Virus record (IMG/VR): IMGVR_UViG_3300049142_000052
Span: 1 to 55,974 of that record
Length of the DNA stretch: 55,974 nt
DNA from: a virus
Taxonomy: Duplodnaviria; Caudoviricetes
Direction: 5' to 3' (one strand)
Below are positions 1-55,974 of this stretch, piece after piece. Position numbers and translations under genes: made by a program. How positions within the stretch are numbered: position 1 is the stretch's first letter; each line of letters opens with the position of its first letter. The notes under the pieces were generated by a model that was not told the origin of the DNA, did no database searches, and saw only the letters and a program-made list of their open reading frames with translations.

Positions 1-2
1 AC

Positions 3-131
3 CGCGGCGTCCTCCAGCAGGCCGGCGAAGACCACAACGGGCGCCCCCTCTTCCGCGCCATAGACGTCATCAACGCCGAGAAGGCCACCCGAGAGAAGGC
101 GCGGCGGGTCTACCCCGCGCACGCCGCCTAA
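3..131 (+). CDS. 3' end of MerR-like HTH DNA-binding protein (5' truncated by window); candidate late regulator
   Basis: Read by hand: RGVLQQAGEDHNGRPLFRAIDVINAEKATREKARR...TAA(129-131); RG.L..AG.D..GRPL[FY]R..DV wing motif. Confidence 0.6.
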   Translation, partial: RGVLQQAGEDHNGRPLFRAIDVINAEKATREKARRVYPAHAA

Positions 132-274
132 TTGCTCCTGCGCTGGCGAGGCGCAGGCAGGGCCTTGTAGCGCCCCCGCGCTCGGCCCCGTCGTCCGCCC
201 GGTCCTAGTGGGGGGCCGGGCGGACAACAAACCCCTCAACGCCCGCAGCTAGCTACTGCGGGAAGGAAGGCCCG

Positions 275-1075
275 ATGTCTCCAGGCATCGGGCCTTCCGT
301 CATCCCTGGAGGACAAATGGGCAGAACGTGCGGTCGAGGTCGTTGGGAGACCGGGCACCGTGTGATCGTCGACATTGACGGGGACAAGCCTCGGATCGTC
401 GGGTGCCTCGAGTGCGATTGGGACAGCGTCATTCACGGCGACCTAGGCAAGGAGCTGGACCCCGAAGAGCGGTGCGTGCGGCGTCTAGAGAGCCCGAGAC
501 GATGTACGCAAGTGAAGCAGGACGGCGGACGGTGCAGCCTCAGCGCGGATTACGGTGACCGATGCCACCGGCACATGAACAAGGATCGCTTCCTGCACGA
601 GCTGTACCACGGCTTTCGATCTCCGTGGCGAGACGTGTCGCTACCTGAGGCGTACCGTGCGGTTTTCATCCGTGCGATTCAGGATGCCGGACTCGTTCAG
701 GATGCCCAAGAGGTAACCAGGGCGACCTTCGAGGAGGCCCGGCGCCTGCGCCACGCCTCGGTCGTCTACTTCGTGGAGCGCCAAGGGTTGATCAAGATCG
801 GTACATCGCGACGCCTTAAGGCACGCCTAGAGAGCATCAGCCATGGGGCATGCAAGATGCCCGACGGGATGGCTCCAGGACCGGTGAATCTGCTAGCCAC
901 AATGCCAGGCGACCAACGCACGGAGTCGAGTTACCACCATCGCTTCCGGCGGCAGCGTGTTGCAGGGGAGTGGTTTCGCCCAAATAAAGCACTGCTGCGA
1001 CTGATCGAAGATCTCCAGCGAGCTGAAGAGAGCGGTCGCAGTGACATCCTGGACCAGGTTCTAGAGATCGCCTGA
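275..1075 (+). CDS. GIY-YIG superfamily (T5orf172/MUG113-like) nuclease with N-terminal Cys motifs
   Basis: VVYFVE..GLIKIGTS..LKARL...LLATMPG...E..YHHRF...RVAGEWF; codon usage less GC-biased than neighbours. Confidence 0.75.
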   Translation: MSPGIGPSVIPGGQMGRTCGRGRWETGHRVIVDIDGDKPRIVGCLECDWDSVIHGDLGKELDPEERCVRRLESPRRCTQVKQDGGRCSLSADYGDRCHRHMNKDRFLHELYHGFRSPWRDVSLPEAYRAVFIRAIQDAGLVQDAQEVTRATFEEARRLRHASVVYFVERQGLIKIGTSRRLKARLESISHGACKMPDGMAPGPVNLLATMPGDQRTESSYHHRFRRQRVAGEWFRPNKALLRLIEDLQRAEESGRSDILDQVLEIA

Positions 1076-1187
1076 AGCCGGGGCGGCCCGGTCACCGCCC
1101 CGTCGTCCCGCCGCCCTGACCACCACCCGTCCCGGGCGGCGGGACACCAACCCCGCGCCACGCGGCGCACACCATCGAGGAGGCCGC

Positions 1188-1571
1188 GTGGCCGACAACC
1201 TGACCAACACCGCGGAGAACCGTGCCCTGGACTTCATCCTGGGGCTCGCGGCCACCGCCCCCACCACCCCGCTCAAGGTTGCGCTCGTCACGGCGAACGG
1301 CGACGAGACCACCGCGGGCACCGAGGTGACCGGCGGCTCCTACGCCCGCCAGAACCTCACCGTCGCCGCGGCCGTCAACGGCGCCACCAGCAACAGTGCC
1401 GACCTGGTCTGGGCGGACATGCCCGCCGCGACCGTCGTCGGCGTCGAGATCTGGGACTCGGCTGGCGCCCCGGTTCGGCTCTGGTACGGGCCGCTCGCCG
1501 CGTCCCGCACCGTCGCAGCCGGGGACGAGTTCCGGCTCGCCGCGGGGGCCCTGACGCTGGTCCTGCAGTAG
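1188..1571 (+). CDS. Virion structural / fibre-associated small beta protein
   Basis: MADNLTNTAENRALD...EVTGGSYARQ..., family typical of phage fibre cassettes; RBS GAGGAGG. Confidence 0.65.
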   Translation: MADNLTNTAENRALDFILGLAATAPTTPLKVALVTANGDETTAGTEVTGGSYARQNLTVAAAVNGATSNSADLVWADMPAATVVGVEIWDSAGAPVRLWYGPLAASRTVAAGDEFRLAAGALTLVLQ

Positions 1572-1580
1572 GGAGGGCCG

Positions 1581-2693
1581 ATGCCGTCCCTGTCCACCCT
1601 GATCGACAACTTCAACAGCGGGACGCTCTCACCCGAGTGGGGCAACAGCTACGGCGGTACCGCTGTCGTCGGCGGTCGGGCCCGGGTTCCGTGCACCACC
1701 GGCTATGCGGGCTGCCAGACCGGCTACGCGTGGACGCTGGCCGGCGCGAGTTTCTTCGTGCAGGTGCCCACCACCCCGGACCCGGCCGGGGCGACAGCGG
1801 AGGCGTACTGCGCGGTCACCGTGCAAGGCACCGTCGAAGGCACGAGGGTCGGGTTCATCATCAACAAGGTGACGGGCATGCTCCGCTGCGTGTCCGAGAC
1901 CGGCTACTGGGACGACAACGCCGTCGAACTCGCCTACGACCCGGCCGCCCACCTGTTCCTGCGGCTACGGGAAGACGGCGCCAACCTGTACTGGGACACC
2001 AGCTCAGACGGCACGGCGTGGACGAACCGGCGGACCCTCGCCACCCCCGCCTGGATCCCGGCCGACGCCGAACTGTGCGCGCTCGACATGAGCGCCCACC
2101 GCGACGGCGGCGCCGACGACTACGCCGAATTCGACCTCGCCAACACGCTCTCCAACGGCGCCGTATGGGAGGCGTCCGCAGCCCTGACCGCGGAGACCAC
2201 GCTCGCCGCGACCGCGAAGGTCGCCGCTCACGGCACCGCGACGCTCACCGCCGACGCCGGCCTGGACGCCGCACCAGCCGTAGCCGCGCACGCCACGGCC
2301 ACCCTGACCGCCGAGGCGGCCCTCACCGCGACGGCGACCGGTAACGAGTTCCCGGAGGTGGCCGAGTTGTCCGCCGGAGACTGGGACCTGTACATCGAGC
2401 AAGGCGCCACGTTCGTTCAGGCGTTCACCGTCGACGACGACCCCGACTTCACGTGGGACGGCTGGACGGCCCGCAGCCAGATCCGCTCCGAGGCCGGCCC
2501 GAACGGGGAACTCCTCCTCGACCTCACCGACTACCTCACCGTCGACGGCGCCGAGATCCGCATCGCCATCCCCGCCTCCGTCACCGCGACCCTCACCCGC
2601 AACGGACGCTGGGACCTCGAAGTCGTCAACGGGCCCACCGTCGTCCGCCTCCTGAACGGCAAGGTTGTCGTCTCGCTGGAGGTGACCCGGTGA
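1581..2693 (+). CDS. Virion structural protein: lectin-like N-domain, Ala/Thr repeat linker, C-terminal BppU/LtfC-like adaptor domain
   Basis: ATATLTA[ED]A repeats; C-terminal DLYIEQGATF...WTARSQIR...GRWDLEV...RLLNGKVVVS. Confidence 0.6.
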   Translation: MPSLSTLIDNFNSGTLSPEWGNSYGGTAVVGGRARVPCTTGYAGCQTGYAWTLAGASFFVQVPTTPDPAGATAEAYCAVTVQGTVEGTRVGFIINKVTGMLRCVSETGYWDDNAVELAYDPAAHLFLRLREDGANLYWDTSSDGTAWTNRRTLATPAWIPADAELCALDMSAHRDGGADDYAEFDLANTLSNGAVWEASAALTAETTLAATAKVAAHGTATLTADAGLDAAPAVAAHATATLTAEAALTATATGNEFPEVAELSAGDWDLYIEQGATFVQAFTVDDDPDFTWDGWTARSQIRSEAGPNGELLLDLTDYLTVDGAEIRIAIPASVTATLTRNGRWDLEVVNGPTVVRLLNGKVVVSLEVTR

Positions 2694-3988
2694 GGATCCG
2701 AGTCACAGGCGAACGCCCCACCGACGCCATCACCATCAACGGCACACAGTCCCGCATCGTCACCGTCTCCGCCGGCCTCGTCTCCTCCGTCAACGGGCAC
2801 ACCGGTCCGGTCACGCTCACCGCGGAGACGATCGGAGCCGACCCGGCCGGCTCCGCCGCGGCCGTCGAAGCCGAAGCGCTGCAGGCGGCAGCCGACGCGC
2901 AGGCCGCGGCGATTTCGACCGCAGCCGCCGACGCCACCGCGAAGGTCGAAGCGCACGTCGCCGCGACCGACCCGCACGGCGACCGCGCCTACGCGGACGG
3001 GAAGTTCCTGCCGAAGACTGGCGGAGCGCTCACCGGCGGCATCACCACGAACCTCGCCGTCCGGTCGGCCTTCCTCAAGACCACGAGCCCGACGGAGCAC
3101 GCGGTCACGATCTACCAGGCGTCCACCACCGGCGTGGATGTCGCCGCGGCCCTGAACCTGATCTCCGACAACCGGGAGACGTCCGCGGTCTACATCTCCG
3201 GGCACGAGACGCTGCCCCGCGGCACGCTCAAGGTCACCCACACCAACGGCGGGACGACCGCCACCGACGACACCAGCGCCTCCGCCCTGTCCATCGACCT
3301 GCGGCGCGGCACCGCGGCAGGCACGGCAGCCCAGGGCATCTTCGTCACGAGCACGGACGGCGGCACCACCGGCCGGCTGCTGACCCTCCGCAACGGCGGC
3401 GCGAACCTCGTCACCGTCCCCGCCGCTGGCAGCATCTACACGGCGACCGGTGCGTTCGGTGTGCAACTGCCCGTCAACCACGGGCTGACCGGCTGGACCT
3501 ACGACCCGGTCATCGCCACCACCGGCTCGCTGCTGACGAACGGCACCGTCTACCTGTCGAAGATCCATGTTCCGGACGACGTGGCCATCACCAAGGTCTA
3601 CTGGTGGGTGACCACGGCGGGCGCCACGGCCACCGCCGGACAGAACTGGGTCGGCCTCTACAGCCCCGCAGGCGTCCGCCTCGCGACGACCGGCGTCGAC
3701 GCCGCGATCACCAGCACCGGGCTCAAGACCACCACCGTCGCGAGCACGAGCCTGGCGGCTGGCTCGTTCGTCTGGGTCGCGATGGTCTTCAATGCGACGA
3801 CCGCGCCGACCGTTGCTCGGGCCACCGGCAGCGGCGGACTTGCCACCGCCGTCAACGCCGGCCTCACCAGCGGGACGTACCGGTTCGCGACCAACGGCAC
3901 CGCCCAGACCAGCCTCCCGGCGGCCATCACCCCCGGCAGCAACGTCGCCGCAGGCTTCGCCGGACCCTGGGCCGCCATCGGCCCCTGA
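2690..3988 (+). CDS. Fibre protein with HylP-like (phage hyaluronate lyase) domain
   Basis: GTG overlaps upstream stop (GTGA); VSSVNGHTGPVTL fibre motif; AALNLISDN..SA...GHE...GTLKVTH...ASALSIDL....GTAAQGIFV.ST.GGTTGRLL.LRN matches streptococcal phage HylP motifs. Confidence 0.75.
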   Translation: MRIRVTGERPTDAITINGTQSRIVTVSAGLVSSVNGHTGPVTLTAETIGADPAGSAAAVEAEALQAAADAQAAAISTAAADATAKVEAHVAATDPHGDRAYADGKFLPKTGGALTGGITTNLAVRSAFLKTTSPTEHAVTIYQASTTGVDVAAALNLISDNRETSAVYISGHETLPRGTLKVTHTNGGTTATDDTSASALSIDLRRGTAAGTAAQGIFVTSTDGGTTGRLLTLRNGGANLVTVPAAGSIYTATGAFGVQLPVNHGLTGWTYDPVIATTGSLLTNGTVYLSKIHVPDDVAITKVYWWVTTAGATATAGQNWVGLYSPAGVRLATTGVDAAITSTGLKTTTVASTSLAAGSFVWVAMVFNATTAPTVARATGSGGLATAVNAGLTSGTYRFATNGTAQTSLPAAITPGSNVAAGFAGPWAAIGP

Positions 3989-4023
3989 TCGGCATCCAAC
4001 CCGCATTCGAAAGGCCCGCGCCC

Positions 4024-4296
4024 ATGGCCCGCTACCGCAAGAAGCCCGTCGAGATCGAAGCCGTGCAGCTCACCAACGACACGACGCCCGACAAGGTCGC
4101 CCACTGGTGCGGCGGCCGAGTCGTCCCGCACCCGGAGAAGAATTACACCGGCGGCCCGCTCGTTATTGAGATCGACACTCTCGAAGGCACGATGCGCGCC
4201 GAGCCCGGCGACTGGATCATCCGTGGCGTGCAGGGCGAGTTCTACCCGTGCAAGCCGGACATCTTTGCCGCCACCTATGAGGCGGTGGAGGAGTGA
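4024..4296 (+). CDS. Widespread conserved phage protein (YRKKPV-x-IEA / TLEG / GDWII / YPCKPDIF family)
   Basis: Motifs in 90 aa ORF; ATG follows junction motif. Confidence 0.8.
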   Translation: MARYRKKPVEIEAVQLTNDTTPDKVAHWCGGRVVPHPEKNYTGGPLVIEIDTLEGTMRAEPGDWIIRGVQGEFYPCKPDIFAATYEAVEE

Positions 4297-4541
4297 CCCA
4301 GCCCGACGAGCACGGCCTCTACGACTGCCCGCACTGCACGGACGCGGTCGTCGACCTCGACGAGCACCTCACCACGTGCACCGCCGCCCGTGAAGAGAAG
4401 CTCGCCGAAGCACGCCGCCTCCTCACCGACGAGCAGCAGCGGCAAGACGAAGCGTGCCGAGCCGAGATCGAAGCCGTCCTCGCCAAATACGGACGCCGCC
4501 TCCAGATCAGCCAGCCGCAGATCACCATCGTCCCCCAGTAG
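4293..4541 (+). CDS. Hypothetical protein with CxxC-x9-HxxxC zinc finger
   Basis: YDCPHC...EHLTTC; GTGA overlap. Confidence 0.65.
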   Translation: MTQPDEHGLYDCPHCTDAVVDLDEHLTTCTAAREEKLAEARRLLTDEQQRQDEACRAEIEAVLAKYGRRLQISQPQITIVPQ

Positions 4542-4550
4542 GAGACCGCC

Positions 4551-5093
4551 ATGCCCACCAGCGACAACGAGGGCAAGGACTGGTCCCTCGACTGGTTCAA
4601 GTACCACCTGCCGAACACCGTCACCGACGTGGGACCGGGTGAAGGCACCTACGCCAAGCTCTTCCGGCCCATGCACCACGGCGTGTGGTGGACCGCGGTG
4701 GAGGTGTTCAAACCGTACATCCGGCGCTATGGCCTCAAGAACACGGCCAAGCGCACCGGCATGTACGACGAGGTCCACAACCTCGACGCACGCGAAGCAC
4801 CCGACCACCTCTTCTACCGGGACCTCGTCGTTTTCGGCGACGTCCTCGAACACGTCGAACGCGACGACGCCGTCCAGCTGCTCCAGCGAGCAGAAGCGGC
4901 CGGCGCCTGGAACATCCTCGTCAGCGTCCCCATCGTCGAATCCATCCAGGGCGAAGTCGACGGCAACCCGTATGAGGCCCACCTCCACCAGTGGGACGCC
5001 GACGACATGGACCAGGTCCTCGCCGAACTCGGCGGACGCGTCGAGACGTTCCGAGGCGGAACGCTCGGATGCTGGTGGTGGAACCGCGGATGA
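4551..5093 (+). CDS. Class I SAM-dependent methyltransferase
   Basis: Motif I DVGPGEG; DLVVFGDVLEH; RBS GGAG. Confidence 0.85.
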   Translation: MPTSDNEGKDWSLDWFKYHLPNTVTDVGPGEGTYAKLFRPMHHGVWWTAVEVFKPYIRRYGLKNTAKRTGMYDEVHNLDAREAPDHLFYRDLVVFGDVLEHVERDDAVQLLQRAEAAGAWNILVSVPIVESIQGEVDGNPYEAHLHQWDADDMDQVLAELGGRVETFRGGTLGCWWWNRG

Positions 5094-5677
5094 AGCTCCA
5101 AGACGTCGTCGCCGCATGGGATCGAGCTGACCCGGCAGCGATCCACCCGACCCGCGAGCACGAGAGCGAAGACGCCTACTGGGCATCCGGCGCCGACCAA
5201 GCCCAGATGATCGCCGCAATGCTTCCGGCCGGCGCTCGAGTCATGGACTTCGGCTGCGGAGACGGCCGCGTCGCCATCCCCCTACGCGCCATGGGCTACG
5301 ACGTCATCGGAGTCGACTCCTCGCCCCGCAGGCTCGCCGCACTCACCGAACGCGACCCCGACCTGCCCACCATCCACTCCGACGGCAGCGACCTCGGCAA
5401 GCACCTCGGCCGCCGGAAGACGGACGCCACCTACTGTCTGGCCGTCCTCATCCACCACGGCTACGACGACGGCGCCGCCCTCATCGCCGCCCTGGCCAAG
5501 ACGGTCCGCAAGGGCGGCCTCCTCATCCTCGACTGGCCCACCAGCGACCAGCCCCACGAACGCACCCACTGGATCGACGTCACCACCTGGAGCGCCGAAC
5601 AGCAGACAGCCGTAGCCGAAGACCTCGGCCTCACCCCAGTGGAAACCCCGCTCCCCTGGAGCGTCTGGACAACCTGA
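5090..5677 (+). CDS. Class I SAM-dependent methyltransferase
   Basis: ATGA overlap; VMDFGCGDGR, VIGVDSS, CLAVLIH, KGGLLILD. Confidence 0.85.
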   Translation: MKLQDVVAAWDRADPAAIHPTREHESEDAYWASGADQAQMIAAMLPAGARVMDFGCGDGRVAIPLRAMGYDVIGVDSSPRRLAALTERDPDLPTIHSDGSDLGKHLGRRKTDATYCLAVLIHHGYDDGAALIAALAKTVRKGGLLILDWPTSDQPHERTHWIDVTTWSAEQQTAVAEDLGLTPVETPLPWSVWTT

Positions 5678-5698
5678 CCCCACGGAAGGCCCGCGGCC

Positions 5699-6049
5699 AT
5701 GGCCCGCCATCACGTCACGCTCACCGTGCGGCCACCGACCTGGATCGAACGCCTCTGGTACCGGAGCCTCGGACTACCCGCGCCTCTCGCCTGCTGCAAG
5801 CCGAAGAAATGGGCAGCCTGGATCCGGCTCCTACCGCAGTCCTGGACCCGCATCCACCGCCGGTACGCGGAGGCGAACGGCTTCTACTGGCTGCCCTGCC
5901 TCCTCTGCTCCCGCCCCTACGGCGGACACCAGCACGCAGGCAGCATCCCCGACCCCGAGTACGGGCCCGGCTCCGGCCGCAGCGTCGGCATCTGCCCCCA
6001 CTGCACCCGGCACGGACGCCACGTACCGCTGCCGGACGACTATCTCTGA
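5699..6049 (+). CDS. Hypothetical protein, Cys-rich (CLLC...CPHC)
   Basis: ORF between junction motifs; two CxxC. Confidence 0.6.
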   Translation: MARHHVTLTVRPPTWIERLWYRSLGLPAPLACCKPKKWAAWIRLLPQSWTRIHRRYAEANGFYWLPCLLCSRPYGGHQHAGSIPDPEYGPGSGRSVGICPHCTRHGRHVPLPDDYL

Positions 6050-6070
6050 CCCCACCCTGGAGCCCGCGCC

Positions 6071-6547
6071 ATGGATCTCCACGCCTGGATCACCCAGCAA
6101 GTCGAGCAGGTCGAGCGCATCGCCCTGAAGGCACGCGAGGACATCCCGGCCCTGCTTGCGAGCGGAGACATCGACAACCGCTTCGCCGAGCGACACATCG
6201 CTGCAAACGACCCGGCTGCTGTCCTCCGCCGCTGCGCGGCGGACCGCCGCATCCTCGCCCGACACCGGATCGACCCCGACCAAGCCGCATTCCCCGGCGC
6301 CTGCGAAGGCTGCGGACTCGACAACTGGGACCTCCCGAACACCGAAAGCGTCAACGACTGCCCCGAACTACTCGACCTCGCCCACGCCCACGGCATCACG
6401 GACGACATCCTCGCCGGACTCCACCGACCCCAGTTGCCCGAGCGGAAGCCGCTGAGCAAGCGGTACGCCAACGGCGGCTTCCTCACCCCGCCCATCACCA
6501 CCCGCGACGTACCCGCCGCACTCCGCGGCCCCCACTGGAAACCCTGA
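6071..6547 (+). CDS. DUF6221-like actinophage protein
   Basis: RHIAANDPAAVLRRCAADRRILARH...CxxC...CPELLDLA. Confidence 0.65.
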   Translation: MDLHAWITQQVEQVERIALKAREDIPALLASGDIDNRFAERHIAANDPAAVLRRCAADRRILARHRIDPDQAAFPGACEGCGLDNWDLPNTESVNDCPELLDLAHAHGITDDILAGLHRPQLPERKPLSKRYANGGFLTPPITTRDVPAALRGPHWKP

Positions 6548-6568
6548 ACCCCCACAGGAGCCCGCGCC

Positions 6569-6754
6569 ATGGCCCGCTACCTCGTCACCTACGACAACGG
6601 GATGGAAGACACCATCACCGCCACCAAGGTGGACAAGAACTTCGACAGCAGCGAATACCGCTTCCTCGACACCAGCGATCAACCCGTCGCCTACGTCCCC
6701 GCCAGCAACGTCCTCAGCATCGTCCGTCAGGACGACGAGGAGGTGACCGGATGA
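6569..6754 (+). CDS. Small hypothetical beta-rich protein
   Basis: RBS plus junction motif; 61 aa. Confidence 0.65.
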   Translation: MARYLVTYDNGMEDTITATKVDKNFDSSEYRFLDTSDQPVAYVPASNVLSIVRQDDEEVTG

Positions 6755-6969
6755 TGGCCGCCGTGCCCAGCTACCGCGAACTCGCCCAACGCACCCTCGG
6801 CCAAGCCGCCTCCGAACTCAACGCCATGCCGCAGGGCCAAGTAGTCGCCGCGGAGATCCAAGCCCGAGCCGCCAAGGCGCAGGCCATCGCCACCATCGCC
6901 ACCGCCCAGGCCCTCCTGGAGATCGGCGACATCCTCCGCGCCAACCTGACGCGAGGTGATGCGGCGTGA
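6751..6969 (+). CDS. Small helical hypothetical protein (similar to 32996..33184)
   Basis: ATGA overlap; RBS GGAGG; true start lies within track ORF 5809..6969. Confidence 0.6.
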   Translation: MMAAVPSYRELAQRTLGQAASELNAMPQGQVVAAEIQARAAKAQAIATIATAQALLEIGDILRANLTRGDAA

Positions 6970-7277
6970 GCGGCGGCTCCTACAACTACCTGTTCACCGC
7001 CCAAGACCTCGAAGACCTCCAGAACCGGCAACACGATCTCGAAGCCATGGCCGAACGACTCGCCGGCCTCGGCTACGCCCAAGACGCCGCACGCGAAACC
7101 GAAGAACTCCTCCTCCTCTTCCGACAGTGGCAGATCCGCGCCGAGACCCGCATGCGGCGCCTCGCCGACATCTGGCACGCCGTCGAATGGTGGGACTCCA
7201 ACGACAGCAGCGAAACCCGCGTCCACGAAGCCCTCGCCAAATACCGAGGCGACACGAACGGGACCCCGGCACCGTGA
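6966..7277 (+). CDS. Conserved phage hypothetical protein (MSGGSYNYL family)
   Basis: GTGA overlap; MSGGS.NYL and W.AVEW.DS motifs. Confidence 0.65.
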   Translation: MSGGSYNYLFTAQDLEDLQNRQHDLEAMAERLAGLGYAQDAARETEELLLLFRQWQIRAETRMRRLADIWHAVEWWDSNDSSETRVHEALAKYRGDTNGTPAP

Positions 7278-7567
7278 GTGGCGGGTGGGAAGGCTCGGAC
7301 CGTAAGAGCCGGCTGCCCCGCGGCTGGGATCGCATCCGAGCTGAGACCCTCGCCCGGAATCCGATCTGCGTCCTGTGTGGAGTGCGCCCGTCGACGCATT
7401 GCGATCACATCAAGGCCAAGACTGATGATCACCGGCCTGAGGGACTGCAGGGAGTTTGCGGACCCTGTCATGATCAGAAGTCGTCGCGTGAGGGCAACGA
7501 CGCCCAGCGCGCCAACCCGCGGCCCGGACGGAAACGGCCCGAGGAACCACACCCCGGCCTCCGGTAA
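7274..7567 (+). CDS. Packaging-associated HNH endonuclease
   Basis: W.GSDRKSRLP.GW..IR...CVLC...DHI...LQGVCGPCH..KS..EG; upstream of terminase. Confidence 0.85.
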   Translation: MSGGWEGSDRKSRLPRGWDRIRAETLARNPICVLCGVRPSTHCDHIKAKTDDHRPEGLQGVCGPCHDQKSSREGNDAQRANPRPGRKRPEEPHPGLR

Positions 7568-7577
7568 GGCGGTGACC

Positions 7578-7796
7578 ATGCCCGCCTACCTGATCGTCCA
7601 CCCACGTGAGCAGCGCCGCGAAGACGTCCACATCGAAAGCGACGACCTCACCCTCACCGTCGTCGACGGATGGGCCGTCTTCTCCGACCACGCCGGCATC
7701 TGCCTCGCCATCCCCGCCGGGCTAGGAGCCCAGATCCAGCGGGTAGACGAACCACAAGACCCCGGCCCTCCGGAGCCCGCGCCGCAGAAGGAGTGA
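7578..7796 (+). CDS. Small hypothetical protein
   Basis: MPAYLIVH...; RBS-like AAGGCGG; weak similarity to 6569..6754. Confidence 0.55.
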   Translation: MPAYLIVHPREQRREDVHIESDDLTLTVVDGWAVFSDHAGICLAIPAGLGAQIQRVDEPQDPGPPEPAPQKE

Positions 7797-7802
7797 TCCA
7801 CT

Positions 7803-8036
7803 GTGGCCAGCAAAGGACGAAGCAACCGAGGCAACGCCGAAGCACTCCGCCGCTACTGGACTTCCGGAGCAGGCGCCTCCAAGATCCGCTGGGGAACCCC
7901 CGGCGACTGGACCCGCTGCAACCGCCAGCTGTCCAAGTACATGGGCGCCCGAGCCCGCGGCTACTGCCAGCTCATGCACCGCCGCGCAACCGGCGTGTAC
8001 ACCGGCAGCCGCCGCAACGTCGGCCGGCGGCGCTGA
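7803..8036 (+). CDS. Conserved basic actinophage protein (LRRYW..G.G..KIRWGTPGD family)
   Basis: RBS AAGGAG; KIRWGTPGDW.RC...GYC..MH...TG. Confidence 0.7.
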   Translation: MASKGRSNRGNAEALRRYWTSGAGASKIRWGTPGDWTRCNRQLSKYMGARARGYCQLMHRRATGVYTGSRRNVGRRR

Positions 8037-8138
8037 CGCAGAACCGCCCCACTACCAGCAGGCGTTGAGACAATAGAACCCCGGCGGATGCGCGAACATC
8101 CCCGGGGCCATGGCCAGCCCTGACACGACAGGACCAAC

Positions 8139-8987
8139 ATGCCCGAGGCTACACGCCCAGCCTTCATCACCTGCGCCCGCTGCGGCGCAGAGAAGAAGGC
8201 CGGACGCAGAGGACCCGTTCCCGTCTACTGCTCGGGGGCCTGCCGGGCGGGCTCTGCCAACGACCGCCGCATAGACATCGAGTGCGCGCACTGCGGCCAG
8301 CTCGCCAACGTGCGTAGCGGAAGCAGGTACTGTTCCGCCCGCTGCAGGAACGCCAGTAACTATCGAGCAGCACAGATGGACGGCCGGTACGACGCATACC
8401 TTGCCCGGCTCCGTGAAGAGACGGTCCGCAGGCGAGCAGCCAATGCCCGCCCATGTCCTTACTGCGGCGAGCTGATGCTTCATTCTCGACGGGTGCAATG
8501 TGGAGCGGACCCCTGCCGACGTCAGCATGCCGCCGACTGGATGAGGCAATGGCAGCGCGCGTATCGAGCCAAGCATGGGGCCTGGTACCGGGCCGTCCAC
8601 TACGCGGAGCAGCAGCGCGCCTATCAGCGTGGTCGTCGGCAACAGCGCGTCCACTGGCGGCAGCTGTACCCGGAGCGGGCCGCAGCCTACGACGCACGCC
8701 GCCGAGCACTGGTTCAACAGGCCCAAACGGAGGACGCTTTCGCACCCTTCGATGTGCACACCAGGGACAACTGGACTTGCCAACTGTGCTGGCTACCCGT
8801 CGACCCGAATGTCGCGTGGCCGGACCCCATGAGCCCGAGCGTCGACCACATCATCCCGCTGTCCCGAGGCGGAACGCACGCGCTGGGTAACGTGCAGAGC
8901 GCTCACCTCGGATGCAACAGCAGCAAGTGCGACAAGGACATGGTCGACGCAGTCCTCATGCTGGCAGGGCAGGCGTCTACCAGGTAG
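8139..8987 (+). CDS. HNH endonuclease with N-terminal Zn-finger repeats (homing-type)
   Basis: Multiple CxxC / YCSxxCR; RDNWTCQLC...SVDHIIPLSRGG.H...NVQSAHLGCNSSK. Confidence 0.85.
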   Translation: MPEATRPAFITCARCGAEKKAGRRGPVPVYCSGACRAGSANDRRIDIECAHCGQLANVRSGSRYCSARCRNASNYRAAQMDGRYDAYLARLREETVRRRAANARPCPYCGELMLHSRRVQCGADPCRRQHAADWMRQWQRAYRAKHGAWYRAVHYAEQQRAYQRGRRQQRVHWRQLYPERAAAYDARRRALVQQAQTEDAFAPFDVHTRDNWTCQLCWLPVDPNVAWPDPMSPSVDHIIPLSRGGTHALGNVQSAHLGCNSSKCDKDMVDAVLMLAGQASTR

Positions 8988-9266
8988 CAGGGCGGTGCCG
9001 GCCGCCACCCGCGGGTGGATGGGTCGGCCTGCCAGTACCTCGTCTGGTGCGGCAGGCACACCGATGCTCAGGCATCGCTCGATCGTCCGTTCGCGGTCGA
9101 GCTTCACTCAAGCAGGATCAAGAGTTCGAGGTCTCGTGAAGCCTGGGCTTGAGCAGGGTTGCGTGTAATCTCCCCGCGCGGCCGTGCCGGCCGAAGCCCT
9201 CCAGAGTCGATCATCACCGCCATGATCACCTGGGGGGCAACCCCATGATCCACTTTCTATTCGGAT

Positions 9267-9277
9267 CGGGCGGGTAT
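9267..9277. other. Candidate cos (3' cohesive end) CGGGCGGGTA(T)
   Basis: Non-coding gap between HNH and terS; resembles 10-nt CGGNNGGTAA-type actinophage overhangs; inverted CCCGCCCG at 9290-9297. Confidence 0.4.
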
Positions 9278-9401
9278 AGCACCTGAGATCCCGCCCGGGT
9301 TTTCTAGGCGGCCGGCCGCGCCCTGGAGGCAGGCCAAACCATGATCACGACGGTGCCCCGGTGGCACCTTCTCCGCACCGGCCGAGACCCTGGAGGTCGA
9401 C

Positions 9402-9842
9402 ATGGGTGCACGTGGTCCTATCGGAAAGCGCTCCGAGGAGCGCATGGGCCATCGCTCGAAGGAAGAGAAGAACTCGATCACGAAGGCTGCCTCAGGGGCA
9501 CCCATCGATCTACCGGATCTGCCCGACGCAGACCCGCTGTGGCACCCGATCGCGACGGACTGGTACTTGTCGCTGCGCGAGTCGGGCCAGGCCGCTTTCT
9601 ATCAGCCGTCGGACTGGGCGGTGGCCCGGTATGCCGCCGACCTGATGTCGAAGGTGCTGCTGTCGGAGCGCGGGCCGAACGGCCAGCTGGTGGCGGCGTT
9701 GAACTCGGTAATGTCGTCGCTGCTGACGACTGAGGGCGACCGCCGCCGGGCTCGCATGGAGCTGGAGCGGAAGAAGCCGGCCGGGACGAAGTTGGCGTCG
9801 GTGAGCCCGTTGGATTCCTACCGTGACATCGCCGGAGGCTGA
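9402..9842 (+). CDS. terS: Terminase small subunit
   Basis: RGPIGKRSEER; WHPIA..WY.SL.ESGQA.FYQPSDWA; LLTTEGDRRRAR. Confidence 0.9.
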   Translation: MGARGPIGKRSEERMGHRSKEEKNSITKAASGAPIDLPDLPDADPLWHPIATDWYLSLRESGQAAFYQPSDWAVARYAADLMSKVLLSERGPNGQLVAALNSVMSSLLTTEGDRRRARMELERKKPAGTKLASVSPLDSYRDIAGG

Positions 9843-11574
9843 CGGGCAGGTCCCGGACGTCGTCGAGCCTTTCACCCTCGGGCCGACGTGGAAGCGCGGC
9901 CCGGACGGCAAGTTCATCTTGCCGGAGTACACGCTGGGTTGGCAGTGTCTGGCCTGGACTAAGACGTATCTGCAGCACTACGTCGGGAAGGCGTGGCAGT
10001 ACACGCCCGAGCAGGCTCGCCTGACCCTGTGGTGGTACGCCATGGATCCGGAGACGAACCGGTTTCTGTACCGCGACGGCGTGATCCAGAGGCTGAAGGG
10101 CCATGGGAAGGACCCGCTGAAGGCGACGTGGGCGGGGTTCGAGTTCGTCGGTCCATGCCGGTTCGCTGAGGTCGCCGACGAGGACAACGAGTGGGGTATT
10201 CCGGCGGGGCAGCCGCTTGGGATGCAGCATCCTGCGGCATGGGTGCAGATGGCGGCCGTCAGCCAGGACCAGACGCGGAACACGATGACCCTGTTCCCGG
10301 GCTTGTTCTCGAAGCGGGCGATCGAGGAGTACCGCATCGACCTCGGCAAGGAGATCATCTATGCCGACAAGGGGCGGGCCCGGATCGAAGCGGTGACCTC
10401 GTCGCCGCGGGCCCTCGAAGGTGGGCGACCGACGGCCACCTACATGGGGGAGACGCATCACTGGCTGGAGTCGAACTCGGGCCACGAGATGGCGGCCGTG
10501 ATCGAGCGGAACGCGACTAAGTCGGCGGACGGGCAGTCTCGGACGTTGGCGGACACGAATGCGTTTGAGCCGGGTGAGGACTCGGTTGCGGAGCGCACTC
10601 GGGACGCCTACGAGGCTGCGGAAGCCGGCCGGGCCGCTGACACGGGGCTGTTCTATGACTCGTTGGAGGCTCCGCCTGAGGCGAAGTTGACGGAGGCGTG
10701 GATCGAGCCGACGCTGCGGGCGGTGCGTGGGGATTCGACGTGGCTGGACATCGGCCGGTTGAAGGCGTCGATCCTGGACCCGCGGAACCCTCCGTCCAGG
10801 TCGCGGCGGTTTTGGTACAACCAGATTGTCGCCGCTGAGGACGCGTGGATGGCCCGCTACGAGTGGGATGCCTGCAAGCGCGAGGATCTGCGCTTTGAGG
10901 ACGGTGACGAGGTCGTCCTGTTCTTCGACGGTTCCAAGAGTGACGATGCGACAGGCTTGTGCGTCTGTCGCATGTCGGACGGTCTCGTGACCGCGCTCGG
11001 TGTTTGGCAGAAGCCGGCGAACTGGCCGGCGCCGAACACTCCGGGTTTCGTGCCCTACCAGGTGCCGCGGGACGAGGTGCACGGCGTGGTGGAGAACGCG
11101 TTTGCCCGGTTCAAGGTGTTGGCGTTCTTCGCGGACCCGGGTTCCGGGCAGGACGACGACGGCGAGATGTACTGGGACTCCTACATCGACCTGTGGGGGC
11201 AGACCTGGGGGTCGAAGCTGGTCCTCCGGTCGGTGCTGTCGGGTCCGAAGGCGCACGCGGTGCGCTGGGATATGCGCGACTCCCGCAATCAGGAGCAGTT
11301 CACGGAGGCGGTGAAGCGCACGCACGCCGATGTGTTGGAGCGGACGCTCATCCATGACGGGCACAAGGTGCTCCGCACTCATGTGATCAATTCGCGACGG
11401 CGGACGAACCGGTGGGGTGTGACGATCGGCAAGGAGCACCGTGAGTCGGCTCGAAAGATCGACTTGGCGGTGTGCATGGTCGGGGCGCGGATGTTGCGCC
11501 GCATGATCCTCAACTCGCCGAAGCGGGCGAAGAAGAAAGCCACGGGCAAGGGACGGGTGGTGGTGCTGCGGTGA
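9823..11574 (+). CDS. terL: Terminase large subunit
   Basis: Walker A RLKGHGKD; AVSQDQT; ETHHW; nuclease FFDGSKSDDATG and KIDLAV. Confidence 0.95.
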   Translation: MTSPEADGQVPDVVEPFTLGPTWKRGPDGKFILPEYTLGWQCLAWTKTYLQHYVGKAWQYTPEQARLTLWWYAMDPETNRFLYRDGVIQRLKGHGKDPLKATWAGFEFVGPCRFAEVADEDNEWGIPAGQPLGMQHPAAWVQMAAVSQDQTRNTMTLFPGLFSKRAIEEYRIDLGKEIIYADKGRARIEAVTSSPRALEGGRPTATYMGETHHWLESNSGHEMAAVIERNATKSADGQSRTLADTNAFEPGEDSVAERTRDAYEAAEAGRAADTGLFYDSLEAPPEAKLTEAWIEPTLRAVRGDSTWLDIGRLKASILDPRNPPSRSRRFWYNQIVAAEDAWMARYEWDACKREDLRFEDGDEVVLFFDGSKSDDATGLCVCRMSDGLVTALGVWQKPANWPAPNTPGFVPYQVPRDEVHGVVENAFARFKVLAFFADPGSGQDDDGEMYWDSYIDLWGQTWGSKLVLRSVLSGPKAHAVRWDMRDSRNQEQFTEAVKRTHADVLERTLIHDGHKVLRTHVINSRRRTNRWGVTIGKEHRESARKIDLAVCMVGARMLRRMILNSPKRAKKKATGKGRVVVLR

Positions 11575-13037
11575 CCGTTTCCATCCCTGAGCTGCCTCTG
11601 GTGTATCTGTCGGATGACGAGCTCGCGCTGGTGAACATGTTGCGGGCGGACATGCTGCGGGATCGCTGGTCGCTGCAGTTGCGGGACGCCTATTTCAACG
11701 GGGAGCAGCTCGTCCGTGACCTCGGCATCAGCATTCCGCCGCAGCTCAAGGGCTTGCATACGGTGATCGGCTGGCCTCGGGTGGGCGTCGAGTCGCTGGA
11801 GGAGCGTCTCGATCTGGAGGCGTTCCGCTGGGCGGACGGTTCGGACTCGAGCGAGCTGGCGGAGATCGCCGAGGCGAACGATTTGTTCGACGAGTCCAGC
11901 CTCGCGCACCTGGATGCGCTGGTGTACGGCCGGGAGTATCTGGCGGTCGGCTCGGGGGACTGCGGCACGGGCGACTGCCCGCCGCTGATCTCGGTGGAGT
12001 CGCCGCTGGACATGACCCTGATGTGGGATGCCCGGCTGCGGATGGGGACGGCGGCGCTGCGCGAGTGTGCGGCCGACAGCTACATCGAGGCGGGGCCCGA
12101 GGAGCGGATGCTGGTCTTGTACCTGCCGGATCAGACGGTGATGTGCGTGCCGTCGGAGTCTGGCGGGTGGGAAGTCGTCGACCGCGACATCCACGGTCTC
12201 GGGATCGTGCCGGTCGTCAGGTTGGCGAACCGGCAGCGGACCGCGGACCGGGTCGGCAAGAGCGAGATCACCCCGGAGGTCATGTCGATCACGGACGCCG
12301 CCTGCCGGCGTCTGATGGGCATGGAGGTCGCTGCGGAGTTCTTCGGCGCCCCGCAGCGGTACATCCTTGGGGCGTCGGAGTCGGCGTTCCAGGACGCGGA
12401 CGGCACGGCCAAGAGTGCGTGGGAGACGTACATCGGCCGGGTGCTTGCCCTGGAGCGGGACGAGGACGGGAACGTCCCGAATGTCGGTCAGTTCGCTGCT
12501 CATGATCCGACAGGCATGACGAAGATCATCGACTTGTATGCGCGGATCATGTCGTCGCAGTTCGGTCTGCCGCCGCACATGCTCGGCTACACCACTGACA
12601 ACCCGGCCTCTGCGGATGCGATCCGGTCCACGGAGGCGAAGTTGGTGAAGCGGTCGGAGCGGCGGATCCGTAGGTTCGGGGCGGCGTGGCAGCAGGCGAT
12701 GCGCCTCGCGTTGTGGGTGCGGCACGGTGAGCCGCCGGACAAGGCGCGCCGTATCGAGACGGTGTGGCGGAACCCGGCGACTCCGACGGTCGCGGCCCAG
12801 GTGGACGCGACGGTCAAGCTCGTCCAGGCCGGTGTGCTTCCCGCCGACAGCGACGTCACGCTGGAGATGGCCGGCTTCACCGAGGGGCAGCGGCAGCGGA
12901 TCGCTGTGGATCGGCGTCGTTCGGCTGCTGCCGCTGCTGGCGGCGGGTTGCTGGAGCGGCTGTCCGCTTTGGACGACCGGCCTGCCGCGGCTTTGCCGGA
13001 TGTGGCGGAGGTGTCGGGTGGCGACGACGGTCTCTGA
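11571..13037 (+). CDS. Portal protein (SPP1 gp6-like)
   Basis: GTGA overlap with terL; GWPRVGVESLEERL, GKSEIT, EFFGAPQRYILG, NPASADAIR, WRNPATPT. Confidence 0.92.
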   Translation: MTVSIPELPLVYLSDDELALVNMLRADMLRDRWSLQLRDAYFNGEQLVRDLGISIPPQLKGLHTVIGWPRVGVESLEERLDLEAFRWADGSDSSELAEIAEANDLFDESSLAHLDALVYGREYLAVGSGDCGTGDCPPLISVESPLDMTLMWDARLRMGTAALRECAADSYIEAGPEERMLVLYLPDQTVMCVPSESGGWEVVDRDIHGLGIVPVVRLANRQRTADRVGKSEITPEVMSITDAACRRLMGMEVAAEFFGAPQRYILGASESAFQDADGTAKSAWETYIGRVLALERDEDGNVPNVGQFAAHDPTGMTKIIDLYARIMSSQFGLPPHMLGYTTDNPASADAIRSTEAKLVKRSERRIRRFGAAWQQAMRLALWVRHGEPPDKARRIETVWRNPATPTVAAQVDATVKLVQAGVLPADSDVTLEMAGFTEGQRQRIAVDRRRSAAAAAGGGLLERLSALDDRPAAALPDVAEVSGGDDGL

Positions 13038-13791
13038 CGGAGGCCGCGACCCGGACCGATACCGGGCGGCCCAGATCGGGTTGTCTCGTCTGCTGGTGCG
13101 GGATGTGCGCCGGCTCCGACGGTTGATCATTCCGTCGCGGCTGCGGACGTCGATGCCGGACTGGTTCGCCGCGGTGCAGGTCGTGGTCGACCAGTACGCG
13201 CAGACGTCGGCCGCGTTGGGTGCCGAGTTTTACGACGCGCAGCGGGATGTGGCCGAGGTGTCTGGGTCGTTCACGGTACCTGTCGCGGATCCGCCGCCAG
13301 CAGAGAAGACCGAGGCGAGTCTGCGGTGGGCGGCCAAGGACGTCTGGGAGCGCGACCCCGAGGTGGCGACCGAGGCGCAGCTTCAACCGCTGGACACGCG
13401 GTTGGAGCAGGCGGAGAAGAAGGCCGAGATGGTCGCGCAGAAACTGGTTGCCGACACGGGCCGAGCCACGGTACTCGAGGCTGTCCGGCAAGACTCGCAG
13501 GCGACGGCGTGGGCTCGCTCCGCCGCTCTGGGCGCTTGCGCCTTCTGCAAGCTCATTGCCAGCAGGGGGGCTGTGTTCGCTCAGGACACGGCGCGTTTCC
13601 AGGCGCACGACGGCTGCCACTGCGGCGTCATCCCGGTCTTCCGGGGGCAGCGGTTCGAGCCGTCCCCGCAGGCCCGTGAGTGGGCGCGGCTGTACGAGGA
13701 GTACGCCGCCGGCCATTCCGGTAGCCAGTTGGCTCGCTTCCGGCGGGCTCTGGCGGAGCACGATTCGAACCCGCTCCCTGGAGCGTTCTGA
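13018..13791 (+). CDS. MuF-like minor head / capsid maturation protein
   Basis: ACAFCKLIASRG...FQAHDGCHCGVIP. Confidence 0.8.
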   Translation: MATTVSDGGRDPDRYRAAQIGLSRLLVRDVRRLRRLIIPSRLRTSMPDWFAAVQVVVDQYAQTSAALGAEFYDAQRDVAEVSGSFTVPVADPPPAEKTEASLRWAAKDVWERDPEVATEAQLQPLDTRLEQAEKKAEMVAQKLVADTGRATVLEAVRQDSQATAWARSAALGACAFCKLIASRGAVFAQDTARFQAHDGCHCGVIPVFRGQRFEPSPQAREWARLYEEYAAGHSGSQLARFRRALAEHDSNPLPGAF

Positions 13792-13851
13792 CCCTGGTCG
13801 CCCTGGTGGCGGCCTTCCTCATTTCTACAGCCCCTGGAGGGCCGATTCGTC

Positions 13852-14487
13852 ATGCCCGAAGAGACCGAGACGATCGAGCAGCGAGACACCGGCGCCGAGG
13901 GAACCGTCGAGGAGACGGCGACCGAGGAGAGCGGCACCGAGCAGCGGGACGACGCCCAGGAGGCGGAGGCTGGCAAGCAGGAGGAGCCGTTCGACCGGAA
14001 GAAGTTTGAGGCCGAACTGCGGAAGAAGAACAGCGAGGCCGCGAACCTCCGTAAGCGTCTGAAGGAGCTGGAGCCGGCGGCTGCCGAGCTGCAGCGCATC
14101 AAGGACGCCGAGAAGTCGGAGTCCGAGCGTCTCAACGAGCAGCTGCAGCGCGCTCAGGAGCAGGTCGCGAGGACGCGTCAGCGGCTGGTGCGCACGCAGG
14201 TGCAGGCGCTGGCGATGACGTCGTTCGCCGACCCGGAGGATGCGGTCGGCGCGCTGGATCTCGACTCGTACATCGACTCTGACGGCGACATCGACGAGGC
14301 GGCCATCAAGGCGGACCTCGACGCGCTCTTGGAGCGCAAGCCGCACTGGGCGAAGACCCAGCCCCAGGAGGGCCCGCGGCGTCCCGCACCGGACCGCACC
14401 CAGGCGTCCGGCGCCAACAAGAAGCAGGCCCCCAACCCGCGCGACGAGTTCGCCGGGTGGCTGAGTTCGCGGCTTCCTAGCCGCTGA
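13852..14487 (+). CDS. Scaffolding protein
   Basis: Acidic N-terminus, coiled coil, FADPEDA, position just before capsid gene. Confidence 0.85.
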   Translation: MPEETETIEQRDTGAEGTVEETATEESGTEQRDDAQEAEAGKQEEPFDRKKFEAELRKKNSEAANLRKRLKELEPAAAELQRIKDAEKSESERLNEQLQRAQEQVARTRQRLVRTQVQALAMTSFADPEDAVGALDLDSYIDSDGDIDEAAIKADLDALLERKPHWAKTQPQEGPRRPAPDRTQASGANKKQAPNPRDEFAGWLSSRLPSR

Positions 14488-14498
14488 GAGAAGGAATC

Positions 14499-15452
14499 AT
14501 GGCTACGGCCCCCATCACTTCGAGCAATGTCCCGGGCGAACTGCTCCCGCGGACGATCACCGCTCCGATCTTCGACAAGTCGCAGGAGCAGTCCGCGGTG
14601 ATGGCGCTGGCGCGGCGGGCGCCGCTGTCGCTGGACGCCACCACGAGCGTGCCGATCCCGATGGACGTGCCGACCGCGGACTGGGTCGGGCAGGCGGCGA
14701 AGAAGCCGCTGTCGACGGGCGGCATCGACGTCAAGCAGATGCAGGCCAAGAAGCTGGCCGTGCTCATCCCGGTCGCGATGGAGGTGGCCCGCACGAACAC
14801 GGCCGGCCTCTACGACCAGCTGCAGAAGGATCTGCCGACGGCGTTCGCGCGGGCCTTCGACCACGCGGCGATCCACGGCAAGACCATGAAGGGCGCGGCG
14901 GGCCCGTTCACCGAGTACCTCGCCGCCACCAGCAACTCGGTGGCGCTGGGGACGGCGACGCAGGCGAACGGCGGGATCTGGGCCGACTTCGTGACCGGCA
15001 TGAGCGAGGTCATCGACGGCGACTGGGACTACACCGGCACGGTCGCGGACCACCGGCTGAAGCCGCAGCTGCTGCTGGCGACGGACACGACGGGGCGGCC
15101 GATCCTGGTGGACACGCAGACGCCGGGGACGGACATGGCGGCGGCGGGCACGCTGATCGGTGAGCCGCTGGCGTACTCCCGCAGCGTGTCGGGTAAGCAG
15201 CGCCGGCAGTCGGCGTCGACGGACACGGGGCTGCGGGCAATCGGCGGGGACTGGTCCCAGGCGGCGTATGGCGTGGGCATGGACATCACAATCCGGGTGT
15301 CCGACCAGGCGACCTACGTCGACGAGGACGGCGGCGTGCACTCGGCCTTCCAGGAGAATTTGGTGTTGATCTTGGCGGAGGCGTACTACGGCTTCGTCAT
15401 GGGCGACGTCGACGCGTTCGTGAAGTTCACCGGCACGCCGAGCGGTTCCTGA
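14499..15452 (+). CDS. Major capsid protein (HK97 fold)
   Basis: ADWVG, KKLAVLIP, FD.AAIHG, GDWSQ..YG, SAFQENLV.I.AE. Confidence 0.93.
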   Translation: MATAPITSSNVPGELLPRTITAPIFDKSQEQSAVMALARRAPLSLDATTSVPIPMDVPTADWVGQAAKKPLSTGGIDVKQMQAKKLAVLIPVAMEVARTNTAGLYDQLQKDLPTAFARAFDHAAIHGKTMKGAAGPFTEYLAATSNSVALGTATQANGGIWADFVTGMSEVIDGDWDYTGTVADHRLKPQLLLATDTTGRPILVDTQTPGTDMAAAGTLIGEPLAYSRSVSGKQRRQSASTDTGLRAIGGDWSQAAYGVGMDITIRVSDQATYVDEDGGVHSAFQENLVLILAEAYYGFVMGDVDAFVKFTGTPSGS

Positions 15453-16486
15453 TGGGGTCGGCTGTCCCGGCTTCCGCGCCGGGCGGGGCAGCCAAGCCCC
15501 TGAAGGTCGTGGCCCGCGTCCATGCCATGCCGCCGGAGCACAATGCGGGCGCCGAGCACATGCTCGTGTCGATGCTGCGGCCTCTGGTGGAGCGCGGGCA
15601 CGACGTGCAGGTGTGGCTGTCCCGCTATGGGAAGACCAGCCGGGAGTACGAGTACCGCGGCATCCGTGTGGTGCCGCTGGCTTCCCGGCTGGACTTCCCG
15701 TCGGCTGTCCGGCGGGCGGATGTGCTGCTGGCTCATCTGGAGACGGTGCCGTCTACAGCGTCGCTGGCCCGCGGATACGGCAAGCCGCTGATCGTGCTGT
15801 GCCACAACACCCACCGGCCGACGTTCCGGGACATGGGCACTGGCGGGACCGCGCTTGCGGTGTACAACAGCCAGTGGATGGAGCGGGAGGCGGAGCTCTT
15901 CTTCGCCGAGTACCCGAAGGCCATCCGCCCCGCGAAGTCGCTGATCGTGCGTCCGCCGGTGTTCGCCGACGAGTACGCGACGAAACCCGGCAAGGCGATC
16001 ACGCTGGTCAACTGCAACCCGGAGAAGGGCGGCAAGGTTCTCAAGGCCCTCGCCGAACGGATGCCGGACCAGCAGTTCCTCGCGGTGAAGGGCGCCTACG
16101 GCGAGCAGGTCCTCCCGGACCTGCCGAACGTCGAGGTCGTCGAGCACGTCCGTGGCGAGGACATGCGCGAGCGGGTGTACGCCCGCACGCGGGTGCTCCT
16201 CATGCCGTCGTCCTACGAGTCGTGGGGCCGGGCCGGCGCCGAGGCGCTGGCCAGCGGCATCCCGGTCCTAGCCCACCCGACGCCCGGCTTGTGCGAGTCC
16301 CTGGGCGAGGCGGGCATCTTCGTCGACCGCAATGACATCGATGGGTACGAGGCGGTCCTGCGGAAGCTGCTGACGCCCGCGGAGTACAGGCTGGCGTCGA
16401 AGCGTGCGAAGGCCCGCAGCGTCGAGCTCGACCCGGCCGCCGACCTGGCGGCCTGGTGCAGCGCTGTGGAGTCCGTAGCCGGATAG
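15452..16486 (+). CDS. Glycosyltransferase, GT-B / GT4-like
   Basis: TGATG overlap with capsid stop; PPEHNAGAE, KGG, LMPSSYESWGRAGAEALASGIPVLA (EX7E motif). Confidence 0.92.
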   Translation: MGSAVPASAPGGAAKPLKVVARVHAMPPEHNAGAEHMLVSMLRPLVERGHDVQVWLSRYGKTSREYEYRGIRVVPLASRLDFPSAVRRADVLLAHLETVPSTASLARGYGKPLIVLCHNTHRPTFRDMGTGGTALAVYNSQWMEREAELFFAEYPKAIRPAKSLIVRPPVFADEYATKPGKAITLVNCNPEKGGKVLKALAERMPDQQFLAVKGAYGEQVLPDLPNVEVVEHVRGEDMRERVYARTRVLLMPSSYESWGRAGAEALASGIPVLAHPTPGLCESLGEAGIFVDRNDIDGYEAVLRKLLTPAEYRLASKRAKARSVELDPAADLAAWCSAVESVAG

Positions 16487-16494
16487 GAGGAGCC

Positions 16495-16905
16495 GTGGCA
16501 TTCGTTCCTCCTACCGCCGAGCAGCTCGGCCTGTACCTGGGGCTTTCTGAGATCGACGGGGCTCGCGCCGATCTGCTGATCGCCACGGCGACCAGCCTGT
16601 GTCAGACGATCGTCAAGCCGCTCCCGGAGGGCGCGGAGGCGGTCGTCTTGTCGGTGGCTGGCCGGGCGTATGTGAATCCGCAGCAGGTGTCTTACGAGAC
16701 GATCGGCCCGATGTCGGTGCAGCGCCCTCAGGGTTCTGGCGGCCTGTACCTGACGAAGTCCGACAAGAGCGCGCTGAAGTCCCTCGCGGGCCGCGGCGGA
16801 GCCTTCATCGTCGACCCGACCCCCACGACGGCGGATCCGTCGCCGACGTGGCCGATCGACGATGCCGGCTTCGCGGACGAGTTCGAGCCCGGCTGGGGGT
16901 ACTGA
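16495..16905 (+). CDS. Head-tail connector/adaptor
   Basis: RBS AGGAGG; RAYVNPQQVSYETIGPMS...GGLYLT. Confidence 0.8.
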   Translation: MAFVPPTAEQLGLYLGLSEIDGARADLLIATATSLCQTIVKPLPEGAEAVVLSVAGRAYVNPQQVSYETIGPMSVQRPQGSGGLYLTKSDKSALKSLAGRGGAFIVDPTPTTADPSPTWPIDDAGFADEFEPGWGY

Positions 16906-17276
16906 TGCCTGCCCCGTACCCGTTCGGGGAGACGGTGCGGATCCTGCGCACCGGCCCTTCGCCCGGCCGGGATCCGCGCGGGCAGCCACTGCCGGGGCCG
17001 GACGAGTCTTTCGACCTTCCCGGATGTGTGGTGACGCCGCGACAGCAGTCGCCCCAGGTGGGTGGCTCTGATCAGCAGGAGAGGGACACGGTAATCGTCG
17101 GCTGGACCGTCTACGCCCCGCCAGATCATCCGCGGATGCCGCTGCGCACCACCGATAAGGCCGTGATCCGAGGCGTCACCTGTGAGATCACAGGCGAGCC
17201 CGGCGACTGGGGCCGCTCACCGTTCACCGGAACCCGTGGCCCGATCCAGTTTGCTGCCGACCGCGTCACCGGCTGA
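16905..17276 (+). CDS. Head-tail stopper
   Basis: TGATG overlap; GETVRILR...DPRG...WGRSPFTG...RVTG. Confidence 0.75.
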   Translation: MPAPYPFGETVRILRTGPSPGRDPRGQPLPGPDESFDLPGCVVTPRQQSPQVGGSDQQERDTVIVGWTVYAPPDHPRMPLRTTDKAVIRGVTCEITGEPGDWGRSPFTGTRGPIQFAADRVTG

Positions 17277-17293
17277 TCTGTAAGGAGGTGGCT

Positions 17294-17623
17294 GTGACTG
17301 CCAGGTTCAAGGTGAAACGCAAAGGCGTCGGCCAGATGCTGCGGATGCCGGGGATGCAGGCGGAGATGCTGCGCCGCGCCGAGGTCATCAAGGGCGTCGC
17401 GGTCGGCCTGTCCCCGGTCGACCCGCGCAGTCCGCACCCTGGCCACTACAAGGAATCGTGGGAGACGGACAGTACCGCCCGGGGCGGTCGCCGCCGTGAC
17501 CGCGCGGTGGGCTACGTCCGGAACACGGCGTACTACGCCCGCTGGGTGGAGTACGGCACCGAGAAGGTCCACGCCCACCATGTCCTGCTGCGGGCTGCTC
17601 AGGTCGGCGGGCGGAACCAGTGA
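17294..17623 (+). CDS. HK97 gp10-like neck/tail completion protein
   Basis: GHYKESW, YARWVEYGT; RBS AAGGAGG (alternative start 17288). Confidence 0.75.
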   Translation: MTARFKVKRKGVGQMLRMPGMQAEMLRRAEVIKGVAVGLSPVDPRSPHPGHYKESWETDSTARGGRRRDRAVGYVRNTAYYARWVEYGTEKVHAHHVLLRAAQVGGRNQ

Positions 17624-18012
17624 CCGTCCTCGTCGACATCGAGGGCGAGCTGATTCCGCGCGCTCAGGCCCGCTGGCCGAACGCTGTGGCCCGGGATGAA
17701 CTCGACAACAACCTGCTGAACGAGCTGCCGACGATCCAGATCACGCAGATTCCCGGCGGGGGCATTTCCGCTGGCCGCTTGGCCCGGATGCTCGTCGACA
17801 TCGACGTGTACGCGGCCACCCGCGCGGAAGCGTTCGACCTCGCTCGCGAGGTCGTCGCATGGGTGGAGCGGGAGCTTCGCGGATCGACTACCGACACGAT
17901 GGCCATCGGCCGGGCTGACGTCGTCACCCTGCCTGCGATCCGCCCATACGAGAACACCGCCCTCCGCAGGGTGGGCGCCACCTACGAGATCTTCTGTCAC
18001 CCGGTCTCCTGA
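17620..18012 (+). CDS. Tail terminator
   Basis: Position; VDIDVYAATRAEA. Confidence 0.75.
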   Translation: MTVLVDIEGELIPRAQARWPNAVARDELDNNLLNELPTIQITQIPGGGISAGRLARMLVDIDVYAATRAEAFDLAREVVAWVERELRGSTTDTMAIGRADVVTLPAIRPYENTALRRVGATYEIFCHPVS

Positions 18013-18085
18013 CCGGCTGTTCGGCCCGCGCCAGGCCCTGTCAGTTCCCGCCCGTGCGCGGGCTTCACGCATGTCTGGAGACATC

Positions 18086-18673
18086 ATGGTCAACATCACC
18101 CGCGCCGCGGACCTCCTCGAGGTCGGCGCGAACGGCGGCGGATGGACCGCGCCCCTGGGCACCACGTCGCCGGGAGACCCGGCGATCCAGCCGCTGTCGC
18201 CGTGGCAGCCGCTGGGCGCCATCTCGGACGACGGCCTCGTGCAGGGGTTCGACGAGGACTCCGAGTCGTTCAGGCCGTGGGGGTTCACGGCCCCGATCCG
18301 CACCACCATCACCAGCTCGCTGCGGACGTTCGGGCTGACGGTGTGGGAGACCGGCCGCACGACCGTGCAGTCGCTGCAGTATCGCCTCGACACCGCGGAC
18401 CTGGCGCCGACGGGCGGCCTGACGACGTTCGCGGAGACCGCCAGCCCGGCGCCGGACCGGCGGGCGTTCTGGTTCGTCGTCCTCGACGGCGACAACTTCC
18501 AGCGCGGCTTCTACGTGCCCGAGGGGGAGATCACCGAGCGGTCCGACGTGTCCCACAAGCAAGACGAAGTCGCGGGCTACGAGTGGACGATCACCGCCTA
18601 CCCCGACTCCGCCGGCTTCACCGTCTACCACTTCGACAGGGTGCCGGAGACCGCCGACTACACGGGGTCCTGA
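18086..18673 (+). CDS. Major tail (tube) protein
   Basis: LGAISDDGL, GEITERSDV, YEWTITAYPD; RBS GGAG. Confidence 0.88.
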   Translation: MVNITRAADLLEVGANGGGWTAPLGTTSPGDPAIQPLSPWQPLGAISDDGLVQGFDEDSESFRPWGFTAPIRTTITSSLRTFGLTVWETGRTTVQSLQYRLDTADLAPTGGLTTFAETASPAPDRRAFWFVVLDGDNFQRGFYVPEGEITERSDVSHKQDEVAGYEWTITAYPDSAGFTVYHFDRVPETADYTGS

Positions 18674-18781
18674 GACGGGTGGACGGGCCGTAGGCGTCCC
18701 TGCTGGGGCGCCACCGTTGGCGCGGGCCCGGCCCGTCCACCTCTACCTTTGCCCGCGCCTTGAGAGTGAGGAGCCCGCGCC

Positions 18782-19219
18782 GTGGCCACTACGCGCAACA
18801 CCACCAGCACGAGCAGGAAGCCGCGCACCGCGGCCCGAGCCGCGTCCCGTCCCGCCACCCCCCGGCGGGTGGAGCCGGACGTCGAGCCCGACGTCGAGGA
18901 GACGGAGGTGTCGGCCGCGGACGCGCAGGAGATCGAAGCGGAGGGCCACTACGTCACCGCTGAACTGTGCGGCGAGGAGGTGCAGATCATCCCGCCGTCG
19001 GCGTGGCGGTCCTCGTGGCAGCGCATGCTCAACCAGGGCAACTTCGACGGCTTCGCGGAGAAGGTCTTCGCCCCGGAGGACTACGACTACTACCTCGAGG
19101 CCGATCCGACGATCGTCGAGTTCATGCAGTTCGTGGAGGAGGCGGCGTCCCGGGTCGGTGAGAGCCTGGGAAACTCGCGTGGACCCGCAGGGTCGTCGAG
19201 GCGCACGCGGAGGCGGTAG
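18782..19219 (+). CDS. Tail assembly chaperone (gpG analogue)
   Basis: Between tail tube and tape measure; contains slippery site. Confidence 0.85.
   Translation: MATTRNTTSTSRKPRTAARAASRPATPRRVEPDVEPDVEETEVSAADAQEIEAEGHYVTAELCGEEVQIIPPSAWRSSWQRMLNQGNFDGFAEKVFAPEDYDYYLEADPTIVEFMQFVEEAASRVGESLGNSRGPAGSSRRTRRR
19168..19174 (+). other. Programmed -1 frameshift heptamer G GGA AAC
   Basis: X XXY YYZ in frame; -1 frame reads GKLAWTRRVVEAHAEAVEADLLRYY... open to 19629. Confidence 0.88.
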
Positions 19220-19629
19220 AGGCCGACCTGCTGCGCTACTACAACGGCGTCGATCTCCTCGACGTGCACCGCGGCGCGATGTCGTGGCGGCGCCTGAGGG
19301 TCCTCATCCAGCATCTGCCGCCTGAGTCGGCCACGTGGACCGCGCTGAGAAACGCGATGGACCCCGCCGAGCTTGCAGCGCAGGCGGAACGGGGCGAGCC
19401 GGAGAAGGGCCGCTGGTCGCAGCAGGAACAACTCCTCGCGGCGGCAGTGGACGCGATCCGCCGCCTGGAGTGGGTGCTGATCTGCGTCAACACGGAGAAG
19501 AAATCGCAGCGCCCGGATCCGCCTGAGCCGATGCGCCGGCCCGGGGCTGGACCGCGGAGGAAGAAGGCGCAGCTCACCGAGAAGAGCGCCGACAGGCTGT
19601 TGAAGCTGCTGCAAGGAGGCGCCGCATAG
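19168..19629 (+). CDS. Frameshifted C-terminal part of tail chaperone (gpGT analogue)
   Basis: EAVEADLLRYY.GVDL.D...MSWRRL.VLI.HLP.ES motif. Confidence 0.85.
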   Translation, partial: GKLAWTRRVVEAHAEAVEADLLRYYNGVDLLDVHRGAMSWRRLRVLIQHLPPESATWTALRNAMDPAELAAQAERGEPEKGRWSQQEQLLAAAVDAIRRLEWVLICVNTEKKSQRPDPPEPMRRPGAGPRRKKAQLTEKSADRLLKLLQGGAA

Positions 19630-19651
19630 GGGCGCTGGGAGGAGGCTCCTG

Positions 19652-22600
19652 GTGCCTGCTATCTCCGTCGGCTCCGTCGAAGTCGATGTCGTCCCCAACG
19701 CGAAGGGCATATACGCAAAGCTCAAGGAAGAGCTCGTACCAGCGGCTACCGATGCGGGCAAGGACGCGGGTGAGGCCGCCGGCAAGGCGTTCGGCCCTGC
19801 CATGCAAACCGCGATCGGCGACACAGTTGGAAGCCGGATCGGTGAGCAGATCGGTGAGCAGATTGCTGCTCGGATCGTCGCCCAGATCCGGGACTCGCTG
19901 CGGGATGGCGTTACGCAGGGCGGGCGGGCTGCTCGTCCTGCGGCGACCCGGCAGGGTGAGGAGACGGGCGGGGCGTTTGCCCGGTCGCTTCGAGCCCGAC
20001 TGCAGGCCGCGTTCCGCAGCATGCCGAAGCTCGATGTACGGCTGTCTGACACGGGTATCGACGCCGACCTCGCCCGGCTGCGGGCTCGGCTGGAGACGCT
20101 GGCCGGGAAGACGGTCGGGATCGACATTGATGCGGCGACCGCGCGGGCGGAGGCTGCGGACATTGAGGAGCGGCTGCGCCGTATCGGTGCCGCCCACCCC
20201 AACGTCGCCGTCCGCGCGGATACTGCGGCAGCGATCGCGCAGCTGCAGTTGCTGCAGCAGCAGATCGACGAGGTCGACCGGGACCCGCTGCGTATCCGTG
20301 TGGAGACGGACGGCACGCTTGGCACCCGGCTTCGGGCTGCGGTGCAGCAGGCTGAGGCGTCCCTACCGAACGTCAACATCACGGCGGACACCAATCCGGC
20401 GCAGGTCGAGGTGGCCCGGCTGCGGGCGCAGCTCACGGCTTTGACGGACGCCCGTATCGGCATCGACATCGATGCGGCCACGGCGATGGCTCGTCTCGAA
20501 GAGGTGCAGACGCGTCTGCAGCGTCTGTCCGCGTCGGACGCGGATGTCGCGGTGCGGGTAGACGCGGGTGCTGCCGCGGCGCAGCTTGCGGCGTTCCAGG
20601 CGCAGGTCGGTCGACTGGATGGCCGTCGGGTGCGTGTCGACATCGACACGGGTGTGGCGCAGGTGGCGCTGGGCAATCTGGCGTTCGCGGCTGTCGCTCT
20701 CGGGCCTGCGCTTTTGCCGATCCTTCCTGTGGCGGCTGCGGGTCTGGGCGCTATTGCAGCTGCGGCGACGGCGGCGGCTGTCGGTGTGGGTTCGATTGCT
20801 CTGGTGGCTGTGCCGGCGTTTGTGCAGATGGGCAAGGTCATGCAGGCGCAGAAGGCTGCCCAGGATGCTGCCACCAATGCCACGTTGAAGGGCGGGCAGG
20901 CGTCGTCTCAGGCGGCGCAGCGGTCGCTGCAGATGGCGTCGGCGCAGCAGTCGCTGGCGTCGGCTCACCGGAATGCCGCGCGGCAGATCCGGCAGGCTGA
21001 GCAGGGTGTCGCGGACGCGGCCCGTAACGCGGCGGAGGCGAACGAGCGGGCCGCCGAGCAGGTCAAGACGGCTCGCCGCGGGTTGGCAGATGCGGTGCAG
21101 CAGGCCGCGGACCGGCAGCGGCAGGCCGCCGAACAGGTCCGCAGCGCCGAGGAGTCCCTCGCGGACGCACAGCGCAACGCACGGCAGGCTCAGGAGGATC
21201 TGACCCAGGCGCGGGCGGATGCCGCCCAGCAGCTGCAGGATCTGGAGTCGCGGCTCGCGAACGCTCAGCTGTCCGAGCGGGACGCGGTTCTGCAGGTGCA
21301 GGAGGCCCGGGACCGGCTGCGTGCTGTACAGCGGGCGGGCTCGAAAGCCTCCTACCTGGAGCAGCAGCGGGCACAGCTTGCGCTCGACCAGGCGGTGCAG
21401 CGACTTCAGGATCAGCGGGCCGAGACGAAGGAACTGTCTGCGGAGAAGAAGAAGGCGGACAAGGCCGGCGTTGAGGGCTCCGACATCGTCCTGGATGCGC
21501 AGGAGCGGCTGCGGCAGGCCGAACTCGGTGTCACGAAGCAGCAGGAAACGCTGGCGAAGGCGCGTGCGGACGCGGCCCGGCAGGCGGTACAGGGCCAGCA
21601 GGACATCGCTGAGGCTCAGCAGCGGGTCGCCGAGGCGCAGCGGAACGTCACCCGCACGCAGGAGGACGGCGCCCGGTCGGTTGCCCGCGCGCAGGAGCAG
21701 CTTGCTGCCGCGCAGCAGTCGGCTGCGGATTCGATCGCCTCGGCTCAGCGTCAGATTGCCTCCGCGTCGCTTTCGGCGGCCGGGGGCGTGGATCAGGCTG
21801 CCATCGCGCAGGCCAAGTACCAGGCGGAGCTGGCAAAGCTGTCGCCGGCCGCGCGGGAGACGTTCGAGGCGTTCCTCGACCTGCGGTCCGCGTTCTCTGC
21901 GTGGTCGAAAAGTCTGCAGCCCGCCGTCATGCCGATCTTCACTCGTGCCCTGAACGGCTTGAAGAACAGTCTGCCGGGGTTGACACCGTTCGTGCTGGAG
22001 GCTGCGGACGCGATCAGTGGTTTGCAGGACCGAGCATCGCGTGGGTTCAAGTCGCCGTGGTGGAAGGAGTTCAAGGCAGACCTCGAGGGTTCCATCAAGC
22101 CAGCGATCACCGGCTTGGGTGTTTCCTTCGGGAACGTGTTCAAGGGCATGGCTGGCGTGCTGCAGGCCTTCTTCCCGCGCATGGATTCGATTTCCTCGCG
22201 GATGCAGACCATCACCGGCCGGTTCGCGAACTGGGGTACGAGCCTTAAGGGGTCGCCGGAGTTCGAGCGTTTCCTGTCGTATGCGTCGGAGCACGGGCCG
22301 ATCCTGGCGGACACCTTCCGGCAGATCGGGTCGGCGTTCATGAACGTCGGGCAGGCGCTGTCGCCGATCTCCGGTCCGCTGCTGAAGCTGATTGGCGGGG
22401 TAGCGGAGTTCATCGCGGTCGTCGCGGAAAAGGCGCCGTGGTACATCATGCTGCTCTACGGGATCGTCATCGCGACGAAGCTGTGGACGCTCGCGATGGC
22501 GGCCCTCAATTTCGTGATGACCGCAAACCCCTTCGTACTGCTCGGCATGGCGATCCTGGCGATCATCGCCGTAGTCATCTACGCCTACAACCGCTTCGGC

Positions 22601-24595
22601 TGGTTCCGGGCGGGCGTTCAGGCCGTGTGGGACGGAATCAAGGTGGGGGCGCTGTTCCTGTGGAACTCCGTCCTCAAGCCGGCCTTCAACGGGATCATGG
22701 CGGGCCTGAAGACGGTCGGTGGGTGGGCGCTGTGGCTGTGGAAAACGGCCATCAAGCCCGCATTTGACGGGATCGTCTTTGTCGGGCGGATCCTGCTGAC
22801 GGTGCTGGTGACAGCGGTACTGCTGCCGATCGTCGCGGCGATCAAACTGGTCGGCTGGTTCGGCAAGTGGCTGTGGAACACTGCGCTCAAGCCGGCATTC
22901 GATGCGATCGCCGCTGGAGCGTTGTGGTTGTGGAGCACTGCCTTCAAGCCTGCCTTCCAGTGGATCGGCGACAAGGCGAAGTGGCTGTGGAACAACGCCA
23001 TCAAACCGGCCTGGGCGGGGATCCAGTCCGGTGCGAAGTGGATGTGGGAGAAGGTCATCCGGCCGGTCTTCCGCGCCTTCATGGACGGGCTGAAGGAGCT
23101 CGGCCGCTGGGGCAAGTGGCTGTGGAAGGAAGCCATCAAGCCTGCCTGGGACGGGATCGTCTCCGCAGGTAAGTTCGCCTGGGAGAACGGCATCAAGCCC
23201 ATCTTCGACCGCTTCAAGTCGGTCGTCCGCAGCCTGAAGGGTGCTTTCGACAGCGCCGTGGGCGGGATCAAATCCGCCTGGGACAAGATCAAGTCGGTTT
23301 CAAAGCGGCCGGTCCAGTACGTCGTGGACGTCGTCTACAACAACGGCATCCGCGGCGTGTGGAACAAAGTCGCGGGCGCGTTCGGCGCCCCGAAGCTGGG
23401 TGCGTTCAAGTTCGCCTCCGGCGGCATCATGCCTGGCTACACGCCGGGTAAGGACGTCCACCGGTTCGTGTCTCCGACCGGCGGCCGGCTGGAGTTGTCC
23501 GGCGGCGAGGCCATCATGCGGCCGGAGTTCACCCGCGCGGTCGGTAGCGGGTTCGTGAACACGATGAACTCGGTTGCCCGGTCTCGTGGTACCGAGGGCG
23601 TCAAGGCGGCTTTGGCTCCGATGCTGGGCGGGAACCCGCGCACGCCGACGGACACGTCGCTGCGGTACAGCAGCGGCGGCATCTACCCGGTGCAGCGGTT
23701 CGCGGACGGCGGGATCTTCGGCTGGATCAAGGACCGGGCGTCGGATGCGGTCGGTGCTGGTTCGGCCGCCTGGAACAAGATCAAGGAGGGTGCCTCCTGG
23801 CTCGGTGACACCCTGGAAGCGTCCGCCCGCGCGGGTGTGAAGAACGTCGTCAACCCGCTGCTGAAGAACTTCCCGGGCATGGACACGGGCTTCGGTCGGA
23901 TGATCCGCCGCATCCCGACGCGGATCATCGACGCGCTGTTCGGCTACAGCAAGGAGGCCGACAAGCGTGGCGCTGGCGGCATCGGCGGGCCGCGGATCTC
24001 CGCAGCGCTGAAGTGGGCGAGGACGCAGGCTGGCCTGCCCTACCAGTGGGCGGGTAACGGCAACCCTAGCTGGGACTGCTCCGGTTTCATGAGCGCCATC
24101 GAGTCCGTCATCAGAGGTCAGAAGCCGCACCGCAGGTGGGCGACGATGGCGTTCTCCGGTCGGACGGCTCCGCCTGGCTGGGTGAAGAACGGCAACTCCG
24201 CGTTCAAGATCGGTATTACGAATGCGGGCGTCGGCCACACTGCGGGCACCCTCGGCAAGACCAACGTCGAGAGCCGGGGCGGCGACGGTGTGGTCGTCGG
24301 GTCCCGGGCCCGCGGCTACAAGGACAGCCTGTTCACGGACTGGTACGGGTTCATGCCCGGCAAGTACGACAACGGCGGCATGCTCCAGCCCGGCTTCAAC
24401 CTCGCCTACAACGGGACGGGGAGGCCGGAGCCCGTGCTGACCGGCGCCCAGTTCAACGCGCTCGCCCGTGGTGGTGGGCAGTTGGGCGACTTGCAGGTGT
24501 CGGTGTACGTCGGTGACCAGCAGATCACCGACATCGCACGGGCCGAGGTGCGCACGGCACAGGGCGAACTGATTCAGGTACTCAACGCGGGCTGA
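19652..24595 (+). CDS. Tape measure protein with C-terminal NlpC/P60-like domain
   Basis: 1647 aa; coiled coils; 22-aa WLWxxxIKPA repeats; GLPYQWAG...DCSGFMS...GHTAG. Confidence 0.92.
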   Translation: MPAISVGSVEVDVVPNAKGIYAKLKEELVPAATDAGKDAGEAAGKAFGPAMQTAIGDTVGSRIGEQIGEQIAARIVAQIRDSLRDGVTQGGRAARPAATRQGEETGGAFARSLRARLQAAFRSMPKLDVRLSDTGIDADLARLRARLETLAGKTVGIDIDAATARAEAADIEERLRRIGAAHPNVAVRADTAAAIAQLQLLQQQIDEVDRDPLRIRVETDGTLGTRLRAAVQQAEASLPNVNITADTNPAQVEVARLRAQLTALTDARIGIDIDAATAMARLEEVQTRLQRLSASDADVAVRVDAGAAAAQLAAFQAQVGRLDGRRVRVDIDTGVAQVALGNLAFAAVALGPALLPILPVAAAGLGAIAAAATAAAVGVGSIALVAVPAFVQMGKVMQAQKAAQDAATNATLKGGQASSQAAQRSLQMASAQQSLASAHRNAARQIRQAEQGVADAARNAAEANERAAEQVKTARRGLADAVQQAADRQRQAAEQVRSAEESLADAQRNARQAQEDLTQARADAAQQLQDLESRLANAQLSERDAVLQVQEARDRLRAVQRAGSKASYLEQQRAQLALDQAVQRLQDQRAETKELSAEKKKADKAGVEGSDIVLDAQERLRQAELGVTKQQETLAKARADAARQAVQGQQDIAEAQQRVAEAQRNVTRTQEDGARSVARAQEQLAAAQQSAADSIASAQRQIASASLSAAGGVDQAAIAQAKYQAELAKLSPAARETFEAFLDLRSAFSAWSKSLQPAVMPIFTRALNGLKNSLPGLTPFVLEAADAISGLQDRASRGFKSPWWKEFKADLEGSIKPAITGLGVSFGNVFKGMAGVLQAFFPRMDSISSRMQTITGRFANWGTSLKGSPEFERFLSYASEHGPILADTFRQIGSAFMNVGQALSPISGPLLKLIGGVAEFIAVVAEKAPWYIMLLYGIVIATKLWTLAMAALNFVMTANPFVLLGMAILAIIAVVIYAYNRFGWFRAGVQAVWDGIKVGALFLWNSVLKPAFNGIMAGLKTVGGWALWLWKTAIKPAFDGIVFVGRILLTVLVTAVLLPIVAAIKLVGWFGKWLWNTALKPAFDAIAAGALWLWSTAFKPAFQWIGDKAKWLWNNAIKPAWAGIQSGAKWMWEKVIRPVFRAFMDGLKELGRWGKWLWKEAIKPAWDGIVSAGKFAWENGIKPIFDRFKSVVRSLKGAFDSAVGGIKSAWDKIKSVSKRPVQYVVDVVYNNGIRGVWNKVAGAFGAPKLGAFKFASGGIMPGYTPGKDVHRFVSPTGGRLELSGGEAIMRPEFTRAVGSGFVNTMNSVARSRGTEGVKAALAPMLGGNPRTPTDTSLRYSSGGIYPVQRFADGGIFGWIKDRASDAVGAGSAAWNKIKEGASWLGDTLEASARAGVKNVVNPLLKNFPGMDTGFGRMIRRIPTRIIDALFGYSKEADKRGAGGIGGPRISAALKWARTQAGLPYQWAGNGNPSWDCSGFMSAIESVIRGQKPHRRWATMAFSGRTAPPGWVKNGNSAFKIGITNAGVGHTAGTLGKTNVESRGGDGVVVGSRARGYKDSLFTDWYGFMPGKYDNGGMLQPGFNLAYNGTGRPEPVLTGAQFNALARGGGQLGDLQVSVYVGDQQITDIARAEVRTAQGELIQVLNAG

Positions 24596-24605
24596 GGAGG
24601 TTCTC

Positions 24606-26840
24606 ATGCCGATTCCCGGGAACCTCCTCTCCCCGACGACGGAGACCATCGACCCGAACACGTCGGGCTGGACCAGCAAGCTGAACTGCACGATCAGCAA
24701 GGGCACGGGTGGCCGCGTCGGCGGGGATGGCTGCCTGTCGGTGCGGTCGGTGGCGGCGGGGGAGATGCAGGCCCGCACCGTCTCCTCGTATCCCGTTGCG
24801 GCGGGCACCGTGTACTACGCGTTCGCGGACACGGCGGGTGCGGTGCCGGAGCGGATCGGGATCCGCTGGCTGTCGTGGAACGGCAGCGAGGTCAGCGTCA
24901 CCTGGTCGCTGACGACGATGGCCGCCTCGTCGGGCTGGCATCGCGTGTCGGTGGCGGGCGCTGCCCCAGCGGGCGCAACGCAGGCGCAGGTGCTGCTGTC
25001 GTCGACGGAGACCGCAGGGTCTGTCTCCCACTTCTGGGAGAACATTTACCTCGGGGCGCCTATCCGGGTGCTCGGCAACTTGCTCCCGTTCAACACGGAG
25101 AGCTCCGAGGTCGACGCGTCCGGCTGGGCGGCGGTCGTCAACGCGACGATCTCCCGACAGGTGCCGGTCATCGCGTGGTCGGCGACCAACTACACGGCGG
25201 GCGGGCAAGCCCTGTCGATGGCTGCGGTCGCCGCGGGCAACGCATCTATCCTTGCGGTGGATCGGCCGACGGTCACCCCGGGCCAGGAGTATCTGGCTTA
25301 CGCCTACCTGCAGCCGCCGGTCATCACGTCACAGGCGTGGATAGAGCTCCGCTTCTACGACAGCGTCGGAAACCAGATCCAGGCCACCCGGTCCACGCTG
25401 GCGCCACCGACTCCGGCGTCGGGCATGTACCGGCAGCGGGTATCCGCCGTCGCCCCTATCAACGCCGCGACCTGCTCGCTGGCGGCTGGCCTGGACGGGG
25501 CGTCTGCCGGGCAGGTGCTGCGCCTGGAGACCGTCGCCATCGTGGCGGCCCCCGCGCTGCAGACCGGCACCGTCGTCCCGTATGCGGACGGCAGCTTTGA
25601 GCAGGGGGCCGTGGGCTGGACCGTCGTGGCCGGAGCGGCGACGATCGCCCGCACCACGCCGTGGGGCCTGTCGTCACTGGAAGGCGCCTACTCGCTGGCC
25701 ATCTCCTCGGCCACCGCGACCGCCTCGACTCTGCGGTCCGCGAAGTACCCGGTGACGGAGGGCCTCAACTGGCGGGTGCAGATCCACGCCCATCCTGCGG
25801 CCGGCGCGTGGTCGACGGCGACGGTGCGGGTCCGCTGGTACGACGCGACCGGCACCGATCTGGGCGCCTCCGCAGGGACGACGTACAGCCTGCCGGGCAC
25901 CTCGTGGTACGCCCTCGCCTCCGATGCGATCGCGCCTGCGGGGGCGACGCAGGCGGCGATCGAGGTGGTCGCCACCGCCTCCGCGACGGGCAGCGTCCTG
26001 CACATGGACGTGGTCGCGCTGTGGCAGGTGCTGCCGCTGACTGCCGTCGCCGCGGACTCGGACGCCGGCTACATCACGCTGACGCTGCGGGACCTGCCCG
26101 TGGACTCCGTGTTGACCGTGTATCGGGTGGGCGGGACCGGATCCCGCACCCTGGTCCGCGGTACTGGCGGTCTCCTCGATCAGACGCCGATCACGTCGGA
26201 CCTGCTGATCGTCGAGGACCATGAGGCGCCGTTCGGGGTGCCGGTGTCGTACCGGATCGAGATCCGCAGCGTGCCGGGCGCGCCGGCCGCGACCCGCTCG
26301 TCGGACTCTGTGACCCTGACCCTGGCCGACATCAACAGCGCGTGGCTGAAGGACCCAGGTAATCCGCAGCGCAACCTGCGGGTGCTAGTGGCGGAAGCCC
26401 CAGACTGGCAGCGGCCCATCGAGCAGGCGAGCGTCGTGGTCCGAGGCCGACGCAACAAGGTCGTGCTGTCCGGGCGGCGGCAGGGCCTCGAGGGGGACCT
26501 CGCCATCTGGACGAGGAGCGACGAGGAACGCCAGCGCCTGCACAACCTCCTCGACTCCGGCAACGTCCTGCTGTGGCAGGCCGCGCCCGGGATGGGCGTC
26601 GACGACATGTACGTGTCCGTCGCCCAGATCAACGAGAACCGGGTCGGGCGGCTCGCTCAGGAGCAGTGGCGGGCGTGGACGCTGCCGCTGGTCGAGCAGG
26701 ACATGCCCGTGACCACCGGCATCAACGGCGCCGCCGGCCGGACCTGGCAGGACATCCTCACCGAGTTCGCCACGTGGGAAGACGTCCGGGACGCCTTCGA
26801 CACCTGGGAAGACCTCCTCCTCAACCGCCGACGGGGGTGA
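24606..26840 (+). CDS. Distal tail/minor tail protein with three carbohydrate-binding-like modules
   Basis: Three repeats (GNLL..TE....SGW ... P.GATQA) then WLKDP.NP Dit-like C-terminus. Confidence 0.7.
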   Translation: MPIPGNLLSPTTETIDPNTSGWTSKLNCTISKGTGGRVGGDGCLSVRSVAAGEMQARTVSSYPVAAGTVYYAFADTAGAVPERIGIRWLSWNGSEVSVTWSLTTMAASSGWHRVSVAGAAPAGATQAQVLLSSTETAGSVSHFWENIYLGAPIRVLGNLLPFNTESSEVDASGWAAVVNATISRQVPVIAWSATNYTAGGQALSMAAVAAGNASILAVDRPTVTPGQEYLAYAYLQPPVITSQAWIELRFYDSVGNQIQATRSTLAPPTPASGMYRQRVSAVAPINAATCSLAAGLDGASAGQVLRLETVAIVAAPALQTGTVVPYADGSFEQGAVGWTVVAGAATIARTTPWGLSSLEGAYSLAISSATATASTLRSAKYPVTEGLNWRVQIHAHPAAGAWSTATVRVRWYDATGTDLGASAGTTYSLPGTSWYALASDAIAPAGATQAAIEVVATASATGSVLHMDVVALWQVLPLTAVAADSDAGYITLTLRDLPVDSVLTVYRVGGTGSRTLVRGTGGLLDQTPITSDLLIVEDHEAPFGVPVSYRIEIRSVPGAPAATRSSDSVTLTLADINSAWLKDPGNPQRNLRVLVAEAPDWQRPIEQASVVVRGRRNKVVLSGRRQGLEGDLAIWTRSDEERQRLHNLLDSGNVLLWQAAPGMGVDDMYVSVAQINENRVGRLAQEQWRAWTLPLVEQDMPVTTGINGAAGRTWQDILTEFATWEDVRDAFDTWEDLLLNRRRG

Positions 26841-26842
26841 TC

Positions 26843-27934
26843 GTGTACCCCGTCTCGGAGCGGTTCCTGGCACGGCTCGCCGAATCCCACACCCCGGTCA
26901 CGCAGGTGCAACTTTTCCTCACGGACGGCCGCGTCATCGACCTGCCTCACACGGGCGGGTCGGTGACGGTGGACCGGTCGCAGGCGATCCGCCGCACCTG
27001 CACCGTCACCTGCCCCGACCCGGCACTGATCCCGCGCACCCCGACGGATCAGCTCGCCGTGTACGGGTCCCGGCTGCGGATCTCCCGCGGCGTCGAGTAC
27101 GGCGACGGCACGCAGGAGCTGGTGCCGCTCGGCCTGTTCCGCCTCGACAGCGTCGACGGAGACGTCTCCGAAGGCCCGGTCAACCTCCAAGGCAAAGACC
27201 TGTCTGCGGTCATCGCCGACGACAAGTTCATCACCCGCTACCGGGCGTCCGGCACGGTCGTCACCGCGATCACCAGCCTGATCCGGCGGACCCTCCTCGA
27301 CGCCACGATCATCAGCCTCATCACCGACACGGCGATCGGGAGCCGCTGGTTCGACATCGAAGCTGACCCGTGGGCCGGCTGTCAGGAGATCGCCGCCGCC
27401 GCCGGTGCGGAGGTGTATGCCAACGCTGACGGTGAGTTCGTCATATCCACGCTGCCCGACCTCACCACTGTGGAGCCGGTGTGGGCAGTCGAGGCGACCG
27501 AGGGCGGCGTCTACATCTCCGGCACCCGCGGCATGACCAGCGACGGCGTCTACAACGGCGTCCTCGCCCGCGGGGAGAACAGCTCGGAGAACGTCCCGCC
27601 GGTCTCGGCGCTCGTCGTGGACAACGACCCGAACTCCCCGACGTACTGGAGCGGCCCCTACGGTCGCCGCCCCCTCTTCTACTCCTCTTCGACGCTGACG
27701 ACGACGGCCGCCTGCCAGAACGCCGCCCGCCTGAAGCTCGCCGAAGCCCGCGCCCCGAACGCCTCGGGCGACATCTCCTCCCTGCCGAACCCGGCGCTCG
27801 AGCCGGGGGACGTGCTGCGGGTGATGCACGAGGACGGCTCCCGAGAGCTCCACCAGGTCGCTTCCTTTTCCGTGCCGCTGGACCTGGGCGGCGACTTCCC
27901 GATCAGCACGATCTCGGCGAAGGAGGACGCGTGA
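26843..27934 (+). CDS. Minor tail / baseplate hub protein (DUF5047-like)
   Basis: GGSVTVDRSQAIRRTC, YNGVLARGE, SPTYWSGPYG, PNPALEPGDV. Confidence 0.75.
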   Translation: MYPVSERFLARLAESHTPVTQVQLFLTDGRVIDLPHTGGSVTVDRSQAIRRTCTVTCPDPALIPRTPTDQLAVYGSRLRISRGVEYGDGTQELVPLGLFRLDSVDGDVSEGPVNLQGKDLSAVIADDKFITRYRASGTVVTAITSLIRRTLLDATIISLITDTAIGSRWFDIEADPWAGCQEIAAAAGAEVYANADGEFVISTLPDLTTVEPVWAVEATEGGVYISGTRGMTSDGVYNGVLARGENSSENVPPVSALVVDNDPNSPTYWSGPYGRRPLFYSSSTLTTTAACQNAARLKLAEARAPNASGDISSLPNPALEPGDVLRVMHEDGSRELHQVASFSVPLDLGGDFPISTISAKEDA

Positions 27935-28530
27935 AACCGGGCAACGCCACCAAGCGGGAGCTCGCCGCGGCGATCGCCCGCCGTGCCCAACGTGTCGGCG
28001 AACAGTCCCCATCGGTGCGTGGCTCGGACTGGTCCGGCGCCGTCGTCACCGCCGTCAACCCGGACGGGACTGTCGACGCGGACGGGCTCGAGGACATCCG
28101 CTGCATGGAGACCTACAGCCAGCCCGCGGTCGGCGACCTCATCTACATCACCCAGTCCAGCAGCGGGAACTGGCTCGCTTGGGGCCGCACGGCCGGCGCC
28201 TTCCAGGACTGGACGCCGCTCACGCTCGCCGCCGGCATGACGAACCCGGGCCACGGGTGGACGGCTGCCTACATGCGTGAGGGCCGCCGGATCTGGCTGC
28301 GCGGCAGGGTCGGGCCCACGTCCGGGACGATCGCGGACGGCGAGACGATCCTCACCCTCCCTGCGGCGATTCGCCCCGACGTAGTAGTCGCGTGGGCTGT
28401 GGCTCGGGACGCGGCCGTCGTGCCAGCAACGATCCGCGTGGAGATCACCCTGACCGGCGCGGTGCGTACCTACCAGTCCTCCAACCTGCCGTCCTGGGTC
28501 GCTCTCGACGGCATCACCTACACGATCTAG
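27931..28530 (+). CDS. Minor tail protein
   Basis: GTGA overlap; VTAVNPDGTV, Y.QPAVGD; receptor-binding-like C-terminus. Confidence 0.7.
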   Translation: MKPGNATKRELAAAIARRAQRVGEQSPSVRGSDWSGAVVTAVNPDGTVDADGLEDIRCMETYSQPAVGDLIYITQSSSGNWLAWGRTAGAFQDWTPLTLAAGMTNPGHGWTAAYMREGRRIWLRGRVGPTSGTIADGETILTLPAAIRPDVVVAWAVARDAAVVPATIRVEITLTGAVRTYQSSNLPSWVALDGITYTI

Positions 28531-28539
28531 GAGGGGCGC

Positions 28540-29133
28540 GTGCCCGATCTGGATGACTACGGGCAGGGCGTGAACATCGCGTCTCTGACGGACGCCCCGG
28601 ACGCCAGCAAACTCGCCAGAGACATCGCCAACGCCATCGCCCAGCGGTCCGTGATGCGCTTCAACTCGGCCTCACAGCGCGGCGCCACCCTCGACGACCC
28701 CGAAGAGGGCATGCCGACCTGGCTGAAGGACGCCAACCGCTTCGAGATCTACAACGGGTCAGACTGGGTGACGCCGGAGCCGACGCTCGTCACCGGCACC
28801 ACAGGGCTGTCCGCGCACAGCGGCTTCTCGGTGATCGACTTCTTCGGGCATCGGCAAGGCCGCGTCACGTCGATCGACCTGCACCTGACCCGCACCGGCG
28901 CCGACATCAACGCCAACTCCAGCGGCAACATCACCGACATCACCTGCGCGACCGTGCCGTCGAGCTGGCGGCCCACCCACGGCACCATCACCGGCTGCTG
29001 GGACAACGCCGTCTCCCACGGCGGATTCGTCATCGGCACCGACGGCATCGTCACCCTCCGCACCGCCAGCGGCGGCATCGACTCCGGCACCAGCCTCCGC
29101 CTCCACGTCACGTTCCTCCGCACCACCTTCTAG
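28540..29133 (+). CDS. Minor tail / tail fibre protein
   Basis: VMRF.SASQR..., EGM.TWL.D....EIYNGSDW. Confidence 0.7.
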   Translation: MPDLDDYGQGVNIASLTDAPDASKLARDIANAIAQRSVMRFNSASQRGATLDDPEEGMPTWLKDANRFEIYNGSDWVTPEPTLVTGTTGLSAHSGFSVIDFFGHRQGRVTSIDLHLTRTGADINANSSGNITDITCATVPSSWRPTHGTITGCWDNAVSHGGFVIGTDGIVTLRTASGGIDSGTSLRLHVTFLRTTF

Positions 29134-29181
29134 CCCTCGCCCGCGCCCCGGACTGGGGTCTCGCTCAGAAAGGGGCCCGCC

Positions 29182-30048
29182 TTGGCTACGCCACCTTCAC
29201 CGGACCGCTACTACGCCGCCCTCAGAGCCGAAGGAGTGCGCACCGCTGAGTCGCCCGGCTGGCGCTCCCGTAACCGCAACCACAAGGGACCGTGGGGCCC
29301 GGTCAACGGCATCGTCATCCACCACACCGCCGGACGAGACAGCCTCCGCTTGTGCATCGAGGGCACCGCCGACCTGCCGGGCCCGCTCTGCCACACCCAC
29401 CTGTCCAAGGCAGGGGTGGCCACACTCGTCGGCTACGGCCGCGCCAACCACGCCGGCACGTTCGCCGCGAACGCGCACAACGCCGTCGTCGCCGAAGCCG
29501 CCATTCACCCGCGGCCCGACGCTGCGGAGCCGATCGACGGCAACAGGCACTACTACGGCATCGAGATCGAGAACCTCGGCAACGGCACGGACCCCTACCC
29601 CGAAGCGCAGTACGACCAAGCGGTCCGGTGGGCGGCGGCCATCTGCCGACTGCACGGCTGGACCGCGCACTCGGTCATCGGCCACAAGGAAGGCACCCGC
29701 CGCAAGATCGATCCCACGTTCGACATGGCAGTCTTCCGGGCGCGTGTCGCCGAACGTCTCAAGCATCCGGCTGACTGGAGCCCGGGGAGCGCGGCGACGC
29801 CGACTAAGCCGGCCACCGAACCGCCGAAGGAGGAGGGCGACATGCCGTCCGCGAAGGACATCGCAGCAGCGGTCTGGGAGCACCCGATCGAGAACCAGTT
29901 CCGCAAGGACAGCGCGGGCAAGCCTCGCAGGATCGCCGCCCAGGACTTCATGGAGTACGGCGACAAGCACCACGACGACATCGTGGCCCGCCTGGACCGG
30001 CTCACCGCCGCCATCGAACGCCTCACCGCCGCACTCATCAAGGAGTAG
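29182..30048 (+). CDS. Endolysin, N-acetylmuramoyl-L-alanine amidase (Amidase_2)
   Basis: IVIHHTAG, LPGPLCH, GRANHAG, YGIEIEN, VIGHKE...RKIDP; TTG start. Confidence 0.92.
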   Translation: MATPPSPDRYYAALRAEGVRTAESPGWRSRNRNHKGPWGPVNGIVIHHTAGRDSLRLCIEGTADLPGPLCHTHLSKAGVATLVGYGRANHAGTFAANAHNAVVAEAAIHPRPDAAEPIDGNRHYYGIEIENLGNGTDPYPEAQYDQAVRWAAAICRLHGWTAHSVIGHKEGTRRKIDPTFDMAVFRARVAERLKHPADWSPGSAATPTKPATEPPKEEGDMPSAKDIAAAVWEHPIENQFRKDSAGKPRRIAAQDFMEYGDKHHDDIVARLDRLTAAIERLTAALIKE

Positions 30049-30051
30049 CCC

Positions 30052-30423
30052 ATGAAGATCTTCGGTAGAGAACCGGTGACCGTCCTTGCCGTCATCGCGA
30101 TCGCCCTTAAGCTCGGCGCCGCCTACGGCCTGGACGTGTCCGCCGAGCTGCAGGCCGCCATCATGGCGGTGCTGTTCTGCATCGTCGCCGTCGCCGAGGC
30201 GTTCATCCTCAAGACCGGCGCCGCATTCGCCGCGCTCGTCAACCTGGCACAGGCCGGCATCGCCCTCTTCCTGGCCTTCGGCGTCGAAATGACCGCCACC
30301 GAACAGGTTCTGTGGATGTCCGCCATCGAGGGCGCGCTCGCCCTGATCGTCGTCCGCCCGCAGGTCACCGCGCCGATCCCCGCGCTGAGGCTCGAACAGT
30401 CCAGTGTCATGAGAGCGGCCTGA
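30052..30423 (+). CDS. Holin
   Basis: MKIFGREP; four hydrophobic segments; RPQVT; follows endolysin. Confidence 0.75.
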   Translation: MKIFGREPVTVLAVIAIALKLGAAYGLDVSAELQAAIMAVLFCIVAVAEAFILKTGAAFAALVNLAQAGIALFLAFGVEMTATEQVLWMSAIEGALALIVVRPQVTAPIPALRLEQSSVMRAA

Positions 30424-30458
30424 CCACAACGTGCACGTCTTAGATAGGAGAGGGCGCA

Positions 30459-30782
30459 GTGAGTGAGGTCTTCGGCGTCAACCCGACCGATGCGGGGGCC
30501 GTCGCGCTCCTCACGCTCGTCGTCCTGTTCATCCTGACCGGCAAGCTCGTCCCGCGGAAGACCCACGAGGACGCCCTCACCGACCGCGACAACTGGCGGG
30601 CCGCCTACCTGGAATCGGAGAAGGCCCGCCAAGTGGAGCACGAGCAGACCGGCGAGCTTCTCGAGATGGCGAGACTCAGCGGCAACATCCTCACCGCCCT
30701 GCCCTCACCGCCCGGGCAGACGGACGGCGAGGAGGTGAACGCCAGTGCTCGCCTGGATCCGACGCCTCGCACACGGATGTGA
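30459..30782 (+). CDS. Membrane protein of lysis cassette (one TM plus coiled coil)
   Basis: GAVALL.LVVLFILTGKLVPR..H...D..NWRAAY. Confidence 0.7.
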   Translation: MSEVFGVNPTDAGAVALLTLVVLFILTGKLVPRKTHEDALTDRDNWRAAYLESEKARQVEHEQTGELLEMARLSGNILTALPSPPGQTDGEEVNASARLDPTPRTRM

Positions 30783-30966
30783 CAAGCCCGACGTGCGCGA
30801 GTCCGAGGCCGCCCTCGAGCACTCTCGGACCGTGCGCCGTGAAGCAGAGGAGCGAACGGCCGTCGTCGACGCGGCCGTCGCTCCCATCCGGCGAGCCCTG
30901 CAGGAAAACCACCTCCGCGAACGCATCGAACTCGCCTTCGCGGAGCGTCGAGGAGCACGACCATGA
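30745..30966 (+). CDS. Small lysis-cassette protein
   Basis: RBS GGAGG; ENHLRERI..AF motif. Confidence 0.6.
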   Translation: MLAWIRRLAHGCDKPDVRESEAALEHSRTVRREAEERTAVVDAAVAPIRRALQENHLRERIELAFAERRGARP

Positions 30967-31292
30967 ACAGCGACCTGAGTGCGGACCAGTGGATGAACGT
31001 CTTCATGTCGGCGACCGCCTGCCTGGCGTGCGCCACCTTCGCCGTCGTCTACCACGTCAAGGCCCCGTGGTGGCGGTCCACAACCGGATGGAATCTGATG
31101 GGGTTCGCTGGCGCCGTCGGCCTGCTGTGCCTGTACACCGTGCTGATCACGATCTGGCCGGAGGGCTGCCCCGCGGCCGTCCTCCGAAGCGTCCGCACCG
31201 TAGTCCTCCTCGCGATCATCATCCTCATGATCCAGCGGACCCGCATGGTGATCCGCGCCCAGCACGAACCCCGCGCCCGAACGGGAGTGTGA
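30963..31292 (+). CDS. Putative second holin-like membrane protein (3 TM)
   Basis: ATGA overlap; YH..APWWRS..G.NLM. Confidence 0.7.
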   Translation: MNSDLSADQWMNVFMSATACLACATFAVVYHVKAPWWRSTTGWNLMGFAGAVGLLCLYTVLITIWPEGCPAAVLRSVRTVVLLAIIILMIQRTRMVIRAQHEPRARTGV

Positions 31293-31293
31293 G

Positions 31294-31470
31294 ATGCCGG
31301 ATGCCCCGGAGCGGCTGCCGCGCCGCGACGACACCGCCGCCGACGTCGGATCCCTGGTCCGCCTCGGCCGCGAAGACCCCCAACCGATACCCGCACCGGC
31401 CACCCAGCCGTTCCTGGAGCCGGTCTACCCCGGGCTGCCCGACGGGTACATGCCCGACGACGCCGCCTGA
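31294..31470 (+). CDS. Small Pro/Asp-rich protein (58 aa; not in ORF track)
   Basis: RBS GGGAG; MPDAPERLPRRDDTAADVGSLVRLG...DDAA*; ends just before terminator. Confidence 0.55.
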   Translation: MPDAPERLPRRDDTAADVGSLVRLGREDPQPIPAPATQPFLEPVYPGLPDGYMPDDAA

Positions 31471-31477
31471 ACGACAA

Positions 31478-31523
31478 CGCCCCGCTCTCCTGCCGCACAC
31501 GCGGCCGGGGGAGCGGGGCGTTT
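31478..31523. terminator. Intrinsic terminator ending late operon (likely bidirectional)
   Basis: CGCCCCGCTC...GAGCGGGGCG followed by TTT; between convergent genes. Confidence 0.75.
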
Positions 31524-31531
31524 CGGCGTGC

Positions 31532-32161
31532 TCAGAACTCCAGCTGCTTCTTCACGTCGGCGACGTTCGGGCCGCTGTCCTCGGAGGGCATCTGCCAGCG
31601 GTGCGCCTTCTCCTCGCCGTCGATGTAGATCAGCGTGCCGCCCTTCGCCTGGGTCGGCGTCAGGTCGAAGACCTGAGACCGCCACTGCCAGGCGCCCGGC
31701 TGGACGGGTTCGGCGTTGGTGTACTTGTCCGGTGTGACGTTTGTGGAGTTGCCGCTATCGAAGCCGATCATCTCCCCGTCCGGGGCCATCCACTTCCATC
31801 CCCCACCGCTGATCGGGGCGGGCTCGTCGGCGGCGACCGCGGTCATCGCCTTGTCCTTCATGACGACGACGGCGAACACCCCGTTGGCTGCGGTCTCCCC
31901 GGCCGCCTTCTTCGTGAACACGACCGTGTCCGGGGTGATCTCCAGGACACCCGTGCCGCCGTCACCCGTCGTCCGGGCCGGCTCACCAAGGGCCAGCCCC
32001 TTCTCGACCGTGCCGGCCGAAGGCTCCTCGCTCGGCGCAGCCTCCGCGGGCGCCGACGTCTCCGGCTTCGCCGCGGCATCGCCGCTGTCGTCTCCTCCAC
32101 CGCATGCGGTGAGTGCGGCCAGCAGCAGGGCAGCCGTAGCTGCCATCGCGCGTGTGCGCAT
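31532..32161 (-). CDS. Lipoprotein (DUF4352/Ig-like fold candidate)
   Basis: Signal MRTRAMAATAALLLAALTA|C lipobox; Ser/Ala/Pro linker. Confidence 0.8.
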   Translation of the reverse strand: MRTRAMAATAALLLAALTACGGGDDSGDAAAKPETSAPAEAAPSEEPSAGTVEKGLALGEPARTTGDGGTGVLEITPDTVVFTKKAAGETAANGVFAVVVMKDKAMTAVAADEPAPISGGGWKWMAPDGEMIGFDSGNSTNVTPDKYTNAEPVQPGAWQWRSQVFDLTPTQAKGGTLIYIDGEEKAHRWQMPSEDSGPNVADVKKQLEF

Positions 32162-32210
32162 CGGTCCCCCCAAGGTTGAACGTCCAAGCACCGTAGACCG
32201 CCCACTGCGG

Positions 32211-32855
32211 CTACGGGCAGCTCTCCTCGAACTTGACGGCCGTGAACTTCACCGGCTGCCCATTCAGTGCCGCGCCAGCTGCCGGATCCTGGCTGCAGAC
32301 CTGCCAGTTCGACTCCATCAGCACCATCCGGTCTTCGGCGGTCGCGTCGTTGACGGTGATCGACGTACCGGAGTCGAGGGCCGTCCGTGCAGCCTTCACC
32401 GACTTGCCCTTGAAGTCCGGCATCGTGCCGCCCGCGGCCGACGGCGCCTTCTCCTCCTTCGCTGGGCACGTCTCCTCGAGCTTCACCGTCCCGAAGTCGA
32501 GGTCGGTGTCGGTCGACACGCTCTTGCCGGCGGCCACGCTCTGGCTGCACACCTTCCAGTTCCGGTCGAAGGCCTGCATGCGGTCCCGGCCGAGCGCGTC
32601 ATGCGAGGTAAGCCCGTAGAAGCCGGCCTCCTGGGCTTTGTCCTGCGCTGACTGCAGGCCCATGCCGACGAAGTTGGGGACGGTTGCCTTCTCGCTGGTC
32701 GGCTTGTCGTCCTTCGCCGATCCGCTGCCGCTGGAGCCGCCCGAGCTGGGCGGTGAGACGCTGGTGGTGTCCTTTGAGTCGTCGGCCGGCTGGCAAGCGA
32801 CGACACCGCCGACGGCGGCGCAGAGCAGGGCAGCGGTGATGATGCGGGTTCGCAC
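32211..32855 (-). CDS. Lipoprotein with two PASTA-like domains
   Basis: Lipobox VVA|C; repeats TVPNFVGMGL...NWKVCSQ and TMPDFKGKSV...NWQVCSQ. Confidence 0.85.
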   Translation of the reverse strand: MRTRIITAALLCAAVGGVVACQPADDSKDTTSVSPPSSGGSSGSGSAKDDKPTSEKATVPNFVGMGLQSAQDKAQEAGFYGLTSHDALGRDRMQAFDRNWKVCSQSVAAGKSVSTDTDLDFGTVKLEETCPAKEEKAPSAAGGTMPDFKGKSVKAARTALDSGTSITVNDATAEDRMVLMESNWQVCSQDPAAGAALNGQPVKFTAVKFEESCP

Positions 32856-32946
32856 AGAATCCCCCCGAGTGGTGCCAGTACAGACGGGTCACGGTAGACC
32901 ACACGGGCACGATGCGTTAACACCTGTCACCGAGCCGTGACACGAC

Positions 32947-32987
32947 AGCGCCCCGCCCTCCTGCTTCGGCAGGGGAGCGGGGCGCTT
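32947..32987. terminator. Intrinsic terminator, near copy of 31478 hairpin
   Basis: AGCGCCCCGCCCTCCTGC-TTCG-GCAGGGGAGCGGGGCGCT. Confidence 0.75.
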
Positions 32988-32995
32988 CATCGTGT

Positions 32996-33184
32996 CTACC
33001 TGCTGCCTTGGATTGCGCGCGTCAGTTCCCGGAGGGCCGCGCCGACAGCCAAGAGGGCTTGGACTTGCGCTTGAGCCTTGAGCGAGTCAGCAGCATCCTG
33101 CCTTCCGTTAAGCGCCGCCGCGTAGGCGTTCTCCACACTGTCGAGAGCACGAGCCTGCAGCTGCTCGTAGCTGAGCTCCGCCAT
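32996..33184 (-). CDS. Small helical hypothetical protein
   Basis: RBS GAAGGGG; MAELSYEQL...QALLAVG. Confidence 0.55.
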   Translation of the reverse strand: MAELSYEQLQARALDSVENAYAAALNGRQDAADSLKAQAQVQALLAVGAALRELTRAIQGSR

Positions 33185-33328
33185 GTCCACCCCTTCGTCG
33201 CTTGCCAGCGTCGCGAGTCTGCCGAAGGCGGGGCTTCTTGTCAGCAGGGCATCAACTGGGCGCGACTCGTTCCACCTGCCCGCCTGTGACAACCGCTGCG
33301 AGGCGGGGGAGACGTAAGCTCGCACGCC

Positions 33329-33637
33329 ATGAGCGACTCTCGCAACGATGTGCGTCCCATCCTCGACGCCATGCTCGCCGCAGCCCGCGAAGGGCTCGGG
33401 AGATCCACCTGGCGGATCGGCGACCCGGACGAGAAGCTCCTCCTTCCCATCATCGGCGCACTCACCGTCCACCTGGCCAAAGAGCTAGGCATCACAGAAG
33501 AAGGGTGGGACGCAGCGCAGACCCGAAGGAAGGTGGCGGACGAGCTGCGGACGGCGGCCCGCCGGCATCCCGCAGGAACGGCGCGCCACCAAGCGTTCCT
33601 AGAAGCAGCGCAGATGGCCGAGGACGGGCCAGCTTGA
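33329..33637 (+). CDS. Hypothetical protein
   Basis: 102 aa ORF followed by hairpin 33683-33709. Confidence 0.5.
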   Translation: MSDSRNDVRPILDAMLAAAREGLGRSTWRIGDPDEKLLLPIIGALTVHLAKELGITEEGWDAAQTRRKVADELRTAARRHPAGTARHQAFLEAAQMAEDGPA

Positions 33638-33725
33638 CGCTGCGAGATGCCCATCCCGCGCTCGACAACATGCCACGCAGTGGGCCCCACTCCGATGAGG
33701 AGCGGGGCCTATGTCATGTCTGGGG

Positions 33726-33902
33726 TCAGTGGCCGCTGCCGGTGCACTTGCAGAACGAGCTCTGGCAGAAGTAGCAGCTCGGCTTCCCGTAGCAGCGACG
33801 GCAGTGATTCTCCTGTCGGCAGTACACCGGCTCTGTGTGTTCCTTCGCTGCTGCGCTGTTCGTCTCGTCGTACTCCTGGCGGCAGGTGGTGCATGTCGTC
33901 AT
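33726..33902 (-). CDS. Small Cys-rich protein (58 aa, 9 Cys; not in ORF track)
   Basis: MTTCTTCRQEYDETNSAAAKEHTEPVYCRQENHCRRCYGKPSCYFCQSSFCKCTGSGH*; -10-like CACACT 6 nt upstream. Confidence 0.6.
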   Translation of the reverse strand: MTTCTTCRQEYDETNSAAAKEHTEPVYCRQENHCRRCYGKPSCYFCQSSFCKCTGSGH

Positions 33903-34053
33903 GACGGGAGTGTGGCACGAGCTGGAGCCGTGTCCACAAACGACCGACTGTCGACAGGTCAGCGCTCAACTGCGTTACCGCAGCACGAGAATGACGAGAA
34001 CCCGTGTCCTTAACTATGTCGCGCAAACGGTTCAGAATCGCTACATTGGGTTC

Positions 34054-34647
34054 ATGAGAATCGGATACGGCCGGGTCTCCACCCGCGACCAGAACCCAGA
34101 CGCACAGGAGGACGCACTCAAGACCGCCAAGTGCGACCGCATCTTCGTCGACAAGGCATCTGGCAAGCTCGCCTCCCGACCCGAACTCGACAAGGCCCTC
34201 ATCGCCGCCCGCGAAGGCGACGAGTTCGTCATCACCAAGCTCGACCGCCTCGGTCGTTCCCTGAAAAACCTCATCGAGCTGTCCGACCGGCTGCGCGCCC
34301 AGAAGGTCAACCTCGTCGTCATCGACCAGGGCATCGACACCAGCACCCCCGCCGGCCGCATGTTCTTCCAGATCCTCGGCGCCATCGCAGAGTTCGAGCA
34401 CGCGATGATCGTGGAACGGACGCGTGACGGGCTGGAAGCCGCGCGAGCCCGCGGGCGGAAGGGCGGACGCAAGCAGGCTCTCAAGCCGCGACAGGTCAAG
34501 CTCGCTCAGGAGATGTACGACGAGCTAGGCGACGACGGCAAGCGCAAGCACACCGTGCAGGACATCGCCAACGAACTCGGCGTTGCCCGCACCACCATCT
34601 ACCGCTACCTGGAGCGGGGCGAAGTCCCACGGGAGGCGTCAACGTGA
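34054..34647 (+). CDS. Small serine recombinase (resolvase/invertase) with C-terminal HTH
   Basis: IGYGRVST.DQ, KLDRLGRS, GIDTSTPAGR, AEFE, GRKGGRK, GVARTTIYRYL. Confidence 0.95.
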   Translation: MRIGYGRVSTRDQNPDAQEDALKTAKCDRIFVDKASGKLASRPELDKALIAAREGDEFVITKLDRLGRSLKNLIELSDRLRAQKVNLVVIDQGIDTSTPAGRMFFQILGAIAEFEHAMIVERTRDGLEAARARGRKGGRKQALKPRQVKLAQEMYDELGDDGKRKHTVQDIANELGVARTTIYRYLERGEVPREAST

Positions 34648-35711
34648 GCACGGCACATGACGAGGAGTCGATAGCAGGTCACGGAGACCACGAGCGTGAG
34701 GTGAGGGCTCGGTTGCTCATGCTTCGAGCCGAGCAGTCCGTCATCGCAGCCTTCAGGGTCCGTGCGTATGAGTTGGGCTGGTCGCTACGCGGCCCCGTGG
34801 GTGGTGTCAATGAGCCCGTGAAGATGGCCTGTAGCAAGGGGCACACGGCCGACGCGAAACCCATCAGCGTGTTGGCGGGCGGCTTCACCCTCGACAGCCA
34901 CGTGGGTCCGCTGCCGCGTTCCGAGCTGGAGGCTTGCTTCACCTGCACAAGGGACCAGAGGGAAGCGGAGGGGATTGCAGCCTTCCCGAAGTACGCAGCC
35001 GACTTCGATCTATGGGTGCTAGGTGACGAGAAGACCCAGTACGGCAGACCCGCGAAGAAGGTGCGGTGTCTCTCCGGACATGTCTTCGCACTCCCCGCGT
35101 TGGACCCGCGGATCGATTGGAAGGCATCACCTAATCGCGAGTTCTACGGCTTCAACTTCAAGGAACAGGACCCGCACGAGCACCCGTGCCCCACGTGTAA
35201 GAGGATCCGAGACACCCCGAAGCTAGCCGCGTTCAAGGCCAACGCCGCCAGCCAGGGAGCGATGATCCTGGAACCGCTGGCCGGACGCGTATCCCAGCGG
35301 GTGGCCATCTGCTGCGTAGTCGGTCACCTGTCCCAGATCGGCATCAATCAGGGATACGACGCCGAGACTATGTGCCGGGTGTGCAGGACCGGACGAACTG
35401 CCCCACCGCACGATGTCTTCTACGTCGTCAGCGGCACCGATACCGTCACGGGGAGACCAACGGTGAAGCTCGGCATCAGTTCGGGCACCGGGTATAAGCG
35501 ACTGGAGCAGCATGCGGCCATCGGCCTCTCTCAACGCCACATCGTGCGGACCGGGCTACCCAAGGGGGTAGCTCGGACCCTGGAGGCTGCGCTGCTCACA
35601 CACCTGGCGGAGGGTGGGTGGAAGCGGACGCGAGGCGAGGAGTACTTCTCGGTCGAAGCGCTACCTGCCATAGTCTCGTTCGCCGAGGACTGGCTGAGCG
35701 CCGCCGCGTAG
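34644..35711 (+). CDS. Zn-ribbon repeat protein with GIY-YIG-like C-terminal domain
   Basis: Three CxxGH...CxxC units; FYVV...VKLGISS...RLEQH...LEAALL...GEEYF. Confidence 0.6.
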   Translation: MSTAHDEESIAGHGDHEREVRARLLMLRAEQSVIAAFRVRAYELGWSLRGPVGGVNEPVKMACSKGHTADAKPISVLAGGFTLDSHVGPLPRSELEACFTCTRDQREAEGIAAFPKYAADFDLWVLGDEKTQYGRPAKKVRCLSGHVFALPALDPRIDWKASPNREFYGFNFKEQDPHEHPCPTCKRIRDTPKLAAFKANAASQGAMILEPLAGRVSQRVAICCVVGHLSQIGINQGYDAETMCRVCRTGRTAPPHDVFYVVSGTDTVTGRPTVKLGISSGTGYKRLEQHAAIGLSQRHIVRTGLPKGVARTLEAALLTHLAEGGWKRTRGEEYFSVEALPAIVSFAEDWLSAAA

Positions 35712-35738
35712 CCCTCTTCCGTGCCACACTGGCCGCAT

Positions 35739-35859
35739 GCCCCGCCGGGTTCCCCCGTCTCGGCGGGGCTTCTGGCATCCTGGACTTGGCAAAGCGACTG
35801 GCGCTATTCCGTAAGGGACGGCCAGCCTCCGAGCGCCCGACCGGCTGGTCGGGCGCTCG
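35739..35859. terminator. Two hairpins between convergent genes (35739-35769 and 35830-35859)
   Basis: GCCCCGCCG...CGGCGGGGC-TTCT and CGAGCGCCCGACC-GGCT-GGTCGGGCGCTCG. Confidence 0.65.
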
Positions 35860-35865
35860 CGCCGT

Positions 35866-36183
35866 TTAGTCCCCGTACTCGCATACTGACCAGCCGTCTG
35901 GCACTTCGCGCACCTCGAAGCCGGGAGCGATGACCTGGTGCAGGGTCTCGCCATCCGTCCATGAGTGGAGGGTGTCGGAGACAGTGCTGATGATCGGATC
36001 GCCGACGTTGTCGAAGAGGATCACAGGCTCAACAGCCAATGAGTCGTCGATCCGACGCATGCCTTCAGCGGGCGTGGCCCAGCCGACGATCGGCATGACC
36101 ATGATGGTCTTGTCGTCAGGGCATGCGATGGCGACTCGCCATCCGTTCGGAGCGGCGCTGAAGGCGAAGGGGGCTGCGGTCAT
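35866..36183 (-). CDS. Hypothetical protein
   Basis: GWRV...PIVGWA motif; 105 aa. Confidence 0.55.
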   Translation of the reverse strand: MTAAPFAFSAAPNGWRVAIACPDDKTIMVMPIVGWATPAEGMRRIDDSLAVEPVILFDNVGDPIISTVSDTLHSWTDGETLHQVIAPGFEVREVPDGWSVCEYGD

Positions 36184-36210
36184 GGCAGGACTCTTCCACG
36201 CCCCGGACTG

Positions 36211-36384
36211 CTAGGTCCGCGGTTTGGGGAGCTGCCCCGGCTTCACTTCGACGATCTCTATGTCGGTGCAGCCGGCGTCCTCGAGTTCCTGCTTCTGCTC
36301 GTCGGCGGAGGGTTTGTCGTAGGCGACGGCGGATGCGCGCGGCCGGCCGTCGGGGTCGGTCCAGGTGAGGCCATAGTTCTGCAT
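36211..36384 (-). CDS. Small conserved hypothetical protein
   Basis: MQNYGLTWTDPDG.PRASAVAYD..SA; leaderless signature. Confidence 0.65.
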   Translation of the reverse strand: MQNYGLTWTDPDGRPRASAVAYDKPSADEQKQELEDAGCTDIEIVEVKPGQLPKPRT

Positions 36385-36600
36385 GCGGGCATCATGCCTG
36401 GTGGCACTGACAGCACAAGTTTTCGGCCGTGATCTACCGCGTGGCCGGATCATGGTGCATGGTGGTGCGCACGGGATCCGCGCACCCCAGGCGAGGACTC
36501 CCCTCTCGGGCCCTGCCGCGCTCCGCCGATGCGGCAGGGCCCGCCGCACCTCCCGTCTCCTCCCCGCGGGAGGCCATGCGGCTGCCCGTAGGGTGACGGC

Positions 36601-36813
36601 ATGCACCCTGCCCGCTACCACCTCACCCTCACCTCCGCCGGCCGCCCGGTCGCACACGGCTGGTGGGGGAGTGAGGCGGTGGCCCGCGGGAAGTTCAAGA
36701 CGTGGGTCGGCGACTGGGGTCGGCCCGGCGCCCGCGTCACCCTCGTCGACGAGGAGACAGGCGCGGAGCTGGACAGCTGGCCACGCCCCGGCGTTGTCAG
36801 CGGCCCGGCGTAG
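36601..36813 (+). CDS. Small conserved actinomycete prophage protein
   Basis: RYHLTL...GRPV.HGWW..E..AR.KF..WVG...ARVTLVDE. Confidence 0.7.
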   Translation: MHPARYHLTLTSAGRPVAHGWWGSEAVARGKFKTWVGDWGRPGARVTLVDEETGAELDSWPRPGVVSGPA

Positions 36814-36917
36814 GCTGGTCCCAGTATCCGGCTGACAGCATTGAGACCAGTCGGGTTTGCTGTTGCTGAAGCCCCTCCCGCACAGCACCGGGAGGGGCCG
36901 CAACCGGGGGAGGTCCC

Positions 36918-37109
36918 GTGATTCGTCGCCTGCTTCGCCGGCTGTTCCCCGGCTGCGCGCGGGGCGGCGAGATCCGCGCCTACCGTCCGCGCCCGGGTGA
37001 GCGGCTGGTGCTCCTCAGTCCTGGCCACCGGATCGATGACCCGGACGAGGCGGAGGTGCTGGGGATGACAGCGTCCGCGAGGCGCATGCGGCGTGATCGG
37101 GGTCGCTAG
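36918..37109 (+). CDS. Small hypothetical protein
   Basis: RBS GGAGG. Confidence 0.45.
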   Translation: MIRRLLRRLFPGCARGGEIRAYRPRPGERLVLLSPGHRIDDPDEAEVLGMTASARRMRRDRGR

Positions 37110-37309
37110 CCCGCCGCCTCCGCGTGTCGGACGGCCTTCTTCAACGCCATCTCCACCTTGTACCGGTCGAGGCGCGCCGCTTCGGCGTAGGCGGTGATCC
37201 CGGCTTGTACAGCGTCGGCTTGGTCGACGGTGAGGGTGCCGGCCTGGATCGCAGCCCACGCCTCGCGCTCGGCGGCAAGCAGGTCGTCGGGGAAGTCGTA
37301 GTCGCTCAC
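37106..37309 (-). CDS. Small helical hypothetical protein
   Basis: FPDDLL...RY.VEMALKKAVRH; leaderless signature. Confidence 0.65.
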   Translation of the reverse strand: MSDYDFPDDLLAAEREAWAAIQAGTLTVDQADAVQAGITAYAEAARLDRYKVEMALKKAVRHAEAAG

Positions 37310-37318
37310 GGGCGGATC

Positions 37319-37513
37319 CTACGCGGCGACGTCGATCTCTCTGCAGGTGCGTTCCGCCTGCACGGCGAGCGTCCACTCCGCGACGAGCAGCTCATACCGG
37401 GCCCGCGACTCCCCGTACAGCCAGCCGCCACACGACACGACCAGCGCGCGGATCTCCTCGTTCACCACCGCAGCAGGCCGCACCGGTCCCGCACAAAGAG
37501 GAGAGGGGATCAT
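37319..37513 (-). CDS. Small hypothetical protein
   Basis: VR.AAVVNEEIRAL...RYE.LV.EW; leaderless signature. Confidence 0.6.
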   Translation of the reverse strand: MIPSPLCAGPVRPAAVVNEEIRALVVSCGGWLYGESRARYELLVAEWTLAVQAERTCREIDVAA

Positions 37514-37546
37514 GCCGCGATTCTAGGCGGCGGGTCTGACAGCGGG

Positions 37547-37780
37547 CTATGACTTCTCGGCGACGACGAACGTCCCCTTGTTCGGCAGCGTCACCACTAG
37601 GCCCCGCTCCCGCAGTTCCTGCACGGCTCGGCGTGCGGTTCCGGGCGCGACACCGTACTGGGCGCCCATGTCCCGCTCGTTCGGCAGCCGGGCCCCGCGG
37701 GGCAGCCGGCCCGAGCGGATCTCTGCCTCGACCTCGTCGGCGACCCGCATGTACACGTACCCGATCGGCACCTCACCCAT
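37547..37780 (-). CDS. GntR-family winged-HTH regulator (DNA-binding domain only)
   Basis: Y.RVAD.V..EI.SG.L..GARLPNER.M..QYGVA.GTARRA...L.ERGLV.T...KGTFV. Confidence 0.9.
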   Translation of the reverse strand: MGEVPIGYVYMRVADEVEAEIRSGRLPRGARLPNERDMGAQYGVAPGTARRAVQELRERGLVVTLPNKGTFVVAEKS

Positions 37781-37934
37781 GATCGAAACGTAGGGCTACA
37801 CCCAACGCCAGGCATCCGCAGATGGCGGCATGGGGCCCCATGTAGCGGTATGTAGCGGTACCGTCTGAACAGGGAAGACCCCCGCGACCGCGGACACGGC
37901 CCGGGGGCATGGCCGACGAACGGGAGCCGTCGAC

Positions 37935-38186
37935 GTGGACGAGCGTAAAGACCAGCCAGCCGCAGCGGAAAGACGGCGCCCGCCGGCCGTAGCCGCGGCC
38001 ACCCGGCTCAGCCCCGTACAGGAGGCCTACGCCGAGTACGCCAGCCACGCCACCCGGTGCACCGCCTGCCGTGACATCGAGCAGAGCTGCCTGGCTGGTA
38101 ACGAGCTGCACCGTACCTGGCGAGTCCTGGCGAACGCGGCCCTCGATCAGCTGGCCGGCAGGGCGCCGTCGCCTCCGAGGCAATGA
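37935..38186 (+). CDS. Small Zn-binding hypothetical protein (HxxxCxxC...C)
   Basis: RBS GGGAG; divergent from GntR gene. Confidence 0.6.
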   Translation: MDERKDQPAAAERRRPPAVAAATRLSPVQEAYAEYASHATRCTACRDIEQSCLAGNELHRTWRVLANAALDQLAGRAPSPPRQ

Positions 38187-38369
38187 TCGACGCGGATTCG
38201 ATACCAGGCAGGAAAGCCCAGGCCAGAGCCTCGACGGGCGGTCACGGAAACGTGACGACTGTTCACGTTCCGCATGTAAATGGGCGGCGCAGGCACTTCC
38301 GTTCCTGATCAACGTACTGTTGAATTCTGGTCTATAGCCCCGGTCAGAAATCGGCCGCAGCGGTGAAAT

Positions 38370-38612
38370 CTAGCCGTGAAGGAGGTCGACGACGTGTACC
38401 CGCAGAGCGTGAGCGATCAGCAGGAGGTCCGAGTACTGCGGATCCCGCACCGCGTTCTCGTAGCGCTGGATGCTCCTCCGCTCCATCCCGGCTAGATGTG
38501 CCAGCTCTTCCTGTGACAGGCCGGCCTGGCGACGTAAGTCGGCGATCCGATGCCCTAGGGCGACACGGCGTTGCGTGACCCAGTCGGGTCGGGGGTTACG
38601 GCGGGCTGGCAC
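38370..38612 (-). CDS. XRE-family HTH regulator containing a TTA codon
   Basis: RIADLRRQAGLSQEELA.LAG.ERRSIQRYE; Leu TTA at 38537-38535; start could extend to 38666. Confidence 0.85.
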   Translation of the reverse strand: MPARRNPRPDWVTQRRVALGHRIADLRRQAGLSQEELAHLAGMERRSIQRYENAVRDPQYSDLLLIAHALRVHVVDLLHG

Positions 38613-38854
38613 CCACGACACGCTTCGGTGTTCGTGATCTTGTGTCAGTACCCAAACGGTCGCCAAGCGATCAAGATTGAGTCCAGCCTGGAGGTGAGCT
38701 CACGCCGCAGGGTCGTCGAGAGTGTTCAGGAATCGAATACATGTTCACCCCTTCGGGTGAACCGCGCCCAGCCAGCGCATCCCGCACCACCCGCCGGGAA
38801 AACGGGCTACACCCCCCACGCCCAACCCCGTCGTCCGAGCACACAGGAGAAGGC

Positions 38855-39094
38855 ATGGACCGCCAGCAGATCCTCGACCTCTACGAGTGGGCGCCCGGGG
38901 TCTGTTTCCGTCATCCCGCGAAGGGTGAGGTCCCCACGGCCGTGGTCGGCGTTGTTCATCCGCGGGCCGCTGGCGAGAGGGAAGTGCGCGGCTGCGCCGA
39001 ATGCGTTCTCACCCTTGAGGGCGCCCGGCGTGAGCAAGCCGCCCGCACGGGCGGCGAGTACCAGCCGGGACGGCTCGGGAAGGTGTCGGGATAA
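38855..39094 (+). CDS. Small Zn-binding hypothetical protein
   Basis: RBS AGGAG; ILDLYEW..G.CFRHP...C.ECV. Confidence 0.65.
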   Translation: MDRQQILDLYEWAPGVCFRHPAKGEVPTAVVGVVHPRAAGEREVRGCAECVLTLEGARREQAARTGGEYQPGRLGKVSG

Positions 39095-39284
39095 CCCGTC
39101 CCAACAGGTCCAACGACGCTCTCAGGGGGCAGCTGCTTGGGGAGGATCTGGGGAGCGAGGTTCCCAGGGGAGCACCTGGGGAGGGGCAAGTTTCGATGTC
39201 AAAGGAACTCAAAGGATCCGGCGGGCAGTGAAAGGATGCTGGTCACGGGCGGTGCACCCCGTCACCGCTCCCGTCGTCGCAGAC

Positions 39285-39395
39285 CGCACCTCCCTCGCCT
39301 GGCAGAACTCCGGATACAACCAGCCGCCGCACACCGGCTTCTTCCTCGGCGACGGCATGCCGGCGGCACCGAGGCCGGTGGTCTACACGCCGTGA
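39285..39395 (+). pseudogene. 3' fragment of PL11 rhamnogalacturonan lyase (YesW/YesX-like) gene, likely att homology
   Basis: RTSLAWQNSGYNQPPHTGFFLGDGM...VYTP*, the characteristic PL11 C-terminal motif; no start codon or upstream homology. Confidence 0.75.
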
Positions 39396-39434
39396 GTCTC
39401 TGAACAGGGAAAATGCCGTCCGGCGCTTCATCGA

Positions 39435-39471
39435 AACGGCGGCCGACCGCGTACTGCGGTCGACCGCCGTT
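39435..39471. terminator. Hairpin between lyase fragment and integrase 3' end
   Basis: AACGGCGGCCGACCGC-GTACT-GCGGTCGACCGCCGTT. Confidence 0.7.
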
Positions 39472-39512
39472 GTCACGTTTTCTTCGCTGGGGAGGATCTG
39501 GGGAGATCCACT

Positions 39513-40829
39513 TCAAGAGCGCTCCCCAGGAGGCCCGTCAACCTCGGCCGGCTCCCCGGACATGAACCGCCCGATCGCCGCCCGGCCTCGGCTCCCGGAC
39601 TTCGGCTGGAAGTGCACATAGGTCCTGAGCGTGAACGCCGGATCGGTGTGCCCGAGCCATGCAGCCAACTGGGTAATGGTCTCACCCTCGGCCAGTACGA
39701 CGCTAGCGAAGGTGTGCCGCAGGACGTGGAAGCCGAACTCCCGCGGCATCTGCCACGTTTCCTTCCGCCACGGCTGTTTGCCGTTCTTGGGCTCCACGTA
39801 TGTGATCTCGGCGGGCGGAATGAGCCCGGCGTCGACGAGCGCCGGCTTCCAGTGCCGGTCGTTGAACGTGTCCTTGTTGATGGCCCCGCCGTTCAACCCG
39901 TTGGTGAACTGGGTGGTGGCGAGCAGGCGGACCGTCCGTTTGGGGCGCTCCTCCCAGGCGAGGCTGGGCCGCGCGGGATCAACCCAAGGCAGCGTCACCT
40001 CGATGGTGGGGAACCGGTTCGCGTACTCCTTGATGGCCTTTGCCAGTTCCGGAGCGCATGGGGCGACGCGCTCCTTGTTGCCCTTCGGCGGCCCGAACCC
40101 GAACTTGCCGTTCACTTTGATGATCTGCCGCACGACGTTGATGTCCTCGCCGTCCACGTCGTCGGGGGAGAAGCCGAGAGCTTCTCCTTGTCGCAGGCCC
40201 GCCCCGACGGCCAGGTCGACGAGAATGCGGTAGCGCTCCGGCAGCGCGAGCCGCACTGCTGCGACGGTCTGCTGCTCCCACGCCAGGGCCTTCGACTTGG
40301 GCAGGCGTGGCGCCCGCAGGTCGTCGTCCCGGAACGGGTTGACGGGGATCCGCTTGGCCTTGTGGGCGGCCTGCAGGATCGTGGAGAAGTGCGCCCAGGT
40401 GACGACGAGCGTGCCCACGTCGATGTGCTGCTCGGCCCGAGTCTGCCAGGCCTGGATCTCCTCATAGCCGATGCGGTTCAACGGCATCGCACCGATGTGA
40501 GGGAGGATGTGGTTGAACACCTTCGACCGCACCGACGCTCTGGTGGAGGGCGGATACCTGGTGTGCGGCCACCAGTGATTGCGCACGTAGTCTTCGAGCG
40601 TGATGGACCCGTCTCGCGGGTCGTACCACTCGCCCCGGCCGCTACCGGACTGAGCCTCGGCCAACCACTTCTTCGCCGCCGCCAGCTGCTTGTCGGGGAA
40701 CGAACGGGACCGCACGCCGGGAATGCCGGTGACCTTGTACCGCTTGCCCTGGCCGTGCCGCTCGGTGGGGACGGTGCGCTTGCCGTCGGGGCCCTTCTTG
40801 TACCAGCGGTCCTCGATGTACCCGGCCAC
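39513..40829 (-). CDS. int: Tyrosine integrase
   Basis: GAGLRQGEALG (R), PPKGNKER (K), FHVLRHTFAS (HxxR), LGH, TLRTYVH (Y). Confidence 0.95.
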   Translation of the reverse strand: MAGYIEDRWYKKGPDGKRTVPTERHGQGKRYKVTGIPGVRSRSFPDKQLAAAKKWLAEAQSGSGRGEWYDPRDGSITLEDYVRNHWWPHTRYPPSTRASVRSKVFNHILPHIGAMPLNRIGYEEIQAWQTRAEQHIDVGTLVVTWAHFSTILQAAHKAKRIPVNPFRDDDLRAPRLPKSKALAWEQQTVAAVRLALPERYRILVDLAVGAGLRQGEALGFSPDDVDGEDINVVRQIIKVNGKFGFGPPKGNKERVAPCAPELAKAIKEYANRFPTIEVTLPWVDPARPSLAWEERPKRTVRLLATTQFTNGLNGGAINKDTFNDRHWKPALVDAGLIPPAEITYVEPKNGKQPWRKETWQMPREFGFHVLRHTFASVVLAEGETITQLAAWLGHTDPAFTLRTYVHFQPKSGSRGRAAIGRFMSGEPAEVDGPPGERS

Positions 40830-40842
40830 TACGCCCCCTTGC

Positions 40843-41292
40843 TCAGACCCCGCTCATCGTCTCCGGGGAGGCATCGATGATCTCACCGCCGTACAACTGG
40901 AACCAATGTCCAGCCTCGAGGAACTGCTGGGTGGCGGGGTTCATGACGGCGGCGAACGCGCGCGTGGTCAGACCTGGGTTGATGTAGACGTGGACAACAC
41001 CCCTGTCCTCGGCGACGCCGGCGCCGATGGTGTACGGAAAACGTCCGTCGAGGATGTACTCGATGCGCAGCGGGCGACCGGGGGTGTCGCGGGAAACGAT
41101 CTCGTCCTCCCACAGTTGGAACCACTGCGCGGACTGCATGAATCGGTCGATCTCATCGTTCAGGGCGGGTACGACCTCCGCCAGGGGAGCGGTACCGTCG
41201 AGGCGGACCCGGACTCTGCCGCGGTCCTCGTCTATCTGGGCCAGACGGCCGGGCGTCAGCATGTCGCTGATTTCGTAGGTGACGTGCAGCAT
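40843..41292 (-). CDS. Conserved hypothetical protein with internal duplication, between repressor and integrase
   Basis: RBS GGAGG; repeats EDRG.V.V...F...WFQL...EI[VI]. Confidence 0.7.
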   Translation of the reverse strand: MLHVTYEISDMLTPGRLAQIDEDRGRVRVRLDGTAPLAEVVPALNDEIDRFMQSAQWFQLWEDEIVSRDTPGRPLRIEYILDGRFPYTIGAGVAEDRGVVHVYINPGLTTRAFAAVMNPATQQFLEAGHWFQLYGGEIIDASPETMSGV

Positions 41293-41456
41293 GAAGCCTC
41301 CCCGCGTCAACAGTGCACTTGTAGCCAGAACGGCCGGATGTGCACGGTTGTGGAAGAGTACGTCTCTCGGGGCGCGGCCACAATCAGTTGACGCTGTGTG
41401 TACTGAGAGGTAGCCGGGGCTGGACCGTCGTCTGCCCCGGCTGTCGCGCCTTACTC

Positions 41457-41915
41457 CTACTCCCCGGCCTCGCGCTTGGCGCGCTCCTCGGCCTCGATCA
41501 TGTAGCGCCACCGCATCAGTTCGGCCTTCGACTTGCCGGCGAGGTGACCGACGATGATGCGGACTTCTTCGTCGTAGCCGGCGAGCTCGGTGGCCTCGTA
41601 GAGGAGCCACTGCTCGGCTGTGGCTTCCTGCACGCGGCGGAACGGCTTCCCGATGGCGTTGGCGATGGCGCGCATTTGTGAGGGGGAAGGCGGGTTGACG
41701 GGCGGAGTTTTGACAAGCTTCTGGTACCACTGCTTCGGGAGCTTGTTGCCGTCCTGGTCGACGCCGCGGTCTGCCATCTCCTGGTAGGTGATGCCTGACT
41801 GGTTGGCGTCCAGGATGAGCCGGGAGAGCGCTCCTGCAGGGGTTGGCTCGGCCGCGCCTTGGTCAGGGGCGGTGGCCGCTGCCTTCATATCGTCGTCCTC
41901 TCGCGTCACTGTCAC
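41457..41915 (-). CDS. Immunity repressor (XRE-like)
   Basis: ITYQEMADRG.D...P..SQMRAIA.A...P.RRVQEA.AEQW; divergent from Cro-like gene. Confidence 0.7.
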   Translation of the reverse strand: MTVTREDDDMKAAATAPDQGAAEPTPAGALSRLILDANQSGITYQEMADRGVDQDGNKLPKQWYQKLVKTPPVNPPSPSQMRAIANAIGKPFRRVQEATAEQWLLYEATELAGYDEEVRIIVGHLAGKSKAELMRWRYMIEAEERAKREAGE

Positions 41916-41985
41916 ACCGGCTGTCTCTAGGGAGATGGGCTAGGGCGGGCAAACTAGCAGGTCAGTCCCTACAACCATCCTGCAT

Positions 41986-42093
41986 CCGGGACAGTCCGTC
42001 CACGATTCAATGCTATCCGGCCAGAAATGATGCCGATACTCGGCGGTAGTCGTCCCGATTCTGTTGACATGCTGTCCCGGTGAGGGTTAACTC
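41986..42093. promoter_or_regulatory. Genetic switch: rightward promoter (TTGACA 42064-42069) and inverted operator-like half-sites CCGGGACAG (41986-41994) / CTGTCCCGG (42072-42080)
   Basis: Divergent repressor/Cro interval; consensus -35; -10 less clear. Confidence 0.5.
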
Positions 42094-42132
42094 AAGGGCA
42101 GTGAAAGGCACCTCTGCAACGGGGGAGATCCA

Positions 42133-42375
42133 TTGAGTGTGCGCTACCGCCTGAGAGACCTGGAAACCTTCAAAAAAATCATGGAAGCCCCAGGTCGGGG
42201 GGTCCCTTACACCGTCCGCGACCTGGCGGACGCAACCGGTGTATCCCGCTCCCAGATAGGGCGTCTGCTCACCGGAGAGCTGGACAACCTCGACGTCAAC
42301 GACGCCCACGCAATCGCGGAGGCGCTCGGTGTCGCCGTCCTGGTCCTCTTCATGCCCCCCACGTCCCCGAAATAG
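42133..42375 (+). CDS. Cro-like HTH regulator
   Basis: TVRDLADATGVSRSQIGRLLTG...IAEALGV...LF. Confidence 0.8.
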   Translation: MSVRYRLRDLETFKKIMEAPGRGVPYTVRDLADATGVSRSQIGRLLTGELDNLDVNDAHAIAEALGVAVLVLFMPPTSPK

Positions 42376-42421
42376 GGACGCCCTGACCCAAGACTTCACC
42401 CTCACATGGAAAGGAGACGAC

Positions 42422-42706
42422 GTGCCAAGGCCCGCCAAGGTCCCCACGCCACCGCCCGCCGGCTACCTCTGGACCCCGGAAGCGGCCCGCCGAATCGGCC
42501 GCAGCGTCAAGACCCTCTGGAACTACGCACACCTCGGCAAGGGGCCCCGACCCGTGCGCATCGGTCGGAAGCTCGCCTACAAGATCACCGACCTGGACGC
42601 GTTCCTGAAGGCCGAGATGGAGGGCGAGCCCGACGCGACGCTCGCCCACGACTCCCGCCCGGCCGAACCGCGGGTCTCCCGCAAGCCGGCCCGCGCCGCC
42701 GCCTGA
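42422..42706 (+). CDS. Excisionase / AlpA-like HTH protein
   Basis: LWTPEAARRIG.S.KTL.NY...GKGP...RIGRKLAY...DLDAFL. Confidence 0.8.
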   Translation: MPRPAKVPTPPPAGYLWTPEAARRIGRSVKTLWNYAHLGKGPRPVRIGRKLAYKITDLDAFLKAEMEGEPDATLAHDSRPAEPRVSRKPARAAA

Positions 42707-42789
42707 GCGGCAAAGAGGCCACCCCAACGGCCAAGTCCGGGTGACCTCGACGCGATCAACCCTCCCACCAGATGAAAGGAGGGAGCCGC

Positions 42790-43548
42790 GTGGCTCCCAG
42801 TATCTCATCCGACCTCGACCCGTTCTGGGTCAAGCAGCGCGAGGCGTTCCTCGCCGAGAAGAGCACGAGCGCCGACCCGTCTGCGTGCGGCACCTGCCGC
42901 GGTCTCGCCGAGGCCGGGCAGCCGGTGGAGCACGACGGCTGTGCCCAGCGCGCCACGCTCCTGCACGCCCCGGACCACCCGCACTACGAGATCCTCGCCG
43001 GCTTCTCCCTGGAGGAGAACGCGAAGCTGCCGGCCCGCTTCCACGTCCCCGTCTTCGACGACTGCGGCAAGCCGAACGCCTGGCTGTGCGCCGTCTGCTG
43101 GGAAGAGGGCACCGTCGTGCAGTGGCCGTGCGCCACCGCCACCAAGTACGGCACGCAGGTCTTCACCCCGCAGCACGAAGCCGAGACGGTGCAGAAGAAG
43201 CAGGCGGCCCGCATCGCCGAGCTGGAGAACGCCCTGGCGGCCACCGGCCGGTCGCTGTCGAGCTTCATCTTCGACTCCGACGACCCCGGCGCTGACGCCT
43301 TGGGAGCCCAGTGGCTCTACCACCAGGCGATGCCGCAGGCGGATGACCCGTTCGCTCAGCCTCGCGCCTTCCGTTCCAGCGTCTTCTCCGAGGCCGCCAA
43401 GACCGTCGAGGAGATGGGCGGGCGCCCGTCGGACGGCGAGTACTCGCAGGAGTACCTCAACGGCTACTCGCACGCCTTGGAGGACGCGGCCGAACGCCTG
43501 GCGAAGATCGCCGACCAGGCGGCCGAAGGAACCGAGGTGTCCTCATGA
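42790..43548 (+). CDS. Hypothetical protein with Cys motifs
   Basis: RBS GGAGG; CxxC, CAVC...WPC.T. Confidence 0.6.
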   Translation: MAPSISSDLDPFWVKQREAFLAEKSTSADPSACGTCRGLAEAGQPVEHDGCAQRATLLHAPDHPHYEILAGFSLEENAKLPARFHVPVFDDCGKPNAWLCAVCWEEGTVVQWPCATATKYGTQVFTPQHEAETVQKKQAARIAELENALAATGRSLSSFIFDSDDPGADALGAQWLYHQAMPQADDPFAQPRAFRSSVFSEAAKTVEEMGGRPSDGEYSQEYLNGYSHALEDAAERLAKIADQAAEGTEVSS

Positions 43549-43910
43549 ACGCCCGCGCCCGCTTGAGGCTGATGATCCGCACGAGTGCCGGCCAGATGAC
43601 GGTCTGGTCCGACGCCGAGGTGGACGCCGCGTTCGCCGACTACCGAGCCGAGGTTCGCGCCGAGGCTCTCGCTGAGGCGAAGGCCGAGGTCGTGGACTGG
43701 CTGGTGAAGAAGGCCCACGAGGGAACCGAGGTAGCCCGTCTCGCAGACAAGGTCGAGCGGGGCGCGATCCGGCTCTTCTTTGACGCCGAGCGTTCAGCGG
43801 CGGTCGCCCCGCAGCACTACGACAAGGTGCCGGACCCGCAGGACGGGTGCCACTGGTGCGCGTGCGGCAACCGCTGGCCATGCAAGGACGCCGGGGCGGT
43901 GGCGTCATGA
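43545..43910 (+). CDS. Hypothetical protein
   Basis: ATGA overlap; C-terminal C.CG..WPC. Confidence 0.55.
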   Translation: MNARARLRLMIRTSAGQMTVWSDAEVDAAFADYRAEVRAEALAEAKAEVVDWLVKKAHEGTEVARLADKVERGAIRLFFDAERSAAVAPQHYDKVPDPQDGCHWCACGNRWPCKDAGAVAS

Positions 43911-44314
43911 CCAGCACGATGGAGTGGATCCGCCGCACCTATGACGTGCCCGCCCGTCATGGCATGCGCATCGAGTACGACGGGAAGCCCGCCACGATCG
44001 TCGGCACTCGCGGCCCGTACCTCGCCTTCCGCATCGACGGCGAGAAGCGCATCACCATCAGCCACCCGTGCTACCGCATCGTCTACCCGGCCCTCCCCGA
44101 GCCCGCCCGCCCTCGCGGCTGGTGCAAGCACTGCGGCCAGGACCGGGCGATGACCGCCGACGGAGTCATGGGCCGCCACCACTGGAGTGGCCGCGACTAC
44201 CTGGGGTCTCGCACCTTCCGCTGGTCCAAGCCCTGCCCCGGTACCGGCAAGCCGCCGTGGAAGCCCGTCCGCAACCTAACCCACCCCGGCGAGCAGAGGC
44301 AGGTGGCGGCATGA
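43907..44314 (+). CDS. Conserved phage protein (IRRTY.VPA..GMR SH3-like domain plus Zn ribbon)
   Basis: ATGA overlap; motif. Confidence 0.65.
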   Translation: MTSTMEWIRRTYDVPARHGMRIEYDGKPATIVGTRGPYLAFRIDGEKRITISHPCYRIVYPALPEPARPRGWCKHCGQDRAMTADGVMGRHHWSGRDYLGSRTFRWSKPCPGTGKPPWKPVRNLTHPGEQRQVAA

Positions 44315-44892
44315 ACATCTCTCCCATCCACTGCCCCGACTCTGACTGCTTCTGGGCGGCGCACGGTATCCCCGACCAGTACACGGAGGCCCGCGACTGG
44401 CACCTGGCCGCGCACCGTGCGGAGGAGCACGGTGAGCCGCTGACGGAAGAGCAGATCGCCTACGCGACGAGGGCCGGGCACGTGATCCCGGGCACCGCGA
44501 AGACGACCGCCGCCGCTGTGGCCGCCGTGGGTGCGCTGCCGGTGCCGGTCGGCGACGAGCCGCAGCCGCTGACCGACGCGCGGCTCGCGGAGATTGCGGA
44601 GCGCACGCCGAAGCGGGCCGCCGCCCTCACCGCGTGGATCGACAAGTTCTCCCCGCTCGACGGCCAGCGGGACCTGGAGAACGCGGAGACCGTGCTGGAA
44701 GAGGACGTCCCCGCCCTGCTCGCCGAGGTCCAGCGTCTCAAGGCGGAGCGGCACTCGACGAACGAGGCCCTCGACGACGCGGTGAAGGCACTGCGCGACA
44801 TGCGGGACCGGCTCGCCGAGCACGAGTCCACCGCCGCCAAGCCGGCCGGGATGCACCACGCCATCCGCACCGACTCCGCCGAGGAGGCGTGA
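44311..44892 (+). CDS. Hypothetical protein
   Basis: ATGA overlap; DVPALLAEV.RL coiled coil. Confidence 0.6.
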   Translation: MNISPIHCPDSDCFWAAHGIPDQYTEARDWHLAAHRAEEHGEPLTEEQIAYATRAGHVIPGTAKTTAAAVAAVGALPVPVGDEPQPLTDARLAEIAERTPKRAAALTAWIDKFSPLDGQRDLENAETVLEEDVPALLAEVQRLKAERHSTNEALDDAVKALRDMRDRLAEHESTAAKPAGMHHAIRTDSAEEA

Positions 44893-45062
44893 TGCCGCAA
44901 ACCCGCGAGCGCCGCATGTACCTCGCCTGGAAGGCCCAGAAGAGGCGCCACGACTACCGGCACGGCGAGCAGCACGGCCCGCTGATGAAGGTCGCCCGCC
45001 GCTTCGGAGTCCCGATCCGTGTCGTCCGTGACGCCATCGAAACCCAGAGGAGCGCGCGATGA
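44892..45062 (+). CDS. Small basic HTH-like protein
   Basis: TGATG overlap; KVARRFGVPIRVVRD. Confidence 0.5.
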   Translation: MPQTRERRMYLAWKAQKRRHDYRHGEQHGPLMKVARRFGVPIRVVRDAIETQRSAR

Positions 45063-45307
45063 GCGCTGACATCTACGGCGGGATAACCGTCGACCTGAAC
45101 GACGCCCCGATCCGCTGCGAGTTCGACCGCGGGATCGACGGGAGGCCGCTGGCCCGTCTCGTGATCGGAGAGGGAGCCCGCACCCTGGCGGTCACCGTGT
45201 CCAACTCCAGCCCGGAGAAGGTCGCCGAACTGGAGGAGACGGTCGCCCGGCTCGCCGCGTGGACGCAGCGCCGGGAGCAGACCAGGACACTGCCGGAGGT
45301 GGCGTGA
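45059..45307 (+). CDS. Hypothetical protein
   Basis: ATGA overlap; RBS GAGGAG. Confidence 0.6.
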   Translation: MSADIYGGITVDLNDAPIRCEFDRGIDGRPLARLVIGEGARTLAVTVSNSSPEKVAELEETVARLAAWTQRREQTRTLPEVA

Positions 45308-45549
45308 TGGTCGCGACTCTCGACGGCACGGCCATAGACCTGGACCGGGCACAGATCGCGGTAGACGGCTCCCACTGGCTGTGGACGTGCGACGTGTCGG
45401 ACGCCGGTGAGCCGCTGATGTGCCGGCTCGACGGCCCTCTCGACACGGTCCTGCCGCTCAGCTCCGTGCTCCTCAACCACGGGCCGATCGCCCCCGAACG
45501 GCAGCCCACCACCGCGGCCGACTACCGGCGCGTCCTGGAGGCGGCGTGA
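45307..45549 (+). CDS. Streptomyces phage phiSA1p31-like protein
   Basis: DLDR...DG..W.WT...GEPLM...LPL..V...HGP. Confidence 0.55.
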   Translation: MVATLDGTAIDLDRAQIAVDGSHWLWTCDVSDAGEPLMCRLDGPLDTVLPLSSVLLNHGPIAPERQPTTAADYRRVLEAA

Positions 45550-45764
45550 TGGCCCCGCTGCCGTCGCCGCGCCTGTCGCCGATGGCGGGCCTGCTGAACG
45601 CGATGGCCCGCCTGTACATCCGCCGGGCCCGTCCCATGGTCGCCGCGCAGCAGGTGGCGGTGGACGAGGCCCTCAACCTCAACCACCGACTCCGCACCGC
45701 CGCCAGCTTCCGTGAGACGGACGCCGCTGGCTACATCGACCGCACCGGACTGGAGAAGCCGTGA
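45549..45764 (+). CDS. Small hypothetical protein
   Basis: TGATG overlap chain. Confidence 0.45.
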   Translation: MAPLPSPRLSPMAGLLNAMARLYIRRARPMVAAQQVAVDEALNLNHRLRTAASFRETDAAGYIDRTGLEKP

Positions 45765-46249
45765 CGAGCATCTTCCCCCGCCTGCGCGGTACGGGCGCGC
45801 ACCGTGCCGACGACCGCATCGCCGAGCTGGAACGCCAGATGAAGGAACTGACGGCGGGCTACGAAGCGAGGCTGTCCGAGCTGCGCGAGGAGAACGTGGT
45901 CCTCCTCAACCGGCAGGCCGCCGCGGACGACTTCTTCATGATCCAGGACCAGTACACGACCGAGGTCGAGCAGGAACTGGCCGAGGAGAAGCGCGCCCAC
46001 GCCGCCACGCAGGCAGACCTGCAGGCCCGCACCCGGTGGGTGGCCGACCTCGAGAGGCGTCTCGCCGATGCCGAACGCCGCCTCGACGCCCGCAAGCTCG
46101 CCGAGACCGCGGTCACCGAGACGCAGGAACTCGACGTCGCCGAGATCCGCCGGCACTGCGTGATGCCGCTGCACCAGGCGCCGTTCGCCACCACCGACCC
46201 CGGCCGCGTCCCGCCCAGCTGGGCGCGCAAGGACGAGCCGGCCGCCTGA
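45761..46249 (+). CDS. Coiled-coil hypothetical protein
   Basis: G.GAHRA.D N-terminus; heptad repeats. Confidence 0.6.
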   Translation: MTSIFPRLRGTGAHRADDRIAELERQMKELTAGYEARLSELREENVVLLNRQAAADDFFMIQDQYTTEVEQELAEEKRAHAATQADLQARTRWVADLERRLADAERRLDARKLAETAVTETQELDVAEIRRHCVMPLHQAPFATTDPGRVPPSWARKDEPAA

Positions 46250-46348
46250 ACTCGCCGCCCCGCCGGATGACCACCGGCCGGCCGGGGCGGCGCACAAGAA
46301 GAACCCGCCCGGGGCTAACGGGCGGGATCCGCTACCAGCATCCAGGAG

Positions 46349-46792
46349 ATGACCTTGTCCATCGCCAAGGCAGACACACACGAACAGCGACAGGCAGCTG
46401 CCGCCCGAGAGGCCGCCGACATCCTGCAGGAGAAGGCGCCGCGCACCGCAGCCGAACAGGCCGCCATCAACGTCCTCAACGAGCGGCGCTGGGTGCTGTG
46501 GCACGCAGAGGACTACAGCCTCGGCGTGATCCGGCTGCTGTCGCTGCGCGGCCTGCTGCGGGACATCGAGCACGAGAAGCAGCAGGCGAAGGCCGACCAG
46601 TTCTGGTCCGAGCACAGCGAGCGGGCGCGGGTCGCGGACCGCGCCGCCCTCGGCCGGCTGAGCGTTCTCGCCGAACAGGCCGCAGACCGGCTCGACGCCG
46701 GTGACGACCCGGCCGACGTCGCGAAGTGGCTGCGCGAAACCCGCGACCGCATCACGGAGGCACGGGAGAAAGCCACCTCGACCACCAACTGA
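46349..46792 (+). CDS. Hypothetical protein
   Basis: RBS AGGAG. Confidence 0.6.
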   Translation: MTLSIAKADTHEQRQAAAAREAADILQEKAPRTAAEQAAINVLNERRWVLWHAEDYSLGVIRLLSLRGLLRDIEHEKQQAKADQFWSEHSERARVADRAALGRLSVLAEQAADRLDAGDDPADVAKWLRETRDRITEAREKATSTTN

Positions 46793-46871
46793 CTTGCGGC
46801 GCCCAACGCAACGAACCCCCGCCCGGAGGCGCCGGGCGGGAGTCCACCACCAGCATCCCATGGAGACCCCG

Positions 46872-47000
46872 ATGGACCAGCCCTACCTGTTCCCCCTGTC
46901 CGAGCTGAAGACCGAGGGCTACGCGCAGCCCGAGTCCCGCTGGGGCAGCACCGCCGACGACATCGACGCGGGCGACGAGCAGCAGGCGGAGGCCGCCTGA
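46872..47000 (+). CDS. Small acidic protein (42 aa)
   Basis: RBS GGAG; TGATG coupling to clamp gene. Confidence 0.45.
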   Translation: MDQPYLFPLSELKTEGYAQPESRWGSTADDIDAGDEQQAEAA

Positions 47001-48118
47001 TGAAACTCCGCATCGACCAGAAGCAGTTGGCGGAAGCCGCGCGTCGCGCACACCGCCGCCTGCCCAACAACCCGCTGCAGCCCATCCTCGGCGGGCTGCT
47101 GCTGGAAACCGACGGCGACTCGGTGACCATCTCCGGGTTCGACTACGAGACCAGCACCCGCGCCACCCTGGCCGCCGACGTTCTCGAACCCGGGCACGTC
47201 CTGGTGTCGGGCCGGCTGCTCGCCGACGTGGCCGCCGCCATGCCGGCCGGACCCGTCGACGTGGTCGCCGACGGCAACGAGGCCACCCTGTCCGCCCCGG
47301 GCACCACATTCACCCTGCCCACCATGGACCGCGGCGACTACCCGGAACTGCCCCAGGCGCCGGAGGCCGCGGGCACCGTGGACGGCGACCTGCTGGCCGC
47401 CGCCGTGGTGCACGCCGCACACGCCTCAATGCCGGACAAGGAAGCCGCAGGCAGCCTTGAGGGCTTCCGGGGCGTGCACGTGGCCGCCGACGGCGACCAC
47501 CTCACCGTGTCCGCGTCGGACCGGTACCGCATCGTGCGGCACCGCATCCCCTGGGAGCCGGACAGCGACGTGGCCGGCGAACTGCTGGTGCCCGCCGCCA
47601 ACCTGGCGGCCACCGCCAAGCAGCTGGCCGGCGGCCCCGTCCGGGTGTCGTTCACCAACGCCAGCCTCAGCGTCGCCGCCCTCGCCAACGACACGCTGAC
47701 CGTGACCAGCCGAACCGTCGCCACCCCGTTCCCCAGTATCGACGGCTTCTTCCCCGACCCGGCCAAGGCTGTGGGCTGGATGCGGGGCGACGCCGGAGAC
47801 CTGCTGGAGGCGGTGAAGCGGGCCGCCCTGGTCAACGAGAAGGAAGAGCAGGCGATCACGCTGTCCTTCGACCGGGACACGGTGACGGTGGCGGGCGGCG
47901 CCGGAGGGTCGAAGGGAGCCTCCCGAGTCGACGTGGAGTCCGCCGACCTGGACGGGTTCACGGCCGGATACCGGCCCGGCTTCCTCGGCTCCCTGCTCGC
48001 CCCGATCGACGGCCAGGTGCAGGTCTGGTTCACCACCCCGAACAAGCCGGTGCTGATCAAGCCGGTCGACGACGACACCTATCGGGCCGTGTGCATGCCC
48101 GTCCGCCTCAGCCGCTGA
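47000..48118 (+). CDS. dnaN: Phage DNA polymerase III beta sliding clamp homologue
   Basis: PILGGLLL, SGFDYETS, PG.VLVSGRLL.D, DYPELP, SDRYR, AVKRAALV, CMPVRL. Confidence 0.9.
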   Translation: MKLRIDQKQLAEAARRAHRRLPNNPLQPILGGLLLETDGDSVTISGFDYETSTRATLAADVLEPGHVLVSGRLLADVAAAMPAGPVDVVADGNEATLSAPGTTFTLPTMDRGDYPELPQAPEAAGTVDGDLLAAAVVHAAHASMPDKEAAGSLEGFRGVHVAADGDHLTVSASDRYRIVRHRIPWEPDSDVAGELLVPAANLAATAKQLAGGPVRVSFTNASLSVAALANDTLTVTSRTVATPFPSIDGFFPDPAKAVGWMRGDAGDLLEAVKRAALVNEKEEQAITLSFDRDTVTVAGGAGGSKGASRVDVESADLDGFTAGYRPGFLGSLLAPIDGQVQVWFTTPNKPVLIKPVDDDTYRAVCMPVRLSR

Positions 48119-48246
48119 TCCACAACTCCACAGCCGGCGGCGTGTTGAGCCCCCCACTCCGCGCCGCCATCCAGGGCCCGCTCCGCCGGAGCACCCCCCG
48201 CCCCAACGGAGCGGGCCCGCCATCAGCACACCCGAAAGCAGGAGAC

Positions 48247-48891
48247 ATGACCACCGAAACCACCACAAAGCAGCCGCCGCCACTCGCGTTCGTCGACTGC
48301 GAGACGTTCGGTCTCGACCCCGAACGCCACGCCATGTGGGAGCTCGCCGTCATCCACCGCGACAACGGCACCGACACCGAACACCTCTGGCAGATCCGTC
48401 CCGACACGTGGGAGATCGAAGCAGCCGACCCCAAGGCCCTCGACATCAACGGCTACCGCGACCGGATGGCCCTGCCCGACAACTACCAGGTCGGCGACAT
48501 GACCCACTCCTGCGGGCTCCCGCACCCGATGAAGCGCGACGACCTCCGCAACCTGCTCCGCACCCTGCTGGGCGGCGCCGTACTCGTCGGCTCCAACCCG
48601 GCATTCGACGCCGCCTTCCTGAAGGTCTTCCTCAACGAGTCCCCCTGGCACTACCGCACCGTCGACATCGCCACCCTCGCGGCCGGCTACCGGTTCGGGC
48701 AGCGGGACAGCGGGGCCTACGGCGGAGACTTCGCTTTCCCCGGCGACCTGCCGTCCCTGCCGTTCTCCTCCCGCGGCCTGTCCCGCGCGGTCGGTGTCGA
48801 GCCGCCCGGCGACGGCGTGGCCCACACCGCGCTCGGCGACGCCCGCTGGGCCCGCGACGTCTACGACGCGGTGACCGGCGGTGGACAGTGA
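48247..48891 (+). CDS. DEDDh 3'-5' exonuclease
   Basis: FVDCETFGLD, VGSNPAFD..FL, WHYR.VD, HTALGDA. Confidence 0.85.
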   Translation: MTTETTTKQPPPLAFVDCETFGLDPERHAMWELAVIHRDNGTDTEHLWQIRPDTWEIEAADPKALDINGYRDRMALPDNYQVGDMTHSCGLPHPMKRDDLRNLLRTLLGGAVLVGSNPAFDAAFLKVFLNESPWHYRTVDIATLAAGYRFGQRDSGAYGGDFAFPGDLPSLPFSSRGLSRAVGVEPPGDGVAHTALGDARWARDVYDAVTGGGQ

Positions 48892-49793
48892 CGACCACCC
48901 AGCCGTCGCCCCCCGCCGGCCGCCTGATCGGAACCTTCGAGCCCGGCAGCCCGGAATGGCATGCGGCCCGCGTGAACGGTATCGGCGGCAGCGAGATCGC
49001 CGCCGTCCTCGGCCTCAGCCCCCACGAGTCCGCGTTCTCCCTATGGCACCGCAAGAAGGGCAACATCGGCCCCGTCCAGGAAACCCCGGAAATGTACTGG
49101 GGCAAGAAGCACGAGCCGACGATCTGCGCCGAGTTCGCCGACCGCCACCCCGAACTCCTCGTCCTGCCCTCCGGCACCTACGCCGCCGACGACGTGCCGT
49201 GGTGGATCGCCAACCCCGACCGGCTCGGCTTCACCGCCGACGGCGAACTCGAAGTCATCGAAGCGAAGACCGCCTACGACGACTTCGAGTGGGGCGAAGA
49301 AGGCACCGACCAGATCCCCATCCACTACAAGGCCCAAGTCCGCTGGTACTGCCGGGCCCTCGGAGCCCGCCGCGCCCGCATCGCCGTCCTCATCGGCCTC
49401 TCCGACTACCGCGAGTACGTCGTCGAACCCGACACCACGGACACCGAGGTCATGTACACCGCGGGCAAGGCGTTCATGGACTCCCTCGCCACCGGACAGG
49501 CCCCGAACATCGACGGCCACACCGCCACCTTCCAGGCCGTGAAGGCACTGCCGGACGGCATGGAGGACGTCGACGTCGACATCACCGCCGACCTCCGGGA
49601 CCGCTACTTCGCCGCCCTCGACGCCTTCAAGGCCGCAGAGGAGGAGAAGCGGTGCGCCGCCGGCCTCGTCCTCAACCAGATCGGCACCGGACGTCGCGCC
49701 GTCGTCGGCAAGGACCGCGTCGCCACCCGCACCGTCCGCGACGGCAAGACCTACTCCCTTCAGCCCGCACGAAACAGGAGCACCGCCGCATGA
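48888..49793 (+). CDS. YqaJ-like (RecE/lambda Exo-type) exonuclease
   Basis: W...R..GIGGSEIAAVLG.SP, ANPD, IEAKTA, Y.AQV.WY. Confidence 0.9.
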   Translation: MTTTQPSPPAGRLIGTFEPGSPEWHAARVNGIGGSEIAAVLGLSPHESAFSLWHRKKGNIGPVQETPEMYWGKKHEPTICAEFADRHPELLVLPSGTYAADDVPWWIANPDRLGFTADGELEVIEAKTAYDDFEWGEEGTDQIPIHYKAQVRWYCRALGARRARIAVLIGLSDYREYVVEPDTTDTEVMYTAGKAFMDSLATGQAPNIDGHTATFQAVKALPDGMEDVDVDITADLRDRYFAALDAFKAAEEEKRCAAGLVLNQIGTGRRAVVGKDRVATRTVRDGKTYSLQPARNRSTAA

Positions 49794-50614
49794 CCAACCA
49801 GTCCGTCTCCACCGCCATCGAGAAGCGCGACCAGGGCCCCGCTGCGGTCGTCGAGCAGTACCGCGAGTCTCTCGAGCTCGTCATGCCCAGCCACCTGCAG
49901 CAGCGCGTCGGCGCCTGGATCCGCAACACCCAGGGCCTCCTGCGCCGCGACCCCAAGCTGATGGAGGCCGCGCAGAACGACGTCGGCCAGTTCATCGCCG
50001 TCCTCATGGACGCCGGCCGCCTCGGACTGGAGCCCGGCACCGAGCAGTACTACCTGGTGCCGCGCTGGAACAAGAAGAAGCGGTGCACCGAAGTCACTGG
50101 TGTCCGCGGCTACCAGGGCGAGATCGAGCTCATGTACCGGGCCGGCGCCGTGTCCTCCGTCATCGTCGAAGCCGTCTACACGGGCGACGGCTTCCAGTTC
50201 CGGCCCGGCCGCGACGAGCGCCCCGTCCACGACATCGACTGGGACCTCGAGGACCGCGGCGAACTCCGCCTCGTCTACGCCTACGCGGTCATGAAGGACG
50301 GCGCCACCAGCAAGGTCGTCGTCCTCAACAAGGGGCACATCGCCAAGGCCATGGCGAAGTCCGACAGCGCCGACCAGCCCTGGTCGCCCTGGAATACCGA
50401 CACCGAGGCGATGTGGCTGAAGACCGCAGCGCACCGCCTCGCCAAGTGGGTGCCGACCTCCGCCGAGTACATGCGCGAGCAGATCCGCGCCCAGGCCGTC
50501 GTCGACAGCGAGCAGCGCCCTGAGCCGCTGCCGGCCACGGTCCCGACGCCCGCGCCCGGAACGGTCGACGACGACTACGACGAGGGCCCCGTCGAGGGCG
50601 AACTCGTCGACTAG
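49790..50614 (+). CDS. recT: RecT single-strand annealing protein
   Basis: LGLEPG...YYLVP, GYQG.IEL.YRAG, SPW..D.EAMWLKT. Confidence 0.9.
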   Translation: MTNQSVSTAIEKRDQGPAAVVEQYRESLELVMPSHLQQRVGAWIRNTQGLLRRDPKLMEAAQNDVGQFIAVLMDAGRLGLEPGTEQYYLVPRWNKKKRCTEVTGVRGYQGEIELMYRAGAVSSVIVEAVYTGDGFQFRPGRDERPVHDIDWDLEDRGELRLVYAYAVMKDGATSKVVVLNKGHIAKAMAKSDSADQPWSPWNTDTEAMWLKTAAHRLAKWVPTSAEYMREQIRAQAVVDSEQRPEPLPATVPTPAPGTVDDDYDEGPVEGELVD

Positions 50615-50686
50615 CCCGCACCCGCGCCGGGCTCCCGCCCGCCCAAATCAGGCGGGAGCCCGGCTCAACCCAGGAGATCACGAACG

Positions 50687-50956
50687 ATGACCACCGACCA
50701 GACCGACACCACGCAGGCACCGTCCCGCGAGCCGTGGGGGCCCGGCGTCACCCCGGAGCAGGCCGCCCTCTCCGTCGTCTCCCTGCACATCGCCCAGGCC
50801 TTCATCCAGAGCGACAACGAGGAAGTCCACGCCTGGGCCCGGGAGCTCGCGCACGAGCTGAAGCGGGAGCTGTTCGACCTGTCCGAGGACATCGGCCGCC
50901 ACCTCCTGCGGATGACCCTCCAGCAGCCGGCCCTCAGCGACCACGTCCCCTTCTAG
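50687..50956 (+). CDS. Hypothetical protein
   Basis: RBS AGGAG. Confidence 0.55.
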   Translation: MTTDQTDTTQAPSREPWGPGVTPEQAALSVVSLHIAQAFIQSDNEEVHAWARELAHELKRELFDLSEDIGRHLLRMTLQQPALSDHVPF

Positions 50957-51022
50957 CCCACCCCGTGCGGCGGCCGGCCGTACCCGAAATACGGCCGGCC
51001 GCCACCAGACAAGGAGAGCACG

Positions 51023-51475
51023 ATGACCGACTCCCCGTACACCGACGGCGACGCCCGCGTCGAGGCTGCCGCGCAGCTCCGTGCCGCACGGGACCCGGAG
51101 TACTTCGAGATCAACATCGAAGGCCACAAGATCCCCAGCCGGGGCGACTTCCAGTGGGACCAGCTCGGCGACGACGACTTCCACGACGCCAACCGTGAAA
51201 TCTCCGAGCACGTCGAGTACGCCCTCGACCTGTCCCGCTGGGCCGTCGACCTCGGCGCCAACGGTCTGAAGGCCACCAGCGAACTGGCCTGGGGGCGCGG
51301 CGGTGACGCCTGGGACCTCGCCGTCCAGATCGCCCACCGGCCCGCCCTGAAGGACGACCTGCGCGACGCCCTCACCGCGGCCGTCCGCAACGCAGTGAAC
51401 CAGGTCTTCCACGACCGCGAGATCGACGACACCCACCTCCTGCACCACGCCACGTCCGAGGAGACCACCCGATGA
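51023..51475 (+). CDS. Hypothetical protein
   Basis: RBS AAGGAG. Confidence 0.6.
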   Translation: MTDSPYTDGDARVEAAAQLRAARDPEYFEINIEGHKIPSRGDFQWDQLGDDDFHDANREISEHVEYALDLSRWAVDLGANGLKATSELAWGRGGDAWDLAVQIAHRPALKDDLRDALTAAVRNAVNQVFHDREIDDTHLLHHATSEETTR

Positions 51476-51876
51476 AGGCACTTACGGTCCGACAGCCGTG
51501 GGCCGGCGCCATCGCCCACCAGCAGAAGACGGTGGAAAACCGCAGTTGGCGGCTCCCCGCGAAGTATGAGGGTGCCCGGATCCTCATCCACGCCGGAGCG
51601 CAGCCCGACCGTGACGCGCAGGTGTACGGCGAGCACCTCGACGTGTACCGCGCGGTCGTCGCCGTCGTCACGATCACCGGCTGCCACTTCTCCGTGGCGG
51701 GCACCTGCTGCGGTCCGTGGGGCTTCGAGCGCGTCTACCACTGGACCCTCGCCGACGTGATCGCCCTCCCGGAGCCGGTGCCGGTGGCCAGAGGCGCGCT
51801 CAACTTCTGGACCCCCAGCGACGACGTGCTCACCGCCGTTCAGGCGCAGCTGGCCGATACCGCCACCGCCATCTAA
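51472..51876 (+). CDS. ASCH-domain protein
   Basis: ALTVRQPWA.AI...KTVENRSW, ILIHAG, HW.L.DV..LPEPVP..RG.L.FW. Confidence 0.85.
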   Translation: MKALTVRQPWAGAIAHQQKTVENRSWRLPAKYEGARILIHAGAQPDRDAQVYGEHLDVYRAVVAVVTITGCHFSVAGTCCGPWGFERVYHWTLADVIALPEPVPVARGALNFWTPSDDVLTAVQAQLADTATAI

Positions 51877-51940
51877 CCCGACCCGATCGGGGGCCGCTCG
51901 CACCCGTAATGCGAGCGGCCCCCGGAACCAGGAGACCACG

Positions 51941-52288
51941 ATGACCGCCACTGTGCAGCCCGCGCTCGACGGCAGTGTCCCGGAGCCGCGGAAGACGCGG
52001 ACGCAGCAGCGCGCCGAGGACTACGAGACCTGGCTGGAGATCGTCTGGCCCAAGTTCATAGCCGCCGCCGCTTCAGGCCGGACGTTCACCTGCTACGAGA
52101 TCGCCGACCTCCACCAGCTGCCCGACCCGCCGAACCCGCAGGCGCACTGGGGCCGGCTCATGACCCTCCTGAAGGACGAGGGCTACGTCCGCACCGCTGG
52201 CTGGGCGTGCACCAACCGGCCCACCGCCCACCACTCCGGCGTCCGCACCTGGCGCGGCACCGCCGCAGCACGGAGGACCGCCGCATGA
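51941..52288 (+). CDS. Hypothetical wHTH-like protein
   Basis: FT..EI...LPDPP....WG.L...G.V...G....RP. Confidence 0.6.
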   Translation: MTATVQPALDGSVPEPRKTRTQQRAEDYETWLEIVWPKFIAAAASGRTFTCYEIADLHQLPDPPNPQAHWGRLMTLLKDEGYVRTAGWACTNRPTAHHSGVRTWRGTAAARRTAA

Positions 52289-52401
52289 CCGCCGCTCCCG
52301 CCGCCGTGTTCCTCGCCTGCCTCGGCCTCACGATCGGCCTGGCCGCGGTCGTCTTCGCACTGATCACCCGCCCCGCACGCACCCGCGGGAGGCGGCCGTG
52401 A
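52285..52401 (+). CDS. Small single-TM protein
   Basis: ATGA overlap; hydrophobic stretch then basic tail. Confidence 0.45.
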   Translation: MTAAPAAVFLACLGLTIGLAAVVFALITRPARTRGRRP

Positions 52402-52718
52402 TCGACGACCTGGCCCTGTACCTCGCCGCGGGCCGCGCCGCGCACCCCATCGCTGACTGGGCCGTCGACTTCGCCCTCACCTTCGGGCCCGGCGTCGCCC
52501 TCACCGCCGTCATCTACACCGCCTGGTCGGTCATCGACCGGATCCGCGACCGGGCCGCCTACTGCCGGCAACTCCGCCACGAACTCCAGCAGACGCGACA
52601 CCTCGCCCACGCCATCGAACAAGCCCCACTCATCCCCACCCAGCCCGGCCAAGACGACGACCTCCTCACCGCCTGCTGGGACGCCTGGAAAGCCCAACCC
52701 CGAAAGGAGAAGCCGTGA
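52398..52718 (+). CDS. Membrane-associated hypothetical protein
   Basis: GTGA overlap; one TM segment. Confidence 0.55.
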   Translation: MIDDLALYLAAGRAAHPIADWAVDFALTFGPGVALTAVIYTAWSVIDRIRDRAAYCRQLRHELQQTRHLAHAIEQAPLIPTQPGQDDDLLTACWDAWKAQPRKEKP

Positions 52719-53566
52719 CCACCGCCGTCCGCGAAGCCCCCCACCACCGCAACCTCACCTGCTACACCGACTACCGCTGCCGACGGCCCGAGTGCGTCAC
52801 CCGCTACAACGACTGGCAGCGCAACCGTCTCCGCGCCGTCGCCGACGGAACCTGGCAGCCCTTCATCGACGCCACCCGCGTCCGTGAACACCTCCTCAAG
52901 CTGCACGCCGCGGGCATCACCCCCCACCGCATCGAAGCACTCACCGGCATCGACTGGAACACGATCCGCCTCTACACCCAGCCCAACCTCACCAAGGGCC
53001 GCGGCATGATCCGGCAGACCACACCCGAGGTCGAAGCGAAAATCCTCGCCATCCAGCCCGAACCCACCCTCCCCGGCCGCGTCGACCCCACCGGCACCCG
53101 CCGCCGCATCCAAGCCCTGTCCGCCACCGGCTGGCCCCTCCGCGAACTCGGACCCCACATCGGCATCAAGCCCGACAACGTGCGCCGCCTCCTCAAACGC
53201 GGACAGACCGTCTACGGCAGCACCGCCCAGGCCACCATCGACGCCTACGAGACACTCCGCCACAGCCACCCCCGCAAGCACGGCGTCAGCGAACTCGGCA
53301 TCGCCCGCGCCCTCCGCAACGCCAGCCAGCAACGATGGGCCCCGCCCAAGTACTGGGACCAGCACCCCGGCGCCATTGACGACCCGCACTTCGAGCCCAT
53401 GTACCGGCTCACCCGCCGGGAGATCATCGCCCAGGACGCCAACTGGGTCATGACCACCATCGGCCTCGACCGCGCCTCCGCCGCCGAACGACTCGGCGTC
53501 ACCAAGTCGTACATCGACCACGCCTTCCGCGACCACCCCGAATACGCCGTGGAGGTCGCCGCATGA
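52715..53566 (+). CDS. Multi-HTH DNA-binding protein with N-terminal Zn motif
   Basis: H...CY..YRCRRPEC; GTRRRIQAL.A.GWP; AAERLGVT. Confidence 0.7.
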   Translation: MTTAVREAPHHRNLTCYTDYRCRRPECVTRYNDWQRNRLRAVADGTWQPFIDATRVREHLLKLHAAGITPHRIEALTGIDWNTIRLYTQPNLTKGRGMIRQTTPEVEAKILAIQPEPTLPGRVDPTGTRRRIQALSATGWPLRELGPHIGIKPDNVRRLLKRGQTVYGSTAQATIDAYETLRHSHPRKHGVSELGIARALRNASQQRWAPPKYWDQHPGAIDDPHFEPMYRLTRREIIAQDANWVMTTIGLDRASAAERLGVTKSYIDHAFRDHPEYAVEVAA

Positions 53567-54012
53567 AGCCCGGACCGCCCGGCGTACCCCGCGCCGACAT
53601 CATCCCTCTCCTCCAAGAAGGCCACTCCGACCGGGAGATCGGCCGGCGGCTGCACACCAACCCAAAGCGGGTCGGCCGGATCCGCACCGAACTGGGCCTG
53701 CCCCGCGCTGTCACGGCGACCTCTCGCACCCTGCACCAGACCTGGGCGACGTTCACCGAACCCGCTGGTGACGGCCACCTGAAGTGGACGGGATACCTCC
53801 GCGAAGGCACGTGCCCTGTCATGAAGTACCGCGGCGTCGACTACAGCGCGCGCCGCATCGCCTTCGAGATCGGCCACGGCCGCCAGCCCATTGGCCGCGT
53901 CCTCCCCGGCTGCGACTACCCGGGATGCATCGCGCCCTCATGCGCCACCGACCAGCCCATGCGACGTGCCGACCAGCTGTACGACGCGATCTTCGGGGCG
54001 GTCACCACATGA
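53563..54012 (+). CDS. HTH plus degenerate HNH/Zn-loop protein
   Basis: GHSDREIGRRL; H.KWTG...ARRIAF...C....CIAP. Confidence 0.6.
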   Translation: MKPGPPGVPRADIIPLLQEGHSDREIGRRLHTNPKRVGRIRTELGLPRAVTATSRTLHQTWATFTEPAGDGHLKWTGYLREGTCPVMKYRGVDYSARRIAFEIGHGRQPIGRVLPGCDYPGCIAPSCATDQPMRRADQLYDAIFGAVTT

Positions 54013-54122
54013 GCGCCATCACCCCCAACACCGCCAGCCAGCAACAGACCGCCGCCTAACCCGCACGACAAAGGGCCCCGCAACCGCGAGGCCCCGGAGG
54101 AGAGAGAAGGGAGGACCGGATG

Positions 54123-54350
54123 CTAGTCGTCGGACTCGGCCGGCTTACGGCGAGGAACGCGGACGACGCGCTTCTTCGGCTTGGGCGGCTCGAGGCCGTT
54201 GGCCTTGCGCCAGGCGGCGACTTCGCGGACGACGTACATGCGGATGTCCGCGGCTCGCGCGATGCCCTTCTCCTCGCACAGCTGCCCGTAGTCCGCCCAC
54301 GTCTCGTCGTCGATGCGGACCACTCGGCCAGGCTGCCCCTTCGTCGTCAT
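54123..54350 (-). CDS. Ribbon-helix-helix (Arc/CopG-like) regulator
   Basis: PGRVVRIDDETW..Y..LC...G..RA.DIR.YV; leaderless signature. Confidence 0.7.
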   Translation of the reverse strand: MTTKGQPGRVVRIDDETWADYGQLCEEKGIARAADIRMYVVREVAAWRKANGLEPPKPKKRVVRVPRRKPAESDD

Positions 54351-54364
54351 GTCGACAGCGTAAC

Positions 54365-54447
54365 TGACTGTGCGGTGGCTGGTCACCCACCCGTGACAGA
54401 GTGGCTGTCATTTGACCTACTGGTGACCGGTCACCCTGTTGTACTGT
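54365..54447. promoter_or_regulatory. Divergent control region with TGAC/GTCA inverted repeats
   Basis: Perfect palindrome GGTGACCGGTCACC 54422-54435; TGACAG-N5-CTGTCA 54394-54410; GTCAC-N6-GTGAC 54382-54397. Confidence 0.55.
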
Positions 54448-54552
54448 TCAAGGGTGCCAAGGCGGCACCGAAGCGCTCAAACAAGCCGCCCTAAGGGCTT
54501 GGTTCCGTGCGCCCAAAAGCCCCCTGACCAGCACTCTCCGAAAGAAGACCCG

Positions 54553-55320
54553 ATGGCCGTCTCCAAGCGCCTCCGATACGAGATCCTCAGGCGGGACAAC
54601 CACGCCTGCAGGTACTGCGGCGCCGCGGCGCCCGACGTGAAGCTCAACGTCGACCACGTCATCCCCACCTCGCTCGGCGGCAGCGACAAGCCCGAGAACC
54701 TCGTCACCGCCTGCGCCGACTGCAACGGCGGCAAGACCAGCAGCATGCCGAACGCCATGCCCGTCGCCGACGTGGACCAGGACACCCTTTTGCGAGCCGC
54801 CGACATCAAGCAGGCGAGCGCGCCGGGGGGCCGAGAAGCCTTCCATGCCCACCTGATCACGGTGTGGCAGTGGGCCTGGAGCAAGCGGGCCCACACCGAG
54901 CCGACCGCGGAGCAGTCGCGAGAAGCGTTCGACCAGCTGGCGCTACTCGCCGACGGCTCGGACTGGCCGGCCGACTACCTCACTGAAATCGCGTTCAGGG
55001 CTGGCTCGGCACGCTCCACCGAGGTCGCGCACTTCATCGAGCCTCAACTGAACGATGAGCAGTTCTCTCTTGGTGCCGACGCGGTGAACGCATGGTCCGC
55101 AGCCTGGGAATCGTCCAGCAAGGGCGCCCAGCCGTCGATGGATGAGCTGGCTGAGTTTTGCGACGGCCTTCACCACCTCGTCCTTCTTCTCGATGCCACC
55201 GCCCAACGAGACATGGTGATGGCCGCAGCCAACCGCGCGGGTCGGCAGCGAGACGTCAGCATCACCCGCCACCTGTCGGCACACCGAGCGACGCACCAGA
55301 CCGAAGGCGGTGCGTTCTGA
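54553..55320 (+). CDS. HNH endonuclease-domain protein
   Basis: VSKRLRYEILRRD.HACRYCG...VDHVIP..LGG.D...NLVTAC.DCN.GK. Confidence 0.85.
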   Translation: MAVSKRLRYEILRRDNHACRYCGAAAPDVKLNVDHVIPTSLGGSDKPENLVTACADCNGGKTSSMPNAMPVADVDQDTLLRAADIKQASAPGGREAFHAHLITVWQWAWSKRAHTEPTAEQSREAFDQLALLADGSDWPADYLTEIAFRAGSARSTEVAHFIEPQLNDEQFSLGADAVNAWSAAWESSSKGAQPSMDELAEFCDGLHHLVLLLDATAQRDMVMAAANRAGRQRDVSITRHLSAHRATHQTEGGAF

Positions 55321-55974
55321 TGGCCCGCGGACACGGACGCATCCTCACGAGTATCTGGGACGACGACGACTTCCTCGACCTCGACGAACGGCAGCAGCGC
55401 CTCTACCTGTTCCTCATCTCGCAGCCGAACCTGAACCACGCCGGCCTGCTCGACCTGACCCTGCGGCGTTGGTCCCGGAAGGCCCGCGGCCTCACCTCGG
55501 CCGAGCTGGAGAAGCTGCTGCACGACTTGGAGGCGGCCCGCTTCATCGTCATGGACGAGGACACCGAGGAGCTCCTCATCCGTTCCTTCGTCCGCAACGA
55601 CGGCGTGTGGAAGCAGCCGAAGGTCATGGGCGCCATGGTGTCCGGCGCCCTCGAGATCTCCTCCTGGCGGCTGCGGCACGCGCTCCTCGCCGAGATGGAC
55701 CGCATCCCGCTCGAGGAGCTCAGCGACGAGCCGACGAAGAGGCGCGACGGCACGCAAGGACCGTCGAATCGGCAGCAGGTTGTCGAGCACATCGAGGCTC
55801 TGCGCAAGGCGTTCGGCAACTCTCCCATCGACCCGTCCCGAAGGGGGTGCGGAACCCCCTCTGAACCCCCTTCGGGAACCCCCTCCGATACCCCTTCGCA
55901 ACCCCCTACCGAAGGGGGTCCGAAAGCCTCTACGCGCGGGCGCGCGCCCGCGTCACGCGCGCATTCCCCTGCCC
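55320..55974 (+). CDS. Replication initiator / replisome organizer (3' truncated; not in ORF track)
   Basis: TGATG overlap; MARGHGRILTSIWDDDDF..L...QQRLYLFLISQPNLNHAGLL...ELLIRSFVRNDG...QP. Confidence 0.75.
   Translation, partial: MARGHGRILTSIWDDDDFLDLDERQQRLYLFLISQPNLNHAGLLDLTLRRWSRKARGLTSAELEKLLHDLEAARFIVMDEDTEELLIRSFVRNDGVWKQPKVMGAMVSGALEISSWRLRHALLAEMDRIPLEELSDEPTKRRDGTQGPSNRQQVVEHIEALRKAFGNSPIDPSRRGCGTPSEPPSGTPSDTPSQPPTEGGPKASTRGRAPASRAHSPA
55839..55922. repeat. Iteron-like 12-bp repeats (probable origin) within initiator gene
   Basis: About five tandem (G/C)AACCCCCT(N)CG-type units flanked by inverted CGAAGGGGGT copies. Confidence 0.7.

Follow-up and report, generated by a model that had tools for sequence, protein, structure and literature searches.

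The window analyzed here, a stretch of 55,974 nucleotides, comes from a temperate siphovirus-like soil Streptomyces phage, and the record carries genes for a terminase, protease, scaffold, major head protein, tape measure, endolysin, repressor, and integrase. The last of these is a tyrosine integrase of 438 amino acids encoded on the minus strand (39513..40829) and recognized by both Pfam and PHROG. It matches Phage_integrase (PF00589) in two stretches (49.6 bits, cut-off 27.1), the N-terminal SAM-like domain Phage_int_SAM_3 (PF14659; 24.4 bits, cut-off 22.6), and the PHROG integrase family phrog_1 (E 3.5e-39). Its translation contains GLRQGEAL, HVLRHTF, and LGHTDPAFTLRTYVHF, which appear to fit the catalytic pattern of R, K, H-x-x-R, H/W, and the Y nucleophile; no Pfam arm-binding family was matched at E values up to 1. 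The closest integrases of isolated phages, found by tblastn in a phage collection, are those of VWB, which integrates into a tRNA-Arg gene, and SF3. Both belong, like ours, to the tyrosine integrases of temperate Streptomyces phages, but the identity is only 26%. Because none of the 46 matching records in that collection reaches 60% identity, the integrase clade has no isolated representative there, and a DNA search with the attP region against 50,697 phage records gave no match.

Just past the 3' end of the integrase gene lies the phage attachment site, attP (39138-39529). It consists of paired arm-type repeats of the form GGGGAG-N5-GGGGAG on either side of a 113-bp block. On the left, the P arm holds four repeats on the plus strand in two pairs (39138..39183; TGGGGAG at 39138 and 39149, AGGGGAG at 39166 and TGGGGAG at 39177), spaced 11 bp start to start within each pair. 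The P' arm on the right holds one plus-strand pair (39488..39505; TGGGGAG at 39488 and 39499), nearly invariant in an alignment of six copies, and a further, inverted copy (CTGGGGAG on the minus strand, 39522..39529) sits inside the last codons of the integrase gene. An earlier note on this DNA had pointed to clusters of TGGGGAG, and the clustering stands. The heptamer is found 7 times, where shuffled sequences average 10.5, and CTGGGGAG occurs 5 times against 3.43, so that neither plain count is above chance. However, 6 of the 7 TGGGGAG copies and all 5 of CTGGGGAG fall within 39138-39529, and the three GGGGAG-N5-GGGGAG pairs of the window are all in attP (39139, 39167, and 39489) against 0.01 expected, a number reached in none of 100 shuffles. 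The repeats are thus nonrandom in placement and pairing, not in count. Relatives whose integrases are as little as 43% identical have these paired repeats in the corresponding position. With two pairs to the left of the block, one to the right, and this arrangement conserved, attP is of the lambda type, and the integrase very probably uses arm-type sites in addition to a core.

Two other elements accompany the arms. A second repeat family in the P arm, two plus-strand copies ending in AAAGGAT and lying 20 bp apart (39204..39237), provides candidate accessory-factor sites. By eye, similar ACTCAAAGG repeats can also be made out in L052 and in the L006 P arm. Directly left of attP is a small Cys-containing open reading frame (ORF) of 78 aa (38856..39094, plus strand) that matches no Pfam or PHROG family but keeps its position in relatives, with homologues in L007 and L010; one might speculate that it encodes an excision factor.

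The 113-bp block itself (39283..39395, plus strand) encodes, in frame, the C-terminal end of a host PL11 rhamnogalacturonan lyase and comprises the last 37 codons of the gene (the first partial) and the stop. Positions 39285-39392 translate to RTSLAWQNSGYNQPPHTGFFLGDGMPAAPRPVVYTP, followed by the stop at 39393-39395. This fragment aligns with positions 460-490 of the 490 in the Pfam profile RGL11_C (E 1.3e-10; 41.1 bits, cut-off 27); of this profile, the window contains no more than these final 31 positions. No other RGL11_C match emerged when the complete record was scanned in six frames, and within the 274-aa ORF in which the fragment is embedded (38571..39395), the family match is confined to the last 31 residues. 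The earlier note had read a 36-codon fragment here as a PL11 C terminus, a reading that the profile match bears out, and the integrase, lyase fragment, repeats, and hairpin that it described are all present where it placed them. The frame is kept, with the stop at the same codon, in all nine attP-type copies examined, and the tails differ between phages by 4 to 14 of 37 residues.

Between the PL11 stop and the P' arm lies a conserved hairpin (39435..39471) with 16-nt arms that are 94% complementary and a 5-nt loop. Its stem is maintained by compensatory changes in all five related copies aligned (of 15 pairs, 10 are changed on both sides). A scan of 38700-39700 for canonical promoters and terminators found none; the hairpin fails it because no run of T residues is close enough to the stem, the T-rich stretch starting about 8 nt beyond. 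Given its conserved stem, the hairpin is a probable terminator for both the restored lyase gene and the convergent integrase gene.

The chromosomal counterpart of the block is found in metagenomes. Contigs of two runs, X2 (593 nt) and X4 (376 nt), from soil metagenomes other than the likely source, match 39283-39395 at 113 of 113 positions and differ from the phage on both flanks. Upstream, our own translation reads ...ITTLLHDTH(Y), which is PL11 coding sequence, and downstream the DNA is not that of the phage. The block is therefore an identity block of the kind known from icd and e14, with the host gene upstream, and these contigs appear to be the attB form of the PL11 site. X3 matches the same span with three mismatches, and X1 has the same pattern as X2 and X4 but may be the source sample. 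The evidence from X2-X4 leaves aside bins without cover and four listed joints with a side of 24-33 letters. The attB-form contigs are short, and what lies to the right of the block might conceivably belong to the P' side of a divergent relative instead of attB. Of the 401 Streptomyces genomes sampled, 164 match the PL11 tail span at 76-89%, nearly all of these matches covering 39283-39396; the exact host or lysogen of the phage was not found among the 401, the best match to the block being 89%.

Related prophages place their integrases at this gene. We compared 17 integrase-related loci, among them six genomic loci with integrases at least 80% identical to ours. In four of the six (L003, L004, L005, and L008; integrases 80-89% identical), a full-length PL11 gene converges on the integrase gene, as expected of attL, and these are the only such loci among the 17. 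A fifth, L007, is an attP-type junction within a tandem double lysogen whose outer ends are again in PL11. The sixth, L006, sits in a different gene although its integrase is 84% identical, so a similar integrase does not by itself dictate the target. Insertion of relatives elsewhere, for instance in a tRNA gene, was the refuting condition named in the earlier note; for the close relatives, the outcome favors its inference, and no tRNA gene lies within 10 kb of the integrase gene in any of the 16 related loci scanned. Direct repeats of the PL11 tail bound the prophages in three genomes: 110 bp with one mismatch in G001, 96 bp with none in G003, and 125 bp with four in G004; the attR of the L005 prophage (G002) was absent among the matches listed. 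The PL11 genes at attL are intact. Those of L003 (623 aa) and L005 (890 aa) each cover RGL11_C positions 1-490 in addition to the RGI_lyase N-terminal domain (E 9.6e-236 and 3.9e-246). These terminal repeats and intact target ORFs belong to relatives rather than to the exact phage. The phage side of the integrase gene in the lysogens is syntenic with the window from 39283 to about 48-53 kb, and the similarity ends at 39283. Viral contigs in IMG/VR extend the pattern, as a PL11 tail of 33-42 aa, with arm repeats on both sides, is present in 7 of 15, namely in all of those with integrase identity of at least 74%. The proposal that attB lies inside a PL11 gene is thus supported both by the attB-form contigs and by the attL/attR repeats of the three related genomes.

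We consider it very probable that the 113-bp PL11 3' end (39283-39395) is the core of this attP and that the integrase recombines it with attB, the identical 113 bp with which the chromosomal PL11 gene ends. At attL, the host gene would be joined to the phage-borne tail, the phage stop codon, and the phage hairpin and would face the integrase gene, so that the lyase ORF would stay full length and its protein tail unchanged. attR would hold the P arm and a second, orphaned tail, beyond which the original downstream DNA of the gene would follow.

A consequence proposed earlier was that the phage restores or swaps the end of the lyase and could thereby alter plant-polysaccharide use in lysogens. 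Restoration and not a swap is what the data show, since the phage block equals the host allele at all 113 positions and no residue would change; what would be exchanged is the downstream hairpin alone. That the insertion serves to change the lyase, through its C terminus, its terminator, or its expression, and so alters pectin use is in our view unlikely. It draws some support from the replacement of the native downstream region by phage DNA with its own hairpin and from the convergence of the gene on the integrase gene, through which transcript stability or read-through could change; also, because the tails differ between phages, a phage entering a noncognate host would alter some residues. 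Against this, besides the complete identity of the block to the host allele, phage-borne and host PL11 tails differ by zero to one residue in the three mapped lysogens. In L006, a sister element, the remainder of the phage-borne tail departs from its host counterpart at 33 of 105 bases, but only 3 of 35 codons are changed nonsynonymously, a pattern that, at the level of sequence, is the signature of preserving the host protein rather than changing it. With the protein tail predicted to be unchanged, the idea that lysogeny changes pectin degradation or plant-polysaccharide use is unsupported by our findings.

The position of the exchange can be narrowed by mismatches between the two ends of related prophages. 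In Streptomyces acidicola, attL equals attP over the whole block and attR differs at four positions, none of them before block position 52; in Streptomyces griseoflavus, the single mismatch between attL and attR is at block position 6. Between these limits, near the 5' edge of the block, falls a 9-mer, TGGCWGAAC, that is common to four unrelated target genes of the integrase clade. In the phage it reads TGGCAGAAC (39300..39308, plus strand; block positions 18-26) and is a candidate integrase core or crossover motif. Judged from these comparisons of sequence, the crossover most likely lies at or just after TGGCAGAAC. No inverted core-type half-sites were recognized by eye around it. The mismatches that bracket the crossover could also postdate integration. 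A perfect 10-bp palindrome, CGGCATGCCG (39353-39362), was considered as the crossover and rejected because neither L005 nor L007 keeps it and because the first S. acidicola mismatch already stands to its left.

The four genes that share the 9-mer encode the PL11 lyase, a sigma-70-region-2 protein, a sulfatase, and a protein with AAA_33 and metallophosphoesterase domains. In more distant loci, the integrase gene neighbors a sulfatase gene (L009), an AAA_33 plus Metallophos gene (L012-L014, L017, and L018), an ABC-permease gene (L015), or a YceI gene (L016); the genes next to L009 and L012-L018 are candidate targets by this adjacency, joined in the sulfatase and AAA_33 groups by the 9-mer (TGGCTGAAC). 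In the two mapped targets, PL11 and the sigma-factor-like gene, attP carries the 3' tail of the gene as at most 149 bp of identity plus a synonymously recoded remainder, and the host gene therefore survives. We suggest, at somewhat less than even confidence, that the clade reads a short TGGCWGAAC core, coding for Trp-Gln/Leu-Asn, with which it has hopped between unrelated genes while the arm sites remained constant.

These observations bear on whether the integrase makes the exchange at all. Integration could instead be RecA-dependent, Campbell-type homologous recombination across the 113 bp, the integrase having another function or acting in excision only. Perfect identity over 113 bp suffices for RecA-mediated exchange, and the identity blocks of this clade (96-149 bp) are long next to the 25-76-bp cores at tRNA sites in Mycobacterium abscessus prophages, 10 of whose 15 Int-Y sites overlap tRNA genes (PMC8092301). 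We nevertheless regard such a route as highly improbable. The integrase gene stands beside the block, which has conserved paired arm sites to its left and right, and this layout persists to integrase identities as low as 43% even as the DNA in the middle is replaced; the recurrence of the 9-mer near the 5' block edge in four unrelated targets is predicted by site-specific recognition and not by homology alone; and all four informative S. acidicola mismatches are on one side. We infer that the exchange is made by the integrase rather than by host recombination. Scarcely credible, finally, is the reading of the PL11 fragment as a passive relic of imprecise excision, with the real crossover elsewhere near the integrase gene and the lyase gene untargeted: imprecise excision is the general explanation for long stretches of attP that are identical to host DNA, and in G231 (L050) a PL11 tail is followed by 192 nt 76% similar to the phage hairpin region, with no integrase gene within 1.5 kb, so that the P' side may itself descend from a host lyase locus, but the block is duplicated at both ends of related prophages, is central between the two arm clusters, keeps its frame in every attP-type copy, and varies between phages in step with host alleles, and the integrase gene abuts a complete PL11 gene in four lysogens.

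Integrase-mediated insertion into the end of a protein gene has precedents. Lambdoid phage 21 integrates into icd of Escherichia coli, as does the element e14. The e14 insertion leaves a 163-bp orphan tail, pseudo-icd', and its excision brings one conservative residue change (PMC6379469). Our phage resembles e14 in being a tyrosine-integrase element that targets the place where a protein gene ends, brings a replacement for that end, and yields a functional gene plus an orphan tail. It differs in the host phylum, in its target, which is a secreted polysaccharide lyase and not an enzyme of central metabolism, in an integrase clade without characterized members, and in a 113-bp block identical to the host allele. 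Closer in host are the Bifidobacterium prophages at the 3' end of dnaJ2, actinobacterial phages with a tyrosine integrase and an attachment site overlapping the end of a protein gene that is reconstructed, an arrangement which their authors call unusual for tyrosine integrases (PMC6109161). Their common core spans 35 bp, including a conserved exchange region of 7 bp (PMC6109161), whereas the block here is 113 bp (96-149 in relatives), or about 37 codons plus the stop. The target was held in the earlier note to be unusual, which is true for tyrosine integrases, although the 3' end of a protein gene is not new as a target. As in tyrosine integrases that target tRNA or tmRNA genes, attP duplicates the 3' part of the target, starting at the crossover, and the gene is rebuilt, but the target here is protein coding and, as noted, tRNA genes are absent near the related integrases. 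The Samy prophage of Streptomyces ambofaciens was set aside as unrelated, because its integrase is of the serine type and its repeat is 12 bp long (PMC11302927).

The titles and opening lines of abstracts retrieved for rhamnogalacturonan lyase with attB concern fungi or plants alone, and those retrieved for Streptomyces prophage integrases with attL/attR and polysaccharide lyase lack the lyase term. Within the literature so searched, we found no printed report of PL11 as an attachment target, and the target appears to be previously unreported. What is new is the target and the integrase clade; the principle is familiar from e14 in icd and from the bifidophages in dnaJ2.

The final 113 bases of a PL11 gene are duplicated in attP, so the phage can insert into this gene without disrupting it. 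As a case of a tyrosine integrase acting at the 3' end of a protein gene in Streptomyces it is well documented, by the free phage, the attB form, single lysogens, and also a tandem lysogen. With the PL11 tail matched in 164 of the 401 sampled genomes, attB may limit which strains can be lysogenized. To our knowledge, the commonly used integration systems of Streptomyces rely on serine integrases or on tyrosine integrases that target tRNA genes, and a module of the integrase gene and attP could serve as a new integration vector that leaves its target gene intact. The 9-mer common to four targets offers a directly testable idea of how attachment-site specificity shifts. If the clade has indeed moved between genes by way of this core, it would supply a set of orthogonal integration sites for Streptomyces engineering and would constitute a natural series of retargeted integrases showing how attB switching happens.

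A PHROG scan of 30 chosen ORFs points to a siphovirus-like temperate phage (IMG/VR record of 55,974 bp, linear class, CheckV completeness 89%), with genes for a large terminase (9823-11571), a head protease, a scaffold protein, a major head protein (14499-15449), a tape measure protein (19652-24592), and an endolysin (29182-30045) and, on the minus strand, an HTH repressor-like gene (38370-38666) and the tyrosine integrase gene int (39513-40829). The int ORF ends at 39513, and its product scores 49.6 bits against Pfam Phage_integrase (cut-off, 27.1). Among the 46 records with matching integrases in the isolated-phage collection, the top identities were ~26 to 27% (SF3 and VWB), and none reached 60%. 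A gene for a 270-aa DNA-invertase-type serine recombinase lies 5 kb from int (33835-34644, plus strand; phrog_125, E = 3.6e-67), and a related Streptomyces acidicola locus, L007, has a stretch 82.6% similar to this region.

Left of int, positions 39285-39395 encode RTSLAWQNSGYNQPPHTGFFLGDGMPAAPRPVVYTP-stop, a fragment matching the final 31 positions (460-490 of 490) of Pfam RGL11_C over the curated cut-off (E = 1.3e-10); a scan of the whole record matched this profile nowhere else. The TGGGGAG repeat is not enriched as such (7 copies versus a shuffle mean of 10.5), with six of the seven copies concentrated in 39138-39528, and the paired form GGGGAG-N5-GGGGAG occurs three times, always in the attP region, versus 0.01 expected (0 of 100 shuffles reach three). 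The hairpin (39435-39471), whose 16-bp stem contains a single mismatch, fails a canonical terminator scan, and its stem is preserved by compensatory changes in all five aligned related copies (15 pairs, 10 changed on both sides). The earlier note's observation of a PL11 rhamnogalacturonan lyase C terminus, arm-type repeats, and a hairpin next to int is thereby confirmed. At L050 (G231:C4:296673-299863), a PL11 tail precedes 192 nt that are 76% similar to the hairpin region past the phage stop, and no integrase lies within 1.5 kb; this locus is either the scar of a lost prophage or a hint that the phage P' side originated from the lyase locus of a host.

A related integrase is encoded on 15 IMG/VR contigs. 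All seven with integrases 74 to 96% identical to that of the window carry a 33- to 42-aa PL11 tail flanked on both sides by arm repeats, and the tail is absent from the eight at 71% identity or less. The nine attP-type copies (window, seven IMG/VR contigs, and L007) are without exception in frame and end at the same ...TP-stop, and the other tails differ from that of the window at 4 to 14 of 37 residues, a pattern that fits a match of each phage to the allele of its own host. The fragment might instead be a passive relic of imprecise excision, a reading that fits these in-frame, arm-flanked copies less well than integrase-mediated recombination does.

Scanning species-representative bacterial genomes with the integrase identified 17 loci, of which 14 are in Streptomyces. 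Six encode integrases 80 to 89% identical to that of the window, and in four of these (L003 in S. griseoflavus, L004, L005, and L008 in S. acidicola) a full-length PL11 gene converges on int, so that the insertion sites of close relatives agree with the target proposed in the earlier note. Two of these PL11 ORFs, of 623 and 890 aa, were tested and matched RGL11_C over its full length as well as the RGI_lyase N-domain. At the nucleotide level, similarity to the window extends from the early genes across int and ends at 39283 (39297 in L004, which is partly N). The other two are L007, a second integrase copy with the attP arrangement that shares a contig with L008 at a distance of 89.9 kb, and L006, with an 84% identical integrase and no adjacent PL11 gene. 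PL11 was absent from the available flanks of the remaining 11 loci (integrase, 45 to 62% identical), and a scan of 16 loci detected no tRNA gene. L010, whose contig carries a Kofleriaceae MAG label, and L059 (IMG/VR) have an integrase 62% identical to that of the window, an identical attP-type region, and a gene content resembling that of a Streptomyces phage; the MAG label probably arises from misbinning or because the contig is a free phage.

Three genomes carry the PL11 tail as a direct repeat, with one copy at each end of the element: G001 (S. griseoflavus; element of ~89 kb, repeat of 110 bp, 1 mismatch), G003 (~65 kb, 96 bp, 0 mismatches), and G004 (S. acidicola; 89.9 kb per unit, 125 bp, 4 mismatches). 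Because the repeat extends to the stop codon in G001, stops just short of it in G003 (TAG in the host copy, TGA in the phage copy), and runs 12 bp past it in G004, the phage provides the stop plus everything downstream. In G004, attL equals attP across the entire block (39283-39395, counted from 39283), and attR differs at four positions, each at or past block position 52; the single mismatch in G001 is at block position 6. If these differences predate integration, exchange would have occurred between block positions 7 and 51 (39289-39333). RecA-driven exchange fits the data less well than the action of the integrase. On G004 contig C111, the att-type sites at ~18.9, 108.7, and 198.6 kb (L008, L007, and L026) read attL, attP, and attR in that order and therefore describe a tandem double lysogen; the two 89.9-kb copies standing in tandem in the PL11 tail could be truly that or an assembly effect. 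The elements fall into two size classes, one of ~89 to 90 kb in S. griseoflavus (G001:C9:153254-242473) and S. acidicola, with several IMG/VR contigs of 88 to 93 kb (among those behind L058, L059, L061, and L063), and one of ~56 to 65 kb comprising the window, G003, and other contigs.

The block matched 164 of 401 sampled Streptomyces genomes at E ≤ 1e-10, nearly always across 39283-39396; the top identity was only 89%, and the host species is therefore missing from this sample. Nine public soil-metagenome runs contain part of window 38000-41000; X1, with a share of 0.97, is possibly the source sample, and we aligned the contigs of four of these runs (X1 to X4) to the window. In X2 (593-nt contig) and X4 (376-nt contig), 39283-39395 matched with no other letters and is flanked by unlike sequence, 111 and 115 nt before and 369 and 148 nt after; X3 matched the same span with three other letters. 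The upstream loose end has a consensus common to X1, X2, and X4, which by our own translation reads ...ITTLLHDTH, then a Tyr codon straddling 39283, and is recognizable as the PL11 sequence preceding the tail (compare ...TLLHDTLYRTSLAWQN in L003). On these alignments, the common core of attP and attB is assigned to 39283-39395, 113 bp that begin at the second base of the Tyr codon and end with the complete stop codon. The X2 and X4 contigs are short, and their right flank, unlike the phage, could be host DNA or the P' arm of a divergent relative. In X1, the phage contigs have breaks at 39312 and 39366, which is what the presence of the block in two contexts within that sample would produce. 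A second int allele in X1 (39 differences in 388 nt; window 39630-40017, record 6) means that at least two related phages coexist in the likely source metagenome. The attB-type contigs of X2 and X4, together with the PL11-tail repeats at the ends of relatives, support integration into a PL11 lyase gene. The suggested effect on plant-polysaccharide use found no support, and a functional change of the lyase fits less well than the integrase model, since the 113-bp block is identical to the host allele and lysogeny alters no lyase residue.

The integrase clade is not limited to PL11 genes. The L006 element, which has the same arm repeats, lies within a sigma-70-region-2 protein gene (L033:1204-1470 and L028:1657-1920; G005:C10), and a 149-bp direct repeat with 1 mismatch marks its two ends. 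In the part of the tail that follows the identical block, the phage and host copies disagree at 33 of 105 bases; of 35 codons, 22 carry synonymous changes and only 3 encode another residue. This mostly synonymous divergence indicates that the phage copy has been retained to encode the host protein. Codons uncommon in Streptomyces, such as AGA, TAT, ACA, and CAA, occur in this phage-borne tail. Near their 5' edges, the PL11 and L006 blocks have TGGCAGAAC in common, at block positions 18-26 (39300-39308) and 7-15, respectively. TGGCWGAAC, searched in phage sense in the 700 nt downstream of int, was found in 19 of 30 loci, 12 of which have the PL11 tail, where the motif is common by descent. The others are L006, in the sigma-factor-like gene; L009, adjoining a sulfatase gene; L013, beside an AAA_33 plus metallophosphoesterase gene (Pfam); L014 and L017, whose neighbours read as the same kind of gene (C terminus alike); L012, where the scanned frame gave no family; and L018. 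Elsewhere in the 486 kb examined, counting both strands, the motif has only seven copies; it was chosen with the data already in view, making such statistics indicative only. Its recurrence at the same place in four unrelated genes is nevertheless hard to ascribe to chance, and, as it falls within the 39289-39333 bracket, it is likely the core or crossover site; half-site symmetry was not seen around it. In L009 (11230-12648, minus strand; integrase 61% identical), the sulfatase ORF is convergent with int, and its frame continues across the arm repeats and into the int 3' end, so in this lineage the host sulfatase may gain a phage-encoded C-terminal extension, not a restored tail.

In the model we propose, the integrase would bind the arm pairs at 39138-39183 and 39488-39505 plus a core at ~39300 and recombine attP with the lyase gene of the chromosome at its identical tail. 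The resulting attL would comprise the host gene up to the crossover, then ~29 phage-borne codons, the stop, and the hairpin, facing int; attR would comprise the P arm, an orphan tail, and the old downstream region of the lyase gene. Given where it lies and that it is conserved, the hairpin is a probable terminator for the two convergent genes.

The element e14 likewise duplicates the 3' tail of its target gene, icd (163 bp), and restores the gene (PMC6379469), and Bifidobacterium phages with a tyrosine integrase reconstruct dnaJ2 at its 3' end, a site its authors call unusual, through a 35-bp core (PMC6109161) compared with the 113-bp block here. Of 15 tyrosine-integrase sites in Mycobacterium abscessus, 10 overlap tRNA genes, and the cores measure 25 to 76 bp (PMC8092301), whereas the target here is a protein gene. 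The literature searched held no printed report of a PL11 lyase gene as an integration target. The novelty lies in the PL11 target, the integrase clade, and the 9-mer shared across targets.
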